Assembly: GCA_019752595.1 (NCBI GenBank)
Contig: JAIELV010000001.1
Span: 120,486-184,485, forward strand
Direction: 5' to 3'
Source of the DNA: Patescibacteria group bacterium
GTDB lineage: Bacteria > Patescibacteriota > Minisyncoccia > Phycocordibacterales > Phycocordibacteraceae
Length of the DNA stretch: 64,000 bases
Shown: positions 1 to 64,000 of the stretch, piece by piece
Layout: the number at the start of each line of letters is the position of its first letter
Numbering within the stretch: the stretch's first letter is position 1
The notes under the pieces: generated by a model
Told to the model about the DNA's origin: nothing
What the model saw: the letters and a program-made list of their open reading frames with translations, nothing else
The model's database searches: none
Position numbers and translations under genes: made by a program

Positions 1-1
1 T

Positions 2-328
2 AACAAAGGAAGTCCAACAAAAAGTTTTCGTGCACTCGGATCCTCTGCGCGGACTTCAATCATAGAGCGACTGTCACGAGAAGGAACGCTTACCACTTCG
101 GATCTTTCTAAGACGCTCAGGATATCACTGCCGGCAACGCTCAAACATACAAAAATTTTGGAGCAGGCGGGGCTCATCCAAAGAGAGAAACGTAATCGTG
201 CACAGTATTGCTCTATACATCCCGAAAAGTTAGATCAGGCTCTTGAGTGGCTCTTGATCCAGAAAATATTTTGGGACGTCAGTCTTTCACGTTTGGAGAA
301 ACATATTACTTATAAGAAACATATATGA
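2..328 (+). CDS. ArsR/SmtB family transcriptional regulator (5' truncated by window)
   Basis: Hand translation of frame 2: ...FRALGSSARTSIIERLSREGTLTTSDLSKTLRISLPATLKHTKILEQAGLIQREK...; stop overlaps the ATG of the SRPBCC gene, a typical pairing. Confidence 0.85.
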   Translation, partial: NKGSPTKSFRALGSSARTSIIERLSREGTLTTSDLSKTLRISLPATLKHTKILEQAGLIQREKRNRAQYCSIHPEKLDQALEWLLIQKIFWDVSLSRLEKHITYKKHI

Positions 329-768
329 CCGATACTGCTACGGTTATTATAAAAAAAACGTTTGCATGCTCACCTCAAGTATTGTGGGAGGCATGGACTG
401 ATCGAGCCCAGATGGTCCAGTGGTATGGCCCGGAGAATCACACAACTGAGATACATGAGATGGATTTTCGAGAGGGAGGCAATTATCGTTTGACGATGCA
501 TTCAGATCGGGGACAGCAGTATCGTCTGCGCGGTACGTTCATTACTATTGACCAACCAAAAAAACTGGTAATGACTTGGCAGTGGGAAGAATGGTTAAAT
601 ACCGGCATACCTGGACCCGAGACAGTCGTCACCGTAGATATCAGAAGTGCAAGTGGTGGTTCAGAGATGACTTTAACTCACGTACTGCCCGATGCAGAAT
701 CTCAAACATTGCATGATCAAGGATGGAACTCAAGTTTCAAAAAGCTTGAGAAATTTTTTGGTCAGTGA
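325..768 (+). CDS. SRPBCC (AHSA1/START-like) domain protein
   Basis: WEAWTD..QWYGP, DFREGGNY, KLVMTWQW, HDQGW motifs. Confidence 0.9.
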   Translation: MTDTATVIIKKTFACSPQVLWEAWTDRAQMVQWYGPENHTTEIHEMDFREGGNYRLTMHSDRGQQYRLRGTFITIDQPKKLVMTWQWEEWLNTGIPGPETVVTVDIRSASGGSEMTLTHVLPDAESQTLHDQGWNSSFKKLEKFFGQ

Positions 769-803
769 ACCATTATTACTATTACTAATTAAAAATAAAA
801 GTT

Positions 804-1142
804 ATGAAAAAATATATTGTTTTGTATCATGCGCCGGTAGGTGCTATGGAAAAAATGGCGAACGCTACCCCAGAAGATGCTCAAAAGGGAATGGAGCCCT
901 GGATGCAGTGGGCCAAGAAGTGTGGAAGTGCCCTTACTGACATGGGTCTGCCTCTTGGTGCGGCAATGTCCGTCACTAAGGGCGCAGTAGCTACGGCAAA
1001 GACCACTGTTGTTGGATACTCAATGTTGCAGGCCGAAGATATGGAAGCAGCAACTGCTCTGCTGAAAGGGCACCCGCATGTTGAGTGGATGGACAGTTGT
1101 AGTGTCGAAGTACACGAAGCAATGCCACTTCCGGGCATGTAA
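804..1142 (+). CDS. YCII-related protein
   Basis: MKKYIVLY...W..W...G.PL...GYSMLQAEDMEAA..LL.GHPH..VEVHE pattern. Confidence 0.8.
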   Translation: MKKYIVLYHAPVGAMEKMANATPEDAQKGMEPWMQWAKKCGSALTDMGLPLGAAMSVTKGAVATAKTTVVGYSMLQAEDMEAATALLKGHPHVEWMDSCSVEVHEAMPLPGM

Positions 1143-1155
1143 CAGCCAGTTTCAA

Positions 1156-1194
1156 GAAACCAAAAAGCCCCCATACGGGGGCTTTTTGGTTTTC
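1156..1194. terminator. Bidirectional intrinsic terminator
   Basis: GAAACCAAAAAGCCCCC-ATAC-GGGGGCTTTTTGGTTTT hairpin between convergent genes. Confidence 0.85.
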
Positions 1195-1212
1195 AAAAAA
1201 TGGAGAATGTAA

Positions 1213-1383
1213 CTATTTTCTTTTGTGGTAGTGATACTGACCTTGTTTGAGTCCCCACTTCGCACAGTTTGTCCTGCAGGTATGCCCGCCTTTTTTGTCA
1301 GTATTTCCTGGGTGTGCAAATACTGCCTGTGGCGCAAGCGCAAAAAGTGAAACTATAATCGCAAGTGCAAGTATTTTCTTCAT
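1213..1383 (-). CDS. YHYH-domain small secreted protein
   Basis: Signal peptide, then HPGNTDKKGGHTCRTNC...YHYH. Confidence 0.8.
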   Translation of the reverse strand: MKKILALAIIVSLFALAPQAVFAHPGNTDKKGGHTCRTNCAKWGLKQGQYHYHKRK

Positions 1384-1474
1384 GTAGTGCCAGTGTACGC
1401 ATGCGATCACCGAAGCGCAATAGAGGGAAGATCCGCTATCTATTTACGCATTTCTGCTTTATTCTGCAGTGATT

Positions 1475-2950
1475 ATGCCGAAAGCAGATGTGATTATCCG
1501 ATTCGAGGACGTCTCGTTTGAATTCAGTCATATTCACCCAATAGTGACGGGGGCAAGCTTTCCTATACGACGTGGGGCAAAAATAGCCCTGATGGGTCAG
1601 AACGGCGCAGGTAAAAGTACCTTATTCGGGCTTATAACGGGCACGCACACACCTGATTCGGGTAGGGTGATTATTGAGAAGGGGGCTACGATTGCAACCG
1701 CGCGCCAGGTGATACCACGCTCGGAAATGGATTTGACGGTGCGTGAATTTTTCCAACTCTGCTTTCCGAAAAAAGTCTATGACATCGACCCGCGTATCGA
1801 CAAAGTGTTGGAGGTAGTGAACCTGCACGTACATTCTCATACACCAATTTATGACCGTCACATTAAGACATTCTCAGGCGGGCAGCAGGCTCGCTTGCTC
1901 TTGGCGTCCGCCTTGATTCAGAATCCTGACATCCTGCTTCTGGACGAGCCGACCAACAATTTGGATAAAGCGGGAATTGAACATCTCACTGAATTTTTGA
2001 TCGATTACAAGAAAACAGTCATTGTTATTTCACACGACGCGACATTTTTAAACGCGTTCACGCAGGGGGTTCTGTATCTTGATGTATTTACAAAAACCGT
2101 AGAGCAATACGTCGGTACGTACACGGACGTGCAGGCTGAAATTATTGTCCGCATTGAACGCGAGAACATAAAGAACGCGCGACTAGCAAAAGAGATTCAG
2201 GCGAAAAAAGACCAAGCGAATGTGTTCGCGCAGAAGGGAGGCCAGATGCGTGTAGTGGCAAAACGCATGCGCGAAAAGGCTGAAACTTTGGAAGAAGAAA
2301 AAGTGGACGTACGAAAAGAAGATAAAACTATTCGACCTTTCGTTATTCCTTCGCAGCCCGAGTTGGTGGGGGAGGTGCTGACGATAACCAGCTATTCAAC
2401 GCTAAATCCAAAAACACACAAAGTGGTGAATCATAAGGCTGACATAAAACTTAAAAGGAGGGACCACCTGCTGTTATCGGGGCCGAACGGTATCGGTAAA
2501 AGCACTTTGTTGGAGTCGATTGCAAACGGAACGGCAGAAGGCTCGGTTATTTCAAAAGGTGTTCGAGTAGGGTATTACCGACAGGATTTTTCCACCTTGA
2601 ATTTTAATGACACGGTCTATGACTCGCTTTTGGGTGTCATGGAAAAAAAGATTGAGGAAAATTTGCGCTCAACCGCCAGTGGCTTCCTGATAACAAGAGA
2701 AATGATAGGTTCGAAAATCGGTTCTTTGTCTGAAGGGCAGAAGGGGCTCGTAGCGTTTGCGCGCTTGGTTCTACAGAAACCTGGGCTTCTGATTCTGGAC
2801 GAGCCCACAAACCACATTAACTTCCGTCATTTGCCCGTCATTGCAAAGGCGCTTCACGAGTACGAAGGGGCAATGATTTTGGTGTCGCACGTGCCAGAGT
2901 TCGTCGAGCAAATCCGTATCGACGATACGTTGGCCTTAGATAAAAAATAG
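1475..2950 (+). CDS. ABC-F family ATP-binding protein
   Basis: Two ABC domains (GQNGAGKST / GPNGIGKST, SGGQ/SEGQ, LDEPTN) and no TM segments. Confidence 0.92.
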   Translation: MPKADVIIRFEDVSFEFSHIHPIVTGASFPIRRGAKIALMGQNGAGKSTLFGLITGTHTPDSGRVIIEKGATIATARQVIPRSEMDLTVREFFQLCFPKKVYDIDPRIDKVLEVVNLHVHSHTPIYDRHIKTFSGGQQARLLLASALIQNPDILLLDEPTNNLDKAGIEHLTEFLIDYKKTVIVISHDATFLNAFTQGVLYLDVFTKTVEQYVGTYTDVQAEIIVRIERENIKNARLAKEIQAKKDQANVFAQKGGQMRVVAKRMREKAETLEEEKVDVRKEDKTIRPFVIPSQPELVGEVLTITSYSTLNPKTHKVVNHKADIKLKRRDHLLLSGPNGIGKSTLLESIANGTAEGSVISKGVRVGYYRQDFSTLNFNDTVYDSLLGVMEKKIEENLRSTASGFLITREMIGSKIGSLSEGQKGLVAFARLVLQKPGLLILDEPTNHINFRHLPVIAKALHEYEGAMILVSHVPEFVEQIRIDDTLALDKK

Positions 2951-2973
2951 CCCTCAAAGGGCTATTTCAGTGA

Positions 2974-3099
2974 CTATTTTCTTCTCTTTTTACTCGCTTT
3001 TGCTGCAAGCATTGCCTTCTTTGCGGCAAGGCGTTTTGCGGTTTTGTGCGGTTTTTTGTACCACTTTAATGAGCTGACGCCGTGGCTGTTATTTCCCAT
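2974..3099 (-). CDS. Small basic protein, 41 aa (not in ORF track)
   Basis: Hand translation MGNNSHGVSSLKWYKKPHKTAKRLAAKKAMLAAKASKKRRK; ends at the shared hairpin near 2945-2967. Confidence 0.6.
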   Translation of the reverse strand: MGNNSHGVSSLKWYKKPHKTAKRLAAKKAMLAAKASKKRRK

Positions 3100-3133
3100 A
3101 GTTCTTTTTATTAGCGGGTATGCCCCCATGATA

Positions 3134-3241
3134 CTACCCGCGGAGCATTTAAGGAAAATACATCGCCCTCTTTAGGGCGTTTTGTATTTTCTTAAATGCG
3201 AACGCGGGCAAGCCTGTGCAAGTAACAGGCGCTCAAGCGGA
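3134..3241 (+). repeat. 108-bp inverted copy of the tRNA-Asn 3' end plus downstream hairpin (partner 5868-5975)
   Basis: Reverse complement of 5868-5975 with 2 mismatches by eye. Confidence 0.95.
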
Positions 3242-3330
3242 ACATGGACTCGTCGCGACCGCGGGAACCTGGTTCCGTAGGAATCCAGGTTACAAACTGA
3301 ATGCCTCTACGGACATGCCTCGTGTAGGTT

Positions 3331-3849
3331 TTATGTCCTTTGTGACGCTCGGGCAAGATATTCTGAAAGCGCGATACCAATGGCAGCAAGGACAAACAGC
3401 ACATGGATACCGACAACAAACATGATTTCGGTTGTCGGAAGGCTACCTTCCAAGTACGTCTTGAGTGCATGAACTCCTGAGATAGAAATTATTGCAAATC
3501 CAAGCTTGAGTTTCAGGTTGTAGGTATTCACATGGTCCAACCAATCGGGCTTCGAAATAGTCTTTCCTTCAAAGTGGTCATTCGTCACGAACAGTGAAAA
3601 TCCTGCGAGCGCCACGACCCACACGAGCTGAGCAACCATGGTTATGTCTACCAGTTCTAAAACTTTAATGATGAGATCTATCTTCGCAATCTCTTGGCCG
3701 AGCACGGAGGTGATGAGGTAGGGGATCTCCGAAAGGAACCTCCAAAGAATCGCCACCAGAATGACAACCAGTCCCATGTAGAAAAAGGACATCAGAAAGC
3801 GCATCTTAAAAAGCATCCCTCCAATGAATTCAAGTGCAGATTTTTCCAT
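3331..3849 (-). CDS. YqhA/UPF0114 family membrane protein
   Basis: VLELVDITMVAQL, PDWL, LKLKL..IISISGVHALK..L motifs. Confidence 0.85.
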   Translation of the reverse strand: MEKSALEFIGGMLFKMRFLMSFFYMGLVVILVAILWRFLSEIPYLITSVLGQEIAKIDLIIKVLELVDITMVAQLVWVVALAGFSLFVTNDHFEGKTISKPDWLDHVNTYNLKLKLGFAIISISGVHALKTYLEGSLPTTEIMFVVGIHVLFVLAAIGIALSEYLARASQRT

Positions 3850-3965
3850 AGTGTTATGCATGCTACAGGTAACCAAAAGAACTGGCAATCTTTAAGTTTC
3901 TAATTCGCCAAAGACGAATACCTAAGGGTTTCCTGCGCCCGCATTTTGCGCTATAGATAGATCAT

Positions 3966-4385
3966 ATGGCGAGTATTGAGGTATTTAAAGCGCTGGTAGG
4001 AGAGGCAGTAGAAGACATGAAGAAGCTGCCCCCGCCGCTTGTGCGTATCGCAGGCCCGCTGAGGACAGGTGGTGATGGGTACGAGACGAATTTGCAGCGT
4101 TTGAAGCAGGGGGAAGCACTTCTCCGAAGTCGCGGGCTTACTGTTTTTGGCTATACAGGAAAATACGCAGATGCTATCAAAGCAGCGTACGACTTACATT
4201 TCGAACATTTTCATATTCCTATTCTTAAGACGGGCCTCATTCAGTCAATCTTTTTTCTTCCCAAGTGGGAGGAGAGTAGGGGTGCTGCTTATGAACGGCA
4301 ACTGTGCACCGAGCTCGGGGTTTCGATAGGCGACATTAGTTATGAAGAACTTTCTGTATTTGAATCGGAATCTCGGGGTTCATAG
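3966..4385 (+). CDS. DUF4406-like / nucleoside deoxyribosyltransferase-fold protein
   Basis: IAGP...N...L..RG..VF; FFLPKWEESRGAAYER. Confidence 0.65.
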   Translation: MASIEVFKALVGEAVEDMKKLPPPLVRIAGPLRTGGDGYETNLQRLKQGEALLRSRGLTVFGYTGKYADAIKAAYDLHFEHFHIPILKTGLIQSIFFLPKWEESRGAAYERQLCTELGVSIGDISYEELSVFESESRGS

Positions 4386-4494
4386 GAAATTAAATCTTTC
4401 ATTTCCGTCTGCTGGAGGACTTTGTTTCTTTGAGAGCGAAGCGAACTAGGAAACAAGAACTGCTCGCGTGGTACGAAGTTAGGGCATCTTTTAT

Positions 4495-5265
4495 CTATCC
4501 TTTAGCTAGCATACGTGCTGTTGGGATTGCGTCCAGCACGTTGGGTCGAGTCTGGGCGGCTTTATAAAATGCCTTAGACTCTCTAGAATATCTATACAGC
4601 GCACCACGAGAGACTCGAGGCCAATGTTGGCGGTAGTAATTTATCATTTGCTCATCTGTCATTGAGGTCCAATTTTTTTTGACGCGAATGATTGCAGCGA
4701 GAACTTCTGGGCGCTTGTAGGCGACTTCATAAAATGTACAGGACTCATTTGAAAGAATTTGCAACTTACCGCGTGAGACTCCAGGCCAATGTCTATTGTA
4801 GTGCTCAATCATCTGCTGGTCAGTCATCGAAGTCCAGTCTGTTCGAGCGCGCTCGATAGCGTCGAAAACGCCTGGTCTCCGCGAAGCAGCTTGATAGAAA
4901 GCGTTTGCAGCCCTCGAAACTGAAGGGAGCTTCCCTCGAGATATACCGGACCATTCAGCGCGGTAGTATGCCAACATTTCTTCGTCGGTCATCGACTCCC
5001 AATCATTTAAGGCGCGAGGAATCACCTCAAGGACTCGCGGCCTCCTATATGCAGCTCTGTAGAAAGATTCCGCCTCCCGTGAAAGTTTTTGAAGGCGGCC
5101 TCTCGTGACTCCTGGCCAATGTTTATTGTAGTAAGCAATCATCTTTCTGTCGTTCAACAAATACCATCTTGCGCGTTCATGCGCGATTTGCTCACTAATT
5201 TTAAGTGCAGGATTGGTCGCTTGTTGGTCGCTCTCTACATGTAAAAGCTCTTTACGAGTCATCAT
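4495..5265 (-). CDS. Hypothetical protein with four ~55-aa tandem repeats
   Basis: W.SMTD..MI.YY..HWPGVSRG.L...S.E...FY..A..RP.V..AI repeated four times. Confidence 0.8.
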   Translation of the reverse strand: MMTRKELLHVESDQQATNPALKISEQIAHERARWYLLNDRKMIAYYNKHWPGVTRGRLQKLSREAESFYRAAYRRPRVLEVIPRALNDWESMTDEEMLAYYRAEWSGISRGKLPSVSRAANAFYQAASRRPGVFDAIERARTDWTSMTDQQMIEHYNRHWPGVSRGKLQILSNESCTFYEVAYKRPEVLAAIIRVKKNWTSMTDEQMINYYRQHWPRVSRGALYRYSRESKAFYKAAQTRPNVLDAIPTARMLAKG

Positions 5266-5344
5266 CTCAAACTAACAGGAATCGCGTGCATAGTCATCTT
5301 GAATGCCTTTAGAGTGCACGCGTTTGTTCTCTGGGTATTATCGT

Positions 5345-5415
5345 CCCGCGAGCGCAGGTTATAAAAATAATAGCGTCACAAGGACGCTTTATTTTCTGTA
5401 ACTGCTCCGCGGGTA
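5345..5415 (-). repeat. Diverged tRNA-Asn 3'-end hairpin site
   Basis: Minus strand TACCCGCGGAGCA + long stem-loop + TGCGCTCGCGGG. Confidence 0.8.
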
Positions 5416-5452
5416 ACTAGGGTTTTCGGCGCTCGCGGTGAAGAAAATTTAC

Positions 5453-5821
5453 TCAATCACCTCTAGTCTGGAGGTCAGATAGCGAGTATGGAATTGGTTT
5501 ACTTTCACCAGGAATCACAACGTAGCGAATGTTGCTATTGTTTCCTACGGACTCTACGACTCCTTTTTGGTTAAAAAATACACTCGCGCGCTTTTGTATC
5601 AGCACTTCAGTTCCAGGTGAGAATGGGACATCATCCTTCTTTTTGTATTTTCTGTCTCTTGGTTTCCAAATACCGTTTTCGTAGTTATTCAATGTTACTG
5701 CCAGGCTCCTCGTAGATCTATTTAGTTTTTTCGCAATATCCGATATCTGTGCCCCCTGCACTTTTTCTAGTAGGGCGCCCTGTATTTCAGATTCTGTGTA
5801 AAATCGTTTTTCCCGCGGCAT
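5453..5821 (-). CDS. HTH plus KOW/SH3-like hypothetical protein
   Basis: GAQISDIAKKLNRSTRSL helix-turn-helix; FSPGTEVLI...FNQKGVV. Confidence 0.6.
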   Translation of the reverse strand: MPREKRFYTESEIQGALLEKVQGAQISDIAKKLNRSTRSLAVTLNNYENGIWKPRDRKYKKKDDVPFSPGTEVLIQKRASVFFNQKGVVESVGNNSNIRYVVIPGESKPIPYSLSDLQTRGD

Positions 5822-5963
5822 CCACAGCACTTTACATTCTTGAATAATATCGTGCAAATGACTTTACTCCGCTTGAGCGCCTGTTGCTTGCACAGGCTTT
5901 CCCGCGTTCGCATTTAAGAAAATACAAAACGCCCTAAAGAGGGCGATGTATTTTCCTTAAATG

Positions 5964-6227
5964 CTCCGCGGGTAGGACTCGAACCTACAACCAACTCCTT
6001 ACACTGATTCCCAGAGTTTCCTAAGGGCGTGGACTATATCACGACCGGTTCTCGGTCTTTCGGTATCTAGTCTCTACGGCGCTCGGAACGTAAAAACGTT
6101 CCGTTCCCTCGGTGTTAGCGTAGCCGAAGCGTTAGCGTTCACCGATATCCCGAAATTTTCGATACGGATTCCTCCGTAAAGCTGCCTATGCTGACAGGGA
6201 GCTGCTCTACCATTGAGCTACCGCGGA
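5964..6227 (-). tRNA. tRNA-Asn(GTT) interrupted by a group I intron
   Basis: Exon 1 6227-6194 TCCGCGGTAGCTCAATGGTAGAGCAGCTCCCTGT; exon 2 6001-5964 TAAGGAGTTGGTTGTAGGTTCGAGTCCTACCCGCGGAG; spliced anticodon loop CUGUUAA. Confidence 0.93.
6002..6193 (-). ncRNA. Group I intron (192 nt, no ORF) within the anticodon
   Basis: 5' exon ends in U and intron ends in G; P1 CUGU|C pairs with GGCAG with a U.G wobble; R/S-like GAGACTAGA and GATATAGTCC. Confidence 0.9.
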
Positions 6228-6361
6228 ATGAAAGAACTTTTTATTCTGCGGTGCTCAAAAATTGAGCTACCACAACGAGCGAGGAGCAACGCGAACGTGT
6301 ACGTTCATGGTGTCCGAGCGACGTTGGGGGAAGGCTGGCGCAAAGCCAGACTTACCGCGGA
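6228..6361 (-). repeat. tRNA 5'-leader element (tRNA 5' duplication plus conserved 40-nt motif)
   Basis: Starts TCCGCGGTA; motif at 6319-6280 is shared with 36397-36436. Confidence 0.8.
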
Positions 6362-6469
6362 ACAGGGGTAATAGTACTTAAAAACGAGCCTTTTGCCAAC
6401 AGAGGTTCTTAATAAAGAATCAAAAAACCGTCTCTCTGAAAACACCTCGAACGTTGCTATAGTTTCTAC

Positions 6470-6880
6470 ATGGGAGAGAATCTGAAACCAAAAGTAGAAG
6501 CGGTTGTGAAGCCTGAAAAGGGAGGGCTTTTAGAAATTACAGACCAATTAACCGATGCGCGTATCGCGCATGCGGAGTTGATGCGCAGAAGTCAGCACGG
6601 GCAGAATGAGCTCGTTATACATAAATTTGAGGTAGCACCTGAGTATGAAAATATGGGTTTCGGAAAAATGCTGATGGACAGCATTAAGGAAATCCTTCGA
6701 AACGAAAAACGCGTGGGCATGCTGAGTGTGCATGCTTCAAATCGAAACGCGCAGGGCTTCTATGAAAGCCAAGGATGGGAATTTGAGGATGCGGAAGAAA
6801 ATGAAATGCCAAACCGCGGGCAAAGCGCGAACAACCTGCAACGCTGGATGATATACGAAACTCCAGACGAAGAAGACTAG
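6470..6880 (+). CDS. GNAT family N-acetyltransferase
   Basis: VAPEYENMGFGKMLM; NRNAQGFYESQGW. Confidence 0.88.
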   Translation: MGENLKPKVEAVVKPEKGGLLEITDQLTDARIAHAELMRRSQHGQNELVIHKFEVAPEYENMGFGKMLMDSIKEILRNEKRVGMLSVHASNRNAQGFYESQGWEFEDAEENEMPNRGQSANNLQRWMIYETPDEED

Positions 6881-7212
6881 GGTTTTTTGGCAGTAGGTCG
6901 GTGTCCAGATTCTATAGCACGCGCCATGCTGTGCATTCTCCAACTCCACGCACCAGTTCTAAATGCTGCCCACCCGAGCCCTACCGCCTTAATTCCTTCT
7001 ACAACACTGAATCCACCCGACTCTGAAATTAATCCCGCTTCATTTGCTTGTGCGACAAGATTCATAGTTTTGAATGCGGCCTCACCACTCAAATAGGCAA
7101 GTGTCCCGCTGACTGCGCCACCAGTCACTGCAGCAGCGTTTCGTCCAGCAATTTCTATCTGTTCAGTGATTTTTAATTTCGACTTTACCTTTATATTTTC
7201 ATGTCCACCCAT
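6877..7212 (-). CDS. Hypothetical protein, possibly membrane-associated
   Basis: ORF with Gly/Ala-rich hydrophobic segments. Confidence 0.55.
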   Translation of the reverse strand: MGGHENIKVKSKLKITEQIEIAGRNAAAVTGGAVSGTLAYLSGEAAFKTMNLVAQANEAGLISESGGFSVVEGIKAVGLGWAAFRTGAWSWRMHSMARAIESGHRPTAKKP

Positions 7213-7282
7213 ACATTCACTGTGCTCCTTCTATTAGTATTGTCAACGCCCGTTCGGCACGCGCGGTGGTAAAATAGAGGAT

Positions 7283-7465
7283 ATGAATGAAAAAATGAAA
7301 AGTAGCCCTTCTTCAGACGCGGTCTATGGCCTCGGACTTATCGGGGCGGCCGTATATTACATTTCAATTGCTCCTGATTTCTGGGCGGGCGCGCTCGGAG
7401 TTTTGAAGGCACTTGTGTGGCCCGCATTTTTAGTATTTGAACTATTGAAACTCGTAGGAGCGTAA
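7283..7465 (+). CDS. Small conserved membrane protein
   Basis: AVYGLGLIGAAVYYI...FW.G.LGVLKALVWPAFLV. Confidence 0.75.
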   Translation: MNEKMKSSPSSDAVYGLGLIGAAVYYISIAPDFWAGALGVLKALVWPAFLVFELLKLVGA

Positions 7466-7523
7466 ATCATATTTAGGACCCTACTTCTTTTGCTCCGCTA
7501 CACATTAGCGATATAGTAGTCGC

Positions 7524-8408
7524 ATGTATCAAGTGCTGCTTTTTTATAAATATATAGACGTGGATGACCCTCAGGCTTTGGCTGAGCGCGTGCGGGCTCT
7601 TTCCACGGAGCTCTCGCTTACGGGGAGGGTGATTGTCGCGCACGAAGGTATTAATGGCACGCTCGAAGGCACGCTCGAGAATACAGAAGATTTTGTAAAA
7701 CAATTTTTCCTTGACGAGCGCTTTTCTGATGTACAGGTGAAGCGAAGTGCTGGAGAAGGTAAGAGCTTTCCAAGTCTTAAAGTAAAAGTACGCAAAGAAA
7801 TCGTCGGCACAGGCTTTACTGAAGCGGAAGCAAATCCGCGAGTGAAAACAGCACCCAAAATTAGCCCCGAGGAATTGCGTTCGTGGTACAAGCAAGGAAA
7901 AGAGTTTGTGGTTGTGGATATGCGCAACGATTACGAATTTGCTTCTGGACGTTTCAAAAATTCGGTAGAACCAGGTATTGCTGCTTCGCGTTATTTACCG
8001 CTTGCTCTCGAGAAGCTTGCGCCACTCAAAGACAAAAAAATTCTGACGGTGTGCACTGGTGGTATTCGATGCGAAAAGATGGCCCCGTACCTTATGCATA
8101 ACGGGTTTTCTGATGTGCAACAACTTGATGGAGGAATTCATTCGTACATGGAGAAATATCCAGGAGAAGATTTTGAAGGAACCCTCTTCACGTTTGATAG
8201 GCGCAAAACCATGCATTTTGGAGGAAACAGAAAAATTGTAGGCGTGTGCTATTTGTGTAGCGCTCGTTCCGAATCATATGCGGATTGTGCTCAGCCTTCC
8301 TGCCATAAGTTATTTATCGCATGCGATGCATGCAGAAGTGCAGATGGAAGCGTGTATTGCAGTGAATCGTGCAGAGTGACTCATGCAGCAGCTCAGGTGC
8401 AGGTTTAA
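7524..8408 (+). CDS. trhO: tRNA uridine(34) hydroxylase (UPF0176 rhodanese)
   Basis: VLLFYKY, EGINGT, DMRNDYE..G.F, CTGGIRCEK, Cys-rich C-terminus. Confidence 0.9.
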   Translation: MYQVLLFYKYIDVDDPQALAERVRALSTELSLTGRVIVAHEGINGTLEGTLENTEDFVKQFFLDERFSDVQVKRSAGEGKSFPSLKVKVRKEIVGTGFTEAEANPRVKTAPKISPEELRSWYKQGKEFVVVDMRNDYEFASGRFKNSVEPGIAASRYLPLALEKLAPLKDKKILTVCTGGIRCEKMAPYLMHNGFSDVQQLDGGIHSYMEKYPGEDFEGTLFTFDRRKTMHFGGNRKIVGVCYLCSARSESYADCAQPSCHKLFIACDACRSADGSVYCSESCRVTHAAAQVQV

Positions 8409-8462
8409 TTGCTTCTCTTCGTGCTTAAAAATGAGTTTTGAGGAATATATACTGTCTGAAGC

Positions 8463-9254
8463 ATGAAAATACTTCTTTGGGTTGGGGTAGCGCTCTGCCT
8501 CGCGCTTGGCGGAGTAGGTTTGTTTTTTACTTTTTCAGAAGATATCCCAGAGACGTACCAAGAACCAGTCCTCACGAATCAGCAGACACATGTAACCGCA
8601 GAAGAGCCTCAAGCAGTAATTCCAGAATCTAAAAAAAGCACAGTAACGTATACGCGGCTCAGTACCTACGTTGATTCGGTAAAAAGAAACTTGGGAGTGC
8701 TTATACGCTACGAAGCATTTCCCGTGTGCGATTCCGTTTCCACGAAAGAAGTCTTTTCCGTAGAAACAGGGGACGGGCAAACGTACCCTGCTGATTGTAA
8801 TGGGGTTGTCGAACATACCTACAAAACACGAGGAACCTATACTGCTCGTTATCTAAGAAACGGCACGTCGGTAGCCTCTGTTGCTGTGGATGTTACAAAA
8901 GCGTTGGATGCACCTCCGCAGGTTCCTAGTGTAGAACCAAAGGAAAATCCGCCAGGGTCTTTGATATATGCGGACTTTTGGAATGCCGCCTCCAAAGGCA
9001 CGACGCTTGAGAAATACGTGTGGGGAGCTTCAGGAGACGATGATTACTACGACGGCGGAGAGGGAATTGATACGCTTCAGTATTTTGGTACGCGCGCGGA
9101 ACATGAAATAGTGCGTAGCCCACTAAGCCCCGCAGGTGCGAATAGTTTTCTTCTGATTCGTAGGATACGCGACAATTCTATGGATATCGTCCTGAATATT
9201 GAGATATTCGTGTTTGCAGATCAGGTAGTGAAAGCAGAAGACCTGTTCAAATAA
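8463..9254 (+). CDS. Membrane-anchored surface protein with PKD-like and RTX-like motifs
   Basis: N-terminal TM; GDGQ...HTY..RGTYTA; GASGDDDYYDGGEGIDT...NIEIFVFAD. Confidence 0.7.
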   Translation: MKILLWVGVALCLALGGVGLFFTFSEDIPETYQEPVLTNQQTHVTAEEPQAVIPESKKSTVTYTRLSTYVDSVKRNLGVLIRYEAFPVCDSVSTKEVFSVETGDGQTYPADCNGVVEHTYKTRGTYTARYLRNGTSVASVAVDVTKALDAPPQVPSVEPKENPPGSLIYADFWNAASKGTTLEKYVWGASGDDDYYDGGEGIDTLQYFGTRAEHEIVRSPLSPAGANSFLLIRRIRDNSMDIVLNIEIFVFADQVVKAEDLFK

Positions 9255-9288
9255 AAAACCGCCCTTCGACAAGCTCAGGGCGGTTTTT
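9253..9288. terminator. REP-like terminator, copy 1
   Basis: AAAAAACCGCCCTTCGACAAGCTCAGGGCGGTTTTT; identical at 10990-11025. Confidence 0.85.
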
Positions 9289-9305
9289 AAGAGTCGAATT
9301 TAAGA

Positions 9306-9560
9306 CTAAGACATGTGTCCTGAGACGAGTTTCGTCATCTCGAACATGGTGACTTCCTTCTTACCAAAGAGCGGCATGAGTTTGTCATCCGCGAGGATGT
9401 TTCTCTTGTTCTTCGGGTTCTGGAGGTCGTGCTTCTTGATGTACTCCCAAATCTTCTTTACCACCTGTCCGCGAGGCAAAGGACCCTTGCCAACTACTGC
9501 TTCAAGTTCAGCAGAGAGGTTGTAGGGTTTTAATAGGGCGGGGTTTGCTTTTCGTACCAT
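9306..9560 (-). CDS. SWIB/MDM2 domain protein
   Basis: LSAELEAVVG..PRGQVVKKIWEYIKKHDLQNPKNKRNILADDKL..FG..VTMFEM. Confidence 0.93.
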   Translation of the reverse strand: MVRKANPALLKPYNLSAELEAVVGKGPLPRGQVVKKIWEYIKKHDLQNPKNKRNILADDKLMPLFGKKEVTMFEMTKLVSGHMS

Positions 9561-9722
9561 ATAAAATCAGTGCCTTTTTATGTTATTAACTTGACCAGCA
9601 CAGTATATAGCACAAAAAGCAAGGTCCCTATGCCCCTGGGGAAGCCCATAAGTTGTCCCAGGGCACCCTAGCCTATTGGCTACAAGGGGGTACACTGTCT
9701 GCATATATACGTCATTAATCCT

Positions 9723-10967
9723 ATGAAACACACATTTGTAGTCTCTCTAGCAATTGTTTTGTCTCTTTTTGTATCTACTAATGCCTTTGCGGACCACGAC
9801 GCAACTGGAGCTTCATCAGAGGCCCATACCACTACGTCTACGACTGGAGGCACGTCTGCATCGGGCGGAACTTCGGGTAGCGCTGCAAGCGGAAGCACGC
9901 AAACGACATCCGCAACGTCTGTGACTGTAACGGCCGTTCCAGTAAAGATGGAAGTTGAAATCGAAACTGAAAACGGCGTACAGACAACGACCGTGAAGCC
10001 TGATAGCTCATCAGCGCCTACGTGCGGGGGCAAGGAAATGCCAAAACTTGAATGTCCGTCAGGATATGCAGTTTCGTGCAATACAGCAATCAGTCAGTGG
10101 GCATGTTTGAAAAGCGCCGCTTCAGCCGATACGCGCACGGGAGTTTCAACAGGCGCAGGTGCCGCGGCAGGTGCTACATCGGTGAAATATCTTGACCAGG
10201 ACGATGATAACGACGGTGTAACCACCGTTCTTGAAGACAGTGCTGTGAAATCATCGATTTTCATCAAATTAGGTGACGTAAAGGGCGAGTCTGAAGACGA
10301 TAAGGCTGCCGCCTCTGATGTATTCATCAAATTTGGCGGCGTTGATGGAGAAAGCACAAAGGGTGCTGTCCCAACAGAAAGTCAATTTGAAATTTTGATT
10401 GACTCAAAAAAAGTGCGCGGATGGGACCCGAAGACAAAAGAAGAGGTTGTAAAGATCGCTCCGAAGTCTGCCGCAGATGTTTCCGATGAGGAAGAACTCG
10501 CACTCTTTGTTGCTGCGATTTCTGCTGACGACCCACGCATGGAACAGATTTCGTTGAACTTCACGAAGATTGAGTTCAAGTATCGTTCTGACGCAAAACT
10601 GTTCGGACTCATCCCGTCCTCTCTTCTACAAGACGTATCTCTTGAGGGTGGTGCAGTAAACTTGAAGAAGCCATGGTACTCGTTCTTGTTTAGTGGTGTC
10701 ACTGACCTCGACGACCTCGCGGCGGCTGCGCAAGCAACTAAGGACAAAGGCCACAAAGATGAGATTGAAATTCTTTCATGGAGTTTCGGTGCAAGTAATG
10801 CGGGGAGTATGTCTGCAGGCAGTGGCGGTGGAGCAGGTAAAGTGAATATCGCTGTTGGCGACGTGAACGGAGACGGCGTAGAAGATATTACACTCGCTGG
10901 ACTCGCTACCAACTTTGCAATTCTTCTTGATACTGTGAAGTCGGCTCACGAAGAAAGCGGAAAGTAG
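9723..10967 (+). CDS. Secreted protein containing scrambled Hcp-like fragments
   Basis: Signal peptide (AFA/D), S/T/G-rich linker, Hcp1-like motifs, FG-GAP-like GDVNGDG. Confidence 0.8.
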   Translation: MKHTFVVSLAIVLSLFVSTNAFADHDATGASSEAHTTTSTTGGTSASGGTSGSAASGSTQTTSATSVTVTAVPVKMEVEIETENGVQTTTVKPDSSSAPTCGGKEMPKLECPSGYAVSCNTAISQWACLKSAASADTRTGVSTGAGAAAGATSVKYLDQDDDNDGVTTVLEDSAVKSSIFIKLGDVKGESEDDKAAASDVFIKFGGVDGESTKGAVPTESQFEILIDSKKVRGWDPKTKEEVVKIAPKSAADVSDEEELALFVAAISADDPRMEQISLNFTKIEFKYRSDAKLFGLIPSSLLQDVSLEGGAVNLKKPWYSFLFSGVTDLDDLAAAAQATKDKGHKDEIEILSWSFGASNAGSMSAGSGGGAGKVNIAVGDVNGDGVEDITLAGLATNFAILLDTVKSAHEESGK

Positions 10968-10989
10968 TACTCATTCTCTAGTATTTTCG

Positions 10990-11025
10990 AAAAAACCGCC
11001 CTTCGACAAGCTCAGGGCGGTTTTT
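10990..11025. terminator. REP-like terminator, copy 2
   Basis: Identical to 9253-9288. Confidence 0.85.
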
Positions 11026-11052
11026 TCGTGCAGTATGGTAAAAATACACTTC

Positions 11053-11694
11053 ATGCAAGGCATACGCGCACTCCTCCTCGACGTCGACGGAACCATTCTC
11101 GATACGAGGGAATATATCTTTCAGGCTACAGAACACGCGTTTGCTGAAAACGGTTTTCCCATTCCGACGCGTGAAATGATGGGGCGGGCAGCAGGAAAAT
11201 CTTTCGACGAGTATGTGTTTTTTCTTGCGGGCAGGCGCGATTTTGATCCGCTTCCGATTCAAACGTCACACCGAGTATTTCAGTTGGAGCGCTTAGACCT
11301 CTCAGTGCCGTTTCCTGGCGCACTTGAAACTCTAACTGAGCTTAAAAAAAGAGGATATAAACTCGCTACGATTACAAACCGCGGGCGTTCAACCGGCGAA
11401 GCAACGTTACACAAAGAAGGAATGGATATACTTCTCGATACTGCTCTTTTTTCCGAAGATGCACCTGAGTTAAAACCAAGCCCAGTGCCACTCCAGATAG
11501 CGCTCGACCGAATGCATTTGGTACCCGAAGAAGCTGTCATGATAGGGGATGCTGATGTCGATATTGAGGCAGGTAAACGCGCGGGTGTCGCTACCATTCG
11601 CGCAACATACGGATTTCATTTTAGTTCTGACGCATCACTTCGTGCCGATACAGAGATTTCTGACATTCGCGAACTTCTGAATATATTCAAATGA
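11053..11694 (+). CDS. HAD family phosphatase (Gph/PpaX-like)
   Basis: DVDGTILD, KPSP, IGDADVDIEAG. Confidence 0.9.
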   Translation: MQGIRALLLDVDGTILDTREYIFQATEHAFAENGFPIPTREMMGRAAGKSFDEYVFFLAGRRDFDPLPIQTSHRVFQLERLDLSVPFPGALETLTELKKRGYKLATITNRGRSTGEATLHKEGMDILLDTALFSEDAPELKPSPVPLQIALDRMHLVPEEAVMIGDADVDIEAGKRAGVATIRATYGFHFSSDASLRADTEISDIRELLNIFK

Positions 11695-11730
11695 AAAAGC
11701 CCCGCCTGCTCAGAGCAGGCGGGGCTTTTT
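11695..11730. terminator. Bidirectional terminator
   Basis: AAAAAGCCCCGCCTGCTCAGAGCAGGCGGGGCTTTTT; a similar hairpin lies at 58865-58899. Confidence 0.85.
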
Positions 11731-11740
11731 GTCTGCAGGC

Positions 11741-11902
11741 TTACGCTTTGCCCATGATTCGGAACATCCCGGTTCCGCACACAGGGCACGTGCCTTTCAT
11801 GGCGCGACGGGGGCCGCCCTTGCCTGGCATTGAAACCTCGGAAGGTTCATTCATGTCGCGTTTTGCTTTGCACTTAACGCAATATGCATTGACCGTATCC
11901 AT
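11741..11902 (-). CDS. DUF5679-like zinc-ribbon protein, 53 aa (not in ORF track)
   Basis: MDTVNAYCVKCKAKRDMNEPSEVSMPGKGGPRRAMKGTCPVCGTGMFRIMGKA. Confidence 0.85.
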   Translation of the reverse strand: MDTVNAYCVKCKAKRDMNEPSEVSMPGKGGPRRAMKGTCPVCGTGMFRIMGKA

Positions 11903-12032
11903 AAGGTATATAGATTAGGTTGCTATATAAACATAGTACTCCTTTCCACGGCATCTTTAGGCAGAGAGTGGAGAACGGTAAATATACCGCTTGTTACACG
12001 GCTTATTTGGGAAGGAGATATACTGGTAGGTA

Positions 12033-12620
12033 ATGAAGTATCTTGTTTTGGGTGTCCTTGCAGTCATTATCCTCGGAGGCGGTTATTTTTTCTACGGACT
12101 TCTCAAATCATCAGAATCTCCTTCACAAAAATACATGCAACTTACAATCACTAGCTCTGCATTTAAAAACAACGAATCTATACCTGCAAAATATACGTGT
12201 GATGCAGAAAATATTAGTCCGCCAATTACCATTTCGGATATACCAGAAGGTACGGTATCTCTCGCACTTTTGATGCGAGATGCCGATGTACCAAAGGCAT
12301 TGCAGCCTGAGGGCACTTTTGATCACCTGGTGGTGTACAGCATTCCATTTACTCCAGGCGGAACTGAAGCGCAGATACCTGAAGGGGCGCAGGCACTACC
12401 ATTTGGCTTGAACGGAAGCGGGAAGGAGGGCTATATCGGTCCGTGTCCGCCACCCGAGTATGAACCGTCGAAACATAGATACTTTTTCAAAGTGTACGCT
12501 CTTGGAACTGAGCTCTCGTTTCTTGCGCCACCGACTCTTGAAGAGGTGAAGAAAGCAATGGAAGGGTATGTTCTTGCTTCAGGAGAACTTATCGGAACGT
12601 ATGACAGGAAAGAAAACTAG
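12033..12620 (+). CDS. YbhB/YbcL family PEBP (Raf kinase inhibitor-like) protein
   Basis: LTITSSAF..IP.KYTCD.ENISPP; YIGPCPP; HRYFFKVYAL. Confidence 0.92.
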   Translation: MKYLVLGVLAVIILGGGYFFYGLLKSSESPSQKYMQLTITSSAFKNNESIPAKYTCDAENISPPITISDIPEGTVSLALLMRDADVPKALQPEGTFDHLVVYSIPFTPGGTEAQIPEGAQALPFGLNGSGKEGYIGPCPPPEYEPSKHRYFFKVYALGTELSFLAPPTLEEVKKAMEGYVLASGELIGTYDRKEN

Positions 12621-12855
12621 TTTCGATATTGGTGTCAGAGTCGTCCCCGATGCGAAACGAGAATTCATCGACAGGCTCCCGCAGGGTGCTTACCACATCG
12701 CAGTACGTGAAAGCGCAGAAGATGGGCGAGCAAACGAGCGAATGAAGGAGATACTTGCGGAACACTTCAATGTGTCGTCAAAAGATGTCCACATCATCCG
12801 TGGGGCAAAAACTCATGGGAAAATAGTACGTATATGGCACTACCAATCAAAATAA
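12601..12855 (+). CDS. DUF167 (YggU) family protein
   Basis: VRVVPDAK; DGRANE; LAEHFNV...IIRG. Confidence 0.8.
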   Translation: MTGKKTSFDIGVRVVPDAKREFIDRLPQGAYHIAVRESAEDGRANERMKEILAEHFNVSSKDVHIIRGAKTHGKIVRIWHYQSK

Positions 12856-13190
12856 AAAAGACAGGCACTATTGAAGACGTTCGAGCCACCGAAGCAGTGG
12901 TGAAGGAAAAAATTCAAACCCTTTCCAAACTTATTCCTAAGTTGGACACCACAGCGCTTGCTGAAGTGGAGCTTGAAGCCTTGAAGGAAAAGCGTGGCGG
13001 GTATCGAGTAGAAATTAATTTTTCTTCGCAAGGAAAAATGTTTCGCGTTGAGGCAAAGCGTCCGACCGTGAGGATTGCGCTTGATGCCGCGCTTGAAGAT
13101 TTGCGCAGAGAACTTCGTAGAGTAAAAACAAAGAAAACAGATTTTGCAAGAAATGCTGCTCGTAAAGCAAAGAACAGTTTGAGAGGCTAA
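12834..13190 (+). CDS. Ribosome hibernation factor (HPF/RaiA-like)
   Basis: YRVEIN...G..FRVEA...ALD...LRRELRR.K. Confidence 0.8.
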   Translation: MALPIKIKKTGTIEDVRATEAVVKEKIQTLSKLIPKLDTTALAEVELEALKEKRGGYRVEINFSSQGKMFRVEAKRPTVRIALDAALEDLRRELRRVKTKKTDFARNAARKAKNSLRG

Positions 13191-14071
13191 CGATTTCGAA
13201 TAAAGTCCGCGTAACTCATTTCTTTTTTACCCTCGGGTATCACCCGAGTAATGACAAAGGTGTCATTTTCAAATTCCGCGCCTGTTATTTTGACTCTCAT
13301 TTTTTTCTCGTTTTTCTCTGTAAAGAAAAACGTGCCAGGCCAGCGTTCGTACGCGAGAAATTTTAGGTAGTTCCCGTACGCGTCACCAGAGAGATCCACG
13401 AGCCCGTCTTCTTTTTCGAGTTTTTTGGTGAAGGTGGCTTCTTGGTGATTTTGTTCGCGTGGTGTGAGTTCGCCTGCAATATATCTTGGTATGCATTCTG
13501 CAATCAGTGCTCCGCCGCGCTTCCACAGAGTGTCTTCAAGTTCGCTTCGCGATAACGGCCAGCGAGGTAGTGCTGGTGTTTCTTGGGCAAGCACTGGTCC
13601 ATGGTCCGTCTCCTCGTCGAGAAGAATAATCGAAACGCCAGGATTTTGATCGTTCTGTAAAATTTGTGTTTCGATGGGCGACGGGCCTCGGTATTTTGGC
13701 AGAAGTGACGGGTGTACGTTTAACACTCCATGTTTGGTTCTCGAAAGAAGAGAATGGGGAAGAATTTTTCCGTATCCTGCAACAACAAACAAGTCGAATG
13801 ACTGCTGAAAAAGTATTGCAGCACCTGCATCTGACACTTCGAGCTTTGCTGGTTCAGCGACAGGTATTCCTTGTTTCAATCCCCATTCCTTCACTGGCGA
13901 CGGGCGTGGCAGAAGCCCGCGACCCGCTGGTTTTTCAGGAGCGGTCACAAGCAATGAAGGCGGAATACCTGCTTGCGTCATTTCTTCAAGGACATACACC
14001 GCAAAGTGCGGTGTGCCGAAAAAAACAACGCTGGGTTTTTTACTGAGGTTTTTTAGATTTTTTTCGTCCAT
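13187..14071 (-). CDS. fmt: Methionyl-tRNA formyltransferase
   Basis: FFGTPHFA; NVHPSLLPKYRGPSPI; DHGP. Confidence 0.95.
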   Translation of the reverse strand: MDEKNLKNLSKKPSVVFFGTPHFAVYVLEEMTQAGIPPSLLVTAPEKPAGRGLLPRPSPVKEWGLKQGIPVAEPAKLEVSDAGAAILFQQSFDLFVVAGYGKILPHSLLSRTKHGVLNVHPSLLPKYRGPSPIETQILQNDQNPGVSIILLDEETDHGPVLAQETPALPRWPLSRSELEDTLWKRGGALIAECIPRYIAGELTPREQNHQEATFTKKLEKEDGLVDLSGDAYGNYLKFLAYERWPGTFFFTEKNEKKMRVKITGAEFENDTFVITRVIPEGKKEMSYADFIRNR

Positions 14072-14594
14072 GTGTTTCTTCAGCTTCCTCTTCTTTTGGA
14101 ACTTCCCGCACCTCCTCGGCTTTTTCTATGTAGAGAATTCCTTCAAGGTGATCACATTCATGCTGAAATATTTGTGCCAAAAGTCCTGATGCACCACGCT
14201 CATATCGAATACCTTCTTCATCATACGCGCGCACCGTTGCTTTAAGGGAGCGTTTAATTATCCCGTGGTATCCAGGCACCGAAAGGCATGCCTCCTCCAT
14301 AAGGTCTTTTTTGCGGGCCACTTTGGTGATTTTTGGGTTAATGAATGCGCGATCTGCGTCTTCGTCTGAACGGTCTTTGCCTTCAAGAACGAACCCGCGG
14401 ACGACAAAAATACTATAGTGGAGCCCAATTTGATTTGCTGCTATTGCAACACCATGCTCCGTTTCGCGCAAAGACGCTGACATGCGCTTGATGATGTCTT
14501 TGAGCTTCGCCGTACCAAACATATCTTTTGGCACCTCATGCGTCTTTTTATGCAAGACAGCTGCACCTTTAACGACTATAGGATCTATCTTCAT
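14040..14594 (-). CDS. def: Peptide deformylase
   Basis: GVAIAANQIG; EACLS; QHECDHL. Confidence 0.95.
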   Translation of the reverse strand: MKIDPIVVKGAAVLHKKTHEVPKDMFGTAKLKDIIKRMSASLRETEHGVAIAANQIGLHYSIFVVRGFVLEGKDRSDEDADRAFINPKITKVARKKDLMEEACLSVPGYHGIIKRSLKATVRAYDEEGIRYERGASGLLAQIFQHECDHLEGILYIEKAEEVREVPKEEEAEETHGRKKSKKPQ

Positions 14595-14614
14595 GAATCA
14601 CAGGATACTAGAAA

Positions 14615-16522
14615 TTAAACGATTTCGTCAGGGTCTATACTCACGACGACATTTGGTGGAAGGCTTTTCAGTTTTTCCCACAACTCTGTGTCTGGCCACG
14701 AGCTTTTTGGAAGTCGTATCACAGCCTTTGCGCTCCACTCACCTCGTGGCTCCGCTTCTGCAGGCAGTGGCCCCACGAGGTCGTACCCAGAAAATGTTTC
14801 AGAAATCAATGTACGATTTTTATCAACTGCTGGCCGTGGGCCGTATGCAGTGAGGCCGATGAATAGCGTAAACGGAGGGTAGCCGTACTGTTCGCGCTCA
14901 GCACAGTCTTTGCGGTAAAAGTCCTGCGGGTTTCCTGAGAGAAGTGTTTTCATAACCTCAGTCTCTGGTTGGCGGGTTTCAATAATTAGTTTTTCTTCAG
15001 CGTGCTCGCGTAAATAAAAGAGAATAGAAAGCGCAGTTTCGTGTGCTCTCCACGCGGGTAGGGACAGCAATGTGTCGATTGAAGCGACCACGGCAATATC
15101 CGCAGGCTCTTTGAGATAGGGGAGCATGCGTTCTGTGCCGACAAGAATTGCACCGTCAGTTGCAAAGAAAGCATCGGATATTTTCTTAGCCGTTTTATGT
15201 GTCGGCGCCGTGTCTTTGGTAAATGCACTTATTTTTGTATCGGGAAAATCTTTTTCGAGCTCTTCAACCACACGGTCGATGCCGATACCGAGAGTCACTA
15301 GATTCCATCCTCCGCAGACCGTGCACGACGTCTCTGCGGGAAGGACAGCGCCTGAACGGTGTGAAAGGAAGACGTTTCCATGTGCGGTTTTGTGCAGTGT
15401 CATCGGAAGTCCCGAGTTCGGGTCTGTAATCGGTGTTCCGCAATCGTTACAGATGGTGAGCGGGGCAATTCCACGTCGCGCGGCAAAAACAATAGCTCGA
15501 CCGCCTTTCTTTAAAATCGATCGCATTTCTGCTTTTGTTTCAGGTGTGAGCGCACTAAACATCCGTCGCTCACCACGCTTGGTGTCTTTCTGTCGCGTAT
15601 CTACCACGGAAACCATTTCTGTTCCGCCTGGACGTACTTGCGAGCGCGCCAGTTCTTCTGCTTCGTGGATGTCAACACGGTATCTGGTTTCAACACGAAG
15701 CGGGAAGTCTGCAAGAATAAGCCTGGCTCCAGAGTGTGCCGAAAGCGATTCAGCCACCTGTCGAATATCAAGATGGGGGCGCTCCCTCCCGCGGTACGCG
15801 CGCGCGGATTCACGTTCAATCACGATAGTGTCTAAATCCGCGCGCGGAATTGAAAGAATGACAGGGGTGCCAACGACCAACACGGGCTCGCGGTTGGTGA
15901 CGGCGTGATTCCATGCGCCGATTAATTTTTTCTTTGAAAGTTCTGAAGTGAACAAAATCACGCGGTTTTCAATGCCACGCTCGAGGTGTCCCGCGAGCTG
16001 CTCCGCTTCAACTATCGTTGGTGCAACGATAAAGACAGAGGCGTTTCGTGCAAACGCTTCACGTGCAAGATTTCTGTAGGTACGAATGCGCTCTTCGCGT
16101 TCGGCTTGTAACACCAAAAGGTCAGCTTTCACGCCCGTTGTTTCTTCGTTTGCTTTCGGAACGTATTCTTCTATCGACGGTAACGACGCTAGTATTTGTG
16201 AAGAGGCTAGGGCGGATACCACGATACCTTCATGCGTGCCGTGCCACCGCGCGGCGTCGTTTACCGCACGAATAAAACTCGCGCGAAACATTTTTTTCTT
16301 TGGTGTTTTTTCGGAGTCGAGCTTTTTCAATGCAAAGTCGGCGGTACGCAGGTCGTATTTTTCTTCTCGAACATCAGTGGATGCGAGTACGATGCCAGGT
16401 ATTTTCCTTCCGCGCACTATGACGTGAATCACCGTTCCTGGAGATATATGTTCACGTGAAAAGTAGGTCAGGTGGTCTTTAAAAATCCCTTTGGCAACAG
16501 GCATGACGCGGACTGAAAACAT
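14615..16522 (-). CDS. priA: Primosomal protein N' (degenerate helicase motifs)
   Basis: N-terminal 3'-binding domain, RRG..P...CNDCG, LGIGIDRV, ER..GYPPF, IDP. Confidence 0.88.
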   Translation of the reverse strand: MFSVRVMPVAKGIFKDHLTYFSREHISPGTVIHVIVRGRKIPGIVLASTDVREEKYDLRTADFALKKLDSEKTPKKKMFRASFIRAVNDAARWHGTHEGIVVSALASSQILASLPSIEEYVPKANEETTGVKADLLVLQAEREERIRTYRNLAREAFARNASVFIVAPTIVEAEQLAGHLERGIENRVILFTSELSKKKLIGAWNHAVTNREPVLVVGTPVILSIPRADLDTIVIERESARAYRGRERPHLDIRQVAESLSAHSGARLILADFPLRVETRYRVDIHEAEELARSQVRPGGTEMVSVVDTRQKDTKRGERRMFSALTPETKAEMRSILKKGGRAIVFAARRGIAPLTICNDCGTPITDPNSGLPMTLHKTAHGNVFLSHRSGAVLPAETSCTVCGGWNLVTLGIGIDRVVEELEKDFPDTKISAFTKDTAPTHKTAKKISDAFFATDGAILVGTERMLPYLKEPADIAVVASIDTLLSLPAWRAHETALSILFYLREHAEEKLIIETRQPETEVMKTLLSGNPQDFYRKDCAEREQYGYPPFTLFIGLTAYGPRPAVDKNRTLISETFSGYDLVGPLPAEAEPRGEWSAKAVIRLPKSSWPDTELWEKLKSLPPNVVVSIDPDEIV

Positions 16523-16567
16523 ATTCTTAGTGTATCCCGAAGGGGCACTATCGCGTATACTCTACGC

Positions 16568-17839
16568 ATGCAGAATCCTGTTTTTGTGATCGAAGGTCTC
16601 GATGGAGAGAAAACACTTTCAGGGGCAATCCCCGTCTATGGCGCTAAAAACGCTGTTTTGCCTGCGTTAGCGGCTTCCTTGTTGATACAGGGAGAATCAA
16701 CGTTTGAAAATGTCCCAGGTATTGCGGACATTCCTGCTATGGGCAGGATTCTGGAGGGCCTTGGGGCACACGTACGTCGCGACGGTAGAACACTGACAGT
16801 GAATGCAAAAGAGATTACCAGTTCCGTTTTGGATAGTGTTTCTGCTCGCTCCCTCCGTGCCAGTGTCCTTCTTATCGGTTCCGTATTGGCGCGCACAGGG
16901 CGCGTCACATTTCCGCATCCAGGAGGTGATGTTATTGGCGAGCGCCCCATCGATCTTTTTATTTCAGCATTCCAAAAACTTGGCGCAACATTTTCAGAGA
17001 CGGAAGATACGTACACGCTTTCTGCGCCGAACGGTCTTTCGGGTGGGGAATTTTTCTTTCGCGTGGTTACGGTTACAGGAACGGAAGCGGTCATGATGGC
17101 TGCCACATTGGCAAAAGCTCCAGTGACACTTAAAAATTGTGCACTTGAGCCTGAAGTGGTGGCCACTGCTGAATTTTTGAAATCCTGCGGAGCACGTATA
17201 GAAGGAGCGGGAACTTCAACAATCGTTATCCACCCGTCTCCACTCACACCCCCAGTAAAACCGCATCGCATTATTCCCGACAGAATAGAGGCGGCGAGCT
17301 TTCTTGCGCTCGGCGCACTTGCGGCAAAAGAACTTACGGTCACCGATATCGAACCAGCACACTTAGATGCAGTGATTCAGGGTCTCGAGTATATGGGTGT
17401 ACCACTTGTTGTCGGCAAAGATTTCATAACAGTACGTGCACCCGAGCATCTTTTACCCACACGCCTTCGCACGCACGAATACCCAGGGTTCGCGACAGAT
17501 GCACATCCACCGTTTTTGATTTTACTCACACAAGCGGAAGGGGATTCGGTGATGATTGAAAGTATTTTTGACGGGCGATTAGCGTACACAAAGGAGTTGG
17601 TACAGATGGGTGCGGATATCACCATAGTTTCTCCGCATCGCGCAAACATTCGCGGAAAAACCGCGTTCACAGCTGCAAACATAGAAACGCCCGATATCCG
17701 TGCGGGGCTCGCGTTTATGCTCGCTGCAATAATTGCGAAAGGGAAATCGAAAGTTGCAAACGCGCATCTCATTGACCGTGGCTATGAAGCAATAGAAAAC
17801 CGCCTACAGGCGGTTGGAGTAAAAATTCAAAGAGTGTAA
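16568..17839 (+). CDS. murA: UDP-N-acetylglucosamine 1-carboxyvinyltransferase
   Basis: GAKNAVLP, LRAS, PGGDVIGERP (Asp at the Cys115-equivalent position), DRIEA, IDRGYE. Confidence 0.95.
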   Translation: MQNPVFVIEGLDGEKTLSGAIPVYGAKNAVLPALAASLLIQGESTFENVPGIADIPAMGRILEGLGAHVRRDGRTLTVNAKEITSSVLDSVSARSLRASVLLIGSVLARTGRVTFPHPGGDVIGERPIDLFISAFQKLGATFSETEDTYTLSAPNGLSGGEFFFRVVTVTGTEAVMMAATLAKAPVTLKNCALEPEVVATAEFLKSCGARIEGAGTSTIVIHPSPLTPPVKPHRIIPDRIEAASFLALGALAAKELTVTDIEPAHLDAVIQGLEYMGVPLVVGKDFITVRAPEHLLPTRLRTHEYPGFATDAHPPFLILLTQAEGDSVMIESIFDGRLAYTKELVQMGADITIVSPHRANIRGKTAFTAANIETPDIRAGLAFMLAAIIAKGKSKVANAHLIDRGYEAIENRLQAVGVKIQRV

Positions 17840-18074
17840 TTACTGACCCAGGCGCTCTCTATCTTTGTCTGATGCTATAAAAAGCAACTGTTTTGCAGTG
17901 AGCCAAATTTTCTCAAGAGGACTCGGTGGACTAAGTCGCGGTATGTTTTCTGAAGTGCTGAATACGTGACCTTCTGTTTGCATATTGTTTTTATACCACC
18001 TTATTTTATTCAGTCAATCTCTTTGTTATACACAGAATTGCGGGTAGGTACGCATCAGAGTACACTCAAGAGTA

Positions 18075-19091
18075 ATGTCATTCTTTGCGCCGAGATTGGG
18101 AATTGATTTGGGAACCACTACAACCCTCGTATTCGTTCCTGGGCGCGGAATTGTGTTGAATGAACCGTCAGTCGTCGCAGTTTCAGTCGGAGATAAAAAA
18201 ATTCTGGCAATCGGTGCAGACGCGAAAGAAATGATTGGGCGCACACCTGAGTCGATTATTGCGTATCGCCCGATGAAAGACGGCGTTATTGCAGACTACC
18301 GCGTGACTGAAGCAATGCTTCGGTACTACATACGGAAAGCATTAGGTTCGTGGAATCTTTTCAAGCCTGACGTCATTGTGTCGGTGCCTGCGGGCGTCTC
18401 ATCGACCGAGCGTCGTGCAGTTGTTGAGGCGGGAATAAAAGCGGGCGCGCGAAATGCATACGTTATTAAAGAACCAATCTTGGCCGCCATTGGCGCAGGT
18501 ATTCCGATTCATGAACCGCGCGGACACATGATTGCAGACGTGGGCGGGGGTACGATAGACGTGGCCGTTATTTCTTTGGGCGGCATCGTGGCCTCGACAA
18601 GCGTGAAATGTGCAGGGAACCGAATTGACCAAGCGATAGCCGATTACATAAAGAAGACGTATAACCTCGCTATCGGAGACAAAACCGCCGAGGATGTAAA
18701 GATTCAGATAGGCTCGGCAGTGCCCGTAGAGGAGGAACTGACTATGGCTATCAAAGGCCGCGACCTCTTGTCAGGTCTTCCGCGAACCGCCAATGTGTCG
18801 ACCAATGAAATCGTTCGTGCGATTGCGCGTGAATTGCGCGAGATGATTAAGGCAATCAGGAATGTGCTTCAGGAAACGCCACCCGAATTGGCAGCAGACA
18901 TTATCGATAAGGGCATCATTATGACTGGAGGCACTTCACAGCTTCGTCATTTTCCTGAGCTCGTGTTCAGACGGACGGGAGTGCACGCGGTTCTTGCCGA
19001 TGAAGCGCAATTTTGTGTCGCTAAAGGTACAGGTATTGCACTTGAACACCTCGAGACGTACAAGAAGACAATGACGACAAAGAGGGGTTAA
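18075..19091 (+). CDS. mreB: Rod shape-determining protein MreB/Mbl
   Basis: GIDLGT, EPSVVA, DVGGGT, TGG. Confidence 0.95.
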   Translation: MSFFAPRLGIDLGTTTTLVFVPGRGIVLNEPSVVAVSVGDKKILAIGADAKEMIGRTPESIIAYRPMKDGVIADYRVTEAMLRYYIRKALGSWNLFKPDVIVSVPAGVSSTERRAVVEAGIKAGARNAYVIKEPILAAIGAGIPIHEPRGHMIADVGGGTIDVAVISLGGIVASTSVKCAGNRIDQAIADYIKKTYNLAIGDKTAEDVKIQIGSAVPVEEELTMAIKGRDLLSGLPRTANVSTNEIVRAIARELREMIKAIRNVLQETPPELAADIIDKGIIMTGGTSQLRHFPELVFRRTGVHAVLADEAQFCVAKGTGIALEHLETYKKTMTTKRG

Positions 19092-19113
19092 TGGGCCGTG
19101 GTACACTTTTTTC

Positions 19114-19356
19114 ATGAATCAAAAGGGCAACATTGATGACCTTTTTACCGCTCGTACGTTTAAACAAAAAACTGATAGTGCGTTGCGCTACGCGGGTATT
19201 GCTGGGCTTTCCGTGCTCGCTTTGTGGGGCATGCGCTACAGCGCGATTGACGTGAATTCAGGGGTAAGTGAAGGTTTGGTGATACTGGGGGCAGGTTCTT
19301 TGGTTGCAAGTTTTTCCTCGCTCTTTTTTGGACTACGCTTTCCAGGAACCAAGTAG
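19114..19356 (+). CDS. Hypothetical two-TM membrane protein
   Basis: Two hydrophobic helices; upstream -10 box. Confidence 0.6.
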   Translation: MNQKGNIDDLFTARTFKQKTDSALRYAGIAGLSVLALWGMRYSAIDVNSGVSEGLVILGAGSLVASFSSLFFGLRFPGTK

Positions 19357-19365
19357 CACGTATCT

Positions 19366-20037
19366 GTGAATATCAGTTCGCTTCAAAATATTTCTTCGCT
19401 CGCACACGCGTACATCGTCGTCGGCTCGATTGTCGAAACACGAACCGCGGTAATTAATCTCTTGCAAAAGCGGGGAGTCACGACGTTAGTAAATCCAGAT
19501 CTTTACGAATTTACCGCATCTGATTTTGCAGTTGATGATGCGCGTGCAGTTTCAAGCTTCGCGTCTTTAAAATCTCTGACGGGTGCAAAATATATTGTTC
19601 TTTCTATCAGTCGCGCCACGACGGAAGCACAAAATGCGCTTTTGAAAGTAGTCGAAGAAGCGCCTGGCAATTCAGTATTTTTCTTTATTGTTGAAAGTGC
19701 AGGGCATTTGTTGCCCACTATCCGTTCGCGTGCAATACAAATTTCGGGTGTTGTATCCGCGTCTTCAGAAGGCACTGAAGACGCGGAAAAATTCTTAAAG
19801 GACTCGTACGAATCACGTTTGTCACAGGTTGAAAAAATGACGAGCTACATTTCCAAAACCCAAGACCGCAACCCATCGCGCGCGTTTGTACGCTCATTGC
19901 TCTCAGTGACGAAAGACAAAAAATATTCTGCGCAGGCACTTCGCGATATTCTTGACGCAGAAAAATACATGCGTATGCAAGGCTCATCCGCAAAAGCTAT
20001 TCTTTCGCATTTGGCGGTTTCGCTTCCGCGTTCCTAA
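19366..20037 (+). CDS. holB: DNA polymerase III delta' subunit (short form)
   Basis: EAQNALLKVVEE; LLPTIRSR. Confidence 0.85.
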   Translation: MNISSLQNISSLAHAYIVVGSIVETRTAVINLLQKRGVTTLVNPDLYEFTASDFAVDDARAVSSFASLKSLTGAKYIVLSISRATTEAQNALLKVVEEAPGNSVFFFIVESAGHLLPTIRSRAIQISGVVSASSEGTEDAEKFLKDSYESRLSQVEKMTSYISKTQDRNPSRAFVRSLLSVTKDKKYSAQALRDILDAEKYMRMQGSSAKAILSHLAVSLPRS

Positions 20038-20057
20038 CAGTTTGCTACAATTCGCGC

Positions 20058-20597
20058 ATGGCATACGATCTACATCAATTCAAGAAAGCAGGCACTGAAA
20101 AGCGCGACTGGCTTCAAACTGAGCTTCAGGGCTTGCGCACGGGACGCGCAACTCCCGCGCTTCTCGATACTATTACTGTTGACGTCTATGGTTCCCGAAT
20201 GAAGCTCTCTCAGGTGGCAGCAATTACCGTTGAGGATGCCCGTACGCTTTACGTGAACCCGTGGGACAAAGGACAGGTAAAAGATATTGAAAAGGCAATT
20301 ACCGTTGCTGATTTGGGTATATCCGCGGGTTCAGATGACAAAGGTGTTCGCGTGTCGTTTCCAGAGCTCACCGCAGAGCGCAGAGGACAGCTTATGAAGC
20401 TCGTGCGCGCAAAACTTGAGGAAGCCAGGGTTCAATTGAAAACCGCGCGCTCCAAGGCAATTTCGGATATTGAAAAGGGTGATGCATCGGAAGACGAACA
20501 AAAACGTCTGAAAAATGAAGTACAGAAAATAGTCGACGAAACCAACAAACTCCTCGAAGAAGTTGCTGATAAGAAAGAAAAAGAACTCGCATCATGA
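20058..20597 (+). CDS. frr: Ribosome recycling factor
   Basis: LRTGRATPALLD..VDVYG; PWDK; PELTAERR. Confidence 0.95.
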   Translation: MAYDLHQFKKAGTEKRDWLQTELQGLRTGRATPALLDTITVDVYGSRMKLSQVAAITVEDARTLYVNPWDKGQVKDIEKAITVADLGISAGSDDKGVRVSFPELTAERRGQLMKLVRAKLEEARVQLKTARSKAISDIEKGDASEDEQKRLKNEVQKIVDETNKLLEEVADKKEKELAS

Positions 20598-21685
20598 GCA
20601 TACTTATATTCATTGTCATGCTCGTGGTTCTCATTGTCGGCCACGAGTTCGGTCACCTTATCGCAGCAAAACTCTCAGGTATGAAAGTTCCTGAGTTTGG
20701 TATTGGCTTTCCGCCAAAATTGTGGGGTAAAAAAATAGGCGATACGGAGTACACCATAAACGCGCTTCCGTTCGGCGGGTTTGTAAAAATAGTCGGCGAA
20801 GATGCCACCGAAAGCTCGAATGACCCCGCAGCGTTTTCAAATCGTCCGAAAATTGCGCAGGCACTCACGCTTTTCGCAGGTCCGTTTTCAAACGTCATTC
20901 TCGGTTTTGTATTTTTCACTCTCGCATTCATGTCGGGTATTCCCACAGCGCTTGAATCTTCGGAATACGCAGGAAGACTTACCAATGAACGTATTGTGAT
21001 TGCTGAAGTACTCCCTGGAAGCCCCGCAGACGAGGCAGGAATACAAGCAGGGGATCGTGTGGTTTCTATTTTTGCAAACAACGTTGAAACCCCGATAGAA
21101 AAGCCAGAAATGATTGCTGGTCTGATTGCGAGTGCCACAGGTGACGTGCAGATGACTGTGCTCAGAAATGAAGTTGAGGTTCAGATTACCGCTACACCCG
21201 AAAAAGGACTGATAGCTGAAGAGCCCGAACGACAGGCACTTGGTATCGCGTCTGCTTTGGTGGGCACGCTCCAGCTTCCGTTTTTTGAAGCAGTTGCGAA
21301 AGGCTTCTTAGAAACTATAGAAAAAACGCAGGCAATTGTAGTTGGTATGGGGCAGTTAATAGCTTCCGCTGTCACACTCTCAGCAGATGTAAAAAATATT
21401 GCTGGCCCCGTAGGAATCGCGTCTCTTGCAGGAGATGCAGCAAATTTTGGATTTGGCTCAATACTTTCTTTTGCTGCACTTATTTCTTTAAACCTCGCTG
21501 TTTTGAATCTTCTCCCATTCCCCGCTTTGGATGGGGGACGCTTGGCGTTTCTTGCGGTTGAAACCGTTATTCGTCGTCCGATTCCTATTGCGATTGCGAA
21601 TACGTTGAATACTATCGGTTTCGCAATCCTCATTCTTCTGATGCTTGCAGTAACGGCAAACGATATCTTCAAACTCTTCGTCTAA
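20594..21685 (+). CDS. rseP: RIP metalloprotease RseP
   Basis: HEFGH, PFGGFV, PDZ domain, NLLPFPALDGG. Confidence 0.95.
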   Translation: MSILIFIVMLVVLIVGHEFGHLIAAKLSGMKVPEFGIGFPPKLWGKKIGDTEYTINALPFGGFVKIVGEDATESSNDPAAFSNRPKIAQALTLFAGPFSNVILGFVFFTLAFMSGIPTALESSEYAGRLTNERIVIAEVLPGSPADEAGIQAGDRVVSIFANNVETPIEKPEMIAGLIASATGDVQMTVLRNEVEVQITATPEKGLIAEEPERQALGIASALVGTLQLPFFEAVAKGFLETIEKTQAIVVGMGQLIASAVTLSADVKNIAGPVGIASLAGDAANFGFGSILSFAALISLNLAVLNLLPFPALDGGRLAFLAVETVIRRPIPIAIANTLNTIGFAILILLMLAVTANDIFKLFV

Positions 21686-21692
21686 CCAGTTT

Positions 21693-21713
21693 GTGCTATA
21701 CTTAGTATAGCAC
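21693..21713. promoter_or_regulatory. 21-bp palindrome GTGCTATACTTAGTATAGCAC (extended -10 on both strands), copy 1
   Basis: Also present at 47895-47915 and 55465-55489. Confidence 0.75.
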
Positions 21714-21725
21714 TTCGCTTTTGGT

Positions 21726-22130
21726 ATGTCTGAGAATCGAACTCGCGCACTTCTCTCGGCATCGCTTCTTTTTGGTGTTTCGGCCTGCGCAACGTCTCCT
21801 AACCACTCCGAAGCAGTACTCGATGCGTATTACGCTCGGGTAACGGAACGCAGAGCGTTCGTTGCTGGGTACACTCGTACACTCGCGCTGTCTGATTTAC
21901 TTGAAGTTGGTGAGTGCCAGACTATGGATTCCGTTCCTGTTATATCTGCCGAACCTCCACGCGTTGGTCCAACACTCCGACAAAGATTTAGAGCCGTACG
22001 GCTTTCCGCAGTTGAAACGCAGGCAGCATATACGCACTATCGCTATTTGTGTGCTCTAGGTGAGGGGGAACTTTCTCGTACGCGTATACCAATTCCATCA
22101 GAATCAGATCCAGAGCGTGACCCCGAATAG
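21726..22130 (+). CDS. Putative lipoprotein
   Basis: Lipobox-like VSAC after a hydrophobic stretch. Confidence 0.65.
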   Translation: MSENRTRALLSASLLFGVSACATSPNHSEAVLDAYYARVTERRAFVAGYTRTLALSDLLEVGECQTMDSVPVISAEPPRVGPTLRQRFRAVRLSAVETQAAYTHYRYLCALGEGELSRTRIPIPSESDPERDPE

Positions 22131-22172
22131 CACGCTGTTCATGAGGCTCTGTAAACGGCCGAGTTTCCGTCT

Positions 22173-22208
22173 GTGATAACTGATATGATATATCATATCA
22201 GTTATCAC
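22173..22208. repeat. Perfect 36-bp palindrome
   Basis: GTGATAACTGATATGATA|TATCATATCAGTTATCAC. Confidence 0.95.
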
Positions 22209-22319
22209 TTGTACTAATACTTACTAAGAGTATCTGTTTAAGAGTATTTATAAGAGTATCTGTGCGCATAGAGGGATTGACTTTTTGTTTTTAGGGTCTA
22301 CTATGAAAAAAGTTGAATA

Positions 22320-22530
22320 AAAGCGCCAGAGTAAGGTATCCCGCCTTACGAAGCTGCAGGTCGGAAGTCGAAAGACCAAAACCTGACGGAAAGGAACCGT
22401 AAAAACAGCCTAAAGTGTGTCATCCGAAAGGAAGGAGCACTGAGAAGCCTCAGAGACACGCCGGTAAGGCGTTTTCTTTTTAGAAGGCTATAGCAGGGTG
22501 GTACCACGAGAAACCGCTCGTCCCTGTGTT
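22320..22530 (+). promoter_or_regulatory. T-box riboswitch-like leader
   Basis: Antiterminator CAGGG-TGGTACC-ACGAG...CTCGT-CCCTG at 22494-22526; upstream TTGACT/TACTAT promoter. Confidence 0.8.
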
Positions 22531-22565
22531 TCGACGTCGAATCGGAAACGGCAAATTTAACTCGT

Positions 22566-22841
22566 ATGTGGGAAAGAAGTATCCTAGAGCGAGGCACAGT
22601 ACAACGAACGCGGGCATATCTAAATTCACGATATGACCTAAATGCTTTGTATCGTTCTCGCCTCTCAAAACTAAGCACCCTTGCATCGTGGGCTCTGAGG
22701 GAGCATGGTGAGTCTTCGAAAATATTTGTAGACACAACAAAAGCTATAGCTTCACTTATCGCCAAGCAAAGAAGAGCAGATAAAGAAATAACAAAAGTAC
22801 AAGGGAAATTACTAGAAAGACAGAGTGGTGAAAAATATTAA
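22566..22841 (+). CDS. Hypothetical protein
   Basis: ORF immediately after the T-box. Confidence 0.5.
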   Translation: MWERSILERGTVQRTRAYLNSRYDLNALYRSRLSKLSTLASWALREHGESSKIFVDTTKAIASLIAKQRRADKEITKVQGKLLERQSGEKY

Positions 22842-22853
22842 TGTCATTACATT

Positions 22854-23105
22854 ATGATTAACGGAAAAAACCTTGAGAAGGTTCGTTGGTCCAGCACAGG
22901 ATTGCGCCTTCGCAAATTCCTTGAAGTTGATACAACTCTCGAGCAAGAAATAAGGGAGGCGGAATTGGGCGGTGCTCGTGCAGTTCTCTTACGTGGTCAC
23001 CATTCAGATGTGGCGGGAGCGAATAGAGCACACGTCACCGAACTGTATGCCAAACGAAATCGGGTAGCCGCCATCGTCGAGCGGTTACGTTCACGTGTAG
23101 GTTAA
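22854..23105 (+). CDS. Hypothetical protein
   Basis: Co-directional ORF. Confidence 0.5.
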   Translation: MINGKNLEKVRWSSTGLRLRKFLEVDTTLEQEIREAELGGARAVLLRGHHSDVAGANRAHVTELYAKRNRVAAIVERLRSRVG

Positions 23106-23141
23106 TTCTCGTACGTAAAAATAAATTCTAGATTAATTAGT

Positions 23142-23381
23142 ATGGGAGAAATAAAAAAAGAAAAAACAGACCGTGTCATGGGTCGTGGCGACTTTGATGA
23201 CGATATTGAGGCTGCCGAAATGGCCGCACGCATCGAGGCAATGACCGAAGAAGAAGCAAAACAGTGGCTTTTGACGGAAGGAGGTTATACCGAAACACAG
23301 CTGAATGATGCACTTGCACGAACGGATGGTTTCATTTTCGATCTTATTTACAAAGACGACCCTAATAAAGGAAATGCATAA
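23142..23381 (+). CDS. Hypothetical acidic protein
   Basis: Co-directional ORF abutting csaA. Confidence 0.55.
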   Translation: MGEIKKEKTDRVMGRGDFDDDIEAAEMAARIEAMTEEEAKQWLLTEGGYTETQLNDALARTDGFIFDLIYKDDPNKGNA

Positions 23382-23382
23382 C

Positions 23383-23712
23383 ATGACCACATTTCAAGAT
23401 TTTGAAAAAATCGAAATTCGCGTCGGTACAGTCGTCGCTGTAAGCGACTTTCCTGAAGCGAGGAAACCTGCATACAAGCTGGATATAGACCTCGGTCCTC
23501 TCGGGGTAAAAAGGTCGAGCGCTCAAATCACGCACCTGTATTCAAAAGACGAATTGATTGGAAAACGGGTCATCTGCGTTACCAATATAGGCATCCGAAA
23601 AATAGGGTCCTTTGAATCGGAGGTTTTGACGACAGGGTTTTACCGCGAAGACGGTTCTGTTGTTTTGGCCGTACCAGACAAAGATATACCAAACGGCGCT
23701 CGTTTGGGCTGA
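23383..23712 (+). CDS. csaA: tRNA-binding protein (CsaA/Trbp111 family)
   Basis: DFEKIEIRVG...FPEARKPAYKL..D.G..G.K.SSAQIT. Confidence 0.9.
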   Translation: MTTFQDFEKIEIRVGTVVAVSDFPEARKPAYKLDIDLGPLGVKRSSAQITHLYSKDELIGKRVICVTNIGIRKIGSFESEVLTTGFYREDGSVVLAVPDKDIPNGARLG

Positions 23713-23749
23713 TTGCCCTTACAAGACGAAGCCTTATAATGAGCACACT

Positions 23750-25006
23750 ATGCGCCAGTCTCACTTATTCACAAAAACACGGAAAGAATCTCCAAAAGAT
23801 GAGATTTCGCAGAATGCGCAACTTCTGATTCGTGGCGGATACATCCACAAAGAAATGGCGGGTGCATACGACTTGCTTCCGCTCGGACTTCGCGTATTTG
23901 AAAAGATAAAACAAATTATTCGCGAAGAAATGAACGCGCTCGGTGGTCAGGAAGTTTCTTTTACCGCGCTTCAAGATCCTGAGTTGTGGAAAGAAACGAA
24001 TCGCTGGAAAGGAGAAGCGGTTGATGAAGTCTGGTTTAAAACAGAATTGAACGGAGGTACGCAGGTCGGCTTGGGTTTTACACATGAAGAGCCGATGACG
24101 CGCGTGATGAAAAATCATATCTCGTCATACCGCGATTTACCAAGGTACACGTATCAGTTTCAAACGAAGTTTCGAAATGAGCTTCGTGCGAAATCTGGCA
24201 TCATGCGCGGACGCGAGTTTTTGATGAAAGATTTTTACTCGTTTAATCGCTCGGATGCGGAGCTTGAGGTCTTTTACGAAGAAGCAGGTGCAGCCTATCT
24301 GAATGTGTTTCGAAGGGTCGGTATCGGAGATTTTACCTACTTAACCTTTGCCTCAGGCGGTGTGTTTTCAAAGTTCAGTCACGAGTTTCAGTGCGTCTCG
24401 ACCGCAGGCGAGGACACCATATATATAGATACGGATAAGCGCATTGCCGTGAATTATGAGGTCATGAGTGACGATATTCTCCGTGATTTAGGTATTTCTA
24501 AGGAGGCATTGGTAGAGGCGAAAGCAATTGAGGTTGGAAACATTTTTAAACTCGGCACCAGATTCTCAGAACCGCTCGGCTTAACCTTTAAAGACGAAGA
24601 CGGAGTCGATAAGCCAGTGGTCATGGGTTCGTACGGTATCGGCATTGGACGCCTCATGGGTACGATTGTTGAAGTGTTGTGCGATGAAAAGGGAATTGTG
24701 TGGCCTGAATCGGTTGCACCATTTACGATTCATTTGGTTGAACTATCGCAAGGGGATGAAAAAATTCGCGCGTATGCCGACAAACTGTATGAAGATTTAA
24801 CCGTAGCTGGCATTGAAGTTTTGTACGATGATCGCGATATGCGCGCGGGAGAAAAATTTGCCGACTCTGATTTGCTGGGTATTCCGCACCGTGTGGTTGT
24901 CGGGAAGACAACAACTGATTCTGCAATTGAGGTCGTGCGTAGGAAGAACGGGAATAAAGGGGTTGTGACGAGAGAAAAACTGCTTGCGGGAATCTATCAT
25001 GCTTAG
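23750..25006 (+). CDS. proS: Proline--tRNA ligase (short form, no editing domain)
   Basis: MRQS..F..T; THEE; QTKFRNE.R..G.MRGREF.MKD; EVGNIFKLG; MGSYGIG. Confidence 0.93.
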   Translation: MRQSHLFTKTRKESPKDEISQNAQLLIRGGYIHKEMAGAYDLLPLGLRVFEKIKQIIREEMNALGGQEVSFTALQDPELWKETNRWKGEAVDEVWFKTELNGGTQVGLGFTHEEPMTRVMKNHISSYRDLPRYTYQFQTKFRNELRAKSGIMRGREFLMKDFYSFNRSDAELEVFYEEAGAAYLNVFRRVGIGDFTYLTFASGGVFSKFSHEFQCVSTAGEDTIYIDTDKRIAVNYEVMSDDILRDLGISKEALVEAKAIEVGNIFKLGTRFSEPLGLTFKDEDGVDKPVVMGSYGIGIGRLMGTIVEVLCDEKGIVWPESVAPFTIHLVELSQGDEKIRAYADKLYEDLTVAGIEVLYDDRDMRAGEKFADSDLLGIPHRVVVGKTTTDSAIEVVRRKNGNKGVVTREKLLAGIYHA

Positions 25007-26057
25007 AATTCCACGAAACATTGCAGAGCGCTTTTCACGCGATATCGGGATTGATCTAGGCACCGCAAATACACTTGTGTACCTGAAAGGGAAAGGAATT
25101 GTGATTACCGAACCATCGGTTGTTGCGGTGAACACAAAAACAGGTCAGGTGGTTGCCGTTGGAGCGCAGGCGAAAGACATGCTCGGAAGAACCCCTGCAC
25201 ACATCAATGCAGTACGACCGCTTGTCGAAGGTGTTATTTCTGATTTCGAAGTAACTGAAGAAATGCTTCGCTACTTAGTGCAAAAAGCACAAGGCTCACA
25301 GCCCCCGCTCGGTCCTCGTGTGGTGATTGGTGTGCCGTCAGGAATTACGAATGTTGAGATACGAGCAGTACGGGATGCTGCAAAAAATGCAGGCGCACGC
25401 GAAGTGTTGATTGTCGAGGAACCAATGGCTGCTGCAATTGGCGCGAGGCTTCCTGTGCACGAAGCAGTTGGCACCATGCTCATAGATATCGGCGGAGGCA
25501 CGACCGACATTGCGCTCATTGCGCTTGGCGGCATTGTGCGTTCAAAGAATGTGCGTGTTGCTGGCGACACGTTGAATCAGGACATTGCAAGCTATATCAG
25601 AAGTGAATTTAAAATCTTAATTGGCGACCGTACTGCGGAGGATGTGAAGATTGCCGTCGGTACTGTGGTGAAACCCATAGTGCCTCTTCAAACTACAATT
25701 CGCGGACGTGATTTGGTTACAGGACTTCCACGAGAGATCGTGATTACCGATGCTGACGTGCGGGAAGCGATTTCCAGTTCCGTTGCGTCAGTTATTGAGG
25801 CAGTAAAAGAGGTTATTGAAACCGCACCTCCTGAAGTGGTAGCAGACGTCATGCGACAAGGTGTCTACGTGACTGGTGGCGGTGCATTGCTACGCGGGCT
25901 TCCAGAGCTTTTAGCGCAGGAATTGAAGGTACCGATTCATGTGGTCGATGATCCGCTGACAACCGTGGTTCGTGGTACGGGGCTTATTTTGGAGGATGTG
26001 GAGAAATATCGCCAAGTTCTTGTTGATGATGATGATGGGTCGTTCGCAAGCTTCTAA
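24999..26057 (+). CDS. mreB: Rod shape-determining protein MreB
   Basis: GIDLGTANT; EEPMAAAIGA; DIGGGTT; lies upstream of mreC. Confidence 0.95.
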   Translation: MLRIPRNIAERFSRDIGIDLGTANTLVYLKGKGIVITEPSVVAVNTKTGQVVAVGAQAKDMLGRTPAHINAVRPLVEGVISDFEVTEEMLRYLVQKAQGSQPPLGPRVVIGVPSGITNVEIRAVRDAAKNAGAREVLIVEEPMAAAIGARLPVHEAVGTMLIDIGGGTTDIALIALGGIVRSKNVRVAGDTLNQDIASYIRSEFKILIGDRTAEDVKIAVGTVVKPIVPLQTTIRGRDLVTGLPREIVITDADVREAISSSVASVIEAVKEVIETAPPEVVADVMRQGVYVTGGGALLRGLPELLAQELKVPIHVVDDPLTTVVRGTGLILEDVEKYRQVLVDDDDGSFASF

Positions 26058-26787
26058 TATACAGGCGCTTCCTGCGCTTCTCGGTGTCCTATTTTTAGGC
26101 GTCGTAGTGTTTTTTGCGATGAATTTTCAAGCGCCTGTTCGCGCTTTCTTTGCGGAATTTCTCGCAACTCCCACACCCGAATACGCGTCACTGTCACGAA
26201 GTGAGTTAGAAAATCGGCTACAAGAAGCAGAGGAAAAAGTAACACGCACAGAATATCAAAGTGTTCTATATGGATTAGTTGTTGAGGAGAATAAAAAACT
26301 GCGAGAAGTGCGAGGCGTGGAAAGCATTAGCACCGCAATTCCCGCGCGCGTTTTGTCGCGCCCGCCGCGCACCCATTACGATACGCTCATGGTGGCGGCG
26401 GGGAGTGCTGTAGGTGTGTCAGCGCATGATTACGCCGTTTGGAACGGCATTCTTTTGGGTGAAGTAATTTCAACTACAGCCTCATCGGCAACTATTGAAT
26501 TGTACTCAACTCCTGGATCTGAACATGACGTGGTTTTAGGAACACCAAGTGCCGTTGCGATTTCACGCGGATTAGGAGGAGGCTCTTTTGAAATTATGGT
26601 TCCGCAGGAAGTGGTAGTGGTGCCAGGAGATGTAGTGCGCGCAACGACCGATGAAACACTTCTTTTTGGAGTGGTAGTTTCTGTCTCAGGAAGCGCAACC
26701 GACGCAACCAAAACCGTGCACGTTGCGAGCCCCGTTTCTATGAACGAGCTAGATTTTATTTCGCTGTTGCCAGCTGGCGGTATATGA
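26035..26787 (+). CDS. mreC: Rod shape-determining protein MreC
   Basis: TM, coiled coil ENKKLRE, ARVLSRPP..YD; operon context. Confidence 0.85.
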   Translation: MGRSQASNIQALPALLGVLFLGVVVFFAMNFQAPVRAFFAEFLATPTPEYASLSRSELENRLQEAEEKVTRTEYQSVLYGLVVEENKKLREVRGVESISTAIPARVLSRPPRTHYDTLMVAAGSAVGVSAHDYAVWNGILLGEVISTTASSATIELYSTPGSEHDVVLGTPSAVAISRGLGGGSFEIMVPQEVVVVPGDVVRATTDETLLFGVVVSVSGSATDATKTVHVASPVSMNELDFISLLPAGGI

Positions 26788-27047
26788 ATGGTCTAAATAA
26801 ATTTCTTTTCATCATCTCGTTTTTCCTCTCGGTGCTTTTTTTACCATGGTGGGTAAGCGTCTTTTTTGGAGTGGTCTTGCTTGCGGTGTGGAGAGCATAC
26901 GTATCTGTCATTCTGGGAGCGATTATTCTCGATGTAGTTTTTGGAAGTCCCTTGGCAGTATTCGGAGGTTTTGCGTATGTATACACACTCATATTCGTGA
27001 CGCTGTCTGTGCTCGTGCTCTTTTTGCACAAGGCAATGTTAGAGTGA
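26784..27047 (+). CDS. MreD-like small membrane protein
   Basis: Very hydrophobic; located between mreC and mrdA. Confidence 0.7.
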   Translation: MNGLNKFLFIISFFLSVLFLPWWVSVFFGVVLLAVWRAYVSVILGAIILDVVFGSPLAVFGGFAYVYTLIFVTLSVLVLFLHKAMLE

Positions 27048-27053
27048 TAGCCC

Positions 27054-28754
27054 ATGTTTCAGTTTCTAAAAAGAAAAAGAGAGTACCAGGCGATAGAGCC
27101 TGACGAAATATTGATTGACGCTGCAAACTTGCCTGCGTATGACACGACGCGTTTGGAGGGGAAAATAGAGCGACCGATAGCACCAAGCACATTTTCTATT
27201 TTCTCTGTACTCATCCTTCTCTTACTAATTATTTTTTCAGGACAGCTCGTGTACCTACAGGTAGTTGAGCATGATTCGTTTATTGCACGAGCTGAGGAGA
27301 ACCGTTTGTCGCATTCTTCAGTTATTGCCGAACGAGGCCTTATTCTCGACAGAAATGGAGAGGTTTTTGCGGAAAACATTCCAGGAGAAACGCCGACATC
27401 AACACCGAAACGAGCGTATCCACTTGGAGAGTCGGCGTCAGTTATTGTTGGATACGTTTCATATCCAAAACAGGATCACAATGGCTACTGGTATCAGGAT
27501 CAGACAGTTGGCGTTTCAGGCATAGAACTTCTTTTGAATGAGAATTTGCAGGGTAAAAACGGTATTCGCATAGCTGAGACAGATGCAAAAGGAAATACAG
27601 TTTCGGGTTCAATTGTGAGAAATCCGCAAGCTGGTGATGATGTGATTCTGACGCTTGATGCAGGTATACAAGAGGCCTTCTATAACGCCATCAAAACGCG
27701 CGCGCAGAACGCAGGCTGGCAAGGCGGAACAGGAACCATTCTCGACATAGAAACAGGTGAAATACTTGCAGTAGTGAGCTACCCCTCATACGACCCCGAA
27801 GTCATGTCGTACGGGGAGCCAAAAGAAGAAGTTGAACGACTGTTGTCTGACTCGCGCTCACCGTTTTTAGATAGGGCCGTTGCTGGGTTGTACACGCCAG
27901 GATCGGTGGTAAAGCCGTTTGTTGCGATAGCCGCATTGGAAGAAGCAGTTATTTCTCCTCAAAAGAGCATTCTTTCAACAGGTTCGATTTCTATACCAAA
28001 TCCGTACGATCCCGAGAAACCGTCGGTCTTTAAAGACTGGAAAGCGCACGGGTGGGTAGACATGCGCCACGCGCTTGCTGTTTCTTCGGACGTTTATTTT
28101 TACGCAATCGGTGGCGGATACAAAGATCAGCAAGGATTGGGAATTGCAGCCATAGAAAAATATATGCGCCTTTTTGGTTTCGCAACTCCTACAGGTTTTT
28201 CGATTCCTGGTGAAGAGGTGGGGGTCATTCCGAATCCCGAATGGAAAGCAGAAACATTTGACGGCGAACGATGGTTTCTCGGAAACACGTACCATACGGC
28301 AATCGGGCAATACGGCTTCCAGTTGACCTTGATGCAGCTTGTGCGCGCTACTGCAGCGCTCGCAAATGGCGGGACACTCGTTGCGCCCGTTATTACACAA
28401 GCAGAAGCGGAAGAGAAGAAAAAAGAAAAAATTTCACTCCCACTTGATCAATCTGCACTAGAGATTGTTCGCGAAGGAATGCGTCTTGCGGTTACTGAAG
28501 GTACCGCGACCGCGCTTGCGGTGCCTGGTGTGCGAGTTGCTGGAAAAACAGGAACAGCAGAAGTGGGAGTTCGCAAAGAATTTATCAACTCATTAGTCAT
28601 CGGATTTTTTCCTGCGGATGCACCAAAATACGCATTTGCGGTCGCCATGGAGCGCGCAAAGGCAGGAACGGGAGTTGGCGCGCCTGCGGTTATGGGTGAT
28701 GTTTTGCGCTATTTAGTTGAACACAGAAAGGAGATGGTTGACGCTGGGCAGTAA
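27054..28754 (+). CDS. mrdA: Penicillin-binding protein 2
   Basis: RG.I.DRNG; PGSVVK, SSD, KTGT motifs. Confidence 0.92.
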   Translation: MFQFLKRKREYQAIEPDEILIDAANLPAYDTTRLEGKIERPIAPSTFSIFSVLILLLLIIFSGQLVYLQVVEHDSFIARAEENRLSHSSVIAERGLILDRNGEVFAENIPGETPTSTPKRAYPLGESASVIVGYVSYPKQDHNGYWYQDQTVGVSGIELLLNENLQGKNGIRIAETDAKGNTVSGSIVRNPQAGDDVILTLDAGIQEAFYNAIKTRAQNAGWQGGTGTILDIETGEILAVVSYPSYDPEVMSYGEPKEEVERLLSDSRSPFLDRAVAGLYTPGSVVKPFVAIAALEEAVISPQKSILSTGSISIPNPYDPEKPSVFKDWKAHGWVDMRHALAVSSDVYFYAIGGGYKDQQGLGIAAIEKYMRLFGFATPTGFSIPGEEVGVIPNPEWKAETFDGERWFLGNTYHTAIGQYGFQLTLMQLVRATAALANGGTLVAPVITQAEAEEKKKEKISLPLDQSALEIVREGMRLAVTEGTATALAVPGVRVAGKTGTAEVGVRKEFINSLVIGFFPADAPKYAFAVAMERAKAGTGVGAPAVMGDVLRYLVEHRKEMVDAGQ

Positions 28755-28780
28755 TCATATACACTGTGCCAACAGTACCT

Positions 28781-29269
28781 ATGAAAAAAACAAAAGCAGG
28801 CGCACTCGAAGAAGAAAACCTTCTTACTCAGGAAAAATTTGATGAATTAAAGGAAGAATTAGAACGCCTCACCACAACCACGCGAAAAGAAATTGCGGAG
28901 AGTTTGGAATACGCGCGGTCTTTGGGCGATCTTTCAGAGAACGCAGAATACCAGGCAGCACGAGAACTTCAGGCAGCAACAGAGGAGCGCATCCGACGGC
29001 TTGAACATATCATCAAATCAGCCGTTATTATTTCTGAAAAGAAAAAAGGCGTCGCAGGTTTTGGTTCGAAAGTAACTATAAAAAAGAAAGGGGAGAAAGA
29101 AACACATGCGTACACTATTGTTGGTTCAGAAGAAGCAAATATGCGTGATCAAAAAATCTCACATCTCTCACCGTTAGGACAAGCATTGATGGGTAAGAAG
29201 AAAGGTGAAACATTTACGTTTGCAACCCCGAACGGACGTCAGGAATACACGGTCGTTGAAATAGCGTAG
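28781..29269 (+). CDS. greA: Transcription elongation factor GreA
   Basis: GDLSENAEY; ISHLSPLGQAL. Confidence 0.95.
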   Translation: MKKTKAGALEEENLLTQEKFDELKEELERLTTTTRKEIAESLEYARSLGDLSENAEYQAARELQAATEERIRRLEHIIKSAVIISEKKKGVAGFGSKVTIKKKGEKETHAYTIVGSEEANMRDQKISHLSPLGQALMGKKKGETFTFATPNGRQEYTVVEIA

Positions 29270-29276
29270 TTTTTCG

Positions 29277-29555
29277 ATGTCAGAAACGAGCGTTGAAAGA
29301 GAAGGTTCACTCTTAAAGTCTATTCGCGAATGGGTTCCCTTTATTGGGGCTCGTAACGGCGATGAGCTTGAAGTAGTGTACGGACATCTCAAGAGTCCGA
29401 AGGTCGCCACTGGAGTGTGCGAGATCAGAGTCAGATCTGCAAAAAATGCGGACAGTATTACGGGCCTCATGGTTGGAGAAACTCTTTTCACCCCGCACGT
29501 ACGGATTCAATCTATGCGGATAATTTCTCGAAAAGAAACGGGAACCGATATCTGA
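29277..29555 (+). CDS. Hypothetical protein
   Basis: Orphan ORF between greA and lysS. Confidence 0.5.
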   Translation: MSETSVEREGSLLKSIREWVPFIGARNGDELEVVYGHLKSPKVATGVCEIRVRSAKNADSITGLMVGETLFTPHVRIQSMRIISRKETGTDI

Positions 29556-29567
29556 TACGATACACAG

Positions 29568-31160
29568 ATGTTTTGGCTTGACCGTATTTATGGGCAAATA
29601 GAGAAAGCGATTCCTGAAAAATTGAAATCAGGAGAAACGCTTTTGGTGCGTGATGAAAAAACGCCTTCGGGGCGTGTACACATTGGCAATATGCGCTCCT
29701 TAGCATTTCACGCCGCAATGTGGGAGCGCTTGCGTGAAGCAGGAATTCCTGCAGATTTCAAATTTGAAATCAACGACTTTGATCCGATGGATGGTTTACC
29801 TGTATATCTTGATGAGGCTGAATATCGCCAGCACATGGGCAAGCCGTTATACAACATTCCTTCTCCAGAACCAGATGTTGCGCCGAATTTTGCCGAATAC
29901 TACGCAAAGGAATATATTGATGCAATTCATGACGCAGGGTTTACTCCAGTCTTTTATCGTTCGAGTGAATTGTACCTTGCGGGGAAGATGAATGATGCCA
30001 TTCGTATTTCTCTTGAGAAAGCAGACGTTATCAGAAAAATTTACAAAGAAATATCGGGCGCAGACCGTCCATCTGACTGGCACGCGCTTTCGGTTGTGTG
30101 TGAGAATTGCGGGAAGATAGGAACGACGAAAGTAAGTGCGTTTGACGGAGAGAAAGTGACGTATGCGTGTTATCCGACAGCAGTGAAGTGGGCAGAAGGC
30201 TGTGGACACAAAGGGCAGGTGTCTCCGTTTAATGGAAATGCAAAATTGCCATGGAAGGTTGAGTGGGCTGCAAAGTGGTTTGTGAACGGCGTTGACGTTG
30301 AAGGCGGAGGCAAGGATCACTATTCAAAAGGTGGTGCTCGTGATGTCGCACGTCATATTTCAGAAGAAGTGTTTGGATACAAAGAGCCCTTTGGTATGCA
30401 AAACGAATATTTCCTCTACGGTGGTGAAAAAATGTCTTCATCAAAAGGAAAGGGTTCATCTTCTCGTGATGTAGTAAATCTTGTACCGCAACACATCTTC
30501 AGACTTGCGCTCTACGGGAAGGATATTAATCAGCAGATTAACTTTGATCCCAACGGAGACATGATTCCTGTTCTTTTTGATCAGTACGACAAAATCGCGG
30601 AGAAATATTGGGCAGGTATTACTGACGACGATACACGTCTGTTTCTGTACACCCATACGCCAGAGAAGCGCGCACATATAGAAAAAAGATTTCTCCCGCG
30701 TTTTTCACAGGTTGCGTTTTTGGTACAGATGCCGCATTTAAATTTCGAAACTGAAATAGAACGCCTAAAGGGGGGGTCGCTTACGGATGCCGATAAAAAG
30801 GAAGCACAAGAACGCGCACACTATGCAAAACACTGGCTCAAGGTCGCAGCGGACGAAGAGTTTGTATTTACGCTTGCTGAGGACGCAGTGCCCGAAGCAG
30901 TGAAAGCTTTGTCAGATGACCAGAAAAATGCCCTAAAAGAGGTCCTGGCGTACGTGGAGGCCAACCCAGTGCTCGAGGGGCAGGCGCTCCATACGGAGCT
31001 TCATGAGATACGCAAACGCCTGAATATCGACGCGAAGGCCTTTTTCGGGGCAATATATCTGTCGTTTTTAGGTAAAGACCACGGACCAAAAGTTGGGTGG
31101 TTTTTGAGCGTCCTGGATCGCAACTTCCTTATCAGTCGTCTTAAAGAAACAACTGTTTGA
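29568..31160 (+). CDS. lysS: Lysine--tRNA ligase, class I
   Basis: PSGRVHIGN, KLPWKVEW, GKDH, KMSSSKG. Confidence 0.93.
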   Translation: MFWLDRIYGQIEKAIPEKLKSGETLLVRDEKTPSGRVHIGNMRSLAFHAAMWERLREAGIPADFKFEINDFDPMDGLPVYLDEAEYRQHMGKPLYNIPSPEPDVAPNFAEYYAKEYIDAIHDAGFTPVFYRSSELYLAGKMNDAIRISLEKADVIRKIYKEISGADRPSDWHALSVVCENCGKIGTTKVSAFDGEKVTYACYPTAVKWAEGCGHKGQVSPFNGNAKLPWKVEWAAKWFVNGVDVEGGGKDHYSKGGARDVARHISEEVFGYKEPFGMQNEYFLYGGEKMSSSKGKGSSSRDVVNLVPQHIFRLALYGKDINQQINFDPNGDMIPVLFDQYDKIAEKYWAGITDDDTRLFLYTHTPEKRAHIEKRFLPRFSQVAFLVQMPHLNFETEIERLKGGSLTDADKKEAQERAHYAKHWLKVAADEEFVFTLAEDAVPEAVKALSDDQKNALKEVLAYVEANPVLEGQALHTELHEIRKRLNIDAKAFFGAIYLSFLGKDHGPKVGWFLSVLDRNFLISRLKETTV

Positions 31161-31194
31161 CGAGACGGGTTTTCGGGAGTATATCCTTAGCACC

Positions 31195-31380
31195 ATGGGA
31201 GACAGACAGATAGCAGCTCAGGAGGGTCGAAGATGGGTTTTTATGGCCCAGGAAGGCCCGTATCCCGAGCATTGCAACGGAAACGGCTTAGTATATGTGC
31301 ACAATGTCGGGGAGACGCTTTTGCCCCGTGCCTGCAACAATGGTGTTGGTTGTAAAAACTGTACAGAAAGAAAGCAATAA
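31195..31380 (+). CDS. Small Cys-rich hypothetical protein
   Basis: C..C.C..C pattern; -10-like box upstream. Confidence 0.45.
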   Translation: MGDRQIAAQEGRRWVFMAQEGPYPEHCNGNGLVYVHNVGETLLPRACNNGVGCKNCTERKQ

Positions 31381-31448
31381 AGCATTTTTAAGAAGTCGGT
31401 ATGCATGACAGGCGGTCCCAAAGACCGCTTTTTCTGTTGTCTTTTGTA

Positions 31449-31516
31449 GTGTGGATAAGAACCGCAAAGTGGGATGAAGTAGCATAGAATTACATCTATG
31501 TGGGATGAAGTGGGAT
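31449..31516 (+). promoter_or_regulatory. MraZ operator (GTGGG direct repeats)
   Basis: GTGGGATGAA repeats with 10-bp period upstream of mraZ. Confidence 0.75.
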
Positions 31517-31541
31517 AACCCATTTTCTCTCTATTTTCATC

Positions 31542-31976
31542 ATGTTGATAGGCGAATACCAGCACACACTCGATCCGAAAAAACGCCTGTCGTTGCCGTC
31601 AAAATTTCGTAAAGAATTAGGCAAAACCGTTATCGTCACACGAGGACTTGATCACTGCTTGTTTGTTTTTTCCGCACCTGCGTGGAAAAAACTCGCTGCA
31701 AAATTTTCTGATCTTTCAATCGGTTCATCTGACACGCGTGGATTTAATCGATTCATGCTTTCGGGTGCTGTTGATACGGAAGTGGATTCCGCGGGTCGCA
31801 TTTTAATTCCTGATTACTTGAAAGACTTTGCAGGTCTCAAAACTGATGTGGTGGTAGCAGGTGTGAATGACCGCGTCGAAGTCTGGGACAAAAAACAGTG
31901 GGAGACATACAAAACACAAATTGAATCGCAGGGCGATGCGATGGCAGCGAAATTGGGAGAAATAGGCGTCATATAA
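31542..31976 (+). CDS. mraZ: Transcriptional regulator MraZ
   Basis: GEYQHTLDPKKRL; DSAGRILIP; VEVWD. Confidence 0.95.
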   Translation: MLIGEYQHTLDPKKRLSLPSKFRKELGKTVIVTRGLDHCLFVFSAPAWKKLAAKFSDLSIGSSDTRGFNRFMLSGAVDTEVDSAGRILIPDYLKDFAGLKTDVVVAGVNDRVEVWDKKQWETYKTQIESQGDAMAAKLGEIGVI

Positions 31977-31979
31977 ATC

Positions 31980-32915
31980 ATGAAAGACAACGCACACATC
32001 ACTGTTCTTTTGTCGGAAACCGTCGAAGCGTTGAATCTTTCAAAAAACGACACGGCGATTGATGCCACAGTAGGCGCAGGCGGACATTCAGCAAAGATTG
32101 CTGAAAAAATAGGGAAGGGAACATTGCTCGTCATTGATGCCGATGAATCTTCACTTGCACTTTCGCGTGAAAGGCTGAGCGATGCTGACGCCAAAGTTAT
32201 TTACGTACAGGGAAATTTCAGAAACATTAAAAAACTTGCACATGAAGCAGGCGTCACAAGCGCTGAAGGAATTGTGTTTGACCTCGGCTGGCGCTCTGAA
32301 CAATTAAACTCGGGTAGGGGATTTTCTTTCAAAGCCGATGAACCGCTTTTGATGACGCTCTCGTCGCGCATTGAGGAAGGGATGTTGACGGCAAAAGATA
32401 TTATTGCCGATTGGGACGAGGAAGAAATTGCAAAAATTATTCGCGAGTACGGTGAAGAACGTTTTTCAGGACGCATTGCGCGGGCAATTGTAGAAGCGCG
32501 AAGAAATAATCCGATACATACCGCAAAGGAATTAGCCGATGTTATTTCCGAAGTCGTCCCTGCATTTTACAGAAATGGTCGCATTCACCCTGCGACACGC
32601 ACGTTCCAAGCGTTGCGTATTGCGGTGAACGATGAATTAGGTGCTCTGAAAGAAGCGCTTTCTGAGGCGATGAACTTACTTTCAGAAAACGGACGCGTAG
32701 CGGTTATTTCATTTCATAGCCTTGAGGACAGAATTGTGAAGCATGCGTTTAAAGAAGCAGAAGATGCGGGTATAGGCGTGCGTATTACTAAAAAACCGAT
32801 TGTTCCAGAGCGTGAGGAGCAATTACGAAACGCGAGAGCTCGGAGCGCAAAGTTACGAATTTTTGAAAAACAACAGATACAAAAAACAAAAAAAGCATAT
32901 GGGAAGAAAAATTAG
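31980..32915 (+). CDS. rsmH: 16S rRNA m4C1402 methyltransferase
   Basis: H..VLL.E; DATVGAGGHS; HPATRTFQALRIAVN; SFHSLEDR; RSAKLR. Confidence 0.95.
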   Translation: MKDNAHITVLLSETVEALNLSKNDTAIDATVGAGGHSAKIAEKIGKGTLLVIDADESSLALSRERLSDADAKVIYVQGNFRNIKKLAHEAGVTSAEGIVFDLGWRSEQLNSGRGFSFKADEPLLMTLSSRIEEGMLTAKDIIADWDEEEIAKIIREYGEERFSGRIARAIVEARRNNPIHTAKELADVISEVVPAFYRNGRIHPATRTFQALRIAVNDELGALKEALSEAMNLLSENGRVAVISFHSLEDRIVKHAFKEAEDAGIGVRITKKPIVPEREEQLRNARARSAKLRIFEKQQIQKTKKAYGKKN

Positions 32916-33270
32916 ACAAATCATGGACGGAGAAGTGGCACTCCCGTTCCGCACTAAGGATGCGGGGATTTTGTCGTTCATCACACCCATTCAACAGAAA
33001 GCATTCTTCGTTAGTGGCATTCTTTTTGTACTCCTTTCGGTACTCTATGTATATTCAGTTATTGCGTCTGTAATGCACGTTGCCGCACGCGAAGAGCTTA
33101 CCTTTGAAGCCACACGTCTTTCATCAGAAGTTGCACGCCTTGAAGCAGAGTATTTGTCGCGCACAGAGGGAATTACCGAATCATTTGCGCGGGAACGAGG
33201 GTACACATCGATTTCAAGCCGTTCGTTTGTTGAACGCACGTCAAGCGTCACATTCAACAATGCGCGCTAG
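32899..33270 (+). CDS. FtsL-like cell division protein
   Basis: TM plus coiled coil; located between rsmH and ftsI. Confidence 0.65.
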   Translation: MGRKIRQIMDGEVALPFRTKDAGILSFITPIQQKAFFVSGILFVLLSVLYVYSVIASVMHVAAREELTFEATRLSSEVARLEAEYLSRTEGITESFARERGYTSISSRSFVERTSSVTFNNAR

Positions 33271-33281
33271 AATAGCGTGAT

Positions 33282-35009
33282 ATGAGATCTCGGTTTGCGT
33301 TCCGTGTGCGCCTGATTGCAATCGGGTGTGCGATTATAGCGCTCATCCTCCTGGTTCGACTGTACGATCTACAGGTAGTGAAAGGGAAGGAATACCGAGA
33401 ACGTGCTGAGGCGCAGTATGTAAAGCAGAGCCCCAACCAAGTTGATCGTGGTTCTATTTTCTTTACCTCAAAAGACGGCGCATTAATTTCAGCAGCAGCA
33501 GTTGCAAACGGATATACACTCTCCATAAATCCAAAACTTCTCAAAAACCCCGAAGAAGCCTACGCGGCTCTTTCGAAACACGTTCCCACAATAGAACGTG
33601 ACGCGTTCATGATTTCTGCCCAGAAAATTGACGATACCTACGAAGAAGTGGCACGTCGTGTGAAAGACGAAGAGGGGAAAGCGATAACCGCTCTTAAAAT
33701 CCCTGGTGTGTCAGTATTACGCGAGACATGGCGGTATTACCCTGGAGAAGAGCTCGCGTCCCACGTTGTGGGTTTTATGGGGTATGGAGAGGGAGATACG
33801 CTTCGTGGACAGTACGGATTAGAGCGTTTTTATGACGACATCCTTGCAAAAACAGAAGAAGGTCTGTATGTGAACTTCTTTGCGGATTTGTTTACCAATA
33901 TTCGTTCAGAGATATCAGATGGTGAAGCGCCGCCTGGGGCAGATTTAGTTATTTCTATTGAGCCGTCGGTACAGCAACATTTGGAAGGTGTATTAACGCG
34001 CTATCAAAAAGCATGGAATCCGAAAACGGTGGGAGGAATTATTATGGATCCCAAAACTGGTGCAATTTTGGCGATGGCAGCAAAGCCCGACTTTGACCCG
34101 AACGGACTTGGTGATACGAATGTTTCCTCGCTTTCAAACCCACTAGTTGAAAGTGTGTACGAATTTGGTTCAACAATGAAGCCTTTGACCGTCGCAGCAG
34201 GGATTGACGCAGGCGTGGTGACGCCGACATCAACGTACAACGATAAAGGTTCAGCGACATTTGATAAATCAACAATTTACAATTACGACCTCAAAGCGCG
34301 CGGGGTGGTGTCTATGCAGGAAGTGTTGAATCAATCATTAAACACGGGGGTTGCGCATATAGTTTCAAAATTGGGAACCCAGCGCTTCAAAGAATATTTT
34401 ATTAAATACGGCGTCACTGAAGAAACAGGCATTGATCTTCCGAACGAAGAATCTCCGCTCGTTTCAGGTTTTGAAAGTCCGCGTACGATTGAATACGTCA
34501 CTGCTTCATTCGGTCAAGGAATCGCGCTCACACCGATAGCCATGACCCGTGCACTTGCGGTTCTTGCGAATCACGGTGAATTGCCCGATCCGCATGTTGG
34601 CGTTGAATTAGACTATGGGGGAGGTATAAAAAAGAAAATAGGGTGGTCTCCCGAACGGCAGGCTATTTCTCCTGAATCTGCAGAGAAAGTCACTCGAATG
34701 CTTGTTGAGGTGGTAGACACGTCTCTAAAAGGCGGTACGGTGATGATTCCTGAATATGCTGTTGCTGCAAAAACAGGTACCGCGCAGATTGCAAAACAAG
34801 GAGAACGCGGGTATTACGACGACAGGTACCTTCACTCTTTCTTTGGCTATTTTCCTGCGTATGAACCAAAGTTTATTATCTTTCTCTTTGCATCAGAACC
34901 CAAAGGAGCGAAGTTTGCTTCAGAAACATGGACAGATCCGTTTATGGAAGCTGTTAAATTTCTTATAAACTATTACAATATCCCTCCAGACCGTCCTCAA
35001 TACGAATAA
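33282..35009 (+). CDS. ftsI: Division transpeptidase (PBP3/FtsI)
   Basis: GSTMK, SLN, KTGT motifs; dcw context. Confidence 0.88.
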   Translation: MRSRFAFRVRLIAIGCAIIALILLVRLYDLQVVKGKEYRERAEAQYVKQSPNQVDRGSIFFTSKDGALISAAAVANGYTLSINPKLLKNPEEAYAALSKHVPTIERDAFMISAQKIDDTYEEVARRVKDEEGKAITALKIPGVSVLRETWRYYPGEELASHVVGFMGYGEGDTLRGQYGLERFYDDILAKTEEGLYVNFFADLFTNIRSEISDGEAPPGADLVISIEPSVQQHLEGVLTRYQKAWNPKTVGGIIMDPKTGAILAMAAKPDFDPNGLGDTNVSSLSNPLVESVYEFGSTMKPLTVAAGIDAGVVTPTSTYNDKGSATFDKSTIYNYDLKARGVVSMQEVLNQSLNTGVAHIVSKLGTQRFKEYFIKYGVTEETGIDLPNEESPLVSGFESPRTIEYVTASFGQGIALTPIAMTRALAVLANHGELPDPHVGVELDYGGGIKKKIGWSPERQAISPESAEKVTRMLVEVVDTSLKGGTVMIPEYAVAAKTGTAQIAKQGERGYYDDRYLHSFFGYFPAYEPKFIIFLFASEPKGAKFASETWTDPFMEAVKFLINYYNIPPDRPQYE

Positions 35010-35013
35010 CAAA

Positions 35014-36315
35014 ATGGACAATATAAAAGAATTCATCCGTTCTCTCGTTGTGTGTATTTTGACTGCCGAAGCTCGTGCAGTTATTTCCAAATACAAACCG
35101 AACGTTATTTTGGTCACTGGCTCTGTGGGTAAAACTTCGTCAAAAGATGCTGTGTACACGGCGCTCGCGTCATCTTTCTTTATTAGAAGAAGTGAAAAGA
35201 GTTTTAATAGCGACATAGGAGTTCCGCTCACCGTTTTGGGAGTGCCGAATGGGTGGGGGAATCCTGTGCAATGGATTAAAAATATTTTGGAAGGCCTTTC
35301 GTTGATTCTGTTGCAAGCTCCCTATCCAAAATGGCTTGTGTTAGAAATTGGTGCCGATAGACCAGGGGACATTACAAAATCACTTTCCTGGATACACCCG
35401 ACCGTAGTTTTAGGTACGCGCTTTCCGAAAGTGCCCGTACATGTTGAATTTTATGATTCCCCTGAGGAGGTTATTAAAGAAGAATCTGCACCACTCACGT
35501 GGCTTACCCCAGGAGGCACGGCTGTTCTCAACGCTGATGACGAACGTGCTCGGTTTGTTTCTCTCGCTGACGGGGTTAAGAAAATTACCTACGGATTTGA
35601 GCATGACGCTGACGTGCGCGGAATGCGGTACTTGGTTACGTCAAGCAAAAAAATGCCGACGGGTATTTCTTTTGATGTGCAATATGGGGGCGAGAAAGCA
35701 CACGTATCGGTGCCAGGCGTTATCGGAAAAACACACGCACAGGCTGTTCTCTCAGGAATTGCATCTGCAGTTGCAGTTGGCATTCCACTCCACACAGCAA
35801 CCACTGCTTTTGAAAATCATGTGCCGCCTCCTGGACGCACGCGCATCGTGCCTGGGCTTCGCGGTACGACGATTATTGACGACACCTATAACTCTTCTCC
35901 AGTTGCAAGCGAAGAAGCATTAAAAATTCTTGCAGAAGTTCCGCGAACTGGAAGAAGGATTGCGGTGTTGGCAGACATGCTTGAGCTCGGTTCATTTTCG
36001 GTTGTTGAACATACGCGTATCGGTGCTTTGGTGCCTGCGTGCGCAGATATTCTAATTACGTCTGGCGTACGCGCACGTGATACTGCAAAAGGCGCACGCG
36101 ATTCGGGGATGCACCCTGAAGTTGTATTGGAGACAGACAGGGCAGCGGACGCCGCCTCGGCGATTGTTTCAATCATGTCTGAAGGTGACGTAATACTTGT
36201 TAAAGGCTCGCAATCAATGCGTATGGAGAGGGTAGTGAAGTCGTTGATGCTTGAACCTGCAAAAGCAAAAGACCTTTTGGTTCGTCACGATGCGGAGTGG
36301 CTGGCACGGCCATAG
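35014..36315 (+). CDS. murF: UDP-MurNAc-tripeptide--D-Ala-D-Ala ligase
   Basis: TGSVGKTS; IIDDTYNSSP; DMLELG; LVKGSQ.MRME. Confidence 0.92.
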   Translation: MDNIKEFIRSLVVCILTAEARAVISKYKPNVILVTGSVGKTSSKDAVYTALASSFFIRRSEKSFNSDIGVPLTVLGVPNGWGNPVQWIKNILEGLSLILLQAPYPKWLVLEIGADRPGDITKSLSWIHPTVVLGTRFPKVPVHVEFYDSPEEVIKEESAPLTWLTPGGTAVLNADDERARFVSLADGVKKITYGFEHDADVRGMRYLVTSSKKMPTGISFDVQYGGEKAHVSVPGVIGKTHAQAVLSGIASAVAVGIPLHTATTAFENHVPPPGRTRIVPGLRGTTIIDDTYNSSPVASEEALKILAEVPRTGRRIAVLADMLELGSFSVVEHTRIGALVPACADILITSGVRARDTAKGARDSGMHPEVVLETDRAADAASAIVSIMSEGDVILVKGSQSMRMERVVKSLMLEPAKAKDLLVRHDAEWLARP

Positions 36316-36359
36316 GTGAGGTAGGAAAGTTCGTCGCTTTTGTGGTATAAAAATGTTTC

Positions 36360-36439
36360 GGCCCTAGACGCTCCTGCGGAGCTTAATAGGGCTGGCACTC
36401 GGACGGCATGAAAATAAATTTTCGCGCCGCTCCTCGTTT
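36360..36439 (+). repeat. tRNA 5'-leader element (GGCCCTA duplication plus conserved 40-nt motif)
   Basis: Lies between the TGGTATAAA -10 box and tRNA-Glu; motif shared with 6319-6280. Confidence 0.8.
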
Positions 36440-36511
36440 GGCCCTATCGTCTAACGGTTAGGACATCGCCTTCTCAAGGCGGTAATCGGGGTTCGATTCC
36501 CCGTGGGGTCA
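36440..36511 (+). tRNA. tRNA-Glu(CTC)
   Basis: GGCCCTATCGTCTAACGGTTAGGACATCGCC-TTCTCAA-GGCGGTAATCGGGGTTCGATTCCCCGTGGGGTCA cloverleaf. Confidence 0.95.
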
Positions 36512-36695
36512 TGCCGTAAAGAAACGCGCCTGTTCATCAGGCGTCTTTCTTTATGGCATTATGATCGCCTGAAGGCGAGAATCGAAAGACGGAGCGAGCG
36601 TGGCGAGTGAGTCGGGGTCGAGGGCACTTAGTATTTTACGAGCGCTAGGAGTAAAATACTTAGTGAACCGTGACCGATTCCCCGTGGGGTCACCA
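36512..36695 (+). mobile_element. Miniature insertion at the tRNA-Glu 3' end, bounded by an 18-bp direct repeat
   Basis: CGATTCCCCGTGGGGTCA at 36494-36511 and 36675-36692; the second copy is followed by CCA. Confidence 0.75.
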
Positions 36696-36719
36696 CGTAG
36701 AAATAGCGATTGCGAAAAA

Positions 36720-37496
36720 ATGGAGCGTCATAACTTAATTCTCTCTCCGCACTTTGACGATGCAGTGCTCTCACTTGGTGGCCTTTTGGCTAAGGAAGGT
36801 AGCAAATCCACTGTTCTCACTTTCTTTGCAGGAAAACCGCCAAAGTCACGTGCGCACCTCTGGGATTTATTCTGTGGTTTTTTGAATAGTGATGATGCGA
36901 TAAGGGCAAGAGAGAAGGAGAATATACACGCGCTCGAATCTTTGAACGTATCTCAAAGTAATATCGTGAATTTTTCCTTCTTGGGAAAATCATACCGTCG
37001 ATGGTTCGGTGCTTCAGATGAGAAACTAAAGGCAATTATGCTCGCCGAGTTGCTCAAATTCATACGCACACGAGCTTCTGAGGGTCTTAACATTTTTGCT
37101 CCTGCATTAGAGGTGCATAAAGACCATAAACTATTAAAGGCAGTGTTGCTGAGTGCCGTTCCTATATTGAAAAACGAGAACATAAAATTCTTTCTCTATC
37201 AGGACTTGCCGTACTCTTACGTCCTCCCTGCGGGCAAACTAAAACCTGAGCAAGTGTCGAAAAAAGCTCAACTAGAGATAATAACCGTACCCCTTACTCA
37301 GTCGGAGATTGCGAAGAAAGTGTCTGCTATTGAAGCGTACCAGTCGCAATTGGGAACTCTCGCTATGCTTTCTGGCGGAAATCTTGCTTCAAAAATCGAA
37401 CGATTTGCTTCAAAGCAGGCCTCACAGTTTGACGTTTCTACAGGCTACTGCGAAGTGTTGTACGAAGTGACCCAACAAAAACGATCAAAAAATTAA
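36720..37496 (+). CDS. PIG-L/LmbE family deacetylase
   Basis: LSPHFDDAVLS.GG; HKDH; YQDLPY; AY.SQ. Confidence 0.88.
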   Translation: MERHNLILSPHFDDAVLSLGGLLAKEGSKSTVLTFFAGKPPKSRAHLWDLFCGFLNSDDAIRAREKENIHALESLNVSQSNIVNFSFLGKSYRRWFGASDEKLKAIMLAELLKFIRTRASEGLNIFAPALEVHKDHKLLKAVLLSAVPILKNENIKFFLYQDLPYSYVLPAGKLKPEQVSKKAQLEIITVPLTQSEIAKKVSAIEAYQSQLGTLAMLSGGNLASKIERFASKQASQFDVSTGYCEVLYEVTQQKRSKN

Positions 37497-37634
37497 GTTT
37501 TTGTAATTCATAGGTTTTCTCAAAAGCGAGGCATGTAATCGGGTTCCTCGCGAGTCCAACAAACGGTTTTTTATCGCCCGTAACAAGGGTGGTTTGACAA
37601 ACTTAATATATTTATGTAAAACACCTAGAAAATC

Positions 37635-39032
37635 ATGGCTCGGCATTTATACGAAAAACTGAACAGAAAGGCTGCCACACGAAACCCTGACCTTCGTCTC
37701 GATTTTGATCCAATGACTGTTCCGTACGAACAGCTACATGAAGTGCTTCGTGACCCACTAACGTTTGCAAAGCGTATTGAGCGTTTTTCACGAGAAGTAC
37801 AACCTGGCATACAGGTAACTGGCGAGACTATAGAGCTTGGCGATGGGCATTTCACAAATCGTTACGACCTCATAGTAGATACAAACGATCCTCTATTTAG
37901 CACGAGAATTATAAGCATGCCATCAGCAACTCATGCACGTAACCTCTTGCGAAGAGATAAGAAAATAAAAGCCACAGTAAACGGTGGTTTTTATTTTCTT
38001 GCTGACGGTAAGCCATCTAAAGTGCCGAGTGAACCCACCTTTAATCTAAATATTCGAGGTGGAAAAGTGTTAGGACTACCTGCCACTGACACTGTGGGCC
38101 TGCTCAGTGTCGACGGAAAATTGACCGCTGAAGTCATACGAGCACAAGGAAAGATGAGAGTTGGCGAGAAGAAAATCCGCTGGAGAGGTGGGCAACACAT
38201 TGCGCACGGGGATCGTTCAACAGAATCTGAAACGTATCTTCTCGATCAGAATGCAGTGTTGTTCAACTCTTCTTGTTGCACGCTTGAATATGAGGTCCCT
38301 GGTGACAACACAAGTCTGCGCATGGTCCAAGAGCATCTAAACAAAACACCAACTCGTCAAGATGTCACCGATGTTGTTGTTCGTACGTCTCCCGATGGAA
38401 CATTGCGTGTGCACTCTGTGCTCCCAGGAGGAGGTTCGGATTTTTTTGACGGGAATTTTGTATTGCAGATGTCAAACGACGTTGCGCGAGATATTAAGAC
38501 AGGCGACGAAGTAGAACCAACCCTACTCGACAATATTGAGATTTACGGCATTGAATCAGCAATTACCGTTGGTCCTCTCGTGCATCATTTTCTTGAAAAC
38601 GAAGGTCATTCAGTAAATGCCGACAAATCGCTTGGCAATTCACCGTTTGGTCGCGTGCGGTTCGCTCGTTCGGTTGCGTATGAAGACAACGACGGAAAAC
38701 TTCACTTCACTGTTTTCGACGCAGTGCCGCGCTCAACATACATGAAAGGTATTACTCCGCATGAAATTGCTCGGTTAATTCCTACAGATGCTCGGTGGGC
38801 AGTATTTCTTGATGGCGGACAGTCATCAAGAATCACGTATGAGAATGTTCAAAATGATGAAGTAGACATCCGTTCTTTTGGGAATAAAGCATATTTACGA
38901 CTCCACACTGCAGACGAAACTTCACTCGGAATTATGGAGCCAAACCAACGGTACATCGGCCCTGGAATCGGTAGACCAGTTCCTTCGTATATAGCGATCG
39001 AGAAATATATAGATTCATCTAACAGAGACTAA
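37635..39032 (+). CDS. Phosphodiester glycosidase (NAGPA-like) domain protein
   Basis: VNGGFY, ARS, LDGGQSS, RPVP motifs. Confidence 0.7.
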   Translation: MARHLYEKLNRKAATRNPDLRLDFDPMTVPYEQLHEVLRDPLTFAKRIERFSREVQPGIQVTGETIELGDGHFTNRYDLIVDTNDPLFSTRIISMPSATHARNLLRRDKKIKATVNGGFYFLADGKPSKVPSEPTFNLNIRGGKVLGLPATDTVGLLSVDGKLTAEVIRAQGKMRVGEKKIRWRGGQHIAHGDRSTESETYLLDQNAVLFNSSCCTLEYEVPGDNTSLRMVQEHLNKTPTRQDVTDVVVRTSPDGTLRVHSVLPGGGSDFFDGNFVLQMSNDVARDIKTGDEVEPTLLDNIEIYGIESAITVGPLVHHFLENEGHSVNADKSLGNSPFGRVRFARSVAYEDNDGKLHFTVFDAVPRSTYMKGITPHEIARLIPTDARWAVFLDGGQSSRITYENVQNDEVDIRSFGNKAYLRLHTADETSLGIMEPNQRYIGPGIGRPVPSYIAIEKYIDSSNRD

Positions 39033-39033
39033 A

Positions 39034-40752
39034 ATGAAACAGAATTACGAAAATGTAGGGGATCTTCCGCCAAAAAACGCGAATGCGTTCTTTGAAGCGC
39101 TCAAATCGAGGGAGATTATTCCCGGAAATCAATATATTGCTTTCGTTGGAGCACATTATGACGACGAATCATCATTAATTGGGGCACAGATTCCGCTCAT
39201 GCCACTGAGTTCAATAATTCATACTACCGATAGTGCGCCTCTTGATCCTCGGTTTTGGGCAGAGAAGCATGCGTCTGCAGAGGAATACTCAGCTCACAGA
39301 CGCACTGAAGTGACGAGGGCACTCAATATTGCAGGGCACGTAGGTCCACGGTCTACGCCGCACATTTCTGACCAAACTGCCGCATTCAATTTGGTGGAAC
39401 TCACACGCGGCTTGGTAGAAGAGTTTCGAAGCAAAAAAATACAGATTGCTATTACACACGCATATGAGGGTGGACACCCAGATCACGATGCCACCGCGTT
39501 CGCTGTCCACGCGGCAGCGGCTATTTTGCGAAAGGAAGGAGGAAGTCTTTCAATTGTCGAAGCCCCCTCTTACCGTCTAAAAAATCCTGATGATCACGAC
39601 TTTGGTGTCGGAGAAATTGATGTAAATCAACGGTTTGAGCATTATCCTGGAAGCACGCCGGTGGTATTTTATCTCACCCCTGAACAGATTGCTCTGAAAC
39701 AAGCGTTATTTGCAGCGCATAGTTCCCAAGCGCATGTAATGGCTGAAATGAGTACAGATACTGAGCAATTCCGTGTTGCGCCGAACTATGATTTCACACA
39801 CGCAGCACATGGCGGGAGATTGTCACACATCTACGCGCGCAATGGGATAACTCCCGAACGCTGGTCTGAACTTGCGGGAGAGGCTTTGCGCCAACTTGGA
39901 CTCTCAGCGCAAGAACTTTCTGTAGCGCATGAGAATGTAATCCCATTTAGACCGGATGGAATAGAACTTCAGACTCTACAGTATTTCTACGATGGAGGAA
40001 ATTCTTTTACTCTCAAGAATAGAGAAGGGAATAAAGCGTTCACTGTTCCCATTCCAGAAGGAAGTGCTCCTCCGAGAGGTGGTATGTCGCTCGCAGACAA
40101 CGTCGGAGATGTTAAGGGAAAGCGCCTCCTTGAATTGGGTGCGGCAAGTTACGGCATAAACATGTTCGCCGCACTGCTGCATGAGGCTGAGTCAGTCTAC
40201 GGTATTGAGATTGGCCCCAACGAAGCAGCTTTTCTAGAAAATTCGATTAGGCAATTAGGACTGGAGGGTCGAGCAAAAGTACACGCTGGTGGCAACATTC
40301 CAGAAAACGCTGGGCTCTTTGGTGCGATCATCGCAAACTTGCCGATGATGCCCTCAAATGACCGTGCTCAAACGGAGGGTGATACTTACAACTATGCAGG
40401 CAGTACAGGTTGGGAAGTTATCGACTCATACCTTCCTGATATAGAAAAACACCTCGATACGGATGGATACGTTCGTTTCGGGATTCTCGACTTCTTGGGC
40501 GTAGATGAACGCACCGGACCCGATGTTCCTTCCGCGCGTGAGCGCTTCAAAGCGCTAGGGCTTGAGATTAAGACCATTGCCAAGGGTAAACATGATGTAG
40601 ATGGAGACCACCCATTCCTCACTCGGTCTGGATTATTGGAATACGTGCGCGCACTCTATCCTGACTATCCGTTCGGAGAAGACGGTTCATACACAACATC
40701 AATAATTGAAGCCAGATATCCACGCGCCTCAGAGAGTCAGAGAAAAGACTAA
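39034..40752 (+). CDS. PIG-L deacetylase fused to a class I SAM methyltransferase
   Basis: GAHYDDE, THAYEGGHPDHD, H.SQ; C-terminal LLELGAASYG..., IIANLP. Confidence 0.75.
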   Translation: MKQNYENVGDLPPKNANAFFEALKSREIIPGNQYIAFVGAHYDDESSLIGAQIPLMPLSSIIHTTDSAPLDPRFWAEKHASAEEYSAHRRTEVTRALNIAGHVGPRSTPHISDQTAAFNLVELTRGLVEEFRSKKIQIAITHAYEGGHPDHDATAFAVHAAAAILRKEGGSLSIVEAPSYRLKNPDDHDFGVGEIDVNQRFEHYPGSTPVVFYLTPEQIALKQALFAAHSSQAHVMAEMSTDTEQFRVAPNYDFTHAAHGGRLSHIYARNGITPERWSELAGEALRQLGLSAQELSVAHENVIPFRPDGIELQTLQYFYDGGNSFTLKNREGNKAFTVPIPEGSAPPRGGMSLADNVGDVKGKRLLELGAASYGINMFAALLHEAESVYGIEIGPNEAAFLENSIRQLGLEGRAKVHAGGNIPENAGLFGAIIANLPMMPSNDRAQTEGDTYNYAGSTGWEVIDSYLPDIEKHLDTDGYVRFGILDFLGVDERTGPDVPSARERFKALGLEIKTIAKGKHDVDGDHPFLTRSGLLEYVRALYPDYPFGEDGSYTTSIIEARYPRASESQRKD

Positions 40753-40885
40753 TACATCAACCGTTCAACAGGGGCAATGATACATAAAAAGTCGGTGTCG
40801 CTAAAAAAAATTACACGGGGTGCGCGCCAGACACCGCATCGGATAAAAGTAATGGGGTTAGATGTATACAGGAAGAAATACTACC

Positions 40886-41467
40886 TTAAGAGGCAACTTC
40901 CCGTGAGATCTCAAACAACGGAAAAGAAATATGTTCGTTTAACGTAAACACACCTGACGGTGTGAGTGGTACAAGATTTTGTAGTTGTGAGGCAAGCGCG
41001 TTACCTACAATGATTCCGTTTGGCTTGGCAAGCTTATTTATTTTGACACACGTACTTACCGTCGAACCAAACAAATCAAGAATCTGCCCCTCTACGCCTT
41101 GCATTATTGAAACAGGCCCAAAGCTCATGGAGACTCGCACTTCTACTGGGGGAAGGTTTTGTTCTTTTAGTTTCTGATTTAACTCAGGCAATGAGGAAAT
41201 AATAGAGCGAGAACAGGCAATTGCCGACATAAAAACTTTTTCTGTCACTTTTCCTTCTTGCTGTATATAAAATAAGAAACCGTCGCCTAAGTTTTTTACC
41301 ACCTCTGCCTGTGCGTTCTCAATGTGTTCGTTATAGTGAGAAAGTAATGTCGTAAAAAATACATCGGTTTCTTCTGCAGAAAAATTCGCAATAAGCTCCG
41401 TAGAGCCAACTATATCAACCATGCCAACGACGTATTCTTCGTGTAACTTGCGGAAATTAATTTTCAT
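40886..41467 (-). CDS. Stand-alone class III adenylate/guanylate cyclase
   Basis: VDIVGST, KNLGDG, DLFGSTV. Confidence 0.85.
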   Translation of the reverse strand: MKINFRKLHEEYVVGMVDIVGSTELIANFSAEETDVFFTTLLSHYNEHIENAQAEVVKNLGDGFLFYIQQEGKVTEKVFMSAIACSRSIISSLPELNQKLKEQNLPPVEVRVSMSFGPVSIMQGVEGQILDLFGSTVSTCVKINKLAKPNGIIVGNALASQLQNLVPLTPSGVFTLNEHISFPLFEISREVAS

Positions 41468-41502
41468 ATTGGCAGTACGTATTTTAAAAAAACCTGAATT
41501 GA

Positions 41503-42978
41503 TTAATGCATCAACCGTTCTACGGGTGCAAAGTCGTCCGTCAATACTATGTTGCTTTCAGGAAGCGTTGCCTGTACGAGCCCGACCTCAGGAAAACGTT
41601 GAGAGACAATAAATTTCGAAAGTTCTCCACTGTACGAGGCTACAAAAATAAGATTTTGATTTACTTCAGATTTCTCTGACATCACGTAGAGCGAGACATG
41701 CGGGAATACAGTTTTCAGGGTTTTAAAAAGAGCAGCCGAGAAATCTGAGTATTCGCCCGCGTATGCGCCGTGTGCATTTATCACCAAGTGTGACCCACTA
41801 TGCATATTCTCTGCGACACTTTCAAACATTTCTTTGGTAGTCAGGTGAACAGGAATACCTTTCGAGGTGCCGAATGTATCCATAAACACGATGTCGTACG
41901 CGTCGTGTTTTCTTTTTAGGAAAATTCGTGCATCTTGATGCGTTATTGAAAGCGTGGGGAACTTTGAAGAATCAAAACTGAAATACTTTTGAGCTATTGC
42001 CGTCATACCTGGGTCAATCTCCGCAACATCTGCCGTTATTTTAGGGAAAAGCCTTAACAGGTATCGAGGGTAAGAATAGTTGCATCCTCCAAGAAAAAGA
42101 ACGCGAGCAGTTTCTGCAGGATTGACAACTTCGCGCACCATTTCAAATGCTTTCAGGTAAGGAAACACGAGAACCTCTTCATTCGCAGTGCCGTCTTCCT
42201 GTATTTCCATCGCGCATTGCGTGCCAAAAGGGTCGGTCGAAAGGGTGCGAACTTCATCAAAACGTTCCAGGCGATCTATTAAAACGCGGCTATACGCTGT
42301 TGAAATATCTGCTTCGGTCATACTTGCTCGCGTGGGAAGCGCGTTGAGGAAAAAGGCCAGCGCCACCACCACACAAAGGATGACCGCATGAACTACCGCA
42401 TTTTTGCGCAAAAAAAGAAATCCAAGAAAGAGAAGTAGAACTGCAACACCGAGAAGAATGTAGCTGACACCAAAATACGAAAGTAAAAATGCACTTGTCA
42501 GAACTGCGCCTACGATTGAGCCAGCTGTGCCTACTGCATACAGCGTGCCCGTGGCACTCCCTGCGTTTTCAACATTCCTTATTAAATTTCGAACCAGTAT
42601 CGGCGAAACAGCAGCGAGTATGAAAACAGTAGGCATAAAGAGGACTGTGCCAACCAAAATCGCTCCCCATGTTTCTGAAAGCTCTGTGACCGCAAAGAAC
42701 GTAGGCACGGCGTCGCGCACACTCCATGCAATCAGTGCCGCAAGCCCAGCGCCAAAAATGAAACGCCCCAGAGTAGTTTCAGAAGCGTTTTTGTCGGCAA
42801 TTCTCCCACCCCAGTGATACCCCAGCGCCATTCCGAGAAGTACCACTGAAATCGTGCCTGCCCATACGCCAACCGCGGTGCCCAAGTACGGAGCCAGAAG
42901 TCTGCCTCCCGCAATTTCAAAAATTAAAATAGCCGCGTTTGTGATAAACGATACCGCGTATACAACGGCGGTGTTCAT
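41503..42978 (-). CDS. Fused MFS/spermidine synthase-like protein
   Basis: EIAGGRLLAPYLG, GSIVG, EIDP, DAR.FL, YD.VFMD.F. Confidence 0.9.
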   Translation of the reverse strand: MNTAVVYAVSFITNAAILIFEIAGGRLLAPYLGTAVGVWAGTISVVLLGMALGYHWGGRIADKNASETTLGRFIFGAGLAALIAWSVRDAVPTFFAVTELSETWGAILVGTVLFMPTVFILAAVSPILVRNLIRNVENAGSATGTLYAVGTAGSIVGAVLTSAFLLSYFGVSYILLGVAVLLLFLGFLFLRKNAVVHAVILCVVVALAFFLNALPTRASMTEADISTAYSRVLIDRLERFDEVRTLSTDPFGTQCAMEIQEDGTANEEVLVFPYLKAFEMVREVVNPAETARVLFLGGCNYSYPRYLLRLFPKITADVAEIDPGMTAIAQKYFSFDSSKFPTLSITHQDARIFLKRKHDAYDIVFMDTFGTSKGIPVHLTTKEMFESVAENMHSGSHLVINAHGAYAGEYSDFSAALFKTLKTVFPHVSLYVMSEKSEVNQNLIFVASYSGELSKFIVSQRFPEVGLVQATLPESNIVLTDDFAPVERLMH

Positions 42979-43430
42979 TATGAAAAAAGGGAATCCACAA
43001 CCGATTTTACAAGTGTTCCGTCTGCTTTCCCACTGAGGTCTTTCATGACACGACCCATCAAGATGCCCGCATCTTTCTTTTCAGTGATACCAAGGTCAGC
43101 TTTTTTCTTTTCTACCACTGCGCGCACCTCCTCCTCACTCATCAATGGGGGAGTGTATGCAACAAGGATGTCGTATTCTTGTGCCTCTTTGTTCGCAAGC
43201 TCCGATCGCCCTGCCTGTAAATATGCTGCGCCTGCTTCTTCGCGTTTCTTCATCTCACGACGGATGATTGCAACAACTTCTTCATCAGGCAGACCCTCAA
43301 TCAGCATACGTCCGCCTCTTTTCATCTCGTTTGTAATTGCAGTAATGAGCATGCGCAAGGTGTCCACTTTCACGGATTCACGGGCGCGCATGGCATTTTC
43401 CATGTCCATCCTGATTTTTTGCTGTAACAT
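42978..43430 (-). CDS. GatB/YqeY domain protein
   Basis: AMRAR...TLR; KKREEA..Y..AGR.ELA; G.LMG.VMK...GKADG. Confidence 0.92.
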   Translation of the reverse strand: MLQQKIRMDMENAMRARESVKVDTLRMLITAITNEMKRGGRMLIEGLPDEEVVAIIRREMKKREEAGAAYLQAGRSELANKEAQEYDILVAYTPPLMSEEEVRAVVEKKKADLGITEKKDAGILMGRVMKDLSGKADGTLVKSVVDSLFS

Positions 43431-43462
43431 ATGAGGGACAGTATACCAAAGCAGGTACCGCT

Positions 43463-44158
43463 ATGCTGATTCCATACCAGTTCGCATATCTCTTCTGGGC
43501 CCTCTTTTTCGGGGCGTTTTGGCTTCTTTTTTATGCGCTCAAGCCGTCGGTACGACGCGAAATGCTCATACTGTCGGTGATTATGGGTATTTTAGGTCCG
43601 TTTGCTGAATTCTTTGCGACCCATAACTACTATCACCCCTACACGCTCTTTGGAACCCGAATTGGAATTGAAGATTTTCTCATCGGTTTCTTTTATGGCG
43701 GGGTGGGTGCAGCGCTGTATGAAATGTTTTATTTCAGGCAACCCAACTATTCTTCACGACCTGGGTACGCGCCTGGAGCAGTGTTTGCATTGATTCTCGC
43801 GTTTACCGCAATGTACGCTGGTGCGTTTGTGTTTCCTGAAATGACTATCTATGGGCTTCTTGTGGTGATGTTTTTAATAGGCACGTCGATTATCGTGTAT
43901 CGTCCGAATTTGGTGAAACACGCGTTTGTCACAGGGGGGTTAATGGTTGTGCTTACGTTCGTCTTCTTTCAAATTTTTACTACAGTGTTTCCTGGTATCG
44001 TACAGGCGTGGTGGGAGTTAGATAAAATCTCTGGCGTTCTGATTTCAGGAATTCCACTTGAAGAAATTCTCTTCGCCTTTTTGTGGGGGTACGTGTTAGG
44101 CCCTGCATCGGAAACCGTCGCAACGATGCAGTGGAAAGACGTCTTTAAATTTAGTTAA
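43463..44158 (+). CDS. Lycopene cyclase-domain membrane protein
   Basis: GIEDFL and GIPLEEILF repeats; multi-TM. Confidence 0.75.
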   Translation: MLIPYQFAYLFWALFFGAFWLLFYALKPSVRREMLILSVIMGILGPFAEFFATHNYYHPYTLFGTRIGIEDFLIGFFYGGVGAALYEMFYFRQPNYSSRPGYAPGAVFALILAFTAMYAGAFVFPEMTIYGLLVVMFLIGTSIIVYRPNLVKHAFVTGGLMVVLTFVFFQIFTTVFPGIVQAWWELDKISGVLISGIPLEEILFAFLWGYVLGPASETVATMQWKDVFKFS

Positions 44159-44336
44159 GCGTCCGTTTCTCAAGCTCTCTGCGTTCATCCTCGGTGAGAG
44201 GAAAAGAACCCGTTAATGCCAGATCCAAAGCATTCTCAGCTTCCTGTCTATCTTCGGCAGAGGTGGTCATTCGTACCCATAAATTTCTGACTGCTCGCTT
44301 GAGTTCAAAAGGGCGACGGTATCTTTCGACTGTCAT
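44151..44336 (-). CDS. Hypothetical protein
   Basis: Small ORF divergent from rmuC. Confidence 0.5.
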   Translation of the reverse strand: MTVERYRRPFELKRAVRNLWVRMTTSAEDRQEAENALDLALTGSFPLTEDERRELEKRTLN

Positions 44337-44377
44337 ACTTAAAATAATGTATACCTCGACGCTGGTATAATCAAGTC

Positions 44378-45424
44378 ATGGAAATGCTCCTCATCGGTCT
44401 GGTAATAGTACTTCTTTTGGTAAACGCTGGGGTAGTTTTTCTGCTTATGTCACGCTCGGGCAAAAAGGACGACGGGCAGGGCTTGAGCCTTATTCAACAG
44501 CAGATTGCCGAACTGACACGCACATTGGACGCGCGCGTGGCGGACTCCTCAAAACAGATGAACGATTCTATGCGGTCGCAATTGTCAGAATCTGCAAAGA
44601 TGATTCGTGATGTCACGGAGGGATTGACGAAGCTTGATGAGACAAACCGCCAAGTGGTTTCTTTTGCCGATCAACTACAGAACCTGCAGGACATTCTAAA
44701 AAATCCGAAACAGCGTGGAATTTTAGGCGAGTACTATCTAGAAACCGTTTTGAAGAACGTCATGCCTCCAGGTAGTTTTCAGATGCAATACGCATTCAAA
44801 AACGGAGAAATTGTAGACGCCGTTGTTTTCATGCGCGACCACATTATTCCGATTGACTCCAAGTTCTCGCTCGACAATTACAACAAAGCAATCGGTGCAC
44901 GAGAAGGAAGCGATAGGGAAGCGTTTGAAAAAGCATTTAAGCAAGATTTGAAAATCCGCATCGACGAAACCTCAAAATATGTTCGCCCCGAAGAGAACAC
45001 CATGGAATTTGCGTTCATGTTCATTCCGTCAGAGGGCGTGTACTACGACCTCTTGGTGAATCAGGTGGGAACTATGAAGACAAACACGCGGGATTTGATT
45101 GAATACGCATTCAGTAAGAAAGTAATCATTGTTTCTCCGACGTCGTTCTTGGCGTATCTGCAGACAGTGCTCCAAGGCTTGAAATCGCTTCAGATAGAGG
45201 AACAGGCAAAAGATATTCAGAAGCGGGTGGGGGAATTAGGTAAACACTTGGGAAGTTACGAGGAGTACATGAAGAAGCTTGGGGTCACACTTCAGACGAC
45301 CGTGAACCACTACACCGCGGCGTACAAGGAATTCGGAAAGATAGATAAGGACGTCATGCGCATATCGGGTGAGTCTGCAGGAGTCACACCACTCGCGGTT
45401 GCAGGGCCGAATAACGAGGAGTAA
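44378..45424 (+). CDS. rmuC: DNA recombination protein RmuC
   Basis: K.RG.LGE..LE; IPIDSKF; FAFMFIPSE; VSPT. Confidence 0.93.
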   Translation: MEMLLIGLVIVLLLVNAGVVFLLMSRSGKKDDGQGLSLIQQQIAELTRTLDARVADSSKQMNDSMRSQLSESAKMIRDVTEGLTKLDETNRQVVSFADQLQNLQDILKNPKQRGILGEYYLETVLKNVMPPGSFQMQYAFKNGEIVDAVVFMRDHIIPIDSKFSLDNYNKAIGAREGSDREAFEKAFKQDLKIRIDETSKYVRPEENTMEFAFMFIPSEGVYYDLLVNQVGTMKTNTRDLIEYAFSKKVIIVSPTSFLAYLQTVLQGLKSLQIEEQAKDIQKRVGELGKHLGSYEEYMKKLGVTLQTTVNHYTAAYKEFGKIDKDVMRISGESAGVTPLAVAGPNNEE

Positions 45425-45433
45425 GGTAGTGGG

Positions 45434-45790
45434 GTGAAAAGGGAATCGGTTATTGTCATAAAACCCGAGCTCTACGCTCAACTCCCCAACCAAGCTTGGC
45501 TGAATCGTGATAAAACAATCGGCGTTGAGTTTGCAGGACAAAAATGGATTGTCGAGGGCGATGCGGGAACGCAAGTGCCAACGCACATTACTGAAAAGGC
45601 GATAGTTGATATTTACGGGGTGCCTATGTCGCTTGTTTCTATACGACGTTTGGCGCGAGTCGTTATCGACAAAAAGGAAGAGATAGTCCCAATCCTCCGT
45701 TACAGTCAGTGTCGCCTGCCAATTAATGTCGTAAGACAAATGGGGGCGTGGAGTAAGCCAGGCCCAGCGCGAGGAAGGTATCGCGCGTAG
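45434..45790 (+). CDS. Hypothetical protein
   Basis: Orphan ORF between rmuC and glmS. Confidence 0.5.
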   Translation: MKRESVIVIKPELYAQLPNQAWLNRDKTIGVEFAGQKWIVEGDAGTQVPTHITEKAIVDIYGVPMSLVSIRRLARVVIDKKEEIVPILRYSQCRLPINVVRQMGAWSKPGPARGRYRA

Positions 45791-45834
45791 ATACGTTACC
45801 GAAGTGCACATAATCAGGTACTATTACCGAAGAT

Positions 45835-47655
45835 ATGTGCGGAATATTTGCGTATACGGGAGATAAGAAAGCCCAGCCCATTCTCCTTGAAGGGCTTCAA
45901 TCCTTGGAATACCGCGGGTACGATTCAGCGGGTATTTTTATGCCAGGTTCACCGCTCGTTAAAACACCAGGCGCCGTTACTGAACTCAGAAAACGCGTTC
46001 ATTTCACTTCAGATGCAAAAAGCGGTATCGCGCATCTGCGCTGGGCGACGCATGGGGAACCTACGGAGGTAAATGCGCACCCGCACGCGGATTGCACAGG
46101 AGATGTGTATGTGGCGCACAATGGTATTATCGAAAACTTTAGAGAACTGAAAGCGGAGCTGGAGAAAAGAAATCACACGTTTAAATCACAGACGGACACG
46201 GAAATTTTGGCGCACCTGATTGAAGAAGGGGTGGTTGCTGGCAAATCGTTTGAAGATGCAGTTATCGACACTCTTCAGCAAGTGCGTGGCACGTATGGCC
46301 TACTCATTTCATACGCAAAAGAGCCAGGCACAGTGATTACCGCACGCATGGGTTCTCCTGTTGTTTTGGGCCTGGGAGACGGGGAGAATTTTATTGCTTC
46401 TGATGCCACGCCAATTTTGCGCCACACAAAAGAAGTGGTGTTTTTGAACGATGGCGATATTGCCATCATTACTCCGACGTCGCACCGTGTACGCACGCTC
46501 ACCAATTCTGAAATCGACCGTCCCGCAGAACACGTTGATTGGGACACGGAAGAGGCATCCAAGGGTGGGTATCCGCACTTCATGCTGAAAGAGATTCACG
46601 AGGCACCAGAGGTACTGGAGAACGCAATTCGCGGACGTTTAATCGCTAAGGAGGGCAGAGCAAAACTTGGTGGTATTGAATCGGTTGCGGACACGCTGGC
46701 AGATTTGGACCGATTGATTATCACCGCGTGTGGCACCGCGTATTACGCAGGACTTTTAGGTGAATACCTGATTGAAGATTTGGGCGGGATTCCTGTCGAA
46801 GTTGAATTGGCTTCGGAATTTCGTTATCGGAAACCCATAATTAGAAAAGGTACGGCTGTTTTAGCGGTGACGCAATCAGGCGAGACGTTGGATACGCTCG
46901 AAGCGATTCGGGAAGGGAAGCGCCGTGGTGCTTTGACACTCGGCGTGGTGAACACCGTGGGCTCTACGATTGCGCGTGAGACAGACGCAGGAGTGTATAA
47001 CCACGCAGGTCCTGAAATCGGCGTTGCTTCAACAAAGGCGTTTGTGTCTCAGGTCGCAGTACTTTCTCTTGTTGCATTGTTTCTAGGCAGATCACGCGGA
47101 CTTTCGGAAGACGAAGGTAGAAAAATAGTGCAAGGTTTGCAGGAATTACCTGAGCTTGCAAGAAAAGTGCTGAAGCTTTCCGAAACAATCAGAAAGATTG
47201 CCCTGAAATACAAAGACGCACGCGACTTCCTCTTTATCGGGCGTCGTTACAGCTACCCTGTAGCGCTCGAGGGTGCGTTGAAACTAAAAGAAATAAGTTA
47301 CGTGCACGCGGAAGGATATGGGGCAGGGGAGATGAAGCACGGACCTTTAGCGATGATTGATACTAAATTTCCGACTGTGGCGATTGTGCCTCAGGATTCC
47401 GTGTACGAAAAAACGCTTTCCAACATGATTGAAATACAGGCGCGCAAAGGTCCGCTCATTGCAATTGCCACAGAAGGGGATGAGCGAGTGAAAGAAGTCG
47501 CAAACGACGTAATTTATATTCCAAAGACTATTGAACAGCTTTCGCCAGTCCTTTCAGGTATTGCGGTTCAGCTCTTTGCGTATCACTTTGCCGCCGAAAA
47601 AGGCCTCAACGTCGACCGCCCCCGCAACCTTGCAAAATCAGTGACGGTAGAATAG
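45835..47655 (+). CDS. glmS: Glutamine--fructose-6-phosphate transaminase
   Basis: MCGI, LEYRGYDSAG, RWATHG, PRNLAKSVTVE. Confidence 0.97.
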   Translation: MCGIFAYTGDKKAQPILLEGLQSLEYRGYDSAGIFMPGSPLVKTPGAVTELRKRVHFTSDAKSGIAHLRWATHGEPTEVNAHPHADCTGDVYVAHNGIIENFRELKAELEKRNHTFKSQTDTEILAHLIEEGVVAGKSFEDAVIDTLQQVRGTYGLLISYAKEPGTVITARMGSPVVLGLGDGENFIASDATPILRHTKEVVFLNDGDIAIITPTSHRVRTLTNSEIDRPAEHVDWDTEEASKGGYPHFMLKEIHEAPEVLENAIRGRLIAKEGRAKLGGIESVADTLADLDRLIITACGTAYYAGLLGEYLIEDLGGIPVEVELASEFRYRKPIIRKGTAVLAVTQSGETLDTLEAIREGKRRGALTLGVVNTVGSTIARETDAGVYNHAGPEIGVASTKAFVSQVAVLSLVALFLGRSRGLSEDEGRKIVQGLQELPELARKVLKLSETIRKIALKYKDARDFLFIGRRYSYPVALEGALKLKEISYVHAEGYGAGEMKHGPLAMIDTKFPTVAIVPQDSVYEKTLSNMIEIQARKGPLIAIATEGDERVKEVANDVIYIPKTIEQLSPVLSGIAVQLFAYHFAAEKGLNVDRPRNLAKSVTVE

Positions 47656-47670
47656 ATTGCTCCTAAAGAA

Positions 47671-47892
47671 ATGGCTTTTGAAGTATTTAACGTTGGAGAT
47701 CGTGTCGCGGTTGATGGGCCCAATGGACCCCGCTTGTTCATTGCAGAAGTCTTGAATGGTCAGTGGTCGGGGTACTTCCATTTACGATATGGGCAAAGTG
47801 GTAGCGTAATAGAGAAAAATGGAGAGAAGAAAAAATTCCATAGAAGCCTTTTAATCAAGGCGCCTGAGGTTCAGGGTCCGCGCGGAGACTAA
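47671..47892 (+). CDS. Small SH3/KOW-like hypothetical protein
   Basis: FNVGDRVAVDGPNGP. Confidence 0.55.
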   Translation: MAFEVFNVGDRVAVDGPNGPRLFIAEVLNGQWSGYFHLRYGQSGSVIEKNGEKKKFHRSLLIKAPEVQGPRGD

Positions 47893-47915
47893 ATGTGCTA
47901 TACTTAGTATAGAAC

Positions 47916-48110
47916 ATGGGGTTGGAAAAGCGATTTAGTCCTGGAGAAAAAGTTACGATAGAAGGTCGCCCTGGTGTCTATGTAGTATCCAAATATGATA
48001 CTGATCCACTCAGGGTACCTCTTGTTCCTTTGAGGGGTGGCCCAGACGAGAGTGTACCCCGAAGTCTTGTGCAAAAGATGCCACAAGTGCCCCCGCAAGC
48101 CCACTCATAG
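47916..48110 (+). CDS. Small SH3-like hypothetical protein
   Basis: FSPGEKVTIEGRPGVYVV; preceded by the palindromic -10. Confidence 0.55.
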   Translation: MGLEKRFSPGEKVTIEGRPGVYVVSKYDTDPLRVPLVPLRGGPDESVPRSLVQKMPQVPPQAHS

Positions 48111-48158
48111 GTCTTTTTGGTTGCACTCTAGAGGCTTTTCGGGTAGGATACACGGACT

Positions 48159-48470
48159 ATGGATATCGCAGTAATCAAGACAGGCGGAAAGCAGTACATC
48201 GTTGAGAAGGGCTCTCTTTTGACCATTGAGGCTATCCCGAACGTTAAGGAGGGTGATTCAGTTAGCTTTGATTCGGTCCTTTTTACCGATGACGGCAAGA
48301 CGGCAACGGTAGGTGCCCCGACAGTTTCAGGTTCAAAGGTAACAGGAACGGCAGTAGAGGTTGGTAAAGGTAAGAAAATCGTCGTTGTGAAATACAAAGC
48401 AAAAAGCCGTTACCACAAGAAGCGTGGTCACCGTCAGCCGTTTCTCAAAATCAAAATCGAGTCCCTCTAG
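48159..48470 (+). CDS. rplU: 50S ribosomal protein L21
   Basis: AVIKTGGKQY; GHRQ. Confidence 0.97.
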   Translation: MDIAVIKTGGKQYIVEKGSLLTIEAIPNVKEGDSVSFDSVLFTDDGKTATVGAPTVSGSKVTGTAVEVGKGKKIVVVKYKAKSRYHKKRGHRQPFLKIKIESL

Positions 48471-48485
48471 ACTCGATTTTTCGTT

Positions 48486-48698
48486 ATGTCTCGTGCGGAA
48501 AAATACGCTGACCTCTCGTGGGAATTGCTTATTGAAATGGCAGAGCACCGTAAGGCAGACCTTTTCCCCGATGACCCGCGGATTCATCCGTCTTCAGTGA
48601 AGTATGCGGTAAAGCGTTTGAAACTCCGCAAGGGAACAAAAAAGTACGAAGAAGTGATAGCAGGCGCACGCAGTATCAATCCAAAATTTTTTGAGTAA
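48486..48698 (+). CDS. Hypothetical protein
   Basis: ORF after rplU. Confidence 0.5.
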   Translation: MSRAEKYADLSWELLIEMAEHRKADLFPDDPRIHPSSVKYAVKRLKLRKGTKKYEEVIAGARSINPKFFE

Positions 48699-48704
48699 TC
48701 GCGC

Positions 48705-49304
48705 TTAGGCGCGATTTTTTAATGCGTTTCTGAGGGTTTCGGAATCAGCGTATTCAATTTCTGCACCAACAGAGAGCCCTCGACCAAGGAATGATATTTT
48801 CAAATCAGGTTTAATCGATTTCATAAGGTCCATTAATTCTCGTCCAGTGTAATCGCCTTCAGGTGTTGTGGAGAGCGCCAGAATAATTTCAGAAATGCCG
48901 TTTTTCTTTATTTTTTCTTGAAGCTCTGTTGAGCGCACATAGGATGCGTTCTTTCTCTCAGTCATCGGAATCAGCCCGCCTAAAACAAAATACAAACCGC
49001 GGTATGCGTGGGAAGCTTCAACGTTTTCAATGTCTGCATCTTTCTCAACGACCATCAGTATTTTTGAATCACGCTCTACGTTTGCGCAGATAGAGCAGGT
49101 GCGGCCGTTTCCAGAGTCGTCATAGCGGAAGCATGACATGCACTGTTCAGTTGTTGCACCGATTGCTCGCAAAATCTCTGCAAGTTTCTCGCGGAAGGCG
49201 GGGGTTTTCGTTAAAAGAAATTGCACAATGCGGCGCGCTTGCCGAGGCCCGATTCCAGGGAATTCAGATATAAGAGAAGAGAGCTCCTGTATCGGGCGTG
49301 CCAT
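48705..49304 (-). CDS. recR: Recombination mediator RecR
   Basis: PGIGPRQA.R, C4 zinc finger, Toprim, EIEYAD..TL. Confidence 0.95.
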   Translation of the reverse strand: MARPIQELSSLISEFPGIGPRQARRIVQFLLTKTPAFREKLAEILRAIGATTEQCMSCFRYDDSGNGRTCSICANVERDSKILMVVEKDADIENVEASHAYRGLYFVLGGLIPMTERKNASYVRSTELQEKIKKNGISEIILALSTTPEGDYTGRELMDLMKSIKPDLKISFLGRGLSVGAEIEYADSETLRNALKNRA

Positions 49305-49358
49305 AGTTAGTCTTTGTTCGCGAGTCCGCGAGCGTTAGAAAGACTTACACCCCGCCCT

Positions 49359-49583
49359 CTAAGCTCCCAAAATACGTTTCTTAAGTCCTCTCCAAGCGCT
49401 GCCATAATACTTAAGTTTCTGCTCTCTATCTCGCGCTGCGGCCTGACTTTGGTAGCTTTCATAGTATAGAAGGGTATATCCTGGTTTTTTATTTGCATGC
49501 TCTCTGAGGCGCCGCTCAATATCGTTAGTATATCCGATGTAATATTCACTCGCACTGTTTTGCAAGATGTATACATGATGCAT
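49359..49583 (-). CDS. GIY-YIG nuclease family protein
   Basis: VYIL...YIGYTNDIERRLREH...YYE...A..RE..LK. Confidence 0.9.
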   Translation of the reverse strand: MHHVYILQNSASEYYIGYTNDIERRLREHANKKPGYTLLYYESYQSQAAARDREQKLKYYGSAWRGLKKRILGA

Positions 49584-49627
49584 AGAGGGCGGGGTTAACA
49601 AAATGTAATCGCTCCGCTCAACATTTT

Positions 49628-50998
49628 CTAAAAATCATTCGGAATACCTGACGGCGCCATGTTTTCGTACCCCTTTGCAGGGTCTTGGAACGTGGCGCGC
49701 TGAGCATGGAAGTAAAGATCTACTTTTCCTGTGGGGCCGTTTCTGTGTTTTTCAATAAGAATCTCTGTCATGTTGCTTTTTTCTTCGCCTGGTTCTTTGT
49801 AACGGTCTTCACTATGAATGAACATAACGACGTCCGCGTCCTGCTCAATAGATCCTGAATCGCGAAGGTCTGAAAGGCGAGGACGGCCACGGCGTTGTTC
49901 GATAGCGCGGGAGAGCTGTGAGAGTGCCAAGACGGGCACATCCAGCTCGCGGGCAAGTGTTTTCAACGAACGCGAAATTTCAGTTACCTGCTGAACCATG
50001 TTGTCGGAAGAGCGGCTGGCGGTTGAAGACATAAGCTGGAGGTAGTCGACGATAATAAGGCCGATGCCGTGCTCACGCTTCAGGCGTCTTGCAACTGAGC
50101 GCATCACGAGCGCGTTGTTGGCAGGCTGGTCGTCGATATAAATAGGCGCTTTTGAAAGCTCGCCCATGGCGTTTCTCAAATCCTCGTATTCTTTGTCGGT
50201 GCTCAGTTTTCCTGTGCGCAATTTCCATGCGTCGACACCAGCTTGTGCAGCAAGCATACGGTCAACCAATTGCTGAGAACTCATCTCCAACGAAAAAATA
50301 CCAACGGGCGTCCCGTGCTTTATTGCCGTGTGTCGCGCAATATCAAGCGCGAGTGCGGTTTTACCCATTGAAGGTCGTGCGGCGAGAATAATGAGGTCTG
50401 AACGCTGGAATCCTGCCAAAAGGTTATCCAAGCCTGTAAAGCCTGTTGGCACTCCGCGCATTTCGTTGTCGCCCTTATTCAAACTATCCAAACGCTCCCA
50501 CGCTTCTTTCAACTCGTCGCCGATTGAGACGAACTTTCGCATGGTGGGGGAGGAGGTCACTTCAGAAAGGCGTTTTTCAGCGTGGTCAATAATTTCTTCA
50601 ACATCGCGCGATTCGTCGTACCCGATTTCACCAATGTCAGATGCCGCATTGATAATGCCGCGCATCATCGCTTTTTTCTGCACAATCTCTGCGTAGTACT
50701 TCAGGTTGGCGGAAGTCGGGACAGCAGAAACTAATTCCGCGAGGTAGGAATTTCCGCCTGCGCGGTCAAGCTCCTTCATATCTTTCAAGCGGCTTGCTGT
50801 CGACAAAAGGTCTATAGGATTTCCCGCGCCCGCGAGTTCAACAAACGCGCGGTAAATAATTCGGTGTCTTTCAACGTAAAAAGAGTCTGTCGACACAATG
50901 TCGCTGATTTCATGAATCGCCTCGGCCTTGAGCATAATTGAGCCCAAAAGCGCGCGTTCAGCGTCTATTGCTTGTGGTGGAATTCGTGACTCTGCCAT
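49628..50998 (-). CDS. dnaB: Replicative DNA helicase
   Basis: PPQA.DAE, AARPSMGKT, IVDYLQL, LSQLSR, LRDSGSIEQDAD; no intein. Confidence 0.97.
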   Translation of the reverse strand: MAESRIPPQAIDAERALLGSIMLKAEAIHEISDIVSTDSFYVERHRIIYRAFVELAGAGNPIDLLSTASRLKDMKELDRAGGNSYLAELVSAVPTSANLKYYAEIVQKKAMMRGIINAASDIGEIGYDESRDVEEIIDHAEKRLSEVTSSPTMRKFVSIGDELKEAWERLDSLNKGDNEMRGVPTGFTGLDNLLAGFQRSDLIILAARPSMGKTALALDIARHTAIKHGTPVGIFSLEMSSQQLVDRMLAAQAGVDAWKLRTGKLSTDKEYEDLRNAMGELSKAPIYIDDQPANNALVMRSVARRLKREHGIGLIIVDYLQLMSSTASRSSDNMVQQVTEISRSLKTLARELDVPVLALSQLSRAIEQRRGRPRLSDLRDSGSIEQDADVVMFIHSEDRYKEPGEEKSNMTEILIEKHRNGPTGKVDLYFHAQRATFQDPAKGYENMAPSGIPNDF

Positions 50999-51099
50999 GA
51001 GGTCATTATAGACCCCAATGGTTTTGACCCTAATTTTTGGATTGCCGTATATCCCAAGGCATATCCACTTGTTTTTCCACTTTGCTATACTGTGTGTAT

Positions 51100-51480
51100 A
51101 TGCCCGAAAACCGAGACGGCGATGTTTTTGATCTAGATGCGACACGGCGCGATAAGGTTCGGAAAACACACGCCGAGAATGCAGCAGTTTTTGGTGACAC
51201 AGAATTTTCCGTTCCTCCCGAGGGGCTCAAAATAAGTATTCCTGAAATACTGGCCTATGCCCGTGAAATACTCAGTAGTACTCCCGAAGGCGATCCTGAA
51301 GAATACGCGCCGTCCACTACTAATAATGCAATAGAGCAGTCAACTCCTGACACCCTTAGGATGATGTTGGAAACGCATAAACGTTCTGGAGGAACACACT
51401 ATCCCGCAGGAACAGCACGCAAGGTGGCAAAAACACTTCTAGCGCGCTTTCCGAACACGGAATCTACAGCCACTTCTTGA
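51100..51480 (+). CDS. Hypothetical protein
   Basis: ORF with TGCTATACT -10 upstream. Confidence 0.55.
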   Translation: MPENRDGDVFDLDATRRDKVRKTHAENAAVFGDTEFSVPPEGLKISIPEILAYAREILSSTPEGDPEEYAPSTTNNAIEQSTPDTLRMMLETHKRSGGTHYPAGTARKVAKTLLARFPNTESTATS

Positions 51481-52390
51481 ACTTAAAGTACGCGAAGAAT
51501 GAGGTGGTTAAGAGCCCCATCGCCCCGAGTATTATCCAAAAGTCGTTTTGAGTGCCAAGAATAGGAGTGTGTGCGGTGTTCATGCCGAATAGTGCTGCAA
51601 TAACCGAAAGCGGGAAAGTGATAAACGCCATTATGGTCAGGTTTTTCATGATTTCATTCTGGCGCGTGTACAGAAGTGCGCTGTTTGTTTCGCGAAGTTC
51701 ATCAAGCACATCCGCAAGTGCGAGCGCTTTTGTGTAGACACGCGCATGGAATGATTTCATTCCGCGTAGGAAATTACCGTACTCTTCGCCCAAAGTCATT
51801 ATGGTTATCTGCTCGAGCGCGTCTAGTACATCCTTATGTGCAGAAAGGGTGCGTTTCTGATTCAGTAGTTCGCGAGAAACAACTGAAAGCGCGACCACCA
51901 TTTCTTTCTCGTTTCCTTCAAAAATTTCTCGTTCAATTGCGGTAATCGAATCTTCGAGCGATTCTAATTCGTTTTCAACGGTTTGGTACAGTCGTTCAGA
52001 AAGCTCTAAAAGTACGTGCCCGCTTCGGTATTTTGGATTTGAGGAATGCTTTAGAAGTGTGTCGGCTTCAAACGAACGAGTGAAGTCATAGACCGCAGGA
52101 ACGGTGTCGTAGTGTGAAGTAATGATAAATTTTTCTCCGATAACAAAGTCCACTTCTTGCGTGATGTTTTCTCCGCCCGTATGCCGCATAGCGGGGAAGT
52201 GAAGAACAGCGTATGTAAAGTGCGGGTACACGTCCGCACGGGGTTTGAGTGTTGGGCCGAGCAAATCCTGTGGAAGTATATTACCGAGATTAAATTCTTG
52301 TGCGATTTCTTCCACTTCGTCTGCAGTAGGGCTTTCTAAGTCAACCCAATGAACGCCCTGATGCTGAAATCTGTTTATCATGCTTTGCAT
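51464..52390 (-). CDS. corA: CorA family Mg2+ transporter
   Basis: WVDL..P; NEIMK.LT; GMN motif. Confidence 0.92.
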   Translation of the reverse strand: MQSMINRFQHQGVHWVDLESPTADEVEEIAQEFNLGNILPQDLLGPTLKPRADVYPHFTYAVLHFPAMRHTGGENITQEVDFVIGEKFIITSHYDTVPAVYDFTRSFEADTLLKHSSNPKYRSGHVLLELSERLYQTVENELESLEDSITAIEREIFEGNEKEMVVALSVVSRELLNQKRTLSAHKDVLDALEQITIMTLGEEYGNFLRGMKSFHARVYTKALALADVLDELRETNSALLYTRQNEIMKNLTIMAFITFPLSVIAALFGMNTAHTPILGTQNDFWIILGAMGLLTTSFFAYFKFKKWL

Positions 52391-52432
52391 TATAACGTGT
52401 TCCTCACCTTTAATGTGTCATAATAGAGCGTT

Positions 52433-53656
52433 ATGGATATACGTGGGAAGCTCAGCAAGGTATTTCAGCTTGATTCAGTGACGCTTGCGGTCGGTGCGTT
52501 TTGTTTCCTTGCGGTAGGCTTTTTCATTGGTGCACGTGGTATTGATGTACCCTTTGGCTTTCAGGCGTCGAATGAAGCTCCTCAGCAGGCCGATATGGAG
52601 TCCTTCTATAAGGCATGGGAAATACTCGATGCAAATTTTGCCCCAGCAACGACCACAGTGACGACAAAAGAAGAAAAAGTATGGGGTGCTATTTCGGGCT
52701 TGGCAGCGTCATATGGTGATCCGTATACGGTGTTCCTCCCTCCGCAAGAAAAAGAGATTTTTGAAAGTGAGGTGCAGGGTAATTTCGGCGGTGTGGGTAT
52801 GGAGGTTGATATCAAAAACGGTATTTTGACCGTTGTTGCGCCTCTCAAAGACACGCCTGCATTCCGCGCGGGGATTAAGAGCGGAGATTTAGTTTTGGAA
52901 GTTGATGGCGTGAGCACGAACGGGCTTCGCGTTGAAGAAGCGGTTGGAAAGATTCGCGGCGCCGAAGGCACAGACGTCGTACTCAAAATTTCTCGAGATG
53001 GAGGTGCACCATTTGAAGTCACGCTTACACGAGAGCAGATTAATCTCCCGACGGTGGATACTGAATTACGTCAGGACGGTGTGTTTGTCATCAAGCTCTA
53101 CTCGTTCAACGCAAACGCTCCTGAAAAATTCAGAGATGCGCTTCGTGAGTTTGCAAATTCAGGCACTGATAAAATGATTGTTGATGTTCGTGGAAACCCA
53201 GGTGGATATTTGGAAGTTGCTGTTGATCTTGCAAGCTGGTATTTGCCAGTTGGTAAGCCAATCGTGATACAGGATTTCTCGAGCAGAGCACCACAGGAAA
53301 CATTCAGAAGTCGTGGATACGATGTGTTCAATGATCAGTTGAAACTCGTGGTGTTGATGGATGAAGGTTCAGCCTCCGCTGCAGAGATTTTTGCAGGCGC
53401 ACTTCATGATCATGGTGAAGCAACGCTTATCGGCAAGAAAACCTTCGGCAAAGGCTCTGTGCAGCAGGTGTTTGATGTGACGAGCGATTCATCACTCAAA
53501 ATCACTATCGCTCGCTGGCTTACTCCGAACGGTGTTTCTATTTCACATGAAGGAATTCAGCCAGACATTGAAGTAGAAATAACCAAGGAAGACATTGATG
53601 CAAAGCGTGACCCACAAACGGAACGAGCGGCTGAATTCCTGACAACAGGTAAGTAA
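52433..53656 (+). CDS. ctpA: S41 carboxy-terminal processing protease
   Basis: DPYT, PDZ, D.RGNPGG, SASAAE, TFGKG.VQ. Confidence 0.93.
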   Translation: MDIRGKLSKVFQLDSVTLAVGAFCFLAVGFFIGARGIDVPFGFQASNEAPQQADMESFYKAWEILDANFAPATTTVTTKEEKVWGAISGLAASYGDPYTVFLPPQEKEIFESEVQGNFGGVGMEVDIKNGILTVVAPLKDTPAFRAGIKSGDLVLEVDGVSTNGLRVEEAVGKIRGAEGTDVVLKISRDGGAPFEVTLTREQINLPTVDTELRQDGVFVIKLYSFNANAPEKFRDALREFANSGTDKMIVDVRGNPGGYLEVAVDLASWYLPVGKPIVIQDFSSRAPQETFRSRGYDVFNDQLKLVVLMDEGSASAAEIFAGALHDHGEATLIGKKTFGKGSVQQVFDVTSDSSLKITIARWLTPNGVSISHEGIQPDIEVEITKEDIDAKRDPQTERAAEFLTTGK

Positions 53657-53657
53657 T

Positions 53658-54527
53658 ATGGTACTTCTTGCGGTCCTCTACGGCGTCATTGCGATGTTTG
53701 CGGGCGGTATTTCAAACGCGCTCCTGAAAGGTGTTTCAGGTGGCCTTGGTGCTGTGCCAACCGTCATTGTGCGTGCAGGGGTTTCCGCGGTCACACTCTT
53801 TGTCGTCCTTCTTATTCTCCAGCCTCCACTTTCGTTTAACCTGGGGAGTTTTGTGGTAGCTATTTTAATTTCTATCCTCGGCTACTTCCCATTTCTCTTT
53901 TTTGTCAAAGCGCTTCGCATGGAGAAAGTAGGTATTGTCGCGCCAATAGCCTCGAGTTGGATTGTCGTTGCGTCCATTGTGGGTTTTGTGTTTTTTAATG
54001 AAACACTCTCTGCAGAAAAGCTATTTGTGCTTGTGGCGGTTATCGCGGGTGTCGTTTTAACCTCGGTTGATTTCAAAGCATGGGGCAGAGGACACGCGGT
54101 GTTCTCAAAAAACGCGATTATCTTTGCGCTCGCCGCTGCATTTTTGTGGGGTTTTGTGTTTCCTCTGTTTCAGCTACCATCGGCTGCTTTCGGGGCTCTG
54201 GTATTTGGGCTCATAATCGAAACAGTAGTTTTTCTGTGTGGAGTTGTACATGTATTGATTACAAAAACGCAGATGCCCCTTTTCTCTGTAGTAAAACCCC
54301 ACCTGAAGGCCCTCATAGGTGCAGGAGTTCTGACTGCGGTCTACACCCCTGTTGTTTCTCTCGGATACCTGACAGGGAACGTGAGTTTGGTTTCTGCGCT
54401 CTCGGGCTCAAGTATTGTGGTCGCGGTTTTTGTCGCATCATTTTTGTATAAAGAACGCCTGACGGTTTTACAGTACGCGGGCGGGGCTCTCATCTTGCTC
54501 GGCACGATATTTGTCTCCGTTTTCTAA
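53658..54527 (+). CDS. EamA/DMT family transporter
   Basis: About 10 TM segments with a duplicated EamA pattern. Confidence 0.85.
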   Translation: MVLLAVLYGVIAMFAGGISNALLKGVSGGLGAVPTVIVRAGVSAVTLFVVLLILQPPLSFNLGSFVVAILISILGYFPFLFFVKALRMEKVGIVAPIASSWIVVASIVGFVFFNETLSAEKLFVLVAVIAGVVLTSVDFKAWGRGHAVFSKNAIIFALAAAFLWGFVFPLFQLPSAAFGALVFGLIIETVVFLCGVVHVLITKTQMPLFSVVKPHLKALIGAGVLTAVYTPVVSLGYLTGNVSLVSALSGSSIVVAVFVASFLYKERLTVLQYAGGALILLGTIFVSVF

Positions 54528-54615
54528 ACTACAATGCACGACATTATTAAATGTCGTGCATTTAAACACGTCTGCCGTATTTGCCAATTAACCTGAGTAC
54601 GGCTACAGTGCACGG

Positions 54616-54852
54616 ATGGAAGAAGAAGACCAACTAACGCATGTGATTCTTGATTCTCGAAACGTCACAAATCCCTCCCTGCACGGGGCATATCCTGGTG
54701 GTCCACTAGAGTATGTGTTTGATAGTGCTTGGAAAACACCCTTCTCTCGTCTGAATGTGGAGCAACGAGCTGCGGTTATTCCCGCTGACAGGAGAGCATG
54801 GCGCGCAATAAGTATTCCCGCTGACAAAAAAGCAAGAAGGACAGGTTTATAA
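54616..54852 (+). CDS. Hypothetical protein
   Basis: Small ORF with a short internal IPAD duplication. Confidence 0.4.
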   Translation: MEEEDQLTHVILDSRNVTNPSLHGAYPGGPLEYVFDSAWKTPFSRLNVEQRAAVIPADRRAWRAISIPADKKARRTGL

Positions 54853-54855
54853 AGC

Positions 54856-54927
54856 ATGAAAGTAGTAATGCTTATTGATCTAAAGAAAGTGGGTTCGCGG
54901 GGCACGATATTCGCGTCTATGCTATAA
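54856..54927 (+). pseudogene. Orphaned 5' fragment of rplI
   Basis: MKVVMLIDLKKVGSRGT vs MKVVMLVDLKKVGSRGT of rplI at 55529. Confidence 0.85.
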
Positions 54928-54930
54928 GTC

Positions 54931-55461
54931 ATGCAACGTAGGGAACGGCAAGGAGTAGCTATTTCCGAAGATGAAATTCAGGCATACGCACCAGAGCCGT
55001 GGCGGGTTTCTCTCTACGAAAAACTAGCCATTGGAAAGCTGTGGAAGCCTGGATTTGGGAACTTTCGGTTAAACCTAAATGCACGCGCTCTTGAACGTAA
55101 TTATGCTGATCAAGCACTCCATCTCAGTGACCAACATTTTCAAACACTCTGGCTTCTTGCCCGAGCGCGCCTTACAGGAGCGCCAATTAATTCCTATGAG
55201 ATAACAAACTTTATATACGAAAGTCGTCCCGATAAAGACATAGATTTAGTTGATCGAATAGAAAACGCTGTTTCGGTAGAAATGTCTGCCCTTAGAGGTC
55301 TCTTAGGTGTGTTTAGCGGAGATACAGTTTTTGTGCAAAACGAAACAGGGATAGGGTATAAGCTCGTTCTTTCAGGAGAAGGACCAATTAAGAAGTATCG
55401 TGGCTCAAGTTCTGCTCGCAGTCATGCGCGGATAGTAAACTTTCCACATCGAAGACAATAG
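54931..55461 (+). CDS. OmpR-type winged-helix domain protein without a receiver domain
   Basis: LS..HFQTL.LL...ENAVSVEMSALR..L...VQNETGIGYKL. Confidence 0.65.
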   Translation: MQRRERQGVAISEDEIQAYAPEPWRVSLYEKLAIGKLWKPGFGNFRLNLNARALERNYADQALHLSDQHFQTLWLLARARLTGAPINSYEITNFIYESRPDKDIDLVDRIENAVSVEMSALRGLLGVFSGDTVFVQNETGIGYKLVLSGEGPIKKYRGSSSARSHARIVNFPHRRQ

Positions 55462-55528
55462 TAGGTGTGCTATACTTAGTATAGCACACTGAGAGAGTGA
55501 AAGGCTGTTTTGGTATACTCTGAAAGAT

Positions 55529-55963
55529 ATGAAAGTAGTAATGCTTGTAGATTTGAAGAAAGTCGGCTCCCGCGGAACGGTGGTGGAGGTTGCGGACGGG
55601 TATGCGATGAATGTTCTTCTGCCACAGAAGAAAGCGGTAGTGGCGACACCAGAAAACCTAAAACGAGTTGAAAAAGATACGCTCGCGGCGAAAGGGAAGA
55701 AGGATATGGATGCAATTCTCGCACAGAAAGCCCTGGCGCAGATTAATGGAAAGACCATTACCGTTACAGCAAAGGCAAATCCTACAGGCGGACTTTTTGA
55801 ATCGATTAAAGAAAAGCAGATTAACGAAGCAATCGAAAAAGAATTTTCTATTTCTTTGCCCGAGTCGGCAATCAAACTAGATGAGCCAATAAAAAAAACT
55901 GGCGTACATCCAGTTACCATCTCACTTCATCAGGCAAAAGCCGTTATCTCGGTCTCGGTTTAG
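55529..55963 (+). CDS. rplI: 50S ribosomal protein L9
   Basis: MKV..L.D..K.G..G.VVEV.DGYA.N.LLP; PIK..G. Confidence 0.96.
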   Translation: MKVVMLVDLKKVGSRGTVVEVADGYAMNVLLPQKKAVVATPENLKRVEKDTLAAKGKKDMDAILAQKALAQINGKTITVTAKANPTGGLFESIKEKQINEAIEKEFSISLPESAIKLDEPIKKTGVHPVTISLHQAKAVISVSV

Positions 55964-55991
55964 CTAGTCTTTCTTCCCAAGGGGGTTTTTC

Positions 55992-56237
55992 TTATTGCCC
56001 TCGTACCATTGGATTCGCTGGTCGGCCTAAGTTAATTAAATTCTCTACTGAAACTCCCTTTTTTCCAAATATTGGGAAATTTACAAGTGTCACAGTCCCG
56101 TCAGGTTTGAAATGTGAAATAGACCACTCCGCCCCTTCATAAAAAACACCGTCAAACTGCCGAAAGGCGCGTATGCCATTCGCACGAACACCGCCGACCG
56201 CAAGAGCGGACTGGGAAAGGAGTTCTTTTTTCAACAT
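55992..56237 (-). CDS. Hypothetical protein
   Basis: ORF directly downstream of rpmA. Confidence 0.45.
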   Translation of the reverse strand: MLKKELLSQSALAVGGVRANGIRAFRQFDGVFYEGAEWSISHFKPDGTVTLVNFPIFGKKGVSVENLINLGRPANPMVRGQ

Positions 56238-56241
56238 AGGC

Positions 56242-56514
56242 CTACTTAACTTCGACCTTTTGGCGTTTAACGGTAGAACCGTCAAACTTTGTCTTTCGTG
56301 AAAGGCGGTATGAAACTACACCATCTGAAGAAGCGTACAGAGTGTGGTCGCGACCTGTGCGGACGCCCTTTCCTGCCATATAGCGCGTACCGCGCTGGCG
56401 GACAATGATATTTCCTTTCTTAGCTTTCTCGCCTGCGTAGAGCTTAATGCCCAAATACTGTGCATTCGAGTCTGTTAGGTTTTTCGCGGAACCCGCGGCC
56501 TTTTTTGTTGCCAT
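56242..56514 (-). CDS. rpmA: 50S ribosomal protein L27
   Basis: KKAAGS.KN..DS...LG.K; IIVRQRGT; GRDHTL. Confidence 0.97.
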   Translation of the reverse strand: MATKKAAGSAKNLTDSNAQYLGIKLYAGEKAKKGNIIVRQRGTRYMAGKGVRTGRDHTLYASSDGVVSYRLSRKTKFDGSTVKRQKVEVK

Positions 56515-56534
56515 GCGGGGTATACTATCACAGG

Positions 56535-56720
56535 ATGTTGGCTCAAATCAAGAGTTTTCTGGGCGCCCACAAAGACAGGCTGTACGTGATCGCGGTCCTT
56601 ATCCTAGTCGCCCTCATTTCTTTTGGCCTGGGGCGCCTTTCTGTTTTTTACGGCGAAAGAGGTGAATTTAAGGTGGTATATCCCGAAGCGGGGGCAGGAG
56701 AGCAGGGTACTATGCCGTAA
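56535..56720 (+). CDS. Small membrane protein
   Basis: IAVLILVALISFGLGRLS. Confidence 0.6.
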   Translation: MLAQIKSFLGAHKDRLYVIAVLILVALISFGLGRLSVFYGERGEFKVVYPEAGAGEQGTMP

Positions 56721-56723
56721 GTT

Positions 56724-57320
56724 ATGATCGCGCTTGATGTAGAAACAACAGGGGTTTCGCCCAGAAAGCACGGCATTCTTTCGATAGGGGCCGTCGACAT
56801 TTCAAATCCTGAACACCGCTTTTATGCAGAATGCAGGGTGTGGGATGGCGCGCATATGTCCGACGAAGCGTTTACGATTAACGGCTTTACCCGAGAACAG
56901 GCTACTGACCTCGCTAAACAGACCGAGAAAGAAGCTATCGAGGCATTCGTGGCATGGGCGGGCAGTATTCGCGATTGGACCATCGTCGGGCAAAATCCTT
57001 CCTTCGATCGCGATTTTCTTATTGAAGCGTGCGACAGAGCCGACATGCAATTTCCGTTCGCGCACCGCACATTAGACACGCACACGTTGGCGTACATGCA
57101 CATGGTGAAGCGAGGAATTACTCCACCGTTTGATGAAAAGAAAAAGCACACCACGCTCTCTTTAGACGGTGTTTTACAGTACTGCGGAGTGCCAGGGGAG
57201 CCGAAACCACACAATGCTCTGACAGGCGCGCTCTGCCACGCGGAAGTGGCGGCGCGCCTGTTATTTGATGCTCCGCTTCTCAAAGAATTTGCACAATACC
57301 CTGTGCCCTGGAAAAGCTAA
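56724..57320 (+). CDS. DEDDh 3'-5' exonuclease
   Basis: DVETTG, QNPSFD, LDT, HNAL. Confidence 0.9.
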   Translation: MIALDVETTGVSPRKHGILSIGAVDISNPEHRFYAECRVWDGAHMSDEAFTINGFTREQATDLAKQTEKEAIEAFVAWAGSIRDWTIVGQNPSFDRDFLIEACDRADMQFPFAHRTLDTHTLAYMHMVKRGITPPFDEKKKHTTLSLDGVLQYCGVPGEPKPHNALTGALCHAEVAARLLFDAPLLKEFAQYPVPWKS

Positions 57321-57401
57321 GTAATCCAGAAGCCAGGTCGTTACAGGTGATTGCAGGTGATTCAGGTGGTGCAGATAGATACAAAGGTAGATAAAAACCG
57401 C

Positions 57402-57441
57402 ACCCAATAGCTGATATGATATATCATATCAGCTATTGGGT
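57402..57441. repeat. Perfect 40-bp palindrome
   Basis: ACCCAATAGCTGATATGATA|TATCATATCAGCTATTGGGT. Confidence 0.95.
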
Positions 57442-57551
57442 AATGGAAGAAGAGTTGATACGTGGTTAGTAAGGTCAGTAAAAAGTGGCGAGTGAAAAAG
57501 CGGAAAACTACCCAAAAATGGGGCGTGGTATAGTTTTTGAAAGACAAAAAT

Positions 57552-58268
57552 ATGGATAAAAAATACAGAATCATCAATCCTCCGAATGAGCACCGCATGG
57601 AAGGCGAGCTTCGCGTCTGTGATCCTGAAAAAACAGACCACACCAAAGACATCGAATCGTGGCGGATTTTCAAGATAATGGCGGAATTTGTTGAAGGCTT
57701 TGAAGTCCTCCGCAAGTACAGTTTGGCAGCCACCTTCTTCGGCTCTGCCCGCACGAAGCCCGACGACCAAATCTACAAAGACGCAGTGGAACTCTCAGCA
57801 AAGCTCGCCAAATCAGGCTTTGCTATTGTTTCAGGCGGAGCATCGGGCGTCATGGAGGCGGTTTCAAAAGGCGCGTTTGAGGCAGGTGGGCAATCCGTAG
57901 GCCTCAACATCCAGCTTCCGATGGAACAGCAAATAAACCCGTACCTCACCAAAGGGATGACCTTCAACTACTTCTTCACCCGTAAAGTTATGCTCTCGTT
58001 TGCTTCAGAGGTTTACATCTTCTTCCCAGGCGGGTACGGCACTTTGGACGAGTGTTTGGAGATACTAACCCTGGTTCAGACCAGGAAGATTAAGCGAGTA
58101 CCTATCATTCTCTACAACAAAGACTTCTGGGGCCCATTTATAGACCTTTTTGAGAAGCACCTCTTAGAGAAGTATCAAACAATAGGGAAGGACGACCTCA
58201 AGCTCTTCCAGGTAGTGGACTCCGTAGACGAGGCGTACGACGTAATCCTGGAAAGCGTCAACTGCTAA
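57552..58268 (+). CDS. LOG family (TIGR00730) Rossmann-fold protein
   Basis: FFGSAR, GG..G.MEA, FFTRK, PGGYGTLDE. Confidence 0.92.
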   Translation: MDKKYRIINPPNEHRMEGELRVCDPEKTDHTKDIESWRIFKIMAEFVEGFEVLRKYSLAATFFGSARTKPDDQIYKDAVELSAKLAKSGFAIVSGGASGVMEAVSKGAFEAGGQSVGLNIQLPMEQQINPYLTKGMTFNYFFTRKVMLSFASEVYIFFPGGYGTLDECLEILTLVQTRKIKRVPIILYNKDFWGPFIDLFEKHLLEKYQTIGKDDLKLFQVVDSVDEAYDVILESVNC

Positions 58269-58462
58269 TCCGAGGGCTCAAAAACCAGTTTTTATCGTTT
58301 TTGCCTTTAAGCATTTTATGGCTCTACAGAGCCATACAACTGCAAATTTAGCGGTGTAAAGGATTGACAAAGTGCAATCCAACTGCTATGCTACTTACGT
58401 AGCTGGCTTTTGGGCCGGCTTTTTTGTTGCCCGAACAATGTCGGGCAATTGCATTAAAGCTT

Positions 58463-58852
58463 ATGATAATTCCGCTTATCTTTATCCTCGCGAGCGCATT
58501 CAGTGCCCCGCAGGATATATCCGCCTTGCAGACTGAGGACATAAAAAATCCTGAGACCCTCGGGGCGTACGTTCGGGAGTATTACAAAGAAACTCCAGTT
58601 CTCGCAAACATTGCTTGGTGCGAATCCCGCATGAGGCACGTAGGCAAGGACGGGGAAATATTCCGCGGCGTAGTGAATGACAAAGACATTGGCGTGATGC
58701 AGATCAATACCCGCTTCCACGAAGCAACCGCAACGGACATGGGTATCGACCTCTACTCGCTTCAGGGAAACCTTGAGTACGCAAAGTACCTCTATGAAAA
58801 AGAAGGTACCAAGCCCTGGAAGGCATCCAAGTCGTGCTGGGGAAACAAATAA
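58463..58852 (+). CDS. Lytic transglycosylase / lysozyme-like secreted protein
   Basis: IAWCES, DIGVMQIN, N..YA..LY...G..PW. Confidence 0.82.
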   Translation: MIIPLIFILASAFSAPQDISALQTEDIKNPETLGAYVREYYKETPVLANIAWCESRMRHVGKDGEIFRGVVNDKDIGVMQINTRFHEATATDMGIDLYSLQGNLEYAKYLYEKEGTKPWKASKSCWGNK

Positions 58853-58944
58853 TTCTCGCATTTTAAAAACCCCGCCTGCTCAACGCAGGCGGGGTTTTTC
58901 TATGGTGTTTTTGCGACTTAGGCGTATACTTCCTGGGTAAAAAT

Positions 58945-59310
58945 ATGGCACGCAGCATTCCAGGGTTTGGAGAGGAAGTACGATTTTCTAATAAAATTTT
59001 GCCCGCTTTCCTTCAGGGACTACGTGGCAAGCGTGTTGCAAAAACAGCCGAAGTTGTTGTACCAAAAGCAGTGCGCCATGAAGTGCGCGACATGGAAGAA
59101 TTTGAGGCAAAAGAAGAAATGATTTTGGCACGTCTCAAGGCAGAGCTAGGGGGTCAGACTCCCGTTTTGGACTATAGTGCCCCGCATCAGCAACACTACG
59201 TAGTTTTGGTGGAAAACGGTAGAGAAAATCGTTCGCGTGTTTTGTCACAAACGACAATTGCGTATGGGTATGCCAAAGACAGTGGCGCACCAGGAACTCT
59301 AGGAAAATAA
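58945..59310 (+). CDS. Hypothetical protein
   Basis: ORF with -10 box and terminator. Confidence 0.55.
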   Translation: MARSIPGFGEEVRFSNKILPAFLQGLRGKRVAKTAEVVVPKAVRHEVRDMEEFEAKEEMILARLKAELGGQTPVLDYSAPHQQHYVVLVENGRENRSRVLSQTTIAYGYAKDSGAPGTLGK

Positions 59311-59358
59311 AAAAGCCCCGACGTGGGGCTTTTTTGTTAGAAAGTGCAGGATTAAGAG

Positions 59359-59766
59359 TTACGCTTTTTTCTGCATCATTTCGTCTAAGGAATATTTTCC
59401 TGGGCCGTAGGCGGCAAGGAGAAGCATGCCACCCATGATGGACAGGTTCTTGAGGAACATCGTCATCTGCATTGGGTCGAGGAAATTGGTGTGGAAGTAG
59501 TAGGTCACTGGAATTAGGAACACAAAGAGCGCGAGTGCTGCCAGTTTTGTTTTCCAGCCGAGTGCAATCATCAGTCCGCCTCCAAGCTCTAGGACAATAG
59601 CAACAATGATAGCGAGGTCAGGGAAGGGAACACCGTTTGCCTCTGCGAAATCACTCATGACGGCAAAGCTCGAAATCTTTGCAAAACCAAGGATGATAAA
59701 TATAGCCGCAAGGAATATACGTCCCAAAAGTGAGAGCCAGGGGCCTTTCGTTGTCATATCCATCAT
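59359..59766 (-). CDS. DoxX family membrane protein
   Basis: LLGRIFLA.IF; ELGGG; FLKNL.I.GG; GPG.YSLD. Confidence 0.92.
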   Translation of the reverse strand: MMDMTTKGPWLSLLGRIFLAAIFIILGFAKISSFAVMSDFAEANGVPFPDLAIIVAIVLELGGGLMIALGWKTKLAALALFVFLIPVTYYFHTNFLDPMQMTMFLKNLSIMGGMLLLAAYGPGKYSLDEMMQKKA

Positions 59767-59895
59767 AAAAATCTTTATGTAATTAACTTACTAGGCTTTG
59801 TAACCTAAGCATTATACCGAACGGATAGGGCTTTTGTGGTCGATAAAATGCTATTTGACAAAAAGAATATAATGTAGTATTATACTAAAAAATAT

Positions 59896-61041
59896 ATGGC
59901 TGAAGGATCTGTAGTAGAACATCCGATGATGGCAGAGGGCGCAACGCCAGAAGCTTTGGCAGAAGCAGAGCGTAGAGAAAAGGCGCGCCGAGAAATGGTG
60001 GCTCGCGTTGACGCGTCTGTAGTTGTAGTGCGTTCATGGAACACAATTGTCGAAAAAGACCCTGAAGATTTGGATGGTCCACCGCAGAAAGTCAAACTGC
60101 CAGAAAGTAGAGGCAGTGCGTTTTTCGTGCGTCCCGACGGTTATCTGATGACCAACAAGCACTGTACGCAAGGCGAAACAATAACTGTTCTTTTTTCTTC
60201 AGGTAAAGAGGTTAATGCGCGCGTTGTCTATAAAGACAGACACCGAGACATCGCGATCCTAAAAGTTGATGGTATTGAAACCACGCCGCTGCCTTTGGCA
60301 GATTCAGACGAGCTACATCGCCTTGATCCTTTGTGGTTGATTGGTGCACCAGCAGGTATGGAGGGTAATACCGTCGCAGGAGTGGTATCTAATCTCCCGT
60401 CTTCGATTGGAGACAGAACTCCTTTACAGATCGAAGACTTTGCACAATTTTTACACGAAGCTCAGCAAAACCCGCACGATACAAGTAAACATTTTGATGG
60501 TTTTATACGCACTGATGCAGACATGCATGGTGGAAATTCAGGTGGCCCCATGCTGAACTACAGAGGAGAAGTCATAGGTATTAACGCAATGATACGTCCT
60601 ACTGAAGGCGGCTCAATTGGTATGGCAATTCCTGTAAACGAAGTAAAGGCGATGATTGAACATCCAGAATTGTTTGCAGAAGTTTCGCAGACAATAGACG
60701 ATGTTGTAGCCGCAAAGGCAGAGTATGATTTGCGCCTCAGTGAAACATTTGACGCAGCACTTACCCTGACACAATTAGTATTTGAACAACTCGCTGATTC
60801 CGAAAAGGGTAAGGCAATCATACAGAAAGTCATGAGTGACCGCGGAATCAGACGTTTGTTCCAAGACATGCTTCGCCATCCTGCTACGAAGCGCGAGGTA
60901 TATGCAAAGAAATTCTTTGATCAGTTTGGGGTTAATCTCTATGAGCCAGGGTTACAAACAGAGACAGAGGTAGACGCTGTTTCAAATATAGATTTTGTTC
61001 CCGATGCTTCTGAAGAAGACAAAGCGCGTGATGCTGCGTAA
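59896..61041 (+). CDS. Trypsin-like serine protease (HtrA-like, no PDZ)
   Basis: GSAF, TNKHC, DIAILK, GNSGGP. Confidence 0.9.
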   Translation: MAEGSVVEHPMMAEGATPEALAEAERREKARREMVARVDASVVVVRSWNTIVEKDPEDLDGPPQKVKLPESRGSAFFVRPDGYLMTNKHCTQGETITVLFSSGKEVNARVVYKDRHRDIAILKVDGIETTPLPLADSDELHRLDPLWLIGAPAGMEGNTVAGVVSNLPSSIGDRTPLQIEDFAQFLHEAQQNPHDTSKHFDGFIRTDADMHGGNSGGPMLNYRGEVIGINAMIRPTEGGSIGMAIPVNEVKAMIEHPELFAEVSQTIDDVVAAKAEYDLRLSETFDAALTLTQLVFEQLADSEKGKAIIQKVMSDRGIRRLFQDMLRHPATKREVYAKKFFDQFGVNLYEPGLQTETEVDAVSNIDFVPDASEEDKARDAA

Positions 61042-61088
61042 ATCTGGTAATTTGACAAATTCATTCTGAAGTAGCATTTTATTCGGAT

Positions 61089-61478
61089 ATGGGAGGATGG
61101 GACAAAACACGAAGACTTGAGAAATTCAGCGGGCTTGCCCGTGCGAAGGGCCCTCTGCCTTTTAGGGCAGTAAAAGCGCCTGAAAGAGTGAGCCAAGCGT
61201 ATGAACGCGGTAGACAAGCACTTGAGAACGCCAATGTTGAAGATGGCTTTGTTGTTGAACTAACGCTCGTATCAAAAGCACCTCAATTCCGAAGAGATGG
61301 AATGAAAATTTCAGGAATCATGCGTATAAAACTTGACCTTGTTTCAGGTGAAATAGCCCAAGCAACGCTCGACGGTCAACAGGTTCATTTTGAAAAAATA
61401 CGAAGTGTACGGGTTTTAGTTGGACGCAAAGAAGCTCCACCGCAAGGCATTGTGGCAACTCAACGGACCGAAAATTAA
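61089..61478 (+). CDS. Hypothetical protein
   Basis: ORF with an upstream TTGACA promoter. Confidence 0.5.
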   Translation: MGGWDKTRRLEKFSGLARAKGPLPFRAVKAPERVSQAYERGRQALENANVEDGFVVELTLVSKAPQFRRDGMKISGIMRIKLDLVSGEIAQATLDGQQVHFEKIRSVRVLVGRKEAPPQGIVATQRTEN

Positions 61479-61484
61479 ACTCTT

Positions 61485-61871
61485 TTAAAGAGAAGTCCTG
61501 ACAGGCTCTATAGATTGAACGCGAGAGGCAATGATCTTGCCTTTCGTGATTTTAAATGTTTCAGAAACGCGTGTGTCTTCCTCGTTTGCTACCGTGCGTA
61601 GGTATTCTAAAAACGCAGCGTCGTCGTCTGCGGTAATTGACGTGGGTTCGTAATGCAGAGTAGGAATGGCCAGGGCATCGGTAAACCACGTGCGGAGCTC
61701 GGCTTTGCCTTTGATAAGGCCCTTTGTTTCTGGTCGGCGTGTCAGCAGGCGTGGGCTAAAGTGCTCGGCTTCTTCCCAGTACAGCGCCAACAAACGCTCC
61801 AAAGCCTTTGTGTTAAAAGCCTCTACCCAGTGACGGGCAATGAATCTGTTTCGCCGTGCCGCTTCAAGCAT
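61485..61871 (-). CDS. SnoaL-like / NTF2 family protein
   Basis: W..AFN...L..LLALY..A.HFSP; GK..LR.W; GKI.ASRV. Confidence 0.85.
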   Translation of the reverse strand: MLEAARRNRFIARHWVEAFNTKALERLLALYWEEAEHFSPRLLTRRPETKGLIKGKAELRTWFTDALAIPTLHYEPTSITADDDAAFLEYLRTVANEEDTRVSETFKITKGKIIASRVQSIEPVRTSL

Positions 61872-62005
61872 TGGTGAATGCTATATCAACCTGAATCTTC
61901 CGCAAGGAGAATGTGTGTTTCTATAAAGCAGAGCTATCTAAGCTCTCTTTACCTAAAGGGTAGGCTACGGTAGCCCTCACAAGCAGGGTGCGTTATAATG
62001 TGTTC

Positions 62006-62137
62006 ATGAAAAGTATGGTTCGCAAAATCAACAAAACACTGCGTCCGAAGGCAGTGCGAACGCAGACTATCAAAAAAGGAGCGCAAGATTTTGCTGTGCG
62101 TTTTGAGAGCGTGATGAAGGATCTGGCAAATGGCTAG
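62006..62137 (+). CDS. Putative Phd-like antitoxin, 43 aa (not in ORF track)
   Basis: MKSMVRKINKTLRPKAVRTQTIKKGAQDFAVRFESVMKDLANG; overlaps the doc start. Confidence 0.65.
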   Translation: MKSMVRKINKTLRPKAVRTQTIKKGAQDFAVRFESVMKDLANG

Positions 62138-62552
62138 TTATTATTTTCCTACACAATCCGATTTTAAGCTCTTCTTTGAGGTTCTCCGCGACGGAGAATA
62201 TAAAATTAAAAAATATCTTCCGTCTATAGATGCGGATTGGTTTCGTATAGTGTCTGATTGCCTCGAATACGTTGAAGGGACAGCCAAGTACGAAGAGTGT
62301 TCTTTTCACGAGCTAGTTGCTCGGTTGCTCTACAAGGTTGTGAAGAGGCACGAACTCGGAGATGGTAATAAAAGGACCTCCGTTATCGTCACGTATCTTT
62401 TCTGTCTCGTAAACGGACATGCGGTGACTTCAGCGAAAGATTTAAAGGCACAAGCGAAACGTGCAGCAAGAAGTAAAGGAAGAGTCCAGGAGGATGCCTT
62501 GAAGAAAAAGATTGCTGAAACCTTAAAGGAGTTTGTAATACCCAGAGAGTAG
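62130..62552 (+). CDS. Doc/Fic family toxin
   Basis: HELGDGNKRTS Fic motif. Confidence 0.85.
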   Translation: MASYYFPTQSDFKLFFEVLRDGEYKIKKYLPSIDADWFRIVSDCLEYVEGTAKYEECSFHELVARLLYKVVKRHELGDGNKRTSVIVTYLFCLVNGHAVTSAKDLKAQAKRAARSKGRVQEDALKKKIAETLKEFVIPRE

Positions 62553-62654
62553 AACAAGGAAGTCAATTATTTGGCATACAGTAAAACCTTTGCCTAAGGC
62601 TTTGATAAACACGTCTAACTTGCGCAAGACAGGGGAGAGGAGTATGGTATTCCC

Positions 62655-62906
62655 ATGTCAGACGTAAGGCCAGAGGGGGGATTAAAGCGACTTCATACAT
62701 TCGAGTTTGGAGGGGTAACCTTTAAACCTGGAGAGCAGGCACGGTTTGTGCTTGATGAAAGGGTGGGTGAAATAGTTTCTATTTTGGAAGAAACAGACGG
62801 AACAGGTAGAACAGAAATAGTGATTACTCTGCTAAATGAAGGCGAAGTCGACGATCAGCCGATTTCTAGTGTTTTGAGGATAGAAAAAACAGACAGAAAG
62901 GATTAA
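62655..62906 (+). CDS. Small SH3-like hypothetical protein
   Basis: FKPGEQARF...GEIVSI. Confidence 0.5.
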   Translation: MSDVRPEGGLKRLHTFEFGGVTFKPGEQARFVLDERVGEIVSILEETDGTGRTEIVITLLNEGEVDDQPISSVLRIEKTDRKD

Positions 62907-62912
62907 AGGTAC

Positions 62913-63089
62913 ATGTCACAAGAGAAACGTAGACGCACAGTTGAGCGTGCAGAGTCCACTTTGGCTGGAGATTGGGGTGATGATGCAGAAAATGTTTCCG
63001 AGTGGGAAATAGACGAGAGCCTTATCGTGAAGCCAGAACCGTATGCTGACCCAGTTATTCAGGCTGAAAAATTGTGGAGAGATGAATAA
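62913..63089 (+). CDS. Small acidic hypothetical protein, 58 aa (not in ORF track)
   Basis: Hand translation MSQEKRRR...AEKLWRDE. Confidence 0.45.
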   Translation: MSQEKRRRTVERAESTLAGDWGDDAENVSEWEIDESLIVKPEPYADPVIQAEKLWRDE

Positions 63090-63253
63090 GTGGATTTAAT
63101 CCTCGCAGCGCACCCCACAACTTGAGCAAGTAATAGTAATAGAGGAGCGCGTCTATTGATGCCGCGCTGTAGGAGAGCGTAAAAGTTAATTTTGTATCCC
63201 CACGAAAAATTCAATTTTTGGTCACCTAGGGCCTACAATGACCAAAAAGGGGT

Positions 63254-64000
63254 ATGAGAGGAAATGTACAGCAGGCAAAAGTTATTGATTTATTTTGTGG
63301 CATAGGAGGACTCACTCATGGCTTTGTCCGCAAAGGGTTTGATGTCGTCGCAGGAATTGATAATGACGGAGGGTGTGAGTATGGGTATAACGCTAATAAT
63401 CAAGGCGCTAAGTTTATAAAAAAGGACATTGCAGACGTCTCTGGGAAGGACCTAAAAAAACTTTACGGAAAAACGAGGATTCGAATTCTTGTAGGATGCG
63501 CGCCGTGTCAGCCGTTTTCAAAATTGAACCTGAATAGGGTTACAAAAAAACAACTTCAGCCGTTGCAAAAGTTTGCACAGTTGATTGAAGAGGTTCAACC
63601 TCACGTTGCCTCAATGGAGAATGTTCGAGGTTTAGTGAAAACAAAAATATTTAAAGAATTTCTGACCACTTTAGATGAAAATGGATATAAATATTCTTAT
63701 AAGATTGTTAATTTTGCAGATTACGGCGTTCCTCAGAATAGAAAGAGACTTGTGCTCTTAGCCTCAAAACTAGGCGACATCGCGTTAATCCCTCCAACTC
63801 ACAAGAATAAGAAAGTGACTGTGAGAGAAGTAATTGGCCATTTGAATGCAATCCAGGCTGGGCAGGTAGATGTGAATGACCCTCTTCACCGCGCTCGAAA
63901 ATTGAGTGAGTTAAACAAGCTGCGAATTCTTGCCACTCCAAAAAATGGCGGCAACTCTAGAAGCTGGAGTAAGGATCTTATGTTGGAGTGTCATCAGAAG
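63254..64000 (+). CDS. dcm: DNA cytosine-5 methyltransferase (3' truncated by window)
   Basis: IDLFCGIGG, GCAPCQPFS, ENV, DYGVPQNRKR. Confidence 0.93.
   Translation, partial: MRGNVQQAKVIDLFCGIGGLTHGFVRKGFDVVAGIDNDGGCEYGYNANNQGAKFIKKDIADVSGKDLKKLYGKTRIRILVGCAPCQPFSKLNLNRVTKKQLQPLQKFAQLIEEVQPHVASMENVRGLVKTKIFKEFLTTLDENGYKYSYKIVNFADYGVPQNRKRLVLLASKLGDIALIPPTHKNKKVTVREVIGHLNAIQAGQVDVNDPLHRARKLSELNKLRILATPKNGGNSRSWSKDLMLECHQK

Follow-up and report, generated by a model that had tools for sequence, protein, structure and literature searches.

A Strain-Variable Gene Patch behind tRNA-Asn in an Ultra-Small Bacterium: tRNA-Matched Hairpin Modules beside Genes Probably Stacked by Serine Recombinase Elements

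The Variable Patch and Its Features

The host of this locus, an ultra-small bacterium, carries a strain-variable patch of genes directly behind tRNA-Asn, which raises the question of how genes enter at this site. Integrons and integrase-less attC arrays are directional rows of small accessory genes with entry at one end and bulged hairpins with free interiors. The first-pass annotation had read the patch as an array of this kind, anchored on the tRNA. The features found in the window (the whole stretch of 64,000 nucleotides that was analysed) are as follows.

2974..3099, minus strand: gene of a conserved basic protein of 41 aa; the patch has its far boundary in the region upstream of this gene
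3134-3241, plus strand: S4, an inverted S1 copy whose joint, at a TAC, falls in the promoter region of the 41-aa protein gene
3242..3295, plus strand: second module remnant stacked behind S4, ending in GGTTAC; weak fold (z = -1.9)
3331..3888, minus strand: YqhA/UPF0114 membrane protein (E = 2e-24)
3966..4385, plus strand: DUF4406-like protein (weak DUF4406 match, E = 0.001)
4402..4428, minus strand: possible eroded junction of a large serine recombinase (LSR), inner half only, borderline; the plus strand reads FRLLED, like an LSR tail
4418..4474, plus strand: S3, a member of a different dispersed small repeat and no copy of S1 or S2
4495..5265, minus strand: accessory gene for a repeat protein of 256 aa (four repeats, each about 55 aa)
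5329..5415, minus strand: S2 (hairpin at 5345-5415), a second module type, displaced from the tRNA
5416..5448, minus strand: eroded remnant of an S1-type module's right end, with complementary arm, spacer, and TTAC, running into the S2 core
5453..5857, minus strand: HTH protein (HTH_23 weak, E = 0.003) with a putative KOW/SH3-like domain, the latter labelled by the first-pass annotation
5868-5974, minus strand: S1, a hairpin module without genes, built on the 3' end of tRNA-Asn
5964..6227, minus strand: tRNA-Asn(GTT), with its 5' exon at 6227-6194 and its 3' exon at 6001-5964
6193-6002, minus strand: tRNA-Asn intron of 192 nt, following U and ending in G
5974-5972 and 5966-5965, minus strand: tRNA-Asn landmarks TAC (bases 63-65) and GA (bases 71-72)

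Only tRNA-Glu was listed by ARAGORN in the window, and the tRNA-Asn gene was called Thr once introns were allowed. The intron is likely of the group I type; it had no Rfam match, and intron-less joints across it were seen in the compared run contigs.

Strain Differences in the Accessory Genes

Sites that bound strain-variable DNA were to be expected if the patch captures genes, and the comparison of gene content between strains bore this out for S2. In strain X5, from another study, 3905-5401 was replaced by 222 other bases, and two of the four genes, those of the DUF4406-like protein and the 256-aa repeat protein, were missing from its contig, while the HTH/KOW gene was retained (runs with shares below 0.1 were left out of this comparison). 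S2 borders the replacement, since the X5 break at 5402 falls inside the S2 core; the other break (3904) coincides with no recognised site. A possible site at about 3915-3945 was also considered and gave no significant match by sequence comparison or with the covariance model.

The accessory genes had been described as sitting singly between the sites. The genes themselves are as described, but the interval between S3 and S4 holds two of them, in opposite orientations. The HTH/KOW gene has a core on one side and the right end of a module on the other. This protein was not found by the query in 300 other genomes of the order, nor was the 256-aa repeat protein in 350; in the Atlas comparison, the repeat protein was without a match and the HTH protein gave only HTH leads, below 0.9. 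The other two genes have counterparts in relatives: the tRNA-Asn regions of both G019 and G022 contain DUF4406-like homologs with 70-71% identity, and YqhA/UPF0114 homologs, 32-33% identical, occupy the equivalent place in G017 and G043.

The Four Proposed Hairpins

The hairpin S1 is indeed built on the 3' end of tRNA-Asn. Its fold reaches -27.1 kcal/mol with DNA parameters (z = -7.9), and none of 200 shuffles was equally stable. It comprises a core, a terminator-like inner hairpin, a bulged complementary arm reaching to 5901, a small second hairpin, and a variant next core at 5878-5868. The alternative that S1 ends in TCAA as an IS608 right end was rejected, since a decayed TAC followed by the variant core reads better. 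Matches of 82-100% to S1 occur in G003, G014, G020, and L079. The second site was likewise confirmed as having the same ends and a different interior (-22.0 with DNA parameters, z = -6.6); S2 terminates in a decayed TAC plus core at about 5329-5338, and in G004, G012, and G022, S2-like modules with 92% identity are placed directly on the end of the tRNA. The remnant at 5416..5448 matches L079 (82% over 39 nt, E = 1e-4).

The fourth site does not run in the same direction: S4 is an inverted match to 5868-5975 over 108 nt, 98% identical with 2 differences. Of 15 genomes or loci readable at the S4 site, 5 hold a module there, and three different interiors occur among them; an inverted module is also found there in G017, G042, and G043. 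An assembly artefact was rejected as the origin of S4, considering that the X1 contig breaks (3163/3179 and 5930) are consistent with two real S1/S4 copies and that these three genomes share the inverted module. X5 likewise covers both ends of S4. How the interior between S1 and S4 is oriented is judged from the X5 contig 5402-5974 and the gene order of G017, no listed contig spanning the stretch. A conserved promoter box may be all that the homology break at the S4 site marks.

The degenerate third site proposed near 4420-4474 did not hold up. No such hairpin was found for S3 (z = +1.3 on one strand and +1.2 on the other), and the covariance model did not match it even when filters were switched off and E values up to 10 allowed. 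Its interior is the dispersed small repeat, with 4 further copies in the genome and a homolog in L115 (E = 6e-13).

Hairpins and Cassette Recombination

The ends of attC sites carry the consensus boxes RYYYAAC and GTTRRRY. Both strands of all four sites lack these boxes, which speaks against an attC identity. The search for a co-occurring integron-type recombinase was also negative: no IntI exceeded the cut-off in any of the 33 genomes of the genus. In this genome, TIGR02249 scored 121.5 bits against a cut-off of 265, and the only tyrosine recombinase is Xer-like. As in attC arrays, the sites are imperfect hairpins with fixed unpaired bases and a free interior, and gene content varies between strains at them (X5; relatives). 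One orientation and one site per gene were not found, S4 being inverted and S3 unrelated.

To judge from the sequences, the hairpins are not the cassette recombination sites, because the same module stands gene-less at many tRNA 5' ends and because the gene units of relatives end in a separate LSR-derived junction before the hairpin. The annotation had also placed the recombinase outside the window; none was present among the ORFs scanned at the locus, and the genome-wide family searches, which alone covered the rest of the window, likewise gave none there. Since relatives hold rows of recombinase-less units at tRNA-Asn, a recombinase acting in trans on the units, from outside them, would be the natural reading. 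Thus, of the proposed trans-acting gene capture anchored on the tRNA, the capture in trans agrees in part with the variable patch and with the unit rows of relatives, but the integron-type mechanism does not stand without boxes and IntI. The annotation's other option, a hairpin recognised by an HUH enzyme, may apply to the gene-less module only. The two Y1 genes of this genome are flanked by palindromes other than the module hairpin; the best likeness of their flanks to S1 was 22 nt and A-rich.

A Family of Gene-Less Modules Matched to tRNAs

A covariance model of the sites was built and scanned over the genome and relatives, as had been suggested, and the module was found at other tRNAs too and in many relatives. 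The module (S1, S2, and S4) is about 80-110 bp long and consists of TAC, the tRNA acceptor strand, a hairpin, a complementary arm, TTAC, and a second acceptor copy. Across 16 Asn-type copies, both partners vary in 14 of the 25 consensus pairs. When the Lys and Pro copies were added, this held for 4 of 6 core pairs, and 98.8% of cells paired, versus 37-53% in slid controls, the structure being derived from the same alignment (Asn, Lys, and Pro copies) as was used for the pairing test.

Model R2 matched the 5' ends of tRNA-Lys, Phe, Pro, Leu, and Glu in this genome (E < 2e-4) and that of tRNA-Arg (E = 0.03); these six modules run antisense to the tRNA, and each is matched to its own tRNA. Matches to R2 were found in 35 of the 61 family genomes, and the module has been gained and lost among relatives. 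For 13 of 17 non-Asn tRNAs the module arm pairs at least 6 of 7 bases with its own tRNA strand, versus 9% of cross pairings. The end copy fits its own tRNA in at least 11 of 17, versus 11% of cross pairings, the former being a floor as the parser misplaced several ends (e.g., G000 Pro, L165, and L169). The module end remains TAC even at tRNAs that read CAC or GAC. The spacer between arm and core was 10-13 nt in 16 of 22 cases and 21-27 nt in 6; a fixed two-fold geometry of the module ends was rejected on account of these variable spacers. No covariance match to the modules was found in Rfam 15 at E up to 1 (one chance match, E = 5, appeared in three loci), and a pattern scan of viral contigs gave 0 matches.

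Serine Recombinases at tRNA-Asn in Relatives

Prevalence was assessed in 42 genome loci chosen by tRNA match with at least 2 kb downstream. An LSR gene abutted tRNA-Asn in 8 of them and an LSR-type junction was present in 13, 10 of which had no LSR; as the compared genomes are related, these counts are not independent. The junctions are directional, with 19 forward and 0 reverse matches in 573 kb, by a matrix that was trained and counted on overlapping loci (leave-one-out scores were 23-36 bits). Stretches without the module anatomy were dropped before the counts (L063, L064, L066, L067, L068, and L078 of 24 metagenome stretches, plus L060), and L056 and L058 were left out of the junction scans as duplicates.

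In these relatives, units of one to a few genes are closed at the far end by a junction in which the C-terminal tail of the LSR itself is encoded. In the LSR frame it reads LR(W/L)LD(E)VRT, and stops occur in 3 of 37 versus 16 and 21 in the other frames; the LSRs end in LRG-stop on the tRNA antisense strand, and the reading frame crosses the attachment site. The junction carries the T-loop word GTTC again, displaced outward by 5 bp relative to the tRNA, and leaves the position of TCC unchanged, a shift that is confounded by protein coding. Crossover is predicted at tRNA bases 71-72, where the mirrored LSR ends (G001 Asn, G000 Tyr, and G000 Ser) begin; the shifts at these three ends were 4, 4, and 6. 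The LSR junction precedes the hairpin module and is distinct from it. In L079, the order is tRNA, LSR, cargo, junction with an S2-type module, a gene, and an eroded junction with an S1-like hairpin, the latter identical to S1 over 69 nt.

The LSRs at the tRNA-Asn site are 22-68% identical and form two deep branches. The best NCBIfam matches were the SCC Ccr recombinases, far below the cut-off. Two full-length LSRs occur elsewhere in this genome and none at this locus; the one at tRNA-Tyr is 61% identical to the G001 LSR at tRNA-Asn. The right arms showed no mirror symmetry with the left-arm matrix (mean scores about -30), and an LSR query in viral contigs returned 1 partial relative and no circular junction. 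With the refined matrix, no LSR junction in the window passed the threshold. The stretch 4402..4428 scored 13.7 with a 5-seed matrix (8 of 1.66 million genome positions exceed 13) and 8.5 with the refined one (rank 42). The upstream side of S3 was rejected as an LSR junction, as its score was 8.3 while 129 genome positions exceed 8.

Proposed Explanation and Its Rivals

Based on these observations, we favour, with some reserve, the explanation that S1, S2, and S4 are tRNA-matched gene-less modules and that genes were stacked by LSR elements, which pushed the modules away from the tRNA. The module would likely insert just after TAC beside a tRNA whose acceptor strand its closing stem matches, and the leading reading is that it moved by single-strand insertion, the complementary arm pairing with the target. 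AAAC after the inverted stack, on the S4 side, mismatches the arm and counts against strict pairing-guided insertion at S4, which may be a copy at a secondary TAC that was then kept alike or was recently made. LSR elements would cross over at tRNA bases 71-72, stack genes there, and displace the resident modules as new elements arrive; here the LSR may have acted in trans or been lost later. The junctions at this locus are eroded, and because none in the window passes the threshold, we infer from relatives that the four genes arrived by the LSR route; the X5 break inside the S2 core was counted in its support.

The modules might instead owe nothing to an enzyme, being terminator or processing elements under selection that spread between short cores by recombination or gene conversion, with arms adjusted through compensatory mutation and S4 as a chance inverted duplication. 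The inner hairpins of S1, S2, and S4 are terminator-like on both strands (6 found; shuffles 3.5 +- 2.1), the covariation is strong, and S1 and S4 differ at 2 bases only, as conversion would give. An effect at the RNA level is also possible, as S1 in unconstrained folding breaks the acceptor stem (-78.1 versus -60.1 kcal/mol with the stem enforced). However, the scaffold is in sense at 3' ends (Asn and one Pro) and antisense at 5' ends, where its strand outfolds the tRNA strand in 13 of 16 copies as RNA and 15 of 16 as DNA. Moreover, the module lies directly on tRNA-Asn in only 9 of 57 loci, is seen stacked in tandem, keeps a fixed TAC end, and is also present at a non-tRNA site. We consider both this origin and this manner of spread unlikely. 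In another account, the modules are shrunken LSR elements or mirrored spare ends like those at the tRNA-Tyr and tRNA-Ser islands of this genome, S1 and S4 being such a pair that lost its LSR. Inverted copies of 108, 148, and 134 bp do lie 1.4-4 kb from the Asn, Tyr, and Ser tRNAs of this genome, two of the three flank LSRs, and GGAGC is common to all junctions. Yet bases 71-72 are where the Tyr, Ser, and G001 mirrors begin, preceded by an LSR-type arm; S4 begins at TAC, 8 bases earlier, and is preceded by a promoter region. In addition, the module ends have variable spacers and no junction word, the 5'-end copies show no LSR geometry, and a bare module end is the first far junction in none of L039, L079, L113, L117, and L119, so that we judge this account very improbable.

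Equally little weight can be given to the hairpins as attC-like single-strand sites of single-gene cassettes, moved by a tyrosine or HUH enzyme in trans. The conserved bulge and ends, the free interior, the variable spacer, the X5 break in the S2 core, and the place of the HTH gene would all suit it. Against it stand the missing boxes, the absence of IntI among the genus genomes, the Xer-like nature of the sole tyrosine recombinase, the inverted S4 and unrelated S3, the gene-less state of most copies, and the LSR junction ahead of the hairpin in relatives; its integron version is mostly refuted.

A bolder proposal can be offered tentatively: undescribed single-strand modules of 80-110 bases, targeting by pairing, would share the site with a trans-acting LSR array that serves several tRNAs. 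An arm of 6-7 bases would pair with the acceptor strand, and the module would enter after TAC and supply the displaced strand, so that few base changes might retarget it to another tRNA. The LSRs would read the universal T-loop and could hence be used on several tRNAs in trans. Searches of openly accessible papers brought up no description of either system in Patescibacteria.

Implications and Relationship to Known Systems

A directional, strain-variable gene row is kept at tRNA-Asn despite no IntI over the cut-off in the 33 genus genomes, and the junction motif, the predicted crossover position, and the candidate enzymes make integron-like gene intake by serine recombinases testable. Very different LSRs on one tRNA position, and close LSR relatives on different tRNAs, bear on how integrases change targets. 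If pairing governs the choice of target, the module would represent a naturally occurring insertion element, fewer than 110 bases long, that can be reprogrammed. The locus itself is an eroded example and a smaller gain, yet the two systems occur together here and a difference between strains is seen.

The row of accessory genes resembles integrons in its direction, in the entry of new units at one end, and in its bulged hairpins. It differs in having no IntI and no R boxes, in hairpins that are mostly gene-less and tRNA-matched, and in serine recombinase junctions. Small imperfect hairpins are also typical of REP and PATE elements.

In the excerpts of the IS608 paper (PMC5934647), insertion occurs 3' of TTAC, with a preference for TTAC followed by C and the guide AAAG. 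The module similarly has small imperfect hairpins, often with AAAG or CAAG before a small hairpin ending in TTAC. Compared with the left end given there, however, its words come in a different order, and its AAG may be just the stem partner of CTT, a guide role being inseparable from stem pairing. Unlike the IS200-IS605 elements in those excerpts, the module is flanked by a target-matched repeat of 7-12 nt, and the HUH genes of this genome are flanked by other hairpins.

The junctions are like the att sites of the LI/A118 phage serine integrases, as far as the excerpts of PMC3783163 go, in that the outer word is shifted by 5 bp between the arms of element and host (attP and attB in the phage) and the inner one stays in place; they are unlike them in that the predicted right arms do not mirror the left-arm matrix and the element arm also encodes the recombinase tail. 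The available portion of the work on Dehalococcoides ssrA islands (PMC3146451) describes tandem islands behind a structured RNA gene with the serine recombinase DsiB. Shared with these, in the relatives, are a reverse-strand LSR some 540 aa long, its 3' end overlapping the attachment site, and islands without an integration module in the same row. In contrast to that portion, the target here is the tRNA acceptor stem (bases 71-72) and not the tmRNA T-loop, the shared core is about 5 nt and not 20, and the units often have one gene, with no six-gene module seen. The tycheposons, in the part of their description consulted (10.1101/2020.12.28.424599), are multi-gene elements with mostly tyrosine integrases, and a hairpin module is not mentioned in that part; as is proposed for this tRNA-Asn, new elements displace older ones from the tRNA and leave partial tRNA copies behind.

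Sites behind tRNA-Asn

In the genome under study (G000; 903 kb in 3 contigs, 47% GC, 43 tRNA calls) and its relatives, two architectures meet at tRNA-Asn, a gene-less hairpin module and a stacking of units associated with large serine recombinases (LSRs), and both of them vary. The features concerned are as follows:

6227-5964, minus strand: tRNA-Asn(GTT), split after the second anticodon base by a 192-nt intron
5868-5974: proposed hairpin site S1
5345-5415: proposed hairpin site S2
4418-4474: proposed hairpin site S3
3134-3241: proposed hairpin site S4
2974-3099, minus strand: 41-aa lysine-rich protein, 68-98% conserved across the genus loci compared

The intron is likely a group I intron; the accessible text of one report gives 21 classes of such tRNA introns (10.1101/2020.01.27.920355), and a search of Rfam gave no match to it. 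The first-pass annotation had read S1-S4 as attC-like cassette sites with accessory genes between them. S1 and S2 were borne out as hairpins (fold z -7.9 and -6.6, respectively). S3 did not fold and was missed by the covariance model of the hairpins, while S4, listed as a fourth site, proved to repeat S1 in inverted orientation over 108 nt, with 2 differences. The layout of the gene row is integron-like, but the integron tests failed: S1-S4 contained no attC boxes, and no integron integrase IntI scored over the cut-off in this genome or the genus genomes searched. S3 belongs to a family of small dispersed repeats that is also present behind tRNA-Gly, next to the tRNA-Tyr island, and in two further places. 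Its homolog in locus L115 lies within another kind of tRNA module and adjoins a tRNA-end copy in inverted orientation; this setting is the likely reason for the likeness of S3 to the core (the copy of the tRNA acceptor strand).

The contigs of four runs were compared at the locus. This DNA may have come from one of them, X1. Run X5, from another study, represents a near strain of this genome (e.g., 9 differences over 1219 nt). In its contig, position 3904 is joined to 5402 via 222 other bases; S3, the interior of S2, and the genes for the repeat protein and the DUF4406 protein are missing, and the HTH gene beside S1 is retained. Because the break in X5 falls at S2 with loss of the neighbouring genes, S2 does bound DNA that varies between strains. 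No homolog was found by the queries used for the repeat protein in 350 other genomes of the order, nor for the HTH protein in 300. When the tRNA-Asn loci of the genus were mapped, downstream gene content differed widely among the loci listed.

The Gene-Less Hairpin Module

In relatives, the module runs in the order tRNA-end core, A/T-armed hairpin, complementary arm with a fixed GA(A/C) bulge, short spacer, TTAC, and core again, and its units are stacked. Among 16 copies, 14 of 25 pairs had changed on both sides. No Rfam family matched the module. S1-type units sit directly on tRNA-Asn in G003 and G014, and S2-type units in G004, G012, and G022; because of the latter, S2 was likely displaced from the tRNA in the window.

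The covariance model R1, whose training set included S1 and S2, matched strongly only at S1, S2, and S4 in this genome; in relatives it also picked out tRNA-Lys and tRNA-Pro, where the matches lay at the 5' end on the antisense strand. The model rebuilt with these copies added (R2) matched in 35 of the 61 family genomes and, in this genome, at the 5' ends of six further tRNAs. The acceptor strand of its own tRNA was fitted by the module arm at 13 of 17 tRNAs (cross controls 9%) and by the terminal copy at 11 of 17 (cross controls 11%). In 5'-end modules, TAC is complementary to tRNA bases 7-9. In tRNA-Asn and one tRNA-Pro (L182), it is the T-stem that finishes with TAC, and thus the module stands at the 3' end, in sense. 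From these placements, what the scaffold tracks is a TAC-plus-acceptor word, irrespective of which way transcription runs. The scaffold strand folded better in 13 of 16 of the 5' copies as RNA and in 15 of 16 as DNA, which together with the word-following placement points to an element acting at the DNA level. A weak R2 match (E 0.05) with module anatomy was seen at G000:C1:787739-787821, where ARAGORN called no tRNA.

S4 is joined at TAC immediately upstream of the gene for the conserved 41-aa protein, which had no Pfam match. Among 15 readable genomes or loci (G022, interrupted there by a contig end, is omitted), the module occupied this site in 5 (G000, G017, G042, G043, and G006) with three interiors, an opposite-direction core was present in 1 (G009), and 9 were empty. 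In G017, G042, and G043, a one-base change was present in both cores, together with a compensating change in the arm. Two points count against a simple story: the conserved block at the site is possibly a promoter box, and what follows the stack in G000 fails to match the arm.

Proposed LSR Stacking at tRNA-Asn

Counts were made in 42 genome loci (tRNA-matched, with at least 2 kb downstream) out of 61 fetched. An LSR gene ended on the tRNA antisense in 8 of them, and a 24-nt junction arm before GGAGC was found in 13, 10 of these having no LSR. All 19 junction hits were forward and 0 reverse, with a matrix trained on loci overlapping the counted ones (leave-one-out 23-36 bits). Six loci (L111, L123, L099, L081, L084, and L065) were rows of units with one to few genes each. 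In the junction arm, the T-loop word recurs at a position 5 bp farther out than its place in the tRNA, with TCC unshifted, and the arm is in this respect like the attP versus attB shift described in the accessible part of a phage study (PMC3783163). The shift is confounded, however, because the arm also reads as the LSR tail. Translated in the LSR frame, the junction gives an open tail, LR(W/L)LD(E)VRT, and early stops occurred in 3 of 37 in that frame versus 16 and 21 in the others; this open tail ties the junction to the LSR.

Three mirrored LSR ends begin at tRNA bases 71-72, and the AGGA word in several right arms puts the centre at the same GA. The LSRs at tRNA-Asn are 22-68% identical and form two deep branches (tree of 14 rows, 8 abutting tRNA-Asn; L052, L079, and L114 left out). 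A complete hairpin module follows the junction in L079 and L039, indicating that the module was what was pushed aside.

The 64-kb window contained no LSR junction above threshold; 4402-4428 is a borderline relic of one. Since the tRNA-Tyr LSR of this genome shares 61% identity with the tRNA-Asn LSR of G001, this genome may encode an enzyme capable of acting in trans. The LSR genes at tRNA-Tyr, tRNA-Ser, and the G001 tRNA-Asn are bracketed by inverted copies of the tRNA-proximal end (148, 134, and 93 bp), which start at tRNA bases 71-72 in these islands:

G000:C1 356.7-361.2 kb: island with bracketing inverted copies
G000:C1 440.3-442.1 kb: island with bracketing inverted copies
L051: island with bracketing inverted copies

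A third LSR-type recombinase domain (G000:C1:549181-549450) lies within a 293-aa open frame, perhaps a split or broken LSR; a resolvase search gave no match to this frame.

Mechanism and Comparison with Known Systems

The arrival of the four genes at the locus would have been driven by an LSR, and the modules would have inserted after TAC. According to the accessible text on IS608, this element inserts after TTAC, prefers C next, and uses AAAG as guide (PMC5934647); the likeness of the module to it can be suggestive only. The two HUH genes of this genome are flanked by their own palindromes. Both are RAYT-like (L004, G000:C1:590987-591682, and L005), each with its own palindrome family, that of the first having about 15 or more dispersed copies.

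As far as the accessible parts of the sources go, the Dehalococcoides ssrA islands (PMC3146451) and stacked tRNA islands (10.1101/2020.12.28.424599) work like the gene row here. Neither system was found described in Patescibacteria by a literature search with subscription papers and supplements outside its reach, and the hairpin module is possibly the new part of the two.

Neighbouring Features

Besides the short module, a longer type of 80-175 nt was observed behind 9 tRNA 3' ends in G000:C1, namely tRNA-Glu (twice), Gln, Trp, Lys, Asp, Met, Arg, and His.

window ~36440-36700: tRNA-Glu copy of the longer module type

The longer type folds back to pair with the T-arm and has a direct tRNA-end copy at its end; at the tRNA-Asn of G017, G043, and G008, it is stacked with the short module. 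In G019 (L036/L131), tRNA-Asn is oriented away from its cassette row, followed by genes found upstream of tRNA-Asn in G000, and it appears to be flipped relative to its flanks. The tRNA-Asn row of G017 (L046:4016-6377) carries two genes, one DNA methyltransferase-like and the other likely a restriction gene, both labelled from reading the sequence, which are closed by a 26-nt tRNA fragment including the T-arm, a longer repeat than in the module or the LSR system. Moreover, two identical 36-nt terminator-like palindromes lie 1.7 kb apart in the window:

9253-9288: terminator-like palindrome
10990-11025: terminator-like palindrome

Follow-up and report, generated by a model that had tools for sequence, protein, structure and literature searches.

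The leaders of two tRNA genes in the window, i.e., the 64,000-nucleotide stretch of Patescibacteria DNA that was analyzed, harbor members of an element family that is real, well delimited and previously undescribed, and that behaves as an ends-only single-stranded-DNA transposon with an unusual, target-rebuilding end. The elements share a fixed anatomy with covarying stems, are found at filled sites with empty counterparts, form tandem arrays and are inserted in frame in pilin genes. Opinion is about evenly balanced, in our judgment, on the reading that they are non-coding insertion elements moved as single-stranded DNA by an enzyme acting in trans, where the site is chosen under the guidance of an internal heptamer (X') and nt 1-7 of an entered tRNA gene are rebuilt. 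We put forward only tentatively the more far-reaching proposal that a re-programmable 7-nt guide in the folded single-stranded unit, served by a Patescibacteria enzyme, both selects the target and rebuilds the acceptor strand of any tRNA gene that is entered. No description of the element was found in the portions of the literature that were covered. An initial reading of the sequence (below, the first-pass annotation) knew of no named family, and Rfam agrees: only tRNA was matched across the window at the gathering score, and no family was matched on eight element loci at E-values up to 5.

On the tRNA-sense strand, a unit consists of the left flank X1, followed by TA with a small hairpin (hp1), T(G/T/C), X', a core and X2, after which a second TA is found. 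The element, which encodes no protein, is 72-85 nt long, mostly 72-76 nt. The core, a hairpin of 46-50 nt, displays TCRYTC on each arm; the opposite strand reads GA-RY-GA, i.e., two tandem GA pairs that enclose two Watson-Crick pairs. Covariation, which had been proposed from two loci, is borne out: core pairing is 93.8% in 16 copies of the genome from which the window derives, with double changes at 12 of 13 pairs, and 92.3% in 116 distinct copies from congeners outside the training set, as compared to 0 of 500 shuffles and 27-60% in slid controls (the copies are related, so that shuffle controls overstate the result). The covariance model was built on the core only, with the 16 copies as training rows and the X'/X2 stem outside the model. 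Terminal inverted repeats are absent: across 57 copies, 0-5 of 10 terminal positions match, most often 2.

At the tRNA-Asn locus, on the minus strand, a -10-like box (TACTAT, 6371-6376), whose function is presumed from its sequence, lies upstream of X1 (6355-6361), which corresponds to nt 1-7 of a partial upstream tRNA-Asn copy, is identical to 6227-6221 and forms the left insertion flank. The whole element would occupy 85 nt (6270-6354), as judged from the family junctions. It is composed of hp1, which starts with TAAG (6330-6354), X' (6323-6329), which is complementary to X2 but not to the tRNA start, the conserved core (6277-6322), which displays the tandem GA pairs when read on the plus strand, antisense to the tRNA, and X2 (GTTGTGG, 6270-6276), a near-default own end of the element; GTCGTAG or GCCGTAG is found at this position in the Asn loci of four congeners. 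The remainder of the partial tRNA copy (nt 8-16) and its reverse complement follow at 6244-6269. What had been taken for a degenerate 5'/D-arm copy is thus the element end GTTGTGG together with nt 8-16 of the split partial copy. The tRNA-Asn(GTT) gene is real, but a 192-nt intron (6002-6193, an ARAGORN intron call, likely group I) between anticodon positions 35 and 36 splits it into exon 1 (6194-6227) and exon 2 (5963-6001), which is why ARAGORN misses the gene or labels it Thr. From hallmark motifs read in its sequence, and its terminal G, we take this intron to be group I-like; Rfam left it unmatched. Introns of this kind have reportedly been described from Patescibacteria; similar ones of 192-201 nt are found at congener Asn loci, and a tRNA-Met(CAT) with a 258-nt intron lies at G000:C1:526637-526966 (minus strand). 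An intron stem at 6110-6080 was considered as a relative of the core and dropped, as the covariance model gives no match there.

At the tRNA-Glu(CTC) locus, on the plus strand, an extended -10-like box (TGG TATAAA, 36343-36351), recognized from sequence and spaced as in empty loci, precedes X1 (36360-36366), the presumed original nt 1-7 of the tRNA. Here, TA constitutes nt 6-7 of X1 and the entry point is therefore shifted by 2. The small variable hairpin (36367-36386) is followed by X' (TAGGGCT, 36387-36393), which complements the tRNA 5' strand and is not a copy of the 3' strand, and by the core (36394-36439), which is flush with tRNA position +1 and shares 40 identical nt with the copy before tRNA-Pro(GGG). 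The tRNA itself spans 36440-36511, with nt 1-7 equal to X2. Contigs from four runs in two studies span this leader, two of which bridge leader and tRNA, making an assembly artefact unlikely; one second-study contig displays 17 differences across 787 nt.

Much of what the first-pass annotation had reported about these two loci is reproduced. The Asn (6319-6280, minus) and Glu (36397-36436, plus) 40-mers are identical at 30 of 40 positions without gaps, above the 24/40 reached by the best non-family position in a scan of both strands of the whole 903 kb. The ten differences are, as described, mostly compensatory: six form three compensatory pairs, two convert a C/T mismatch into G-C, one is compensated just beyond the 40-mer and one falls in a loop, as read from the sequence. 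Copies of the tRNA 5' ends are present (TCCGCGGTA at 6361-6353 for Asn, GGCCCTA at 36360-36366 for Glu), each preceded by a -10 box, 9 nt upstream in the former case (6376-6371) and 8 nt in the latter (TATAAA, 36346-36351). The restriction of the motif to two tRNAs was mistaken, because the identical 40-mer is also found before tRNA-Pro(GGG).

The genome (903 kb in three contigs) harbors 40 plain and two intron-containing tRNA genes and about 21 copies of the element, 10 of which are flush with a tRNA +1 position. The covariance model yields 21 matches at E-values up to 0.05, including the 16 training rows. In addition to tRNA-Pro(GGG), the 40-mer scan found copies before tRNA-Lys(CTT) and several remote from tRNAs, and reading of all tRNA flanks in this genome revealed looser relatives flush with Leu(TAG), Phe, Arg(CCT), Arg(GCG), Asp, Met, Lys(TTT) and Glu(TTC). 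A tRNA-blind structure descriptor (two tandem GA motifs and a closing stem) gave six matches, all 1 nt from a tRNA start. All 12 congeners have matches to the core model, as do 3 of 8 additional genomes of the order, 24 of the 151 sampled from the class and 5 of 151 sampled from the phylum, where some samples include the window's own genome and only a fraction of the candidates was scored per genome. A pattern scan of the GTDB collection gave four true matches, in records of Ca. Saccharibacteria and Ca. Paceibacterota, and two by chance. Viruses yielded no element match; six of 92 looser viral pattern matches received weak model scores, and these six, together with six more, were inspected, lacked the fold and looked like chance occurrences in GC-rich coding DNA.

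Among congeners, the model identified 121 copies in 82 fetched loci, 118 of which were analyzed (one truncated copy, one of 117 nt and one duplicate were left out). Sixty are flush at +1 of 24 tRNA types, 29 reside within 150 nt of a tRNA, in arrays or partial tRNA copies, and 29 are found elsewhere, at least two of these at tRNA remnants that carry no ARAGORN call. Arrays are head-to-tail with a spacing of 72-76 nt. In all three site classes X' and X2 pair at on average 6.0-6.1 of 7 positions, as compared to 3.0 with swapped partners. X2 is followed by TA in 88 of the 118 copies and by T in 112.

Comparison of filled and empty alleles indicates which of the two heptamers is old. Among 29 other tRNA-Glu loci of the genus, three are filled, with a different core type; 15 share the upstream Mur ligase gene in the same orientation, and 12 of these 15 are empty. 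A -10-like box was called at most 22 nt from +1 in 13 of the 29 loci, at a distance of 8-10 nt in 12 of them, while the box in the window lies 8 nt before X1. Because the spacing to X1 matches that in empty loci, X1 would be the ancestral tRNA start, for which X2 substitutes as the first 7 nt. The two are identical at 6-7 of 7 positions in 46/60 flush, 12/29 near and 7/29 other congener copies (control 1-5%). In flush copies TAAG is found after X1 even where the tRNA has TG or TC at this position, which assigns the A to the element. In G011, one copy of a repeated site is empty. At Asn, the element split a partial upstream gene copy and kept its near-default end, as it did at the Asn loci of four congeners, and at two further congener Asn loci it is found in the D-loop, between G and TA. 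Of the two suggestions made in the first-pass annotation, a small mobile element is supported by the filled and empty alleles, the tandem arrays and the in-frame pilin insertions. That it targets tRNA 5' ends with target duplication holds in part: tRNA starts are entered, but the upstream copy is the old start and the downstream 7 nt are borne by the element, and the two copies disagree at Asn, in pilins and outside the genus.

These data suggest how the element may spread. It would enter precisely before a TA dinucleotide without true target duplication and, at tRNA genes, supply the first seven bases from its own end, X2, at sites that are likely chosen by pairing of X' with the target. A single base separates the default end, GYCGWAG, from those of the tRNA starts that belong to Thr(GGT), Thr(CGT) and Arg(CCT), which would allow harmless entry there, and Thr genes are the most frequent hosts (11 of the 60 flush congener copies). 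Joint drift of X' and X2 could then let the element step to tRNAs with similar starts; near-identical locus pairs within a genome join sites where X differs by 0-2 nt in five of six cases. The like-X pairs and the preference for Thr support stepwise, match-guided spread, with which guidance by an enzyme, recombination and later rewriting are all compatible. One pair, in G007, differs at 6 of 7 X positions, and the Glu and Pro copies described above combine an identical core with different X and hp1; core swapping or later rewriting accounts for these cases more simply. X1 may persist because, in the transcript, its pairing with X' leaves the acceptor stem free; the predicted fold of pre-tRNA-Glu, with X1:X' paired and the cloverleaf intact, agrees with this.

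A guide-free alternative, which we consider unlikely, is that default-ended copies insert between a purine and TA, after which template switching in the two hairpins overwrites first X' and then X2 on the basis of X1 and thereby repairs the tRNA. Template-switch mutagenesis is a known process, and imperfect inverted repeats are formed by X1-hp1-X' as well as by X'-core-X2. In favor of this scheme, X' at wobble sites of the acceptor stem agrees with the complement of the 5' strand in 12 cases and with the real 3' strand in 5. Default-ended copies have, in addition, entered partial tRNA duplicates (Asn, Leu(CAG), Val, Lys), either between nt 7 and 8 or within the D-loop, and are followed by an intact gene, as would be the case for unrepaired intermediates. 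However, a single-copy essential gene would have to undergo two rewriting steps, no clear half-way state (X' equal to X1 with a default X2) was seen when the 118 copies were read by eye, and near-identical copies mostly link sites of like X. Also quite unlikely is a scheme where rare founding insertions spread from tRNA to tRNA by short-homology recombination or gene conversion with no dedicated enzyme. It is supported by units that are identical, or nearly so, between isoacceptors sharing a start (Ala/Ala, Pro/Pro, Lys/Lys), by the regularly spaced arrays and by the empty outcome of the enzyme searches discussed below. Against it, the element has entered many unrelated sites (pilins, stop codons, intergenic regions) precisely before TA with a homology of just 1 nt, and its GA motif is invariant, both of which point to recognition by a protein.

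Away from tRNAs, 11 prepilin-like genes in five genomes hold the element in frame, as 27 codons in 8 of the 11. The insert is preceded by (G/A/D)-(F/M)-T and ends in a rebuilt (G/A)-(F/M)-T-L, patterns that were set after the translations had been seen; neighboring pilin paralogues lack the insert. The Pfam N_methyl model matched two of three filled and the one empty pilin protein tested. Three copies in the window's own genome begin at a stop codon. Outside the genus, none of the 32 examined copies is located at a tRNA start; they reside in AT-rich, mostly intergenic spacers, frequently inside TATAAT-like boxes. In five of these genomes (G014, G015, G047, G049 and G071) X2 and X' are constant across loci while X1 varies, and X2 and X' therefore travel with the element; X1/X2 identity outside the genus is no higher than in a within-class control. 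In pilins and at Asn, X1 matches X2 at the last base only, from which it follows that 7-nt pairing is not required. The junctions have only (G/A)TA in common in pilins and at many intergenic sites and 4-9 nt elsewhere, where a short target duplication and alike cleavage sites are indistinguishable; they were called in 124 of 146 copies, with some calls visibly too long. In 24 of 25 non-tRNA congener junctions, X2 ends in the same base that precedes the left TA (control 22.1, nearly all G), and in other families both of these bases are mostly A. The pilin and intergenic junctions imply that little is needed beyond a purine before TA.

These sites bear on the other suggestion of the first-pass annotation, i.e., a leader RNA that controls tRNA processing, with X' switching between X1 and the acceptor strand. 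The sense RNA folds well (z of -3.0 for Glu and Pro), X1 is retained in most flush copies, and the X1:X' and X':X2 pairings are mutually exclusive. Nevertheless, we regard this explanation as highly unlikely. The motif also occurs independently of tRNAs, since 29 of 118 congener copies, like all 32 examined outside the genus, lie away from tRNA 5' ends, and the pilin, stop-codon and intergenic copies mean that the element is not a tRNA-specific regulator. Orthologous loci are mostly empty, as at Glu, and different tRNAs are occupied in each genome; the orientation in pilins is antisense, and the conserved purine pairs are found on the strand opposite to the leader transcript. A secondary effect of the element on tRNA processing is possible.

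The pattern of mismatches points to which strand is structured. The inner GA pairs are present in 114-116 of 116 rows, and the non-Watson-Crick core pairs, read on the GA strand, are GT (113), AC (63), AG (21), AA (17) and pyrimidine-pyrimidine (10). X-stem mismatches read G-A 36 times on the GA strand and 3 times on the other, and mismatches in the core and at position 5 of X are, when read on the GA strand, purine-purine or G-T far more often than when the sense strand is read; X-stem G-T pairs are unbiased (19 on the GA strand, 26 on the other). No single transcript accounts for the GA strand, since it is opposite to the transcript at tRNAs and stop codons and is the coding strand in pilins. 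Tandem GA pairs are stable in DNA, and the simplest account of these sequence patterns would be that the GA-rich strand, antisense to the tRNAs, is the one that folds and likely moves as single-stranded DNA. Against this account stand the unbiased G-T pairs of the X stem and the energy models, which fold both strands alike at Glu and Pro. The GA strand is leading in 12, lagging in 6 and unclear in 1 of the copies in the window's own genome, a distribution that is confounded with tRNA orientation. Hardly any credence can be given to the idea that the GA-rich strand is a retron-like, reinserted cDNA of the leader transcript, which it complements at tRNAs and stop codons, because it is the coding strand in pilins and a reverse transcriptase is absent from this genome, which is rated 100% complete.

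The enzyme that would act in trans on the folded strand is predicted to be an HUH transposase, IS200/IS605- or RAYT-like. Searches for a co-distributed nuclease or reverse transcriptase, as had been proposed, revealed no linked gene, the main weak point of this reading. Y1 transposases gave no match in 6 of 24 element-bearing genomes, and the element was found beside none of 32 Y1 loci (30 of 53 matches and two in the window's own genome) and none of 30 GIY-YIG loci examined out of 74 matches. One GIY-YIG locus with strong model matches was set aside, as these form an array in a tRNA-Arg leader, some 390 nt away from the gene. Small GIY-YIG genes are frequent in the genomes studied, with four in that of the window; one at 49410-49583 (minus strand) in the window has short inverted flanks that are unrelated to the element. 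The window's own genome harbors no TnpB and one tyrosine recombinase, which has no link to the element. Across this genome and the loci fetched, the one candidate for a split or cargo-bearing element was a spurious pairing of two separate copies, none of the seven true matches among 11 metagenome matches is a cargo-bearing or split form, and no excision joint was seen in contigs. Two RAYT-like Y1 genes encoding about 230 residues, at G000:C1:591206 and C3:22035 (L050, L051), are each flanked by a palindrome of their own; that of the former is also found near tRNA-Leu(TAG) and tRNA-Pro(TGG).

In IS200/IS605 elements, guides at the hairpin foot pick the cleavage sites and can be changed to retarget an insertion that is strand-specific and duplication-free, as stated in the portions of PMC8266576 and PMC7290912 drawn on here. 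According to the same portions, PATEs (ends-only elements derived from IS200/IS605) and IS608 resemble the present element in several respects: it is protein-less, comprises two hairpins, is structured on one strand, lacks terminal inverted repeats, would insert without true target duplication and has conserved stem irregularities as well as similar short junction sequences (nTAC or nTAT on the GA strand). Unlike in PATEs, the two hairpins are dissimilar and a parent IS or TnpA was not found, and membership in this group is unproven. The putative guide is 7 nt long, central and variable, while that of IS608 is described there as a fixed tetranucleotide at each end, and, unlike in IS200/IS605, the element end replaces a functional piece of the target. 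Among the features of IS200/IS605, the lack of terminal inverted repeats and a structured strand with hairpins at both ends are present (by computation), and ends shared with an autonomous tnpA(+tnpB) element were not found (0 of 32 Y1 loci flanked, no split form).

REPs and REPINs with their RAYTs share short palindromic repeats, tandem clusters and stop-codon and intragenic copies with the element (sections consulted of PMC8266576 and PMC3733652), and RAYT-like genes are found in 18 of the 24 element carriers. In contrast to REPs as described in those sections, copy number is low and the GTAG (or CGTC) tag is not found at the 5' foot of the hairpin on the structured strand; GTAG occurs only within the default X2, on the 3' arm of the non-GA strand, and is lost in tRNA-adapted copies. 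The RAYT genes here are flanked by other palindromes, and rebuilding of a tRNA start is not mentioned for REP/RAYT in the sections used (PMC8266576, PMC3733652). In-frame insertion in protein genes is shared with Rickettsia palindromic elements and intragenic MITEs, as far as the excerpts of PMC10969869 and PMC3733652 extend; on that description the present element is about half the size, and its in-frame copies concentrate at prepilin cleavage codons, where they rebuild G/A-F-T. A MITE of the inverted-repeat type was discounted, as the 15-30-bp terminal inverted repeats of the definition excerpted from PMC3733652 are absent. The Ssn GIY-YIG system with its NTS/SRM hairpins likewise involves hairpin repeats that act as single-stranded DNA (PMC11893778, in part). 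It was rejected as a relative, with the SRM pattern in 0 of 118 copies and 0 of 30 GIY-YIG loci flanked. Integrase-borne islands enter tRNA genes and restore the tRNA 3' end. The element similarly enters a tRNA gene carrying a mending piece, but this piece concerns the 5' end and comprises 7 nt rather than tens, integrase and cargo are lacking, and one family serves 24 tRNA types.

If the reading of X' as a re-programmable guide is true, the element would be the 5'-end mirror of integrase islands without a protein of its own, and a new class of minimal DNA-guided mobile elements. If X' sets the target, dozens of guide variants for single-stranded-DNA insertion have been explored naturally, the fixed-tetranucleotide rule of IS608 is extended and the enzyme is of possible use for short, precise insertions. 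By rebuilding, the element has found three safe harbors, i.e., nt 1-7 of tRNAs, the cleavage codons of prepilins and, as it seems, -10 boxes along with stop codons. In the window's own genome a quarter of the tRNA 5' ends are element-derived, with 70-80-nt leaders that need to be processed off, and long pilin leaders in these bacteria call for caution in annotation.

Several arrangements at other tRNA loci were recorded. In G027 (L055) a Mur ligase 85% identical to that in the window is faced by tRNA-Glu as a result of a local inversion, with an empty leader. An array of X1-hairpin-X' units without core lies upstream of tRNA-Arg(GCG) at G000:C1:703480-703650 (L009), and in G008:C30 (L147) a 3'-trailer element is interrupted by a copy of the present element; the insertion site has the sequence of the X2 of this copy, with which tRNA-Arg genes also begin. 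At G000:C1:507130-507430 (L015) the loop of a hairpin that resembles the element contains an intact tRNA-Gln(CTG), possibly captured as cargo, and the hairpin itself is inserted in the D-loop of a decayed tRNA-Gln copy. Finally, a different structured element, whose purine-rich strand is the sense strand, is found behind tRNA-Glu in the window (36513-36692, plus strand); it ends with a 17-nt copy of the tRNA 3' end (36676-36692, equal to 36495-36511), and similar elements follow Gln, Trp, Asp, Met, His and other tRNAs.

Follow-up and report, generated by a model that had tools for sequence, protein, structure and literature searches.

What is a protein that carries short stretches of the type VI subunit Hcp, out of order, behind something that resembles an export signal? 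Hcp is a cytoplasmic subunit and has no signal peptide. The protein encoded at 9723..10967 of the window (the whole stretch of 64,000 nucleotides that was analysed) instead begins with an N-terminal hydrophobic stretch. The reading preferred here, to which a probability of roughly 0.55 is given, is that of a likely exported scaffold whose short in-frame pieces of Hcp and (via homologs) of VgrG were likely written in by short-patch recombination and are likely kept for outward display.

The ORF is real and not an assembly chimera, because independent contigs tile it and a relative that is about 84% alike is colinear across 9700-10864. The contigs stem from two studies and tile the ORF at 99% or better. 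One independent contig spans 9400-10720 without a difference, others cover 10492-11019 and 10619-11025, and the run holding the best contig may be the source sample itself. In addition, 20 full homologs of the ORF were found. The host genome, called G000 below, measures 903 kb in 3 contigs and is 100% complete. With one homolog carrying the name Minisyncoccia and an Atlas neighbour cluster made up mainly of Minisyncoccota, it is taken to be a patescibacterium of Parcubacteria type.

The gene and the parts of its product are as follows, in window coordinates:

9723..10967, + strand: ORF of 414 aa, a mosaic member of a Patescibacteria scaffold family
9723..9791, + strand: predicted Sec signal peptide, residues 1-23 (hydrophobic 11-mer of 2.86 from residue 7; cleavage site placed by eye)
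9792..9932, + strand: linker rich in S, T and G, residues 24-70 (low pLDDT, poor conservation)
9933..10112, + strand: beta hairpin and four-cysteine module, residues 71-130 (in close homologs only)
10188..10238, + strand: Asp-rich piece resembling a calcium loop by sequence, residues 156-172
10257..10304, + strand: Hcp N-terminal strand piece, copy 1, residues 179-194
10317..10358, + strand: Hcp N-terminal strand piece, copy 2, residues 199-212 (relatives have other pieces or an empty slot here)
10386..10742, + strand: folded scaffold core, about residues 222-340 (order of elements as in the core of a plain paralog)
10410..10448, + strand: piece assigned, via homologs only, to VgrG-related spike proteins, residues 230-242
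10539..10583, + strand: Hcp C-terminal strand piece, residues 273-287 (in-register replacement of a scaffold hairpin)
10740..10850, + strand: longest Hcp piece, residues 340-376, Hcp positions about 17-53 (best-conserved block)
10848..10892, + strand: FG-GAP-like piece, residues 376-390 (E 0.04)
10893..10949, + strand: C-terminal helix, residues 391-409 (two alternative alleles among close homologs)
10988..11028, strand not given: 15-bp perfect hairpin 3' of the gene, terminator-like, loop of 11 nt

No membrane helix was found in the protein beyond the N-terminal hydrophobic stretch. The gene stands alone, with a SWIB-domain gene on the opposite strand on one side and a HAD-like gene on the other. 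A promoter scan of the locus came out at chance level, the terminator scan did not flag the hairpin, no RNA run was listed among those containing the locus, and comparison with the Atlas gave no usable feature match. The hairpin and the stretch 9405-9458 of the SWIB gene match many contigs in metagenome runs, and the hairpin looks like a dispersed repeat. Two other genes in the window drew attention. The one at 4495-5265 (- strand) encodes 256 aa in four to five diverged repeats, each some 55 residues long, and matches no family above cut-off. The one at 8463-9254 (+ strand) encodes 263 aa with an N-terminal hydrophobic stretch, a weak PKD match and a Gly/Asp-rich C-terminal part that weakly matches the protease SapA (E 9e-4); it may be another mosaic.

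Is the resemblance to Hcp genuine? Residues 340-376 match positions 12-50 of the 129 in the Pfam T6SS_HCP profile (E 2e-8, 35 bits against a cut-off of 23.5) and residues 19-56 of the solved Hcp1 chain 1y12 (E 1.3e-9). The Hcp profile also matches weakly at its positions 104-129 of 129. Taken singly, copy 1 of the N strand and the C-terminal strand are weak against 1y12, at 7.6 and 0.2 bits with a genome-level E of 0.195. Pieces were located by exact six-residue strings that also occur in a set of 178 whole Hcp proteins, and this places residues 182-190, 206-212, 274-280 and 343-376 at Hcp positions 8-16, 11-17, 122-128 and 20-53. The order is N, N, C-strand and then positions 20-53, which is not native.

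A whole Hcp domain, of about 130-160 residues in native order, is absent from the protein, and judged by its sequence the protein is neither Hcp nor a permuted Hcp. No second match to PF05638 exists in the 903-kb genome, where the window ORF is the sole match, and VgrG (TIGR03361) has no match there either. PHROGs added only an unnamed Hcp-like family. The initial annotation had seen a secreted patchwork of short, out-of-order Hcp fragments. Its motif coordinates all agree with the translation, four pieces do stand in non-native order with the one at 340-376 above the Pfam cut-off, no complete permuted Hcp or chimera turned up, and the Hcp match is significant. The FG-GAP-like piece that it also reported is present, but below the cut-off.

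The rest of the protein belongs to a large family. A profile made from the window ORF and its 20 homologs matches 56 of the 151 genomes of the family and, at E 0.001, 1,782 representatives. Thirty scaffold ORFs were compared, taken from the top-scoring loci of the family plus the paralog in G000 itself; 25 contain 0-1 Hcp strings and 5 contain 12-27. The body of the protein is thus a common Patescibacteria scaffold that is mostly plain. The claim of in-frame foreign pieces in a surface-protein scaffold is supported by this, with 25 of 30 family loci plain and pieces that vary in kind, number and order. Mosaic and plainer paralogs coexist within each of the genomes G000, G027, G047, G057 and G004; the plain one of G000 lies around C1:463614. 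Since plain and mosaic alleles of one scaffold coexist, the family is a good test bed. An N-terminal hydrophobic stretch is found in 133 of 149 proteins and an internal one in 1 of 149. No relative of the scaffold was found in viral contigs, and of the 8 loci from a metagenome scan, one is a scaffold gene. Databases label such genes 'type VI component Hcp', which may falsely imply that Patescibacteria have type VI systems.

A genome-wide mutator was considered and rejected, as only one ORF of G000 is rich in pieces and one more has a single shared piece. A second patchwork-looking gene does exist in G000, at C1:315362-315988 (L045:4363-4989, - strand). It encodes 208 aa with a hydrophobic leader, a piece common to homolog P0007 and then a second block, with no Pfam, NCBIfam or plasmid match. 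The second block presumably resembles exported proteins of Bacteroidota.

The pieces recur among homologs. From the top 150 representatives 148 were used, dropping the window's own fragment P0022 and the 1,272-residue P0253; the set is enriched for mosaics because the ranking profile itself holds Hcp pieces. At least one Hcp string occurs in 118 of the 148 (shuffles give a mean of 29.6) and at least three in 91. By exact strings, the median piece is 9 aa long and the 90th percentile 15 aa. Two or more pieces are present in 60 proteins, among which 37 distinct piece orders were counted; 18 keep native order and 26 have a repeated piece type. No piece comes from Hcp positions 81-110, and hardly any from 71-80. 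These orders and repeats, with the core unused, rule out a circularly permuted Hcp. The idea that the pieces are simply the best-conserved spots of Hcp found no backing, as position use and conservation correlate with a rho of 0.07 in an Hcp set that mixes two subtypes.

Hcp is not the only source. A search of NCBIfam with 26 proteins picked by eye found VgrG or VgrG-related pieces in 12. Examples are TIGR03361 at E 4e-11 (P0269), the best of them, NF033848 at E 2e-9 (P0151) and Phage_base_V above cut-off. Residues 230-242 are assigned as VgrG-related because homologs match NF033848 at positions of about 205-260 (E 6e-9 to 0.01), where the window protein itself has no match. A donor search of plasmids and long proteins found nothing for this piece, nor for the calcium-loop-like one. 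For the commonest C-terminal piece of the family an origin in the needle family was tried, but the matches are too weak (E 0.04-0.1) and the piece is left unnamed. Overall, mosaics draw on a limited common vocabulary of Hcp, VgrG and FG-GAP pieces, which occur in frame only. Non-Hcp pieces were counted via exact shared six-residue strings only, so the rarer or more variable ones are undercounted.

When GTDB genomes were scanned for one Hcp tail piece, 103 stretches came up, in 100 distinct ORFs. Of these, 54 are whole Hcp (37 of them in Planctomycetota) and 11 are scaffold genes; the 35 others are for the most part partial Hcp at the ends of loci. About ten of the others are unrelated proteins, from Pseudomonadota, Planctomycetota, Myxococcota and Hydrogenedentota. 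The vocabulary therefore crosses both phyla and scaffolds.

How the pieces sit in the genes bears on how they got there. Counted over 13 mosaic genes, the reading frame has 287 Hcp strings and the five other frames together have 6; the 6 is the telling figure, because the genes were chosen by their in-frame count. When a profile of 31 plain cores is compared with Hcp, the best match is the very strand and register that is replaced in mosaics (p 0.012, probability 3.5%). This weak resemblance could seed annealing. Between G000 and G047, residues 183-230 align without a gap (48 of 48), yet the slot holds different pieces. Other homologs alter the length of the slot, so equal length is common and not the rule. 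A close relative has a diverged 99-base block of the same length and also a different 3' end, and among 15 close homologs the nearest neighbour shifts from block to block. Near the gene there is no long repeat, and the genome has no second copy of the pieces.

Several known systems resemble this. Hcp/TssD (PF05638, TIGR03344) and VgrG/TssI (TIGR03361, NF033848), of type VI and related contractile injection systems, are the source of the pieces. Unlike them, the window protein has only pieces of 7-37 residues, shuffled behind a signal-like leader, in a genome without another Hcp or VgrG match. Specialised (evolved) Hcp and VgrG effector fusions also join Hcp sequence to unrelated domains, but they keep the whole tube-forming domain and travel with the type VI machine; neither applies here, as judged for the machine by the search for Hcp and VgrG.

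Diversity-generating retroelements rewrite surface proteins of small-genome bacteria from a template. They share with this locus the diversification of surface proteins by templated rewriting. Unlike there, no template repeat was found, the template is foreign, and reverse transcriptase (RVT_1, PF00078) has no match in G000 and four related genomes (0 of 5). A dedicated neighbour gene was considered and rejected, since the flanking genes vary over 14 neighbourhoods and are common to G047 only. The suggestion of an active diversification machine is thereby left with neither a reverse transcriptase nor a conserved neighbour gene.

No account of the pattern was found in the literature, with subscription journals thinly covered and supplements outside the scope. 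The nearest ideas are bridging themes and SPDIR. Bridging themes are, in the accessible text of Kolodny et al. 2021 (PMC8136508), segments of 20-80 residues common to independently evolved domains, often ligand-binding. The 37-residue block common to Hcp and a non-Hcp scaffold is similar. As described in that text, the themes are faint, ancient and part of folded domains; here near-verbatim pieces are gained, swapped and repeated in close relatives, mostly in unstructured linkers.

SPDIR, going by the portions of the reports that were accessible, replaces 3 to about 100 bp at microhomologies, more often during transformation (10.1101/2023.11.22.568220; 10.1101/2024.07.02.601687). The likeness to that description lies in piece size, same-length swaps and in-register placement. 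Replaced patches have a median within its range, with the window's longest piece, at 111 bp, just over; the resemblance in register is seen at the protein level, as microhomology is unreadable without a donor. In the same portions SPDIR is rare, undirected and suppressed by RecA, DprA, RecJ and ExoX. It would leave the fixed vocabulary, the frame restriction and the conservation seen here unexplained. This locus contributes a sizeable family in which plain and mosaic alleles occur, replacement in register, and a direct contrast between synonymous and replacement changes.

The pieces probably originated by patch recombination. DNA would enter through a competence channel, and ComEC is present in 5 of 5 genomes. 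Natural competence has been demonstrated in Saccharibacteria, according to the accessible parts of PMC10633639 and PMC12455944. Incoming DNA would anneal at sites of existing resemblance, in the scaffold or in a piece acquired before, and replace a patch; patches would then move between family members and duplicate inside the gene. RecJ, which suppresses short-patch events in Acinetobacter as far as the available text goes, is present, which speaks against this route. Given no reverse transcriptase, no conserved neighbour and a SPDIR without vocabulary, we infer rare patch capture, exchange within the family, and selection.

A recent and direct capture has left no trace. No donor DNA was found, the longest exact match between the window gene and a sampled Hcp gene being 15 nt. 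The capture is therefore old or indirect, and the junctions are unreadable.

Why would the pieces be kept? For the G000 and G047 gene pair, on which alone the selection estimate is based, block 340-376 has a pN of 0.05 and a pS of 0.84, against 0.31 and 0.75 for core residues 289-325. Identity reaches 33 of 37 in the long block, but 44 of 82 in the core (Fisher p 1.5e-4), and 13 of 27 identical residues use an alternative codon. The block is 36 of 37 identical in homologs P0002 and P0009, and at most 27 of 37 among 111 Hcp proteins; some homologs have it shortened or lost (11 to 24 of 37). The GC3 of pieces tracks that of the remainder of the gene (rho 0.91, n 13). With the long piece best conserved and the pieces in host codon usage, they are likely kept as peptides. 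That selection acts on the peptides is very probable.

Conservation might also arise without selection, if a tolerant secreted gene that resembles an abundant gene is overwritten by environmental DNA. This would fit the placement in register at a pre-existing resemblance, as well as donor families that are multi-copy and widespread and the fact that no binding partner is known. It is nevertheless unlikely. Pieces occur in frame only, plain paralogs in the same genomes are untouched, and housekeeping genes, though expected to dominate free DNA, have no string runs common to mosaics. The codons follow the host and not the sampled whole Hcp genes, which are mostly high in GC (median GC3 0.71). 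Mosaics share the codon of sampled Hcp genes at 0.339 of shared residues where 0.406 is expected (one duplicate row included). Among mosaic Hcp pieces the figure is 0.466 against 0.411, a slight excess that speaks for overwriting, but homologs are closer to each other than to any Hcp.

Another improbable account starts from a whole Hcp. A gene with a signal peptide and complete Hcp would have fused to the scaffold, decayed to a few strands and been shuffled by internal duplication. Whole Hcp behind leaders is indeed found in 4 of 400 other Patescibacteria genomes, and small Pseudomonadota proteins have N, middle and tail in native order. Many mosaics start with the N strand just after the signal, with N-then-tail the commonest start. 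Within-gene repeats in five genes share codons above expectation (0.603 versus 0.454, n 156), as internal duplication would have it. But strict native order is missing in 42 of the 60 multi-piece proteins, 26 repeat a piece type, different Hcp subtypes co-occur with VgrG and FG-GAP pieces, and one piece lies inside the folded core. The tree of that core argues against decay as well. It has 77 columns, with word-bearing columns left out, and 191 rows, is poorly resolved and carries an imperfect plain label. Plain and word-bearing rows interleave on it, with 26 changes, at least 7 of them forced by starred branches, and gain not distinguishable from loss.

Patch recombination with selection on the peptides leaves the question of what the peptides do. 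Structure models were used here. The model of the window protein has an overall pLDDT of 53, with Hcp pieces mostly below 50. The long piece and both N-strand copies are mostly unstructured in it, and the Hcp C-strand piece takes the shape of a scaffold hairpin. On these models, therefore, the protein would not be a shape mimic. The plain paralog core folds confidently (pLDDT 88), and its elements follow one another as they do where the mosaic model is confident. Foldseek at E 0.001 found no match for the whole model or the plain core. In VIA, the plain core resembles an RWD/UBC-like layout, with a best Z of 6.9 (rmsd 3.9, 100 aligned), which is below the level that would mean more than a common layout. 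For the whole model the best Z is 4.5, and neither search has an Hcp among the matches listed.

The pieces may be displayed outside as binding mimics, for which the chances look about even. The peptides would be linear ligands or decoys, bound by proteins that sit on neighbours (hosts, attackers, grazers or phages) and normally recognise subunits of injection machines. Display is suggested by the likely export of the protein and its lack of a membrane anchor, by the non-native shape of the pieces and by their origin in several families. If the pieces are selected ligands, this would be a so far unknown layer of recognition between microbes, with ready-made probes for its readers.

The initial annotation had raised a different use, as an inhibitor of host tube assembly. 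The protein or its peptides would enter a host or attacker and poison type VI or related tubes by strand exchange. Tube and spike pieces do dominate the vocabulary, and the long piece spans a hairpin and loop that we take to serve as ring-stacking contacts of Hcp. Among the unrelated carriers there are also small peptides that resemble bacteriocins (L080, L088). Hcp tubes assemble in the cytoplasm. This creates a problem of location, because the window protein is likely exported; moreover, the gene has no linked gene for delivery, the model shows one piece locked into the fold of the scaffold, and the vocabulary goes beyond Hcp to several pieces from unrelated families. The suggestion is unsupported and quite unlikely to be right.

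An assembly chimera or a chance resemblance can be dismissed: the single pieces other than 340-376 are individually weak, but the long piece has its E value of 1.3e-9, and there are independent contigs and 20 homologs.

If the preferred reading of an exported, recombination-fed display holds, and the pieces are selected ligands, it would be a case of natural, large-scale horizontal transfer below the level of the gene, of 30-100 bases, under selection. So far such events were mainly seen as rare laboratory mutations. A tentative and rather less probable extension is that recombination-fed mimicry is shared by many bacterial and archaeal phyla. Exported proteins would then collect peptides of injection machines and of abundant surface proteins that are read by a widespread receptor or defence, and the Patescibacteria scaffold would be a display that is re-edited slot by slot.

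Some further genes may be recorded. L071:1222-1542 (+ strand), from the cultured Aliikangiella marina, encodes a 106-aa protein of secreted type with Hcp N, middle and tail and another piece; similar genes occur in L064, L082 and L103. The peptides of L080 and L088, of 59 and 63 aa, have a leader that by eye is double-glycine-like, and the Hcp tail piece at their end. L095, from Nitrosopumilus, joins repeated short pieces to a whole Hcp in one protein. Its repeated piece returns, with an internal Hcp tail, in the 733-aa Planctomycetota protein L056. In four other Patescibacteria genomes (L035, L036, L037, L038), whole Hcp stands behind signal-like leaders and is possibly exported without a type VI machine. 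Finally, L210:4659-5075 (+ strand), on a Spirosoma plasmid, encodes a helical hypothetical protein of 138 aa with no family above cut-off; at its C-terminus it matches the C-terminal piece that is commonest in the scaffold family (E 7e-3).
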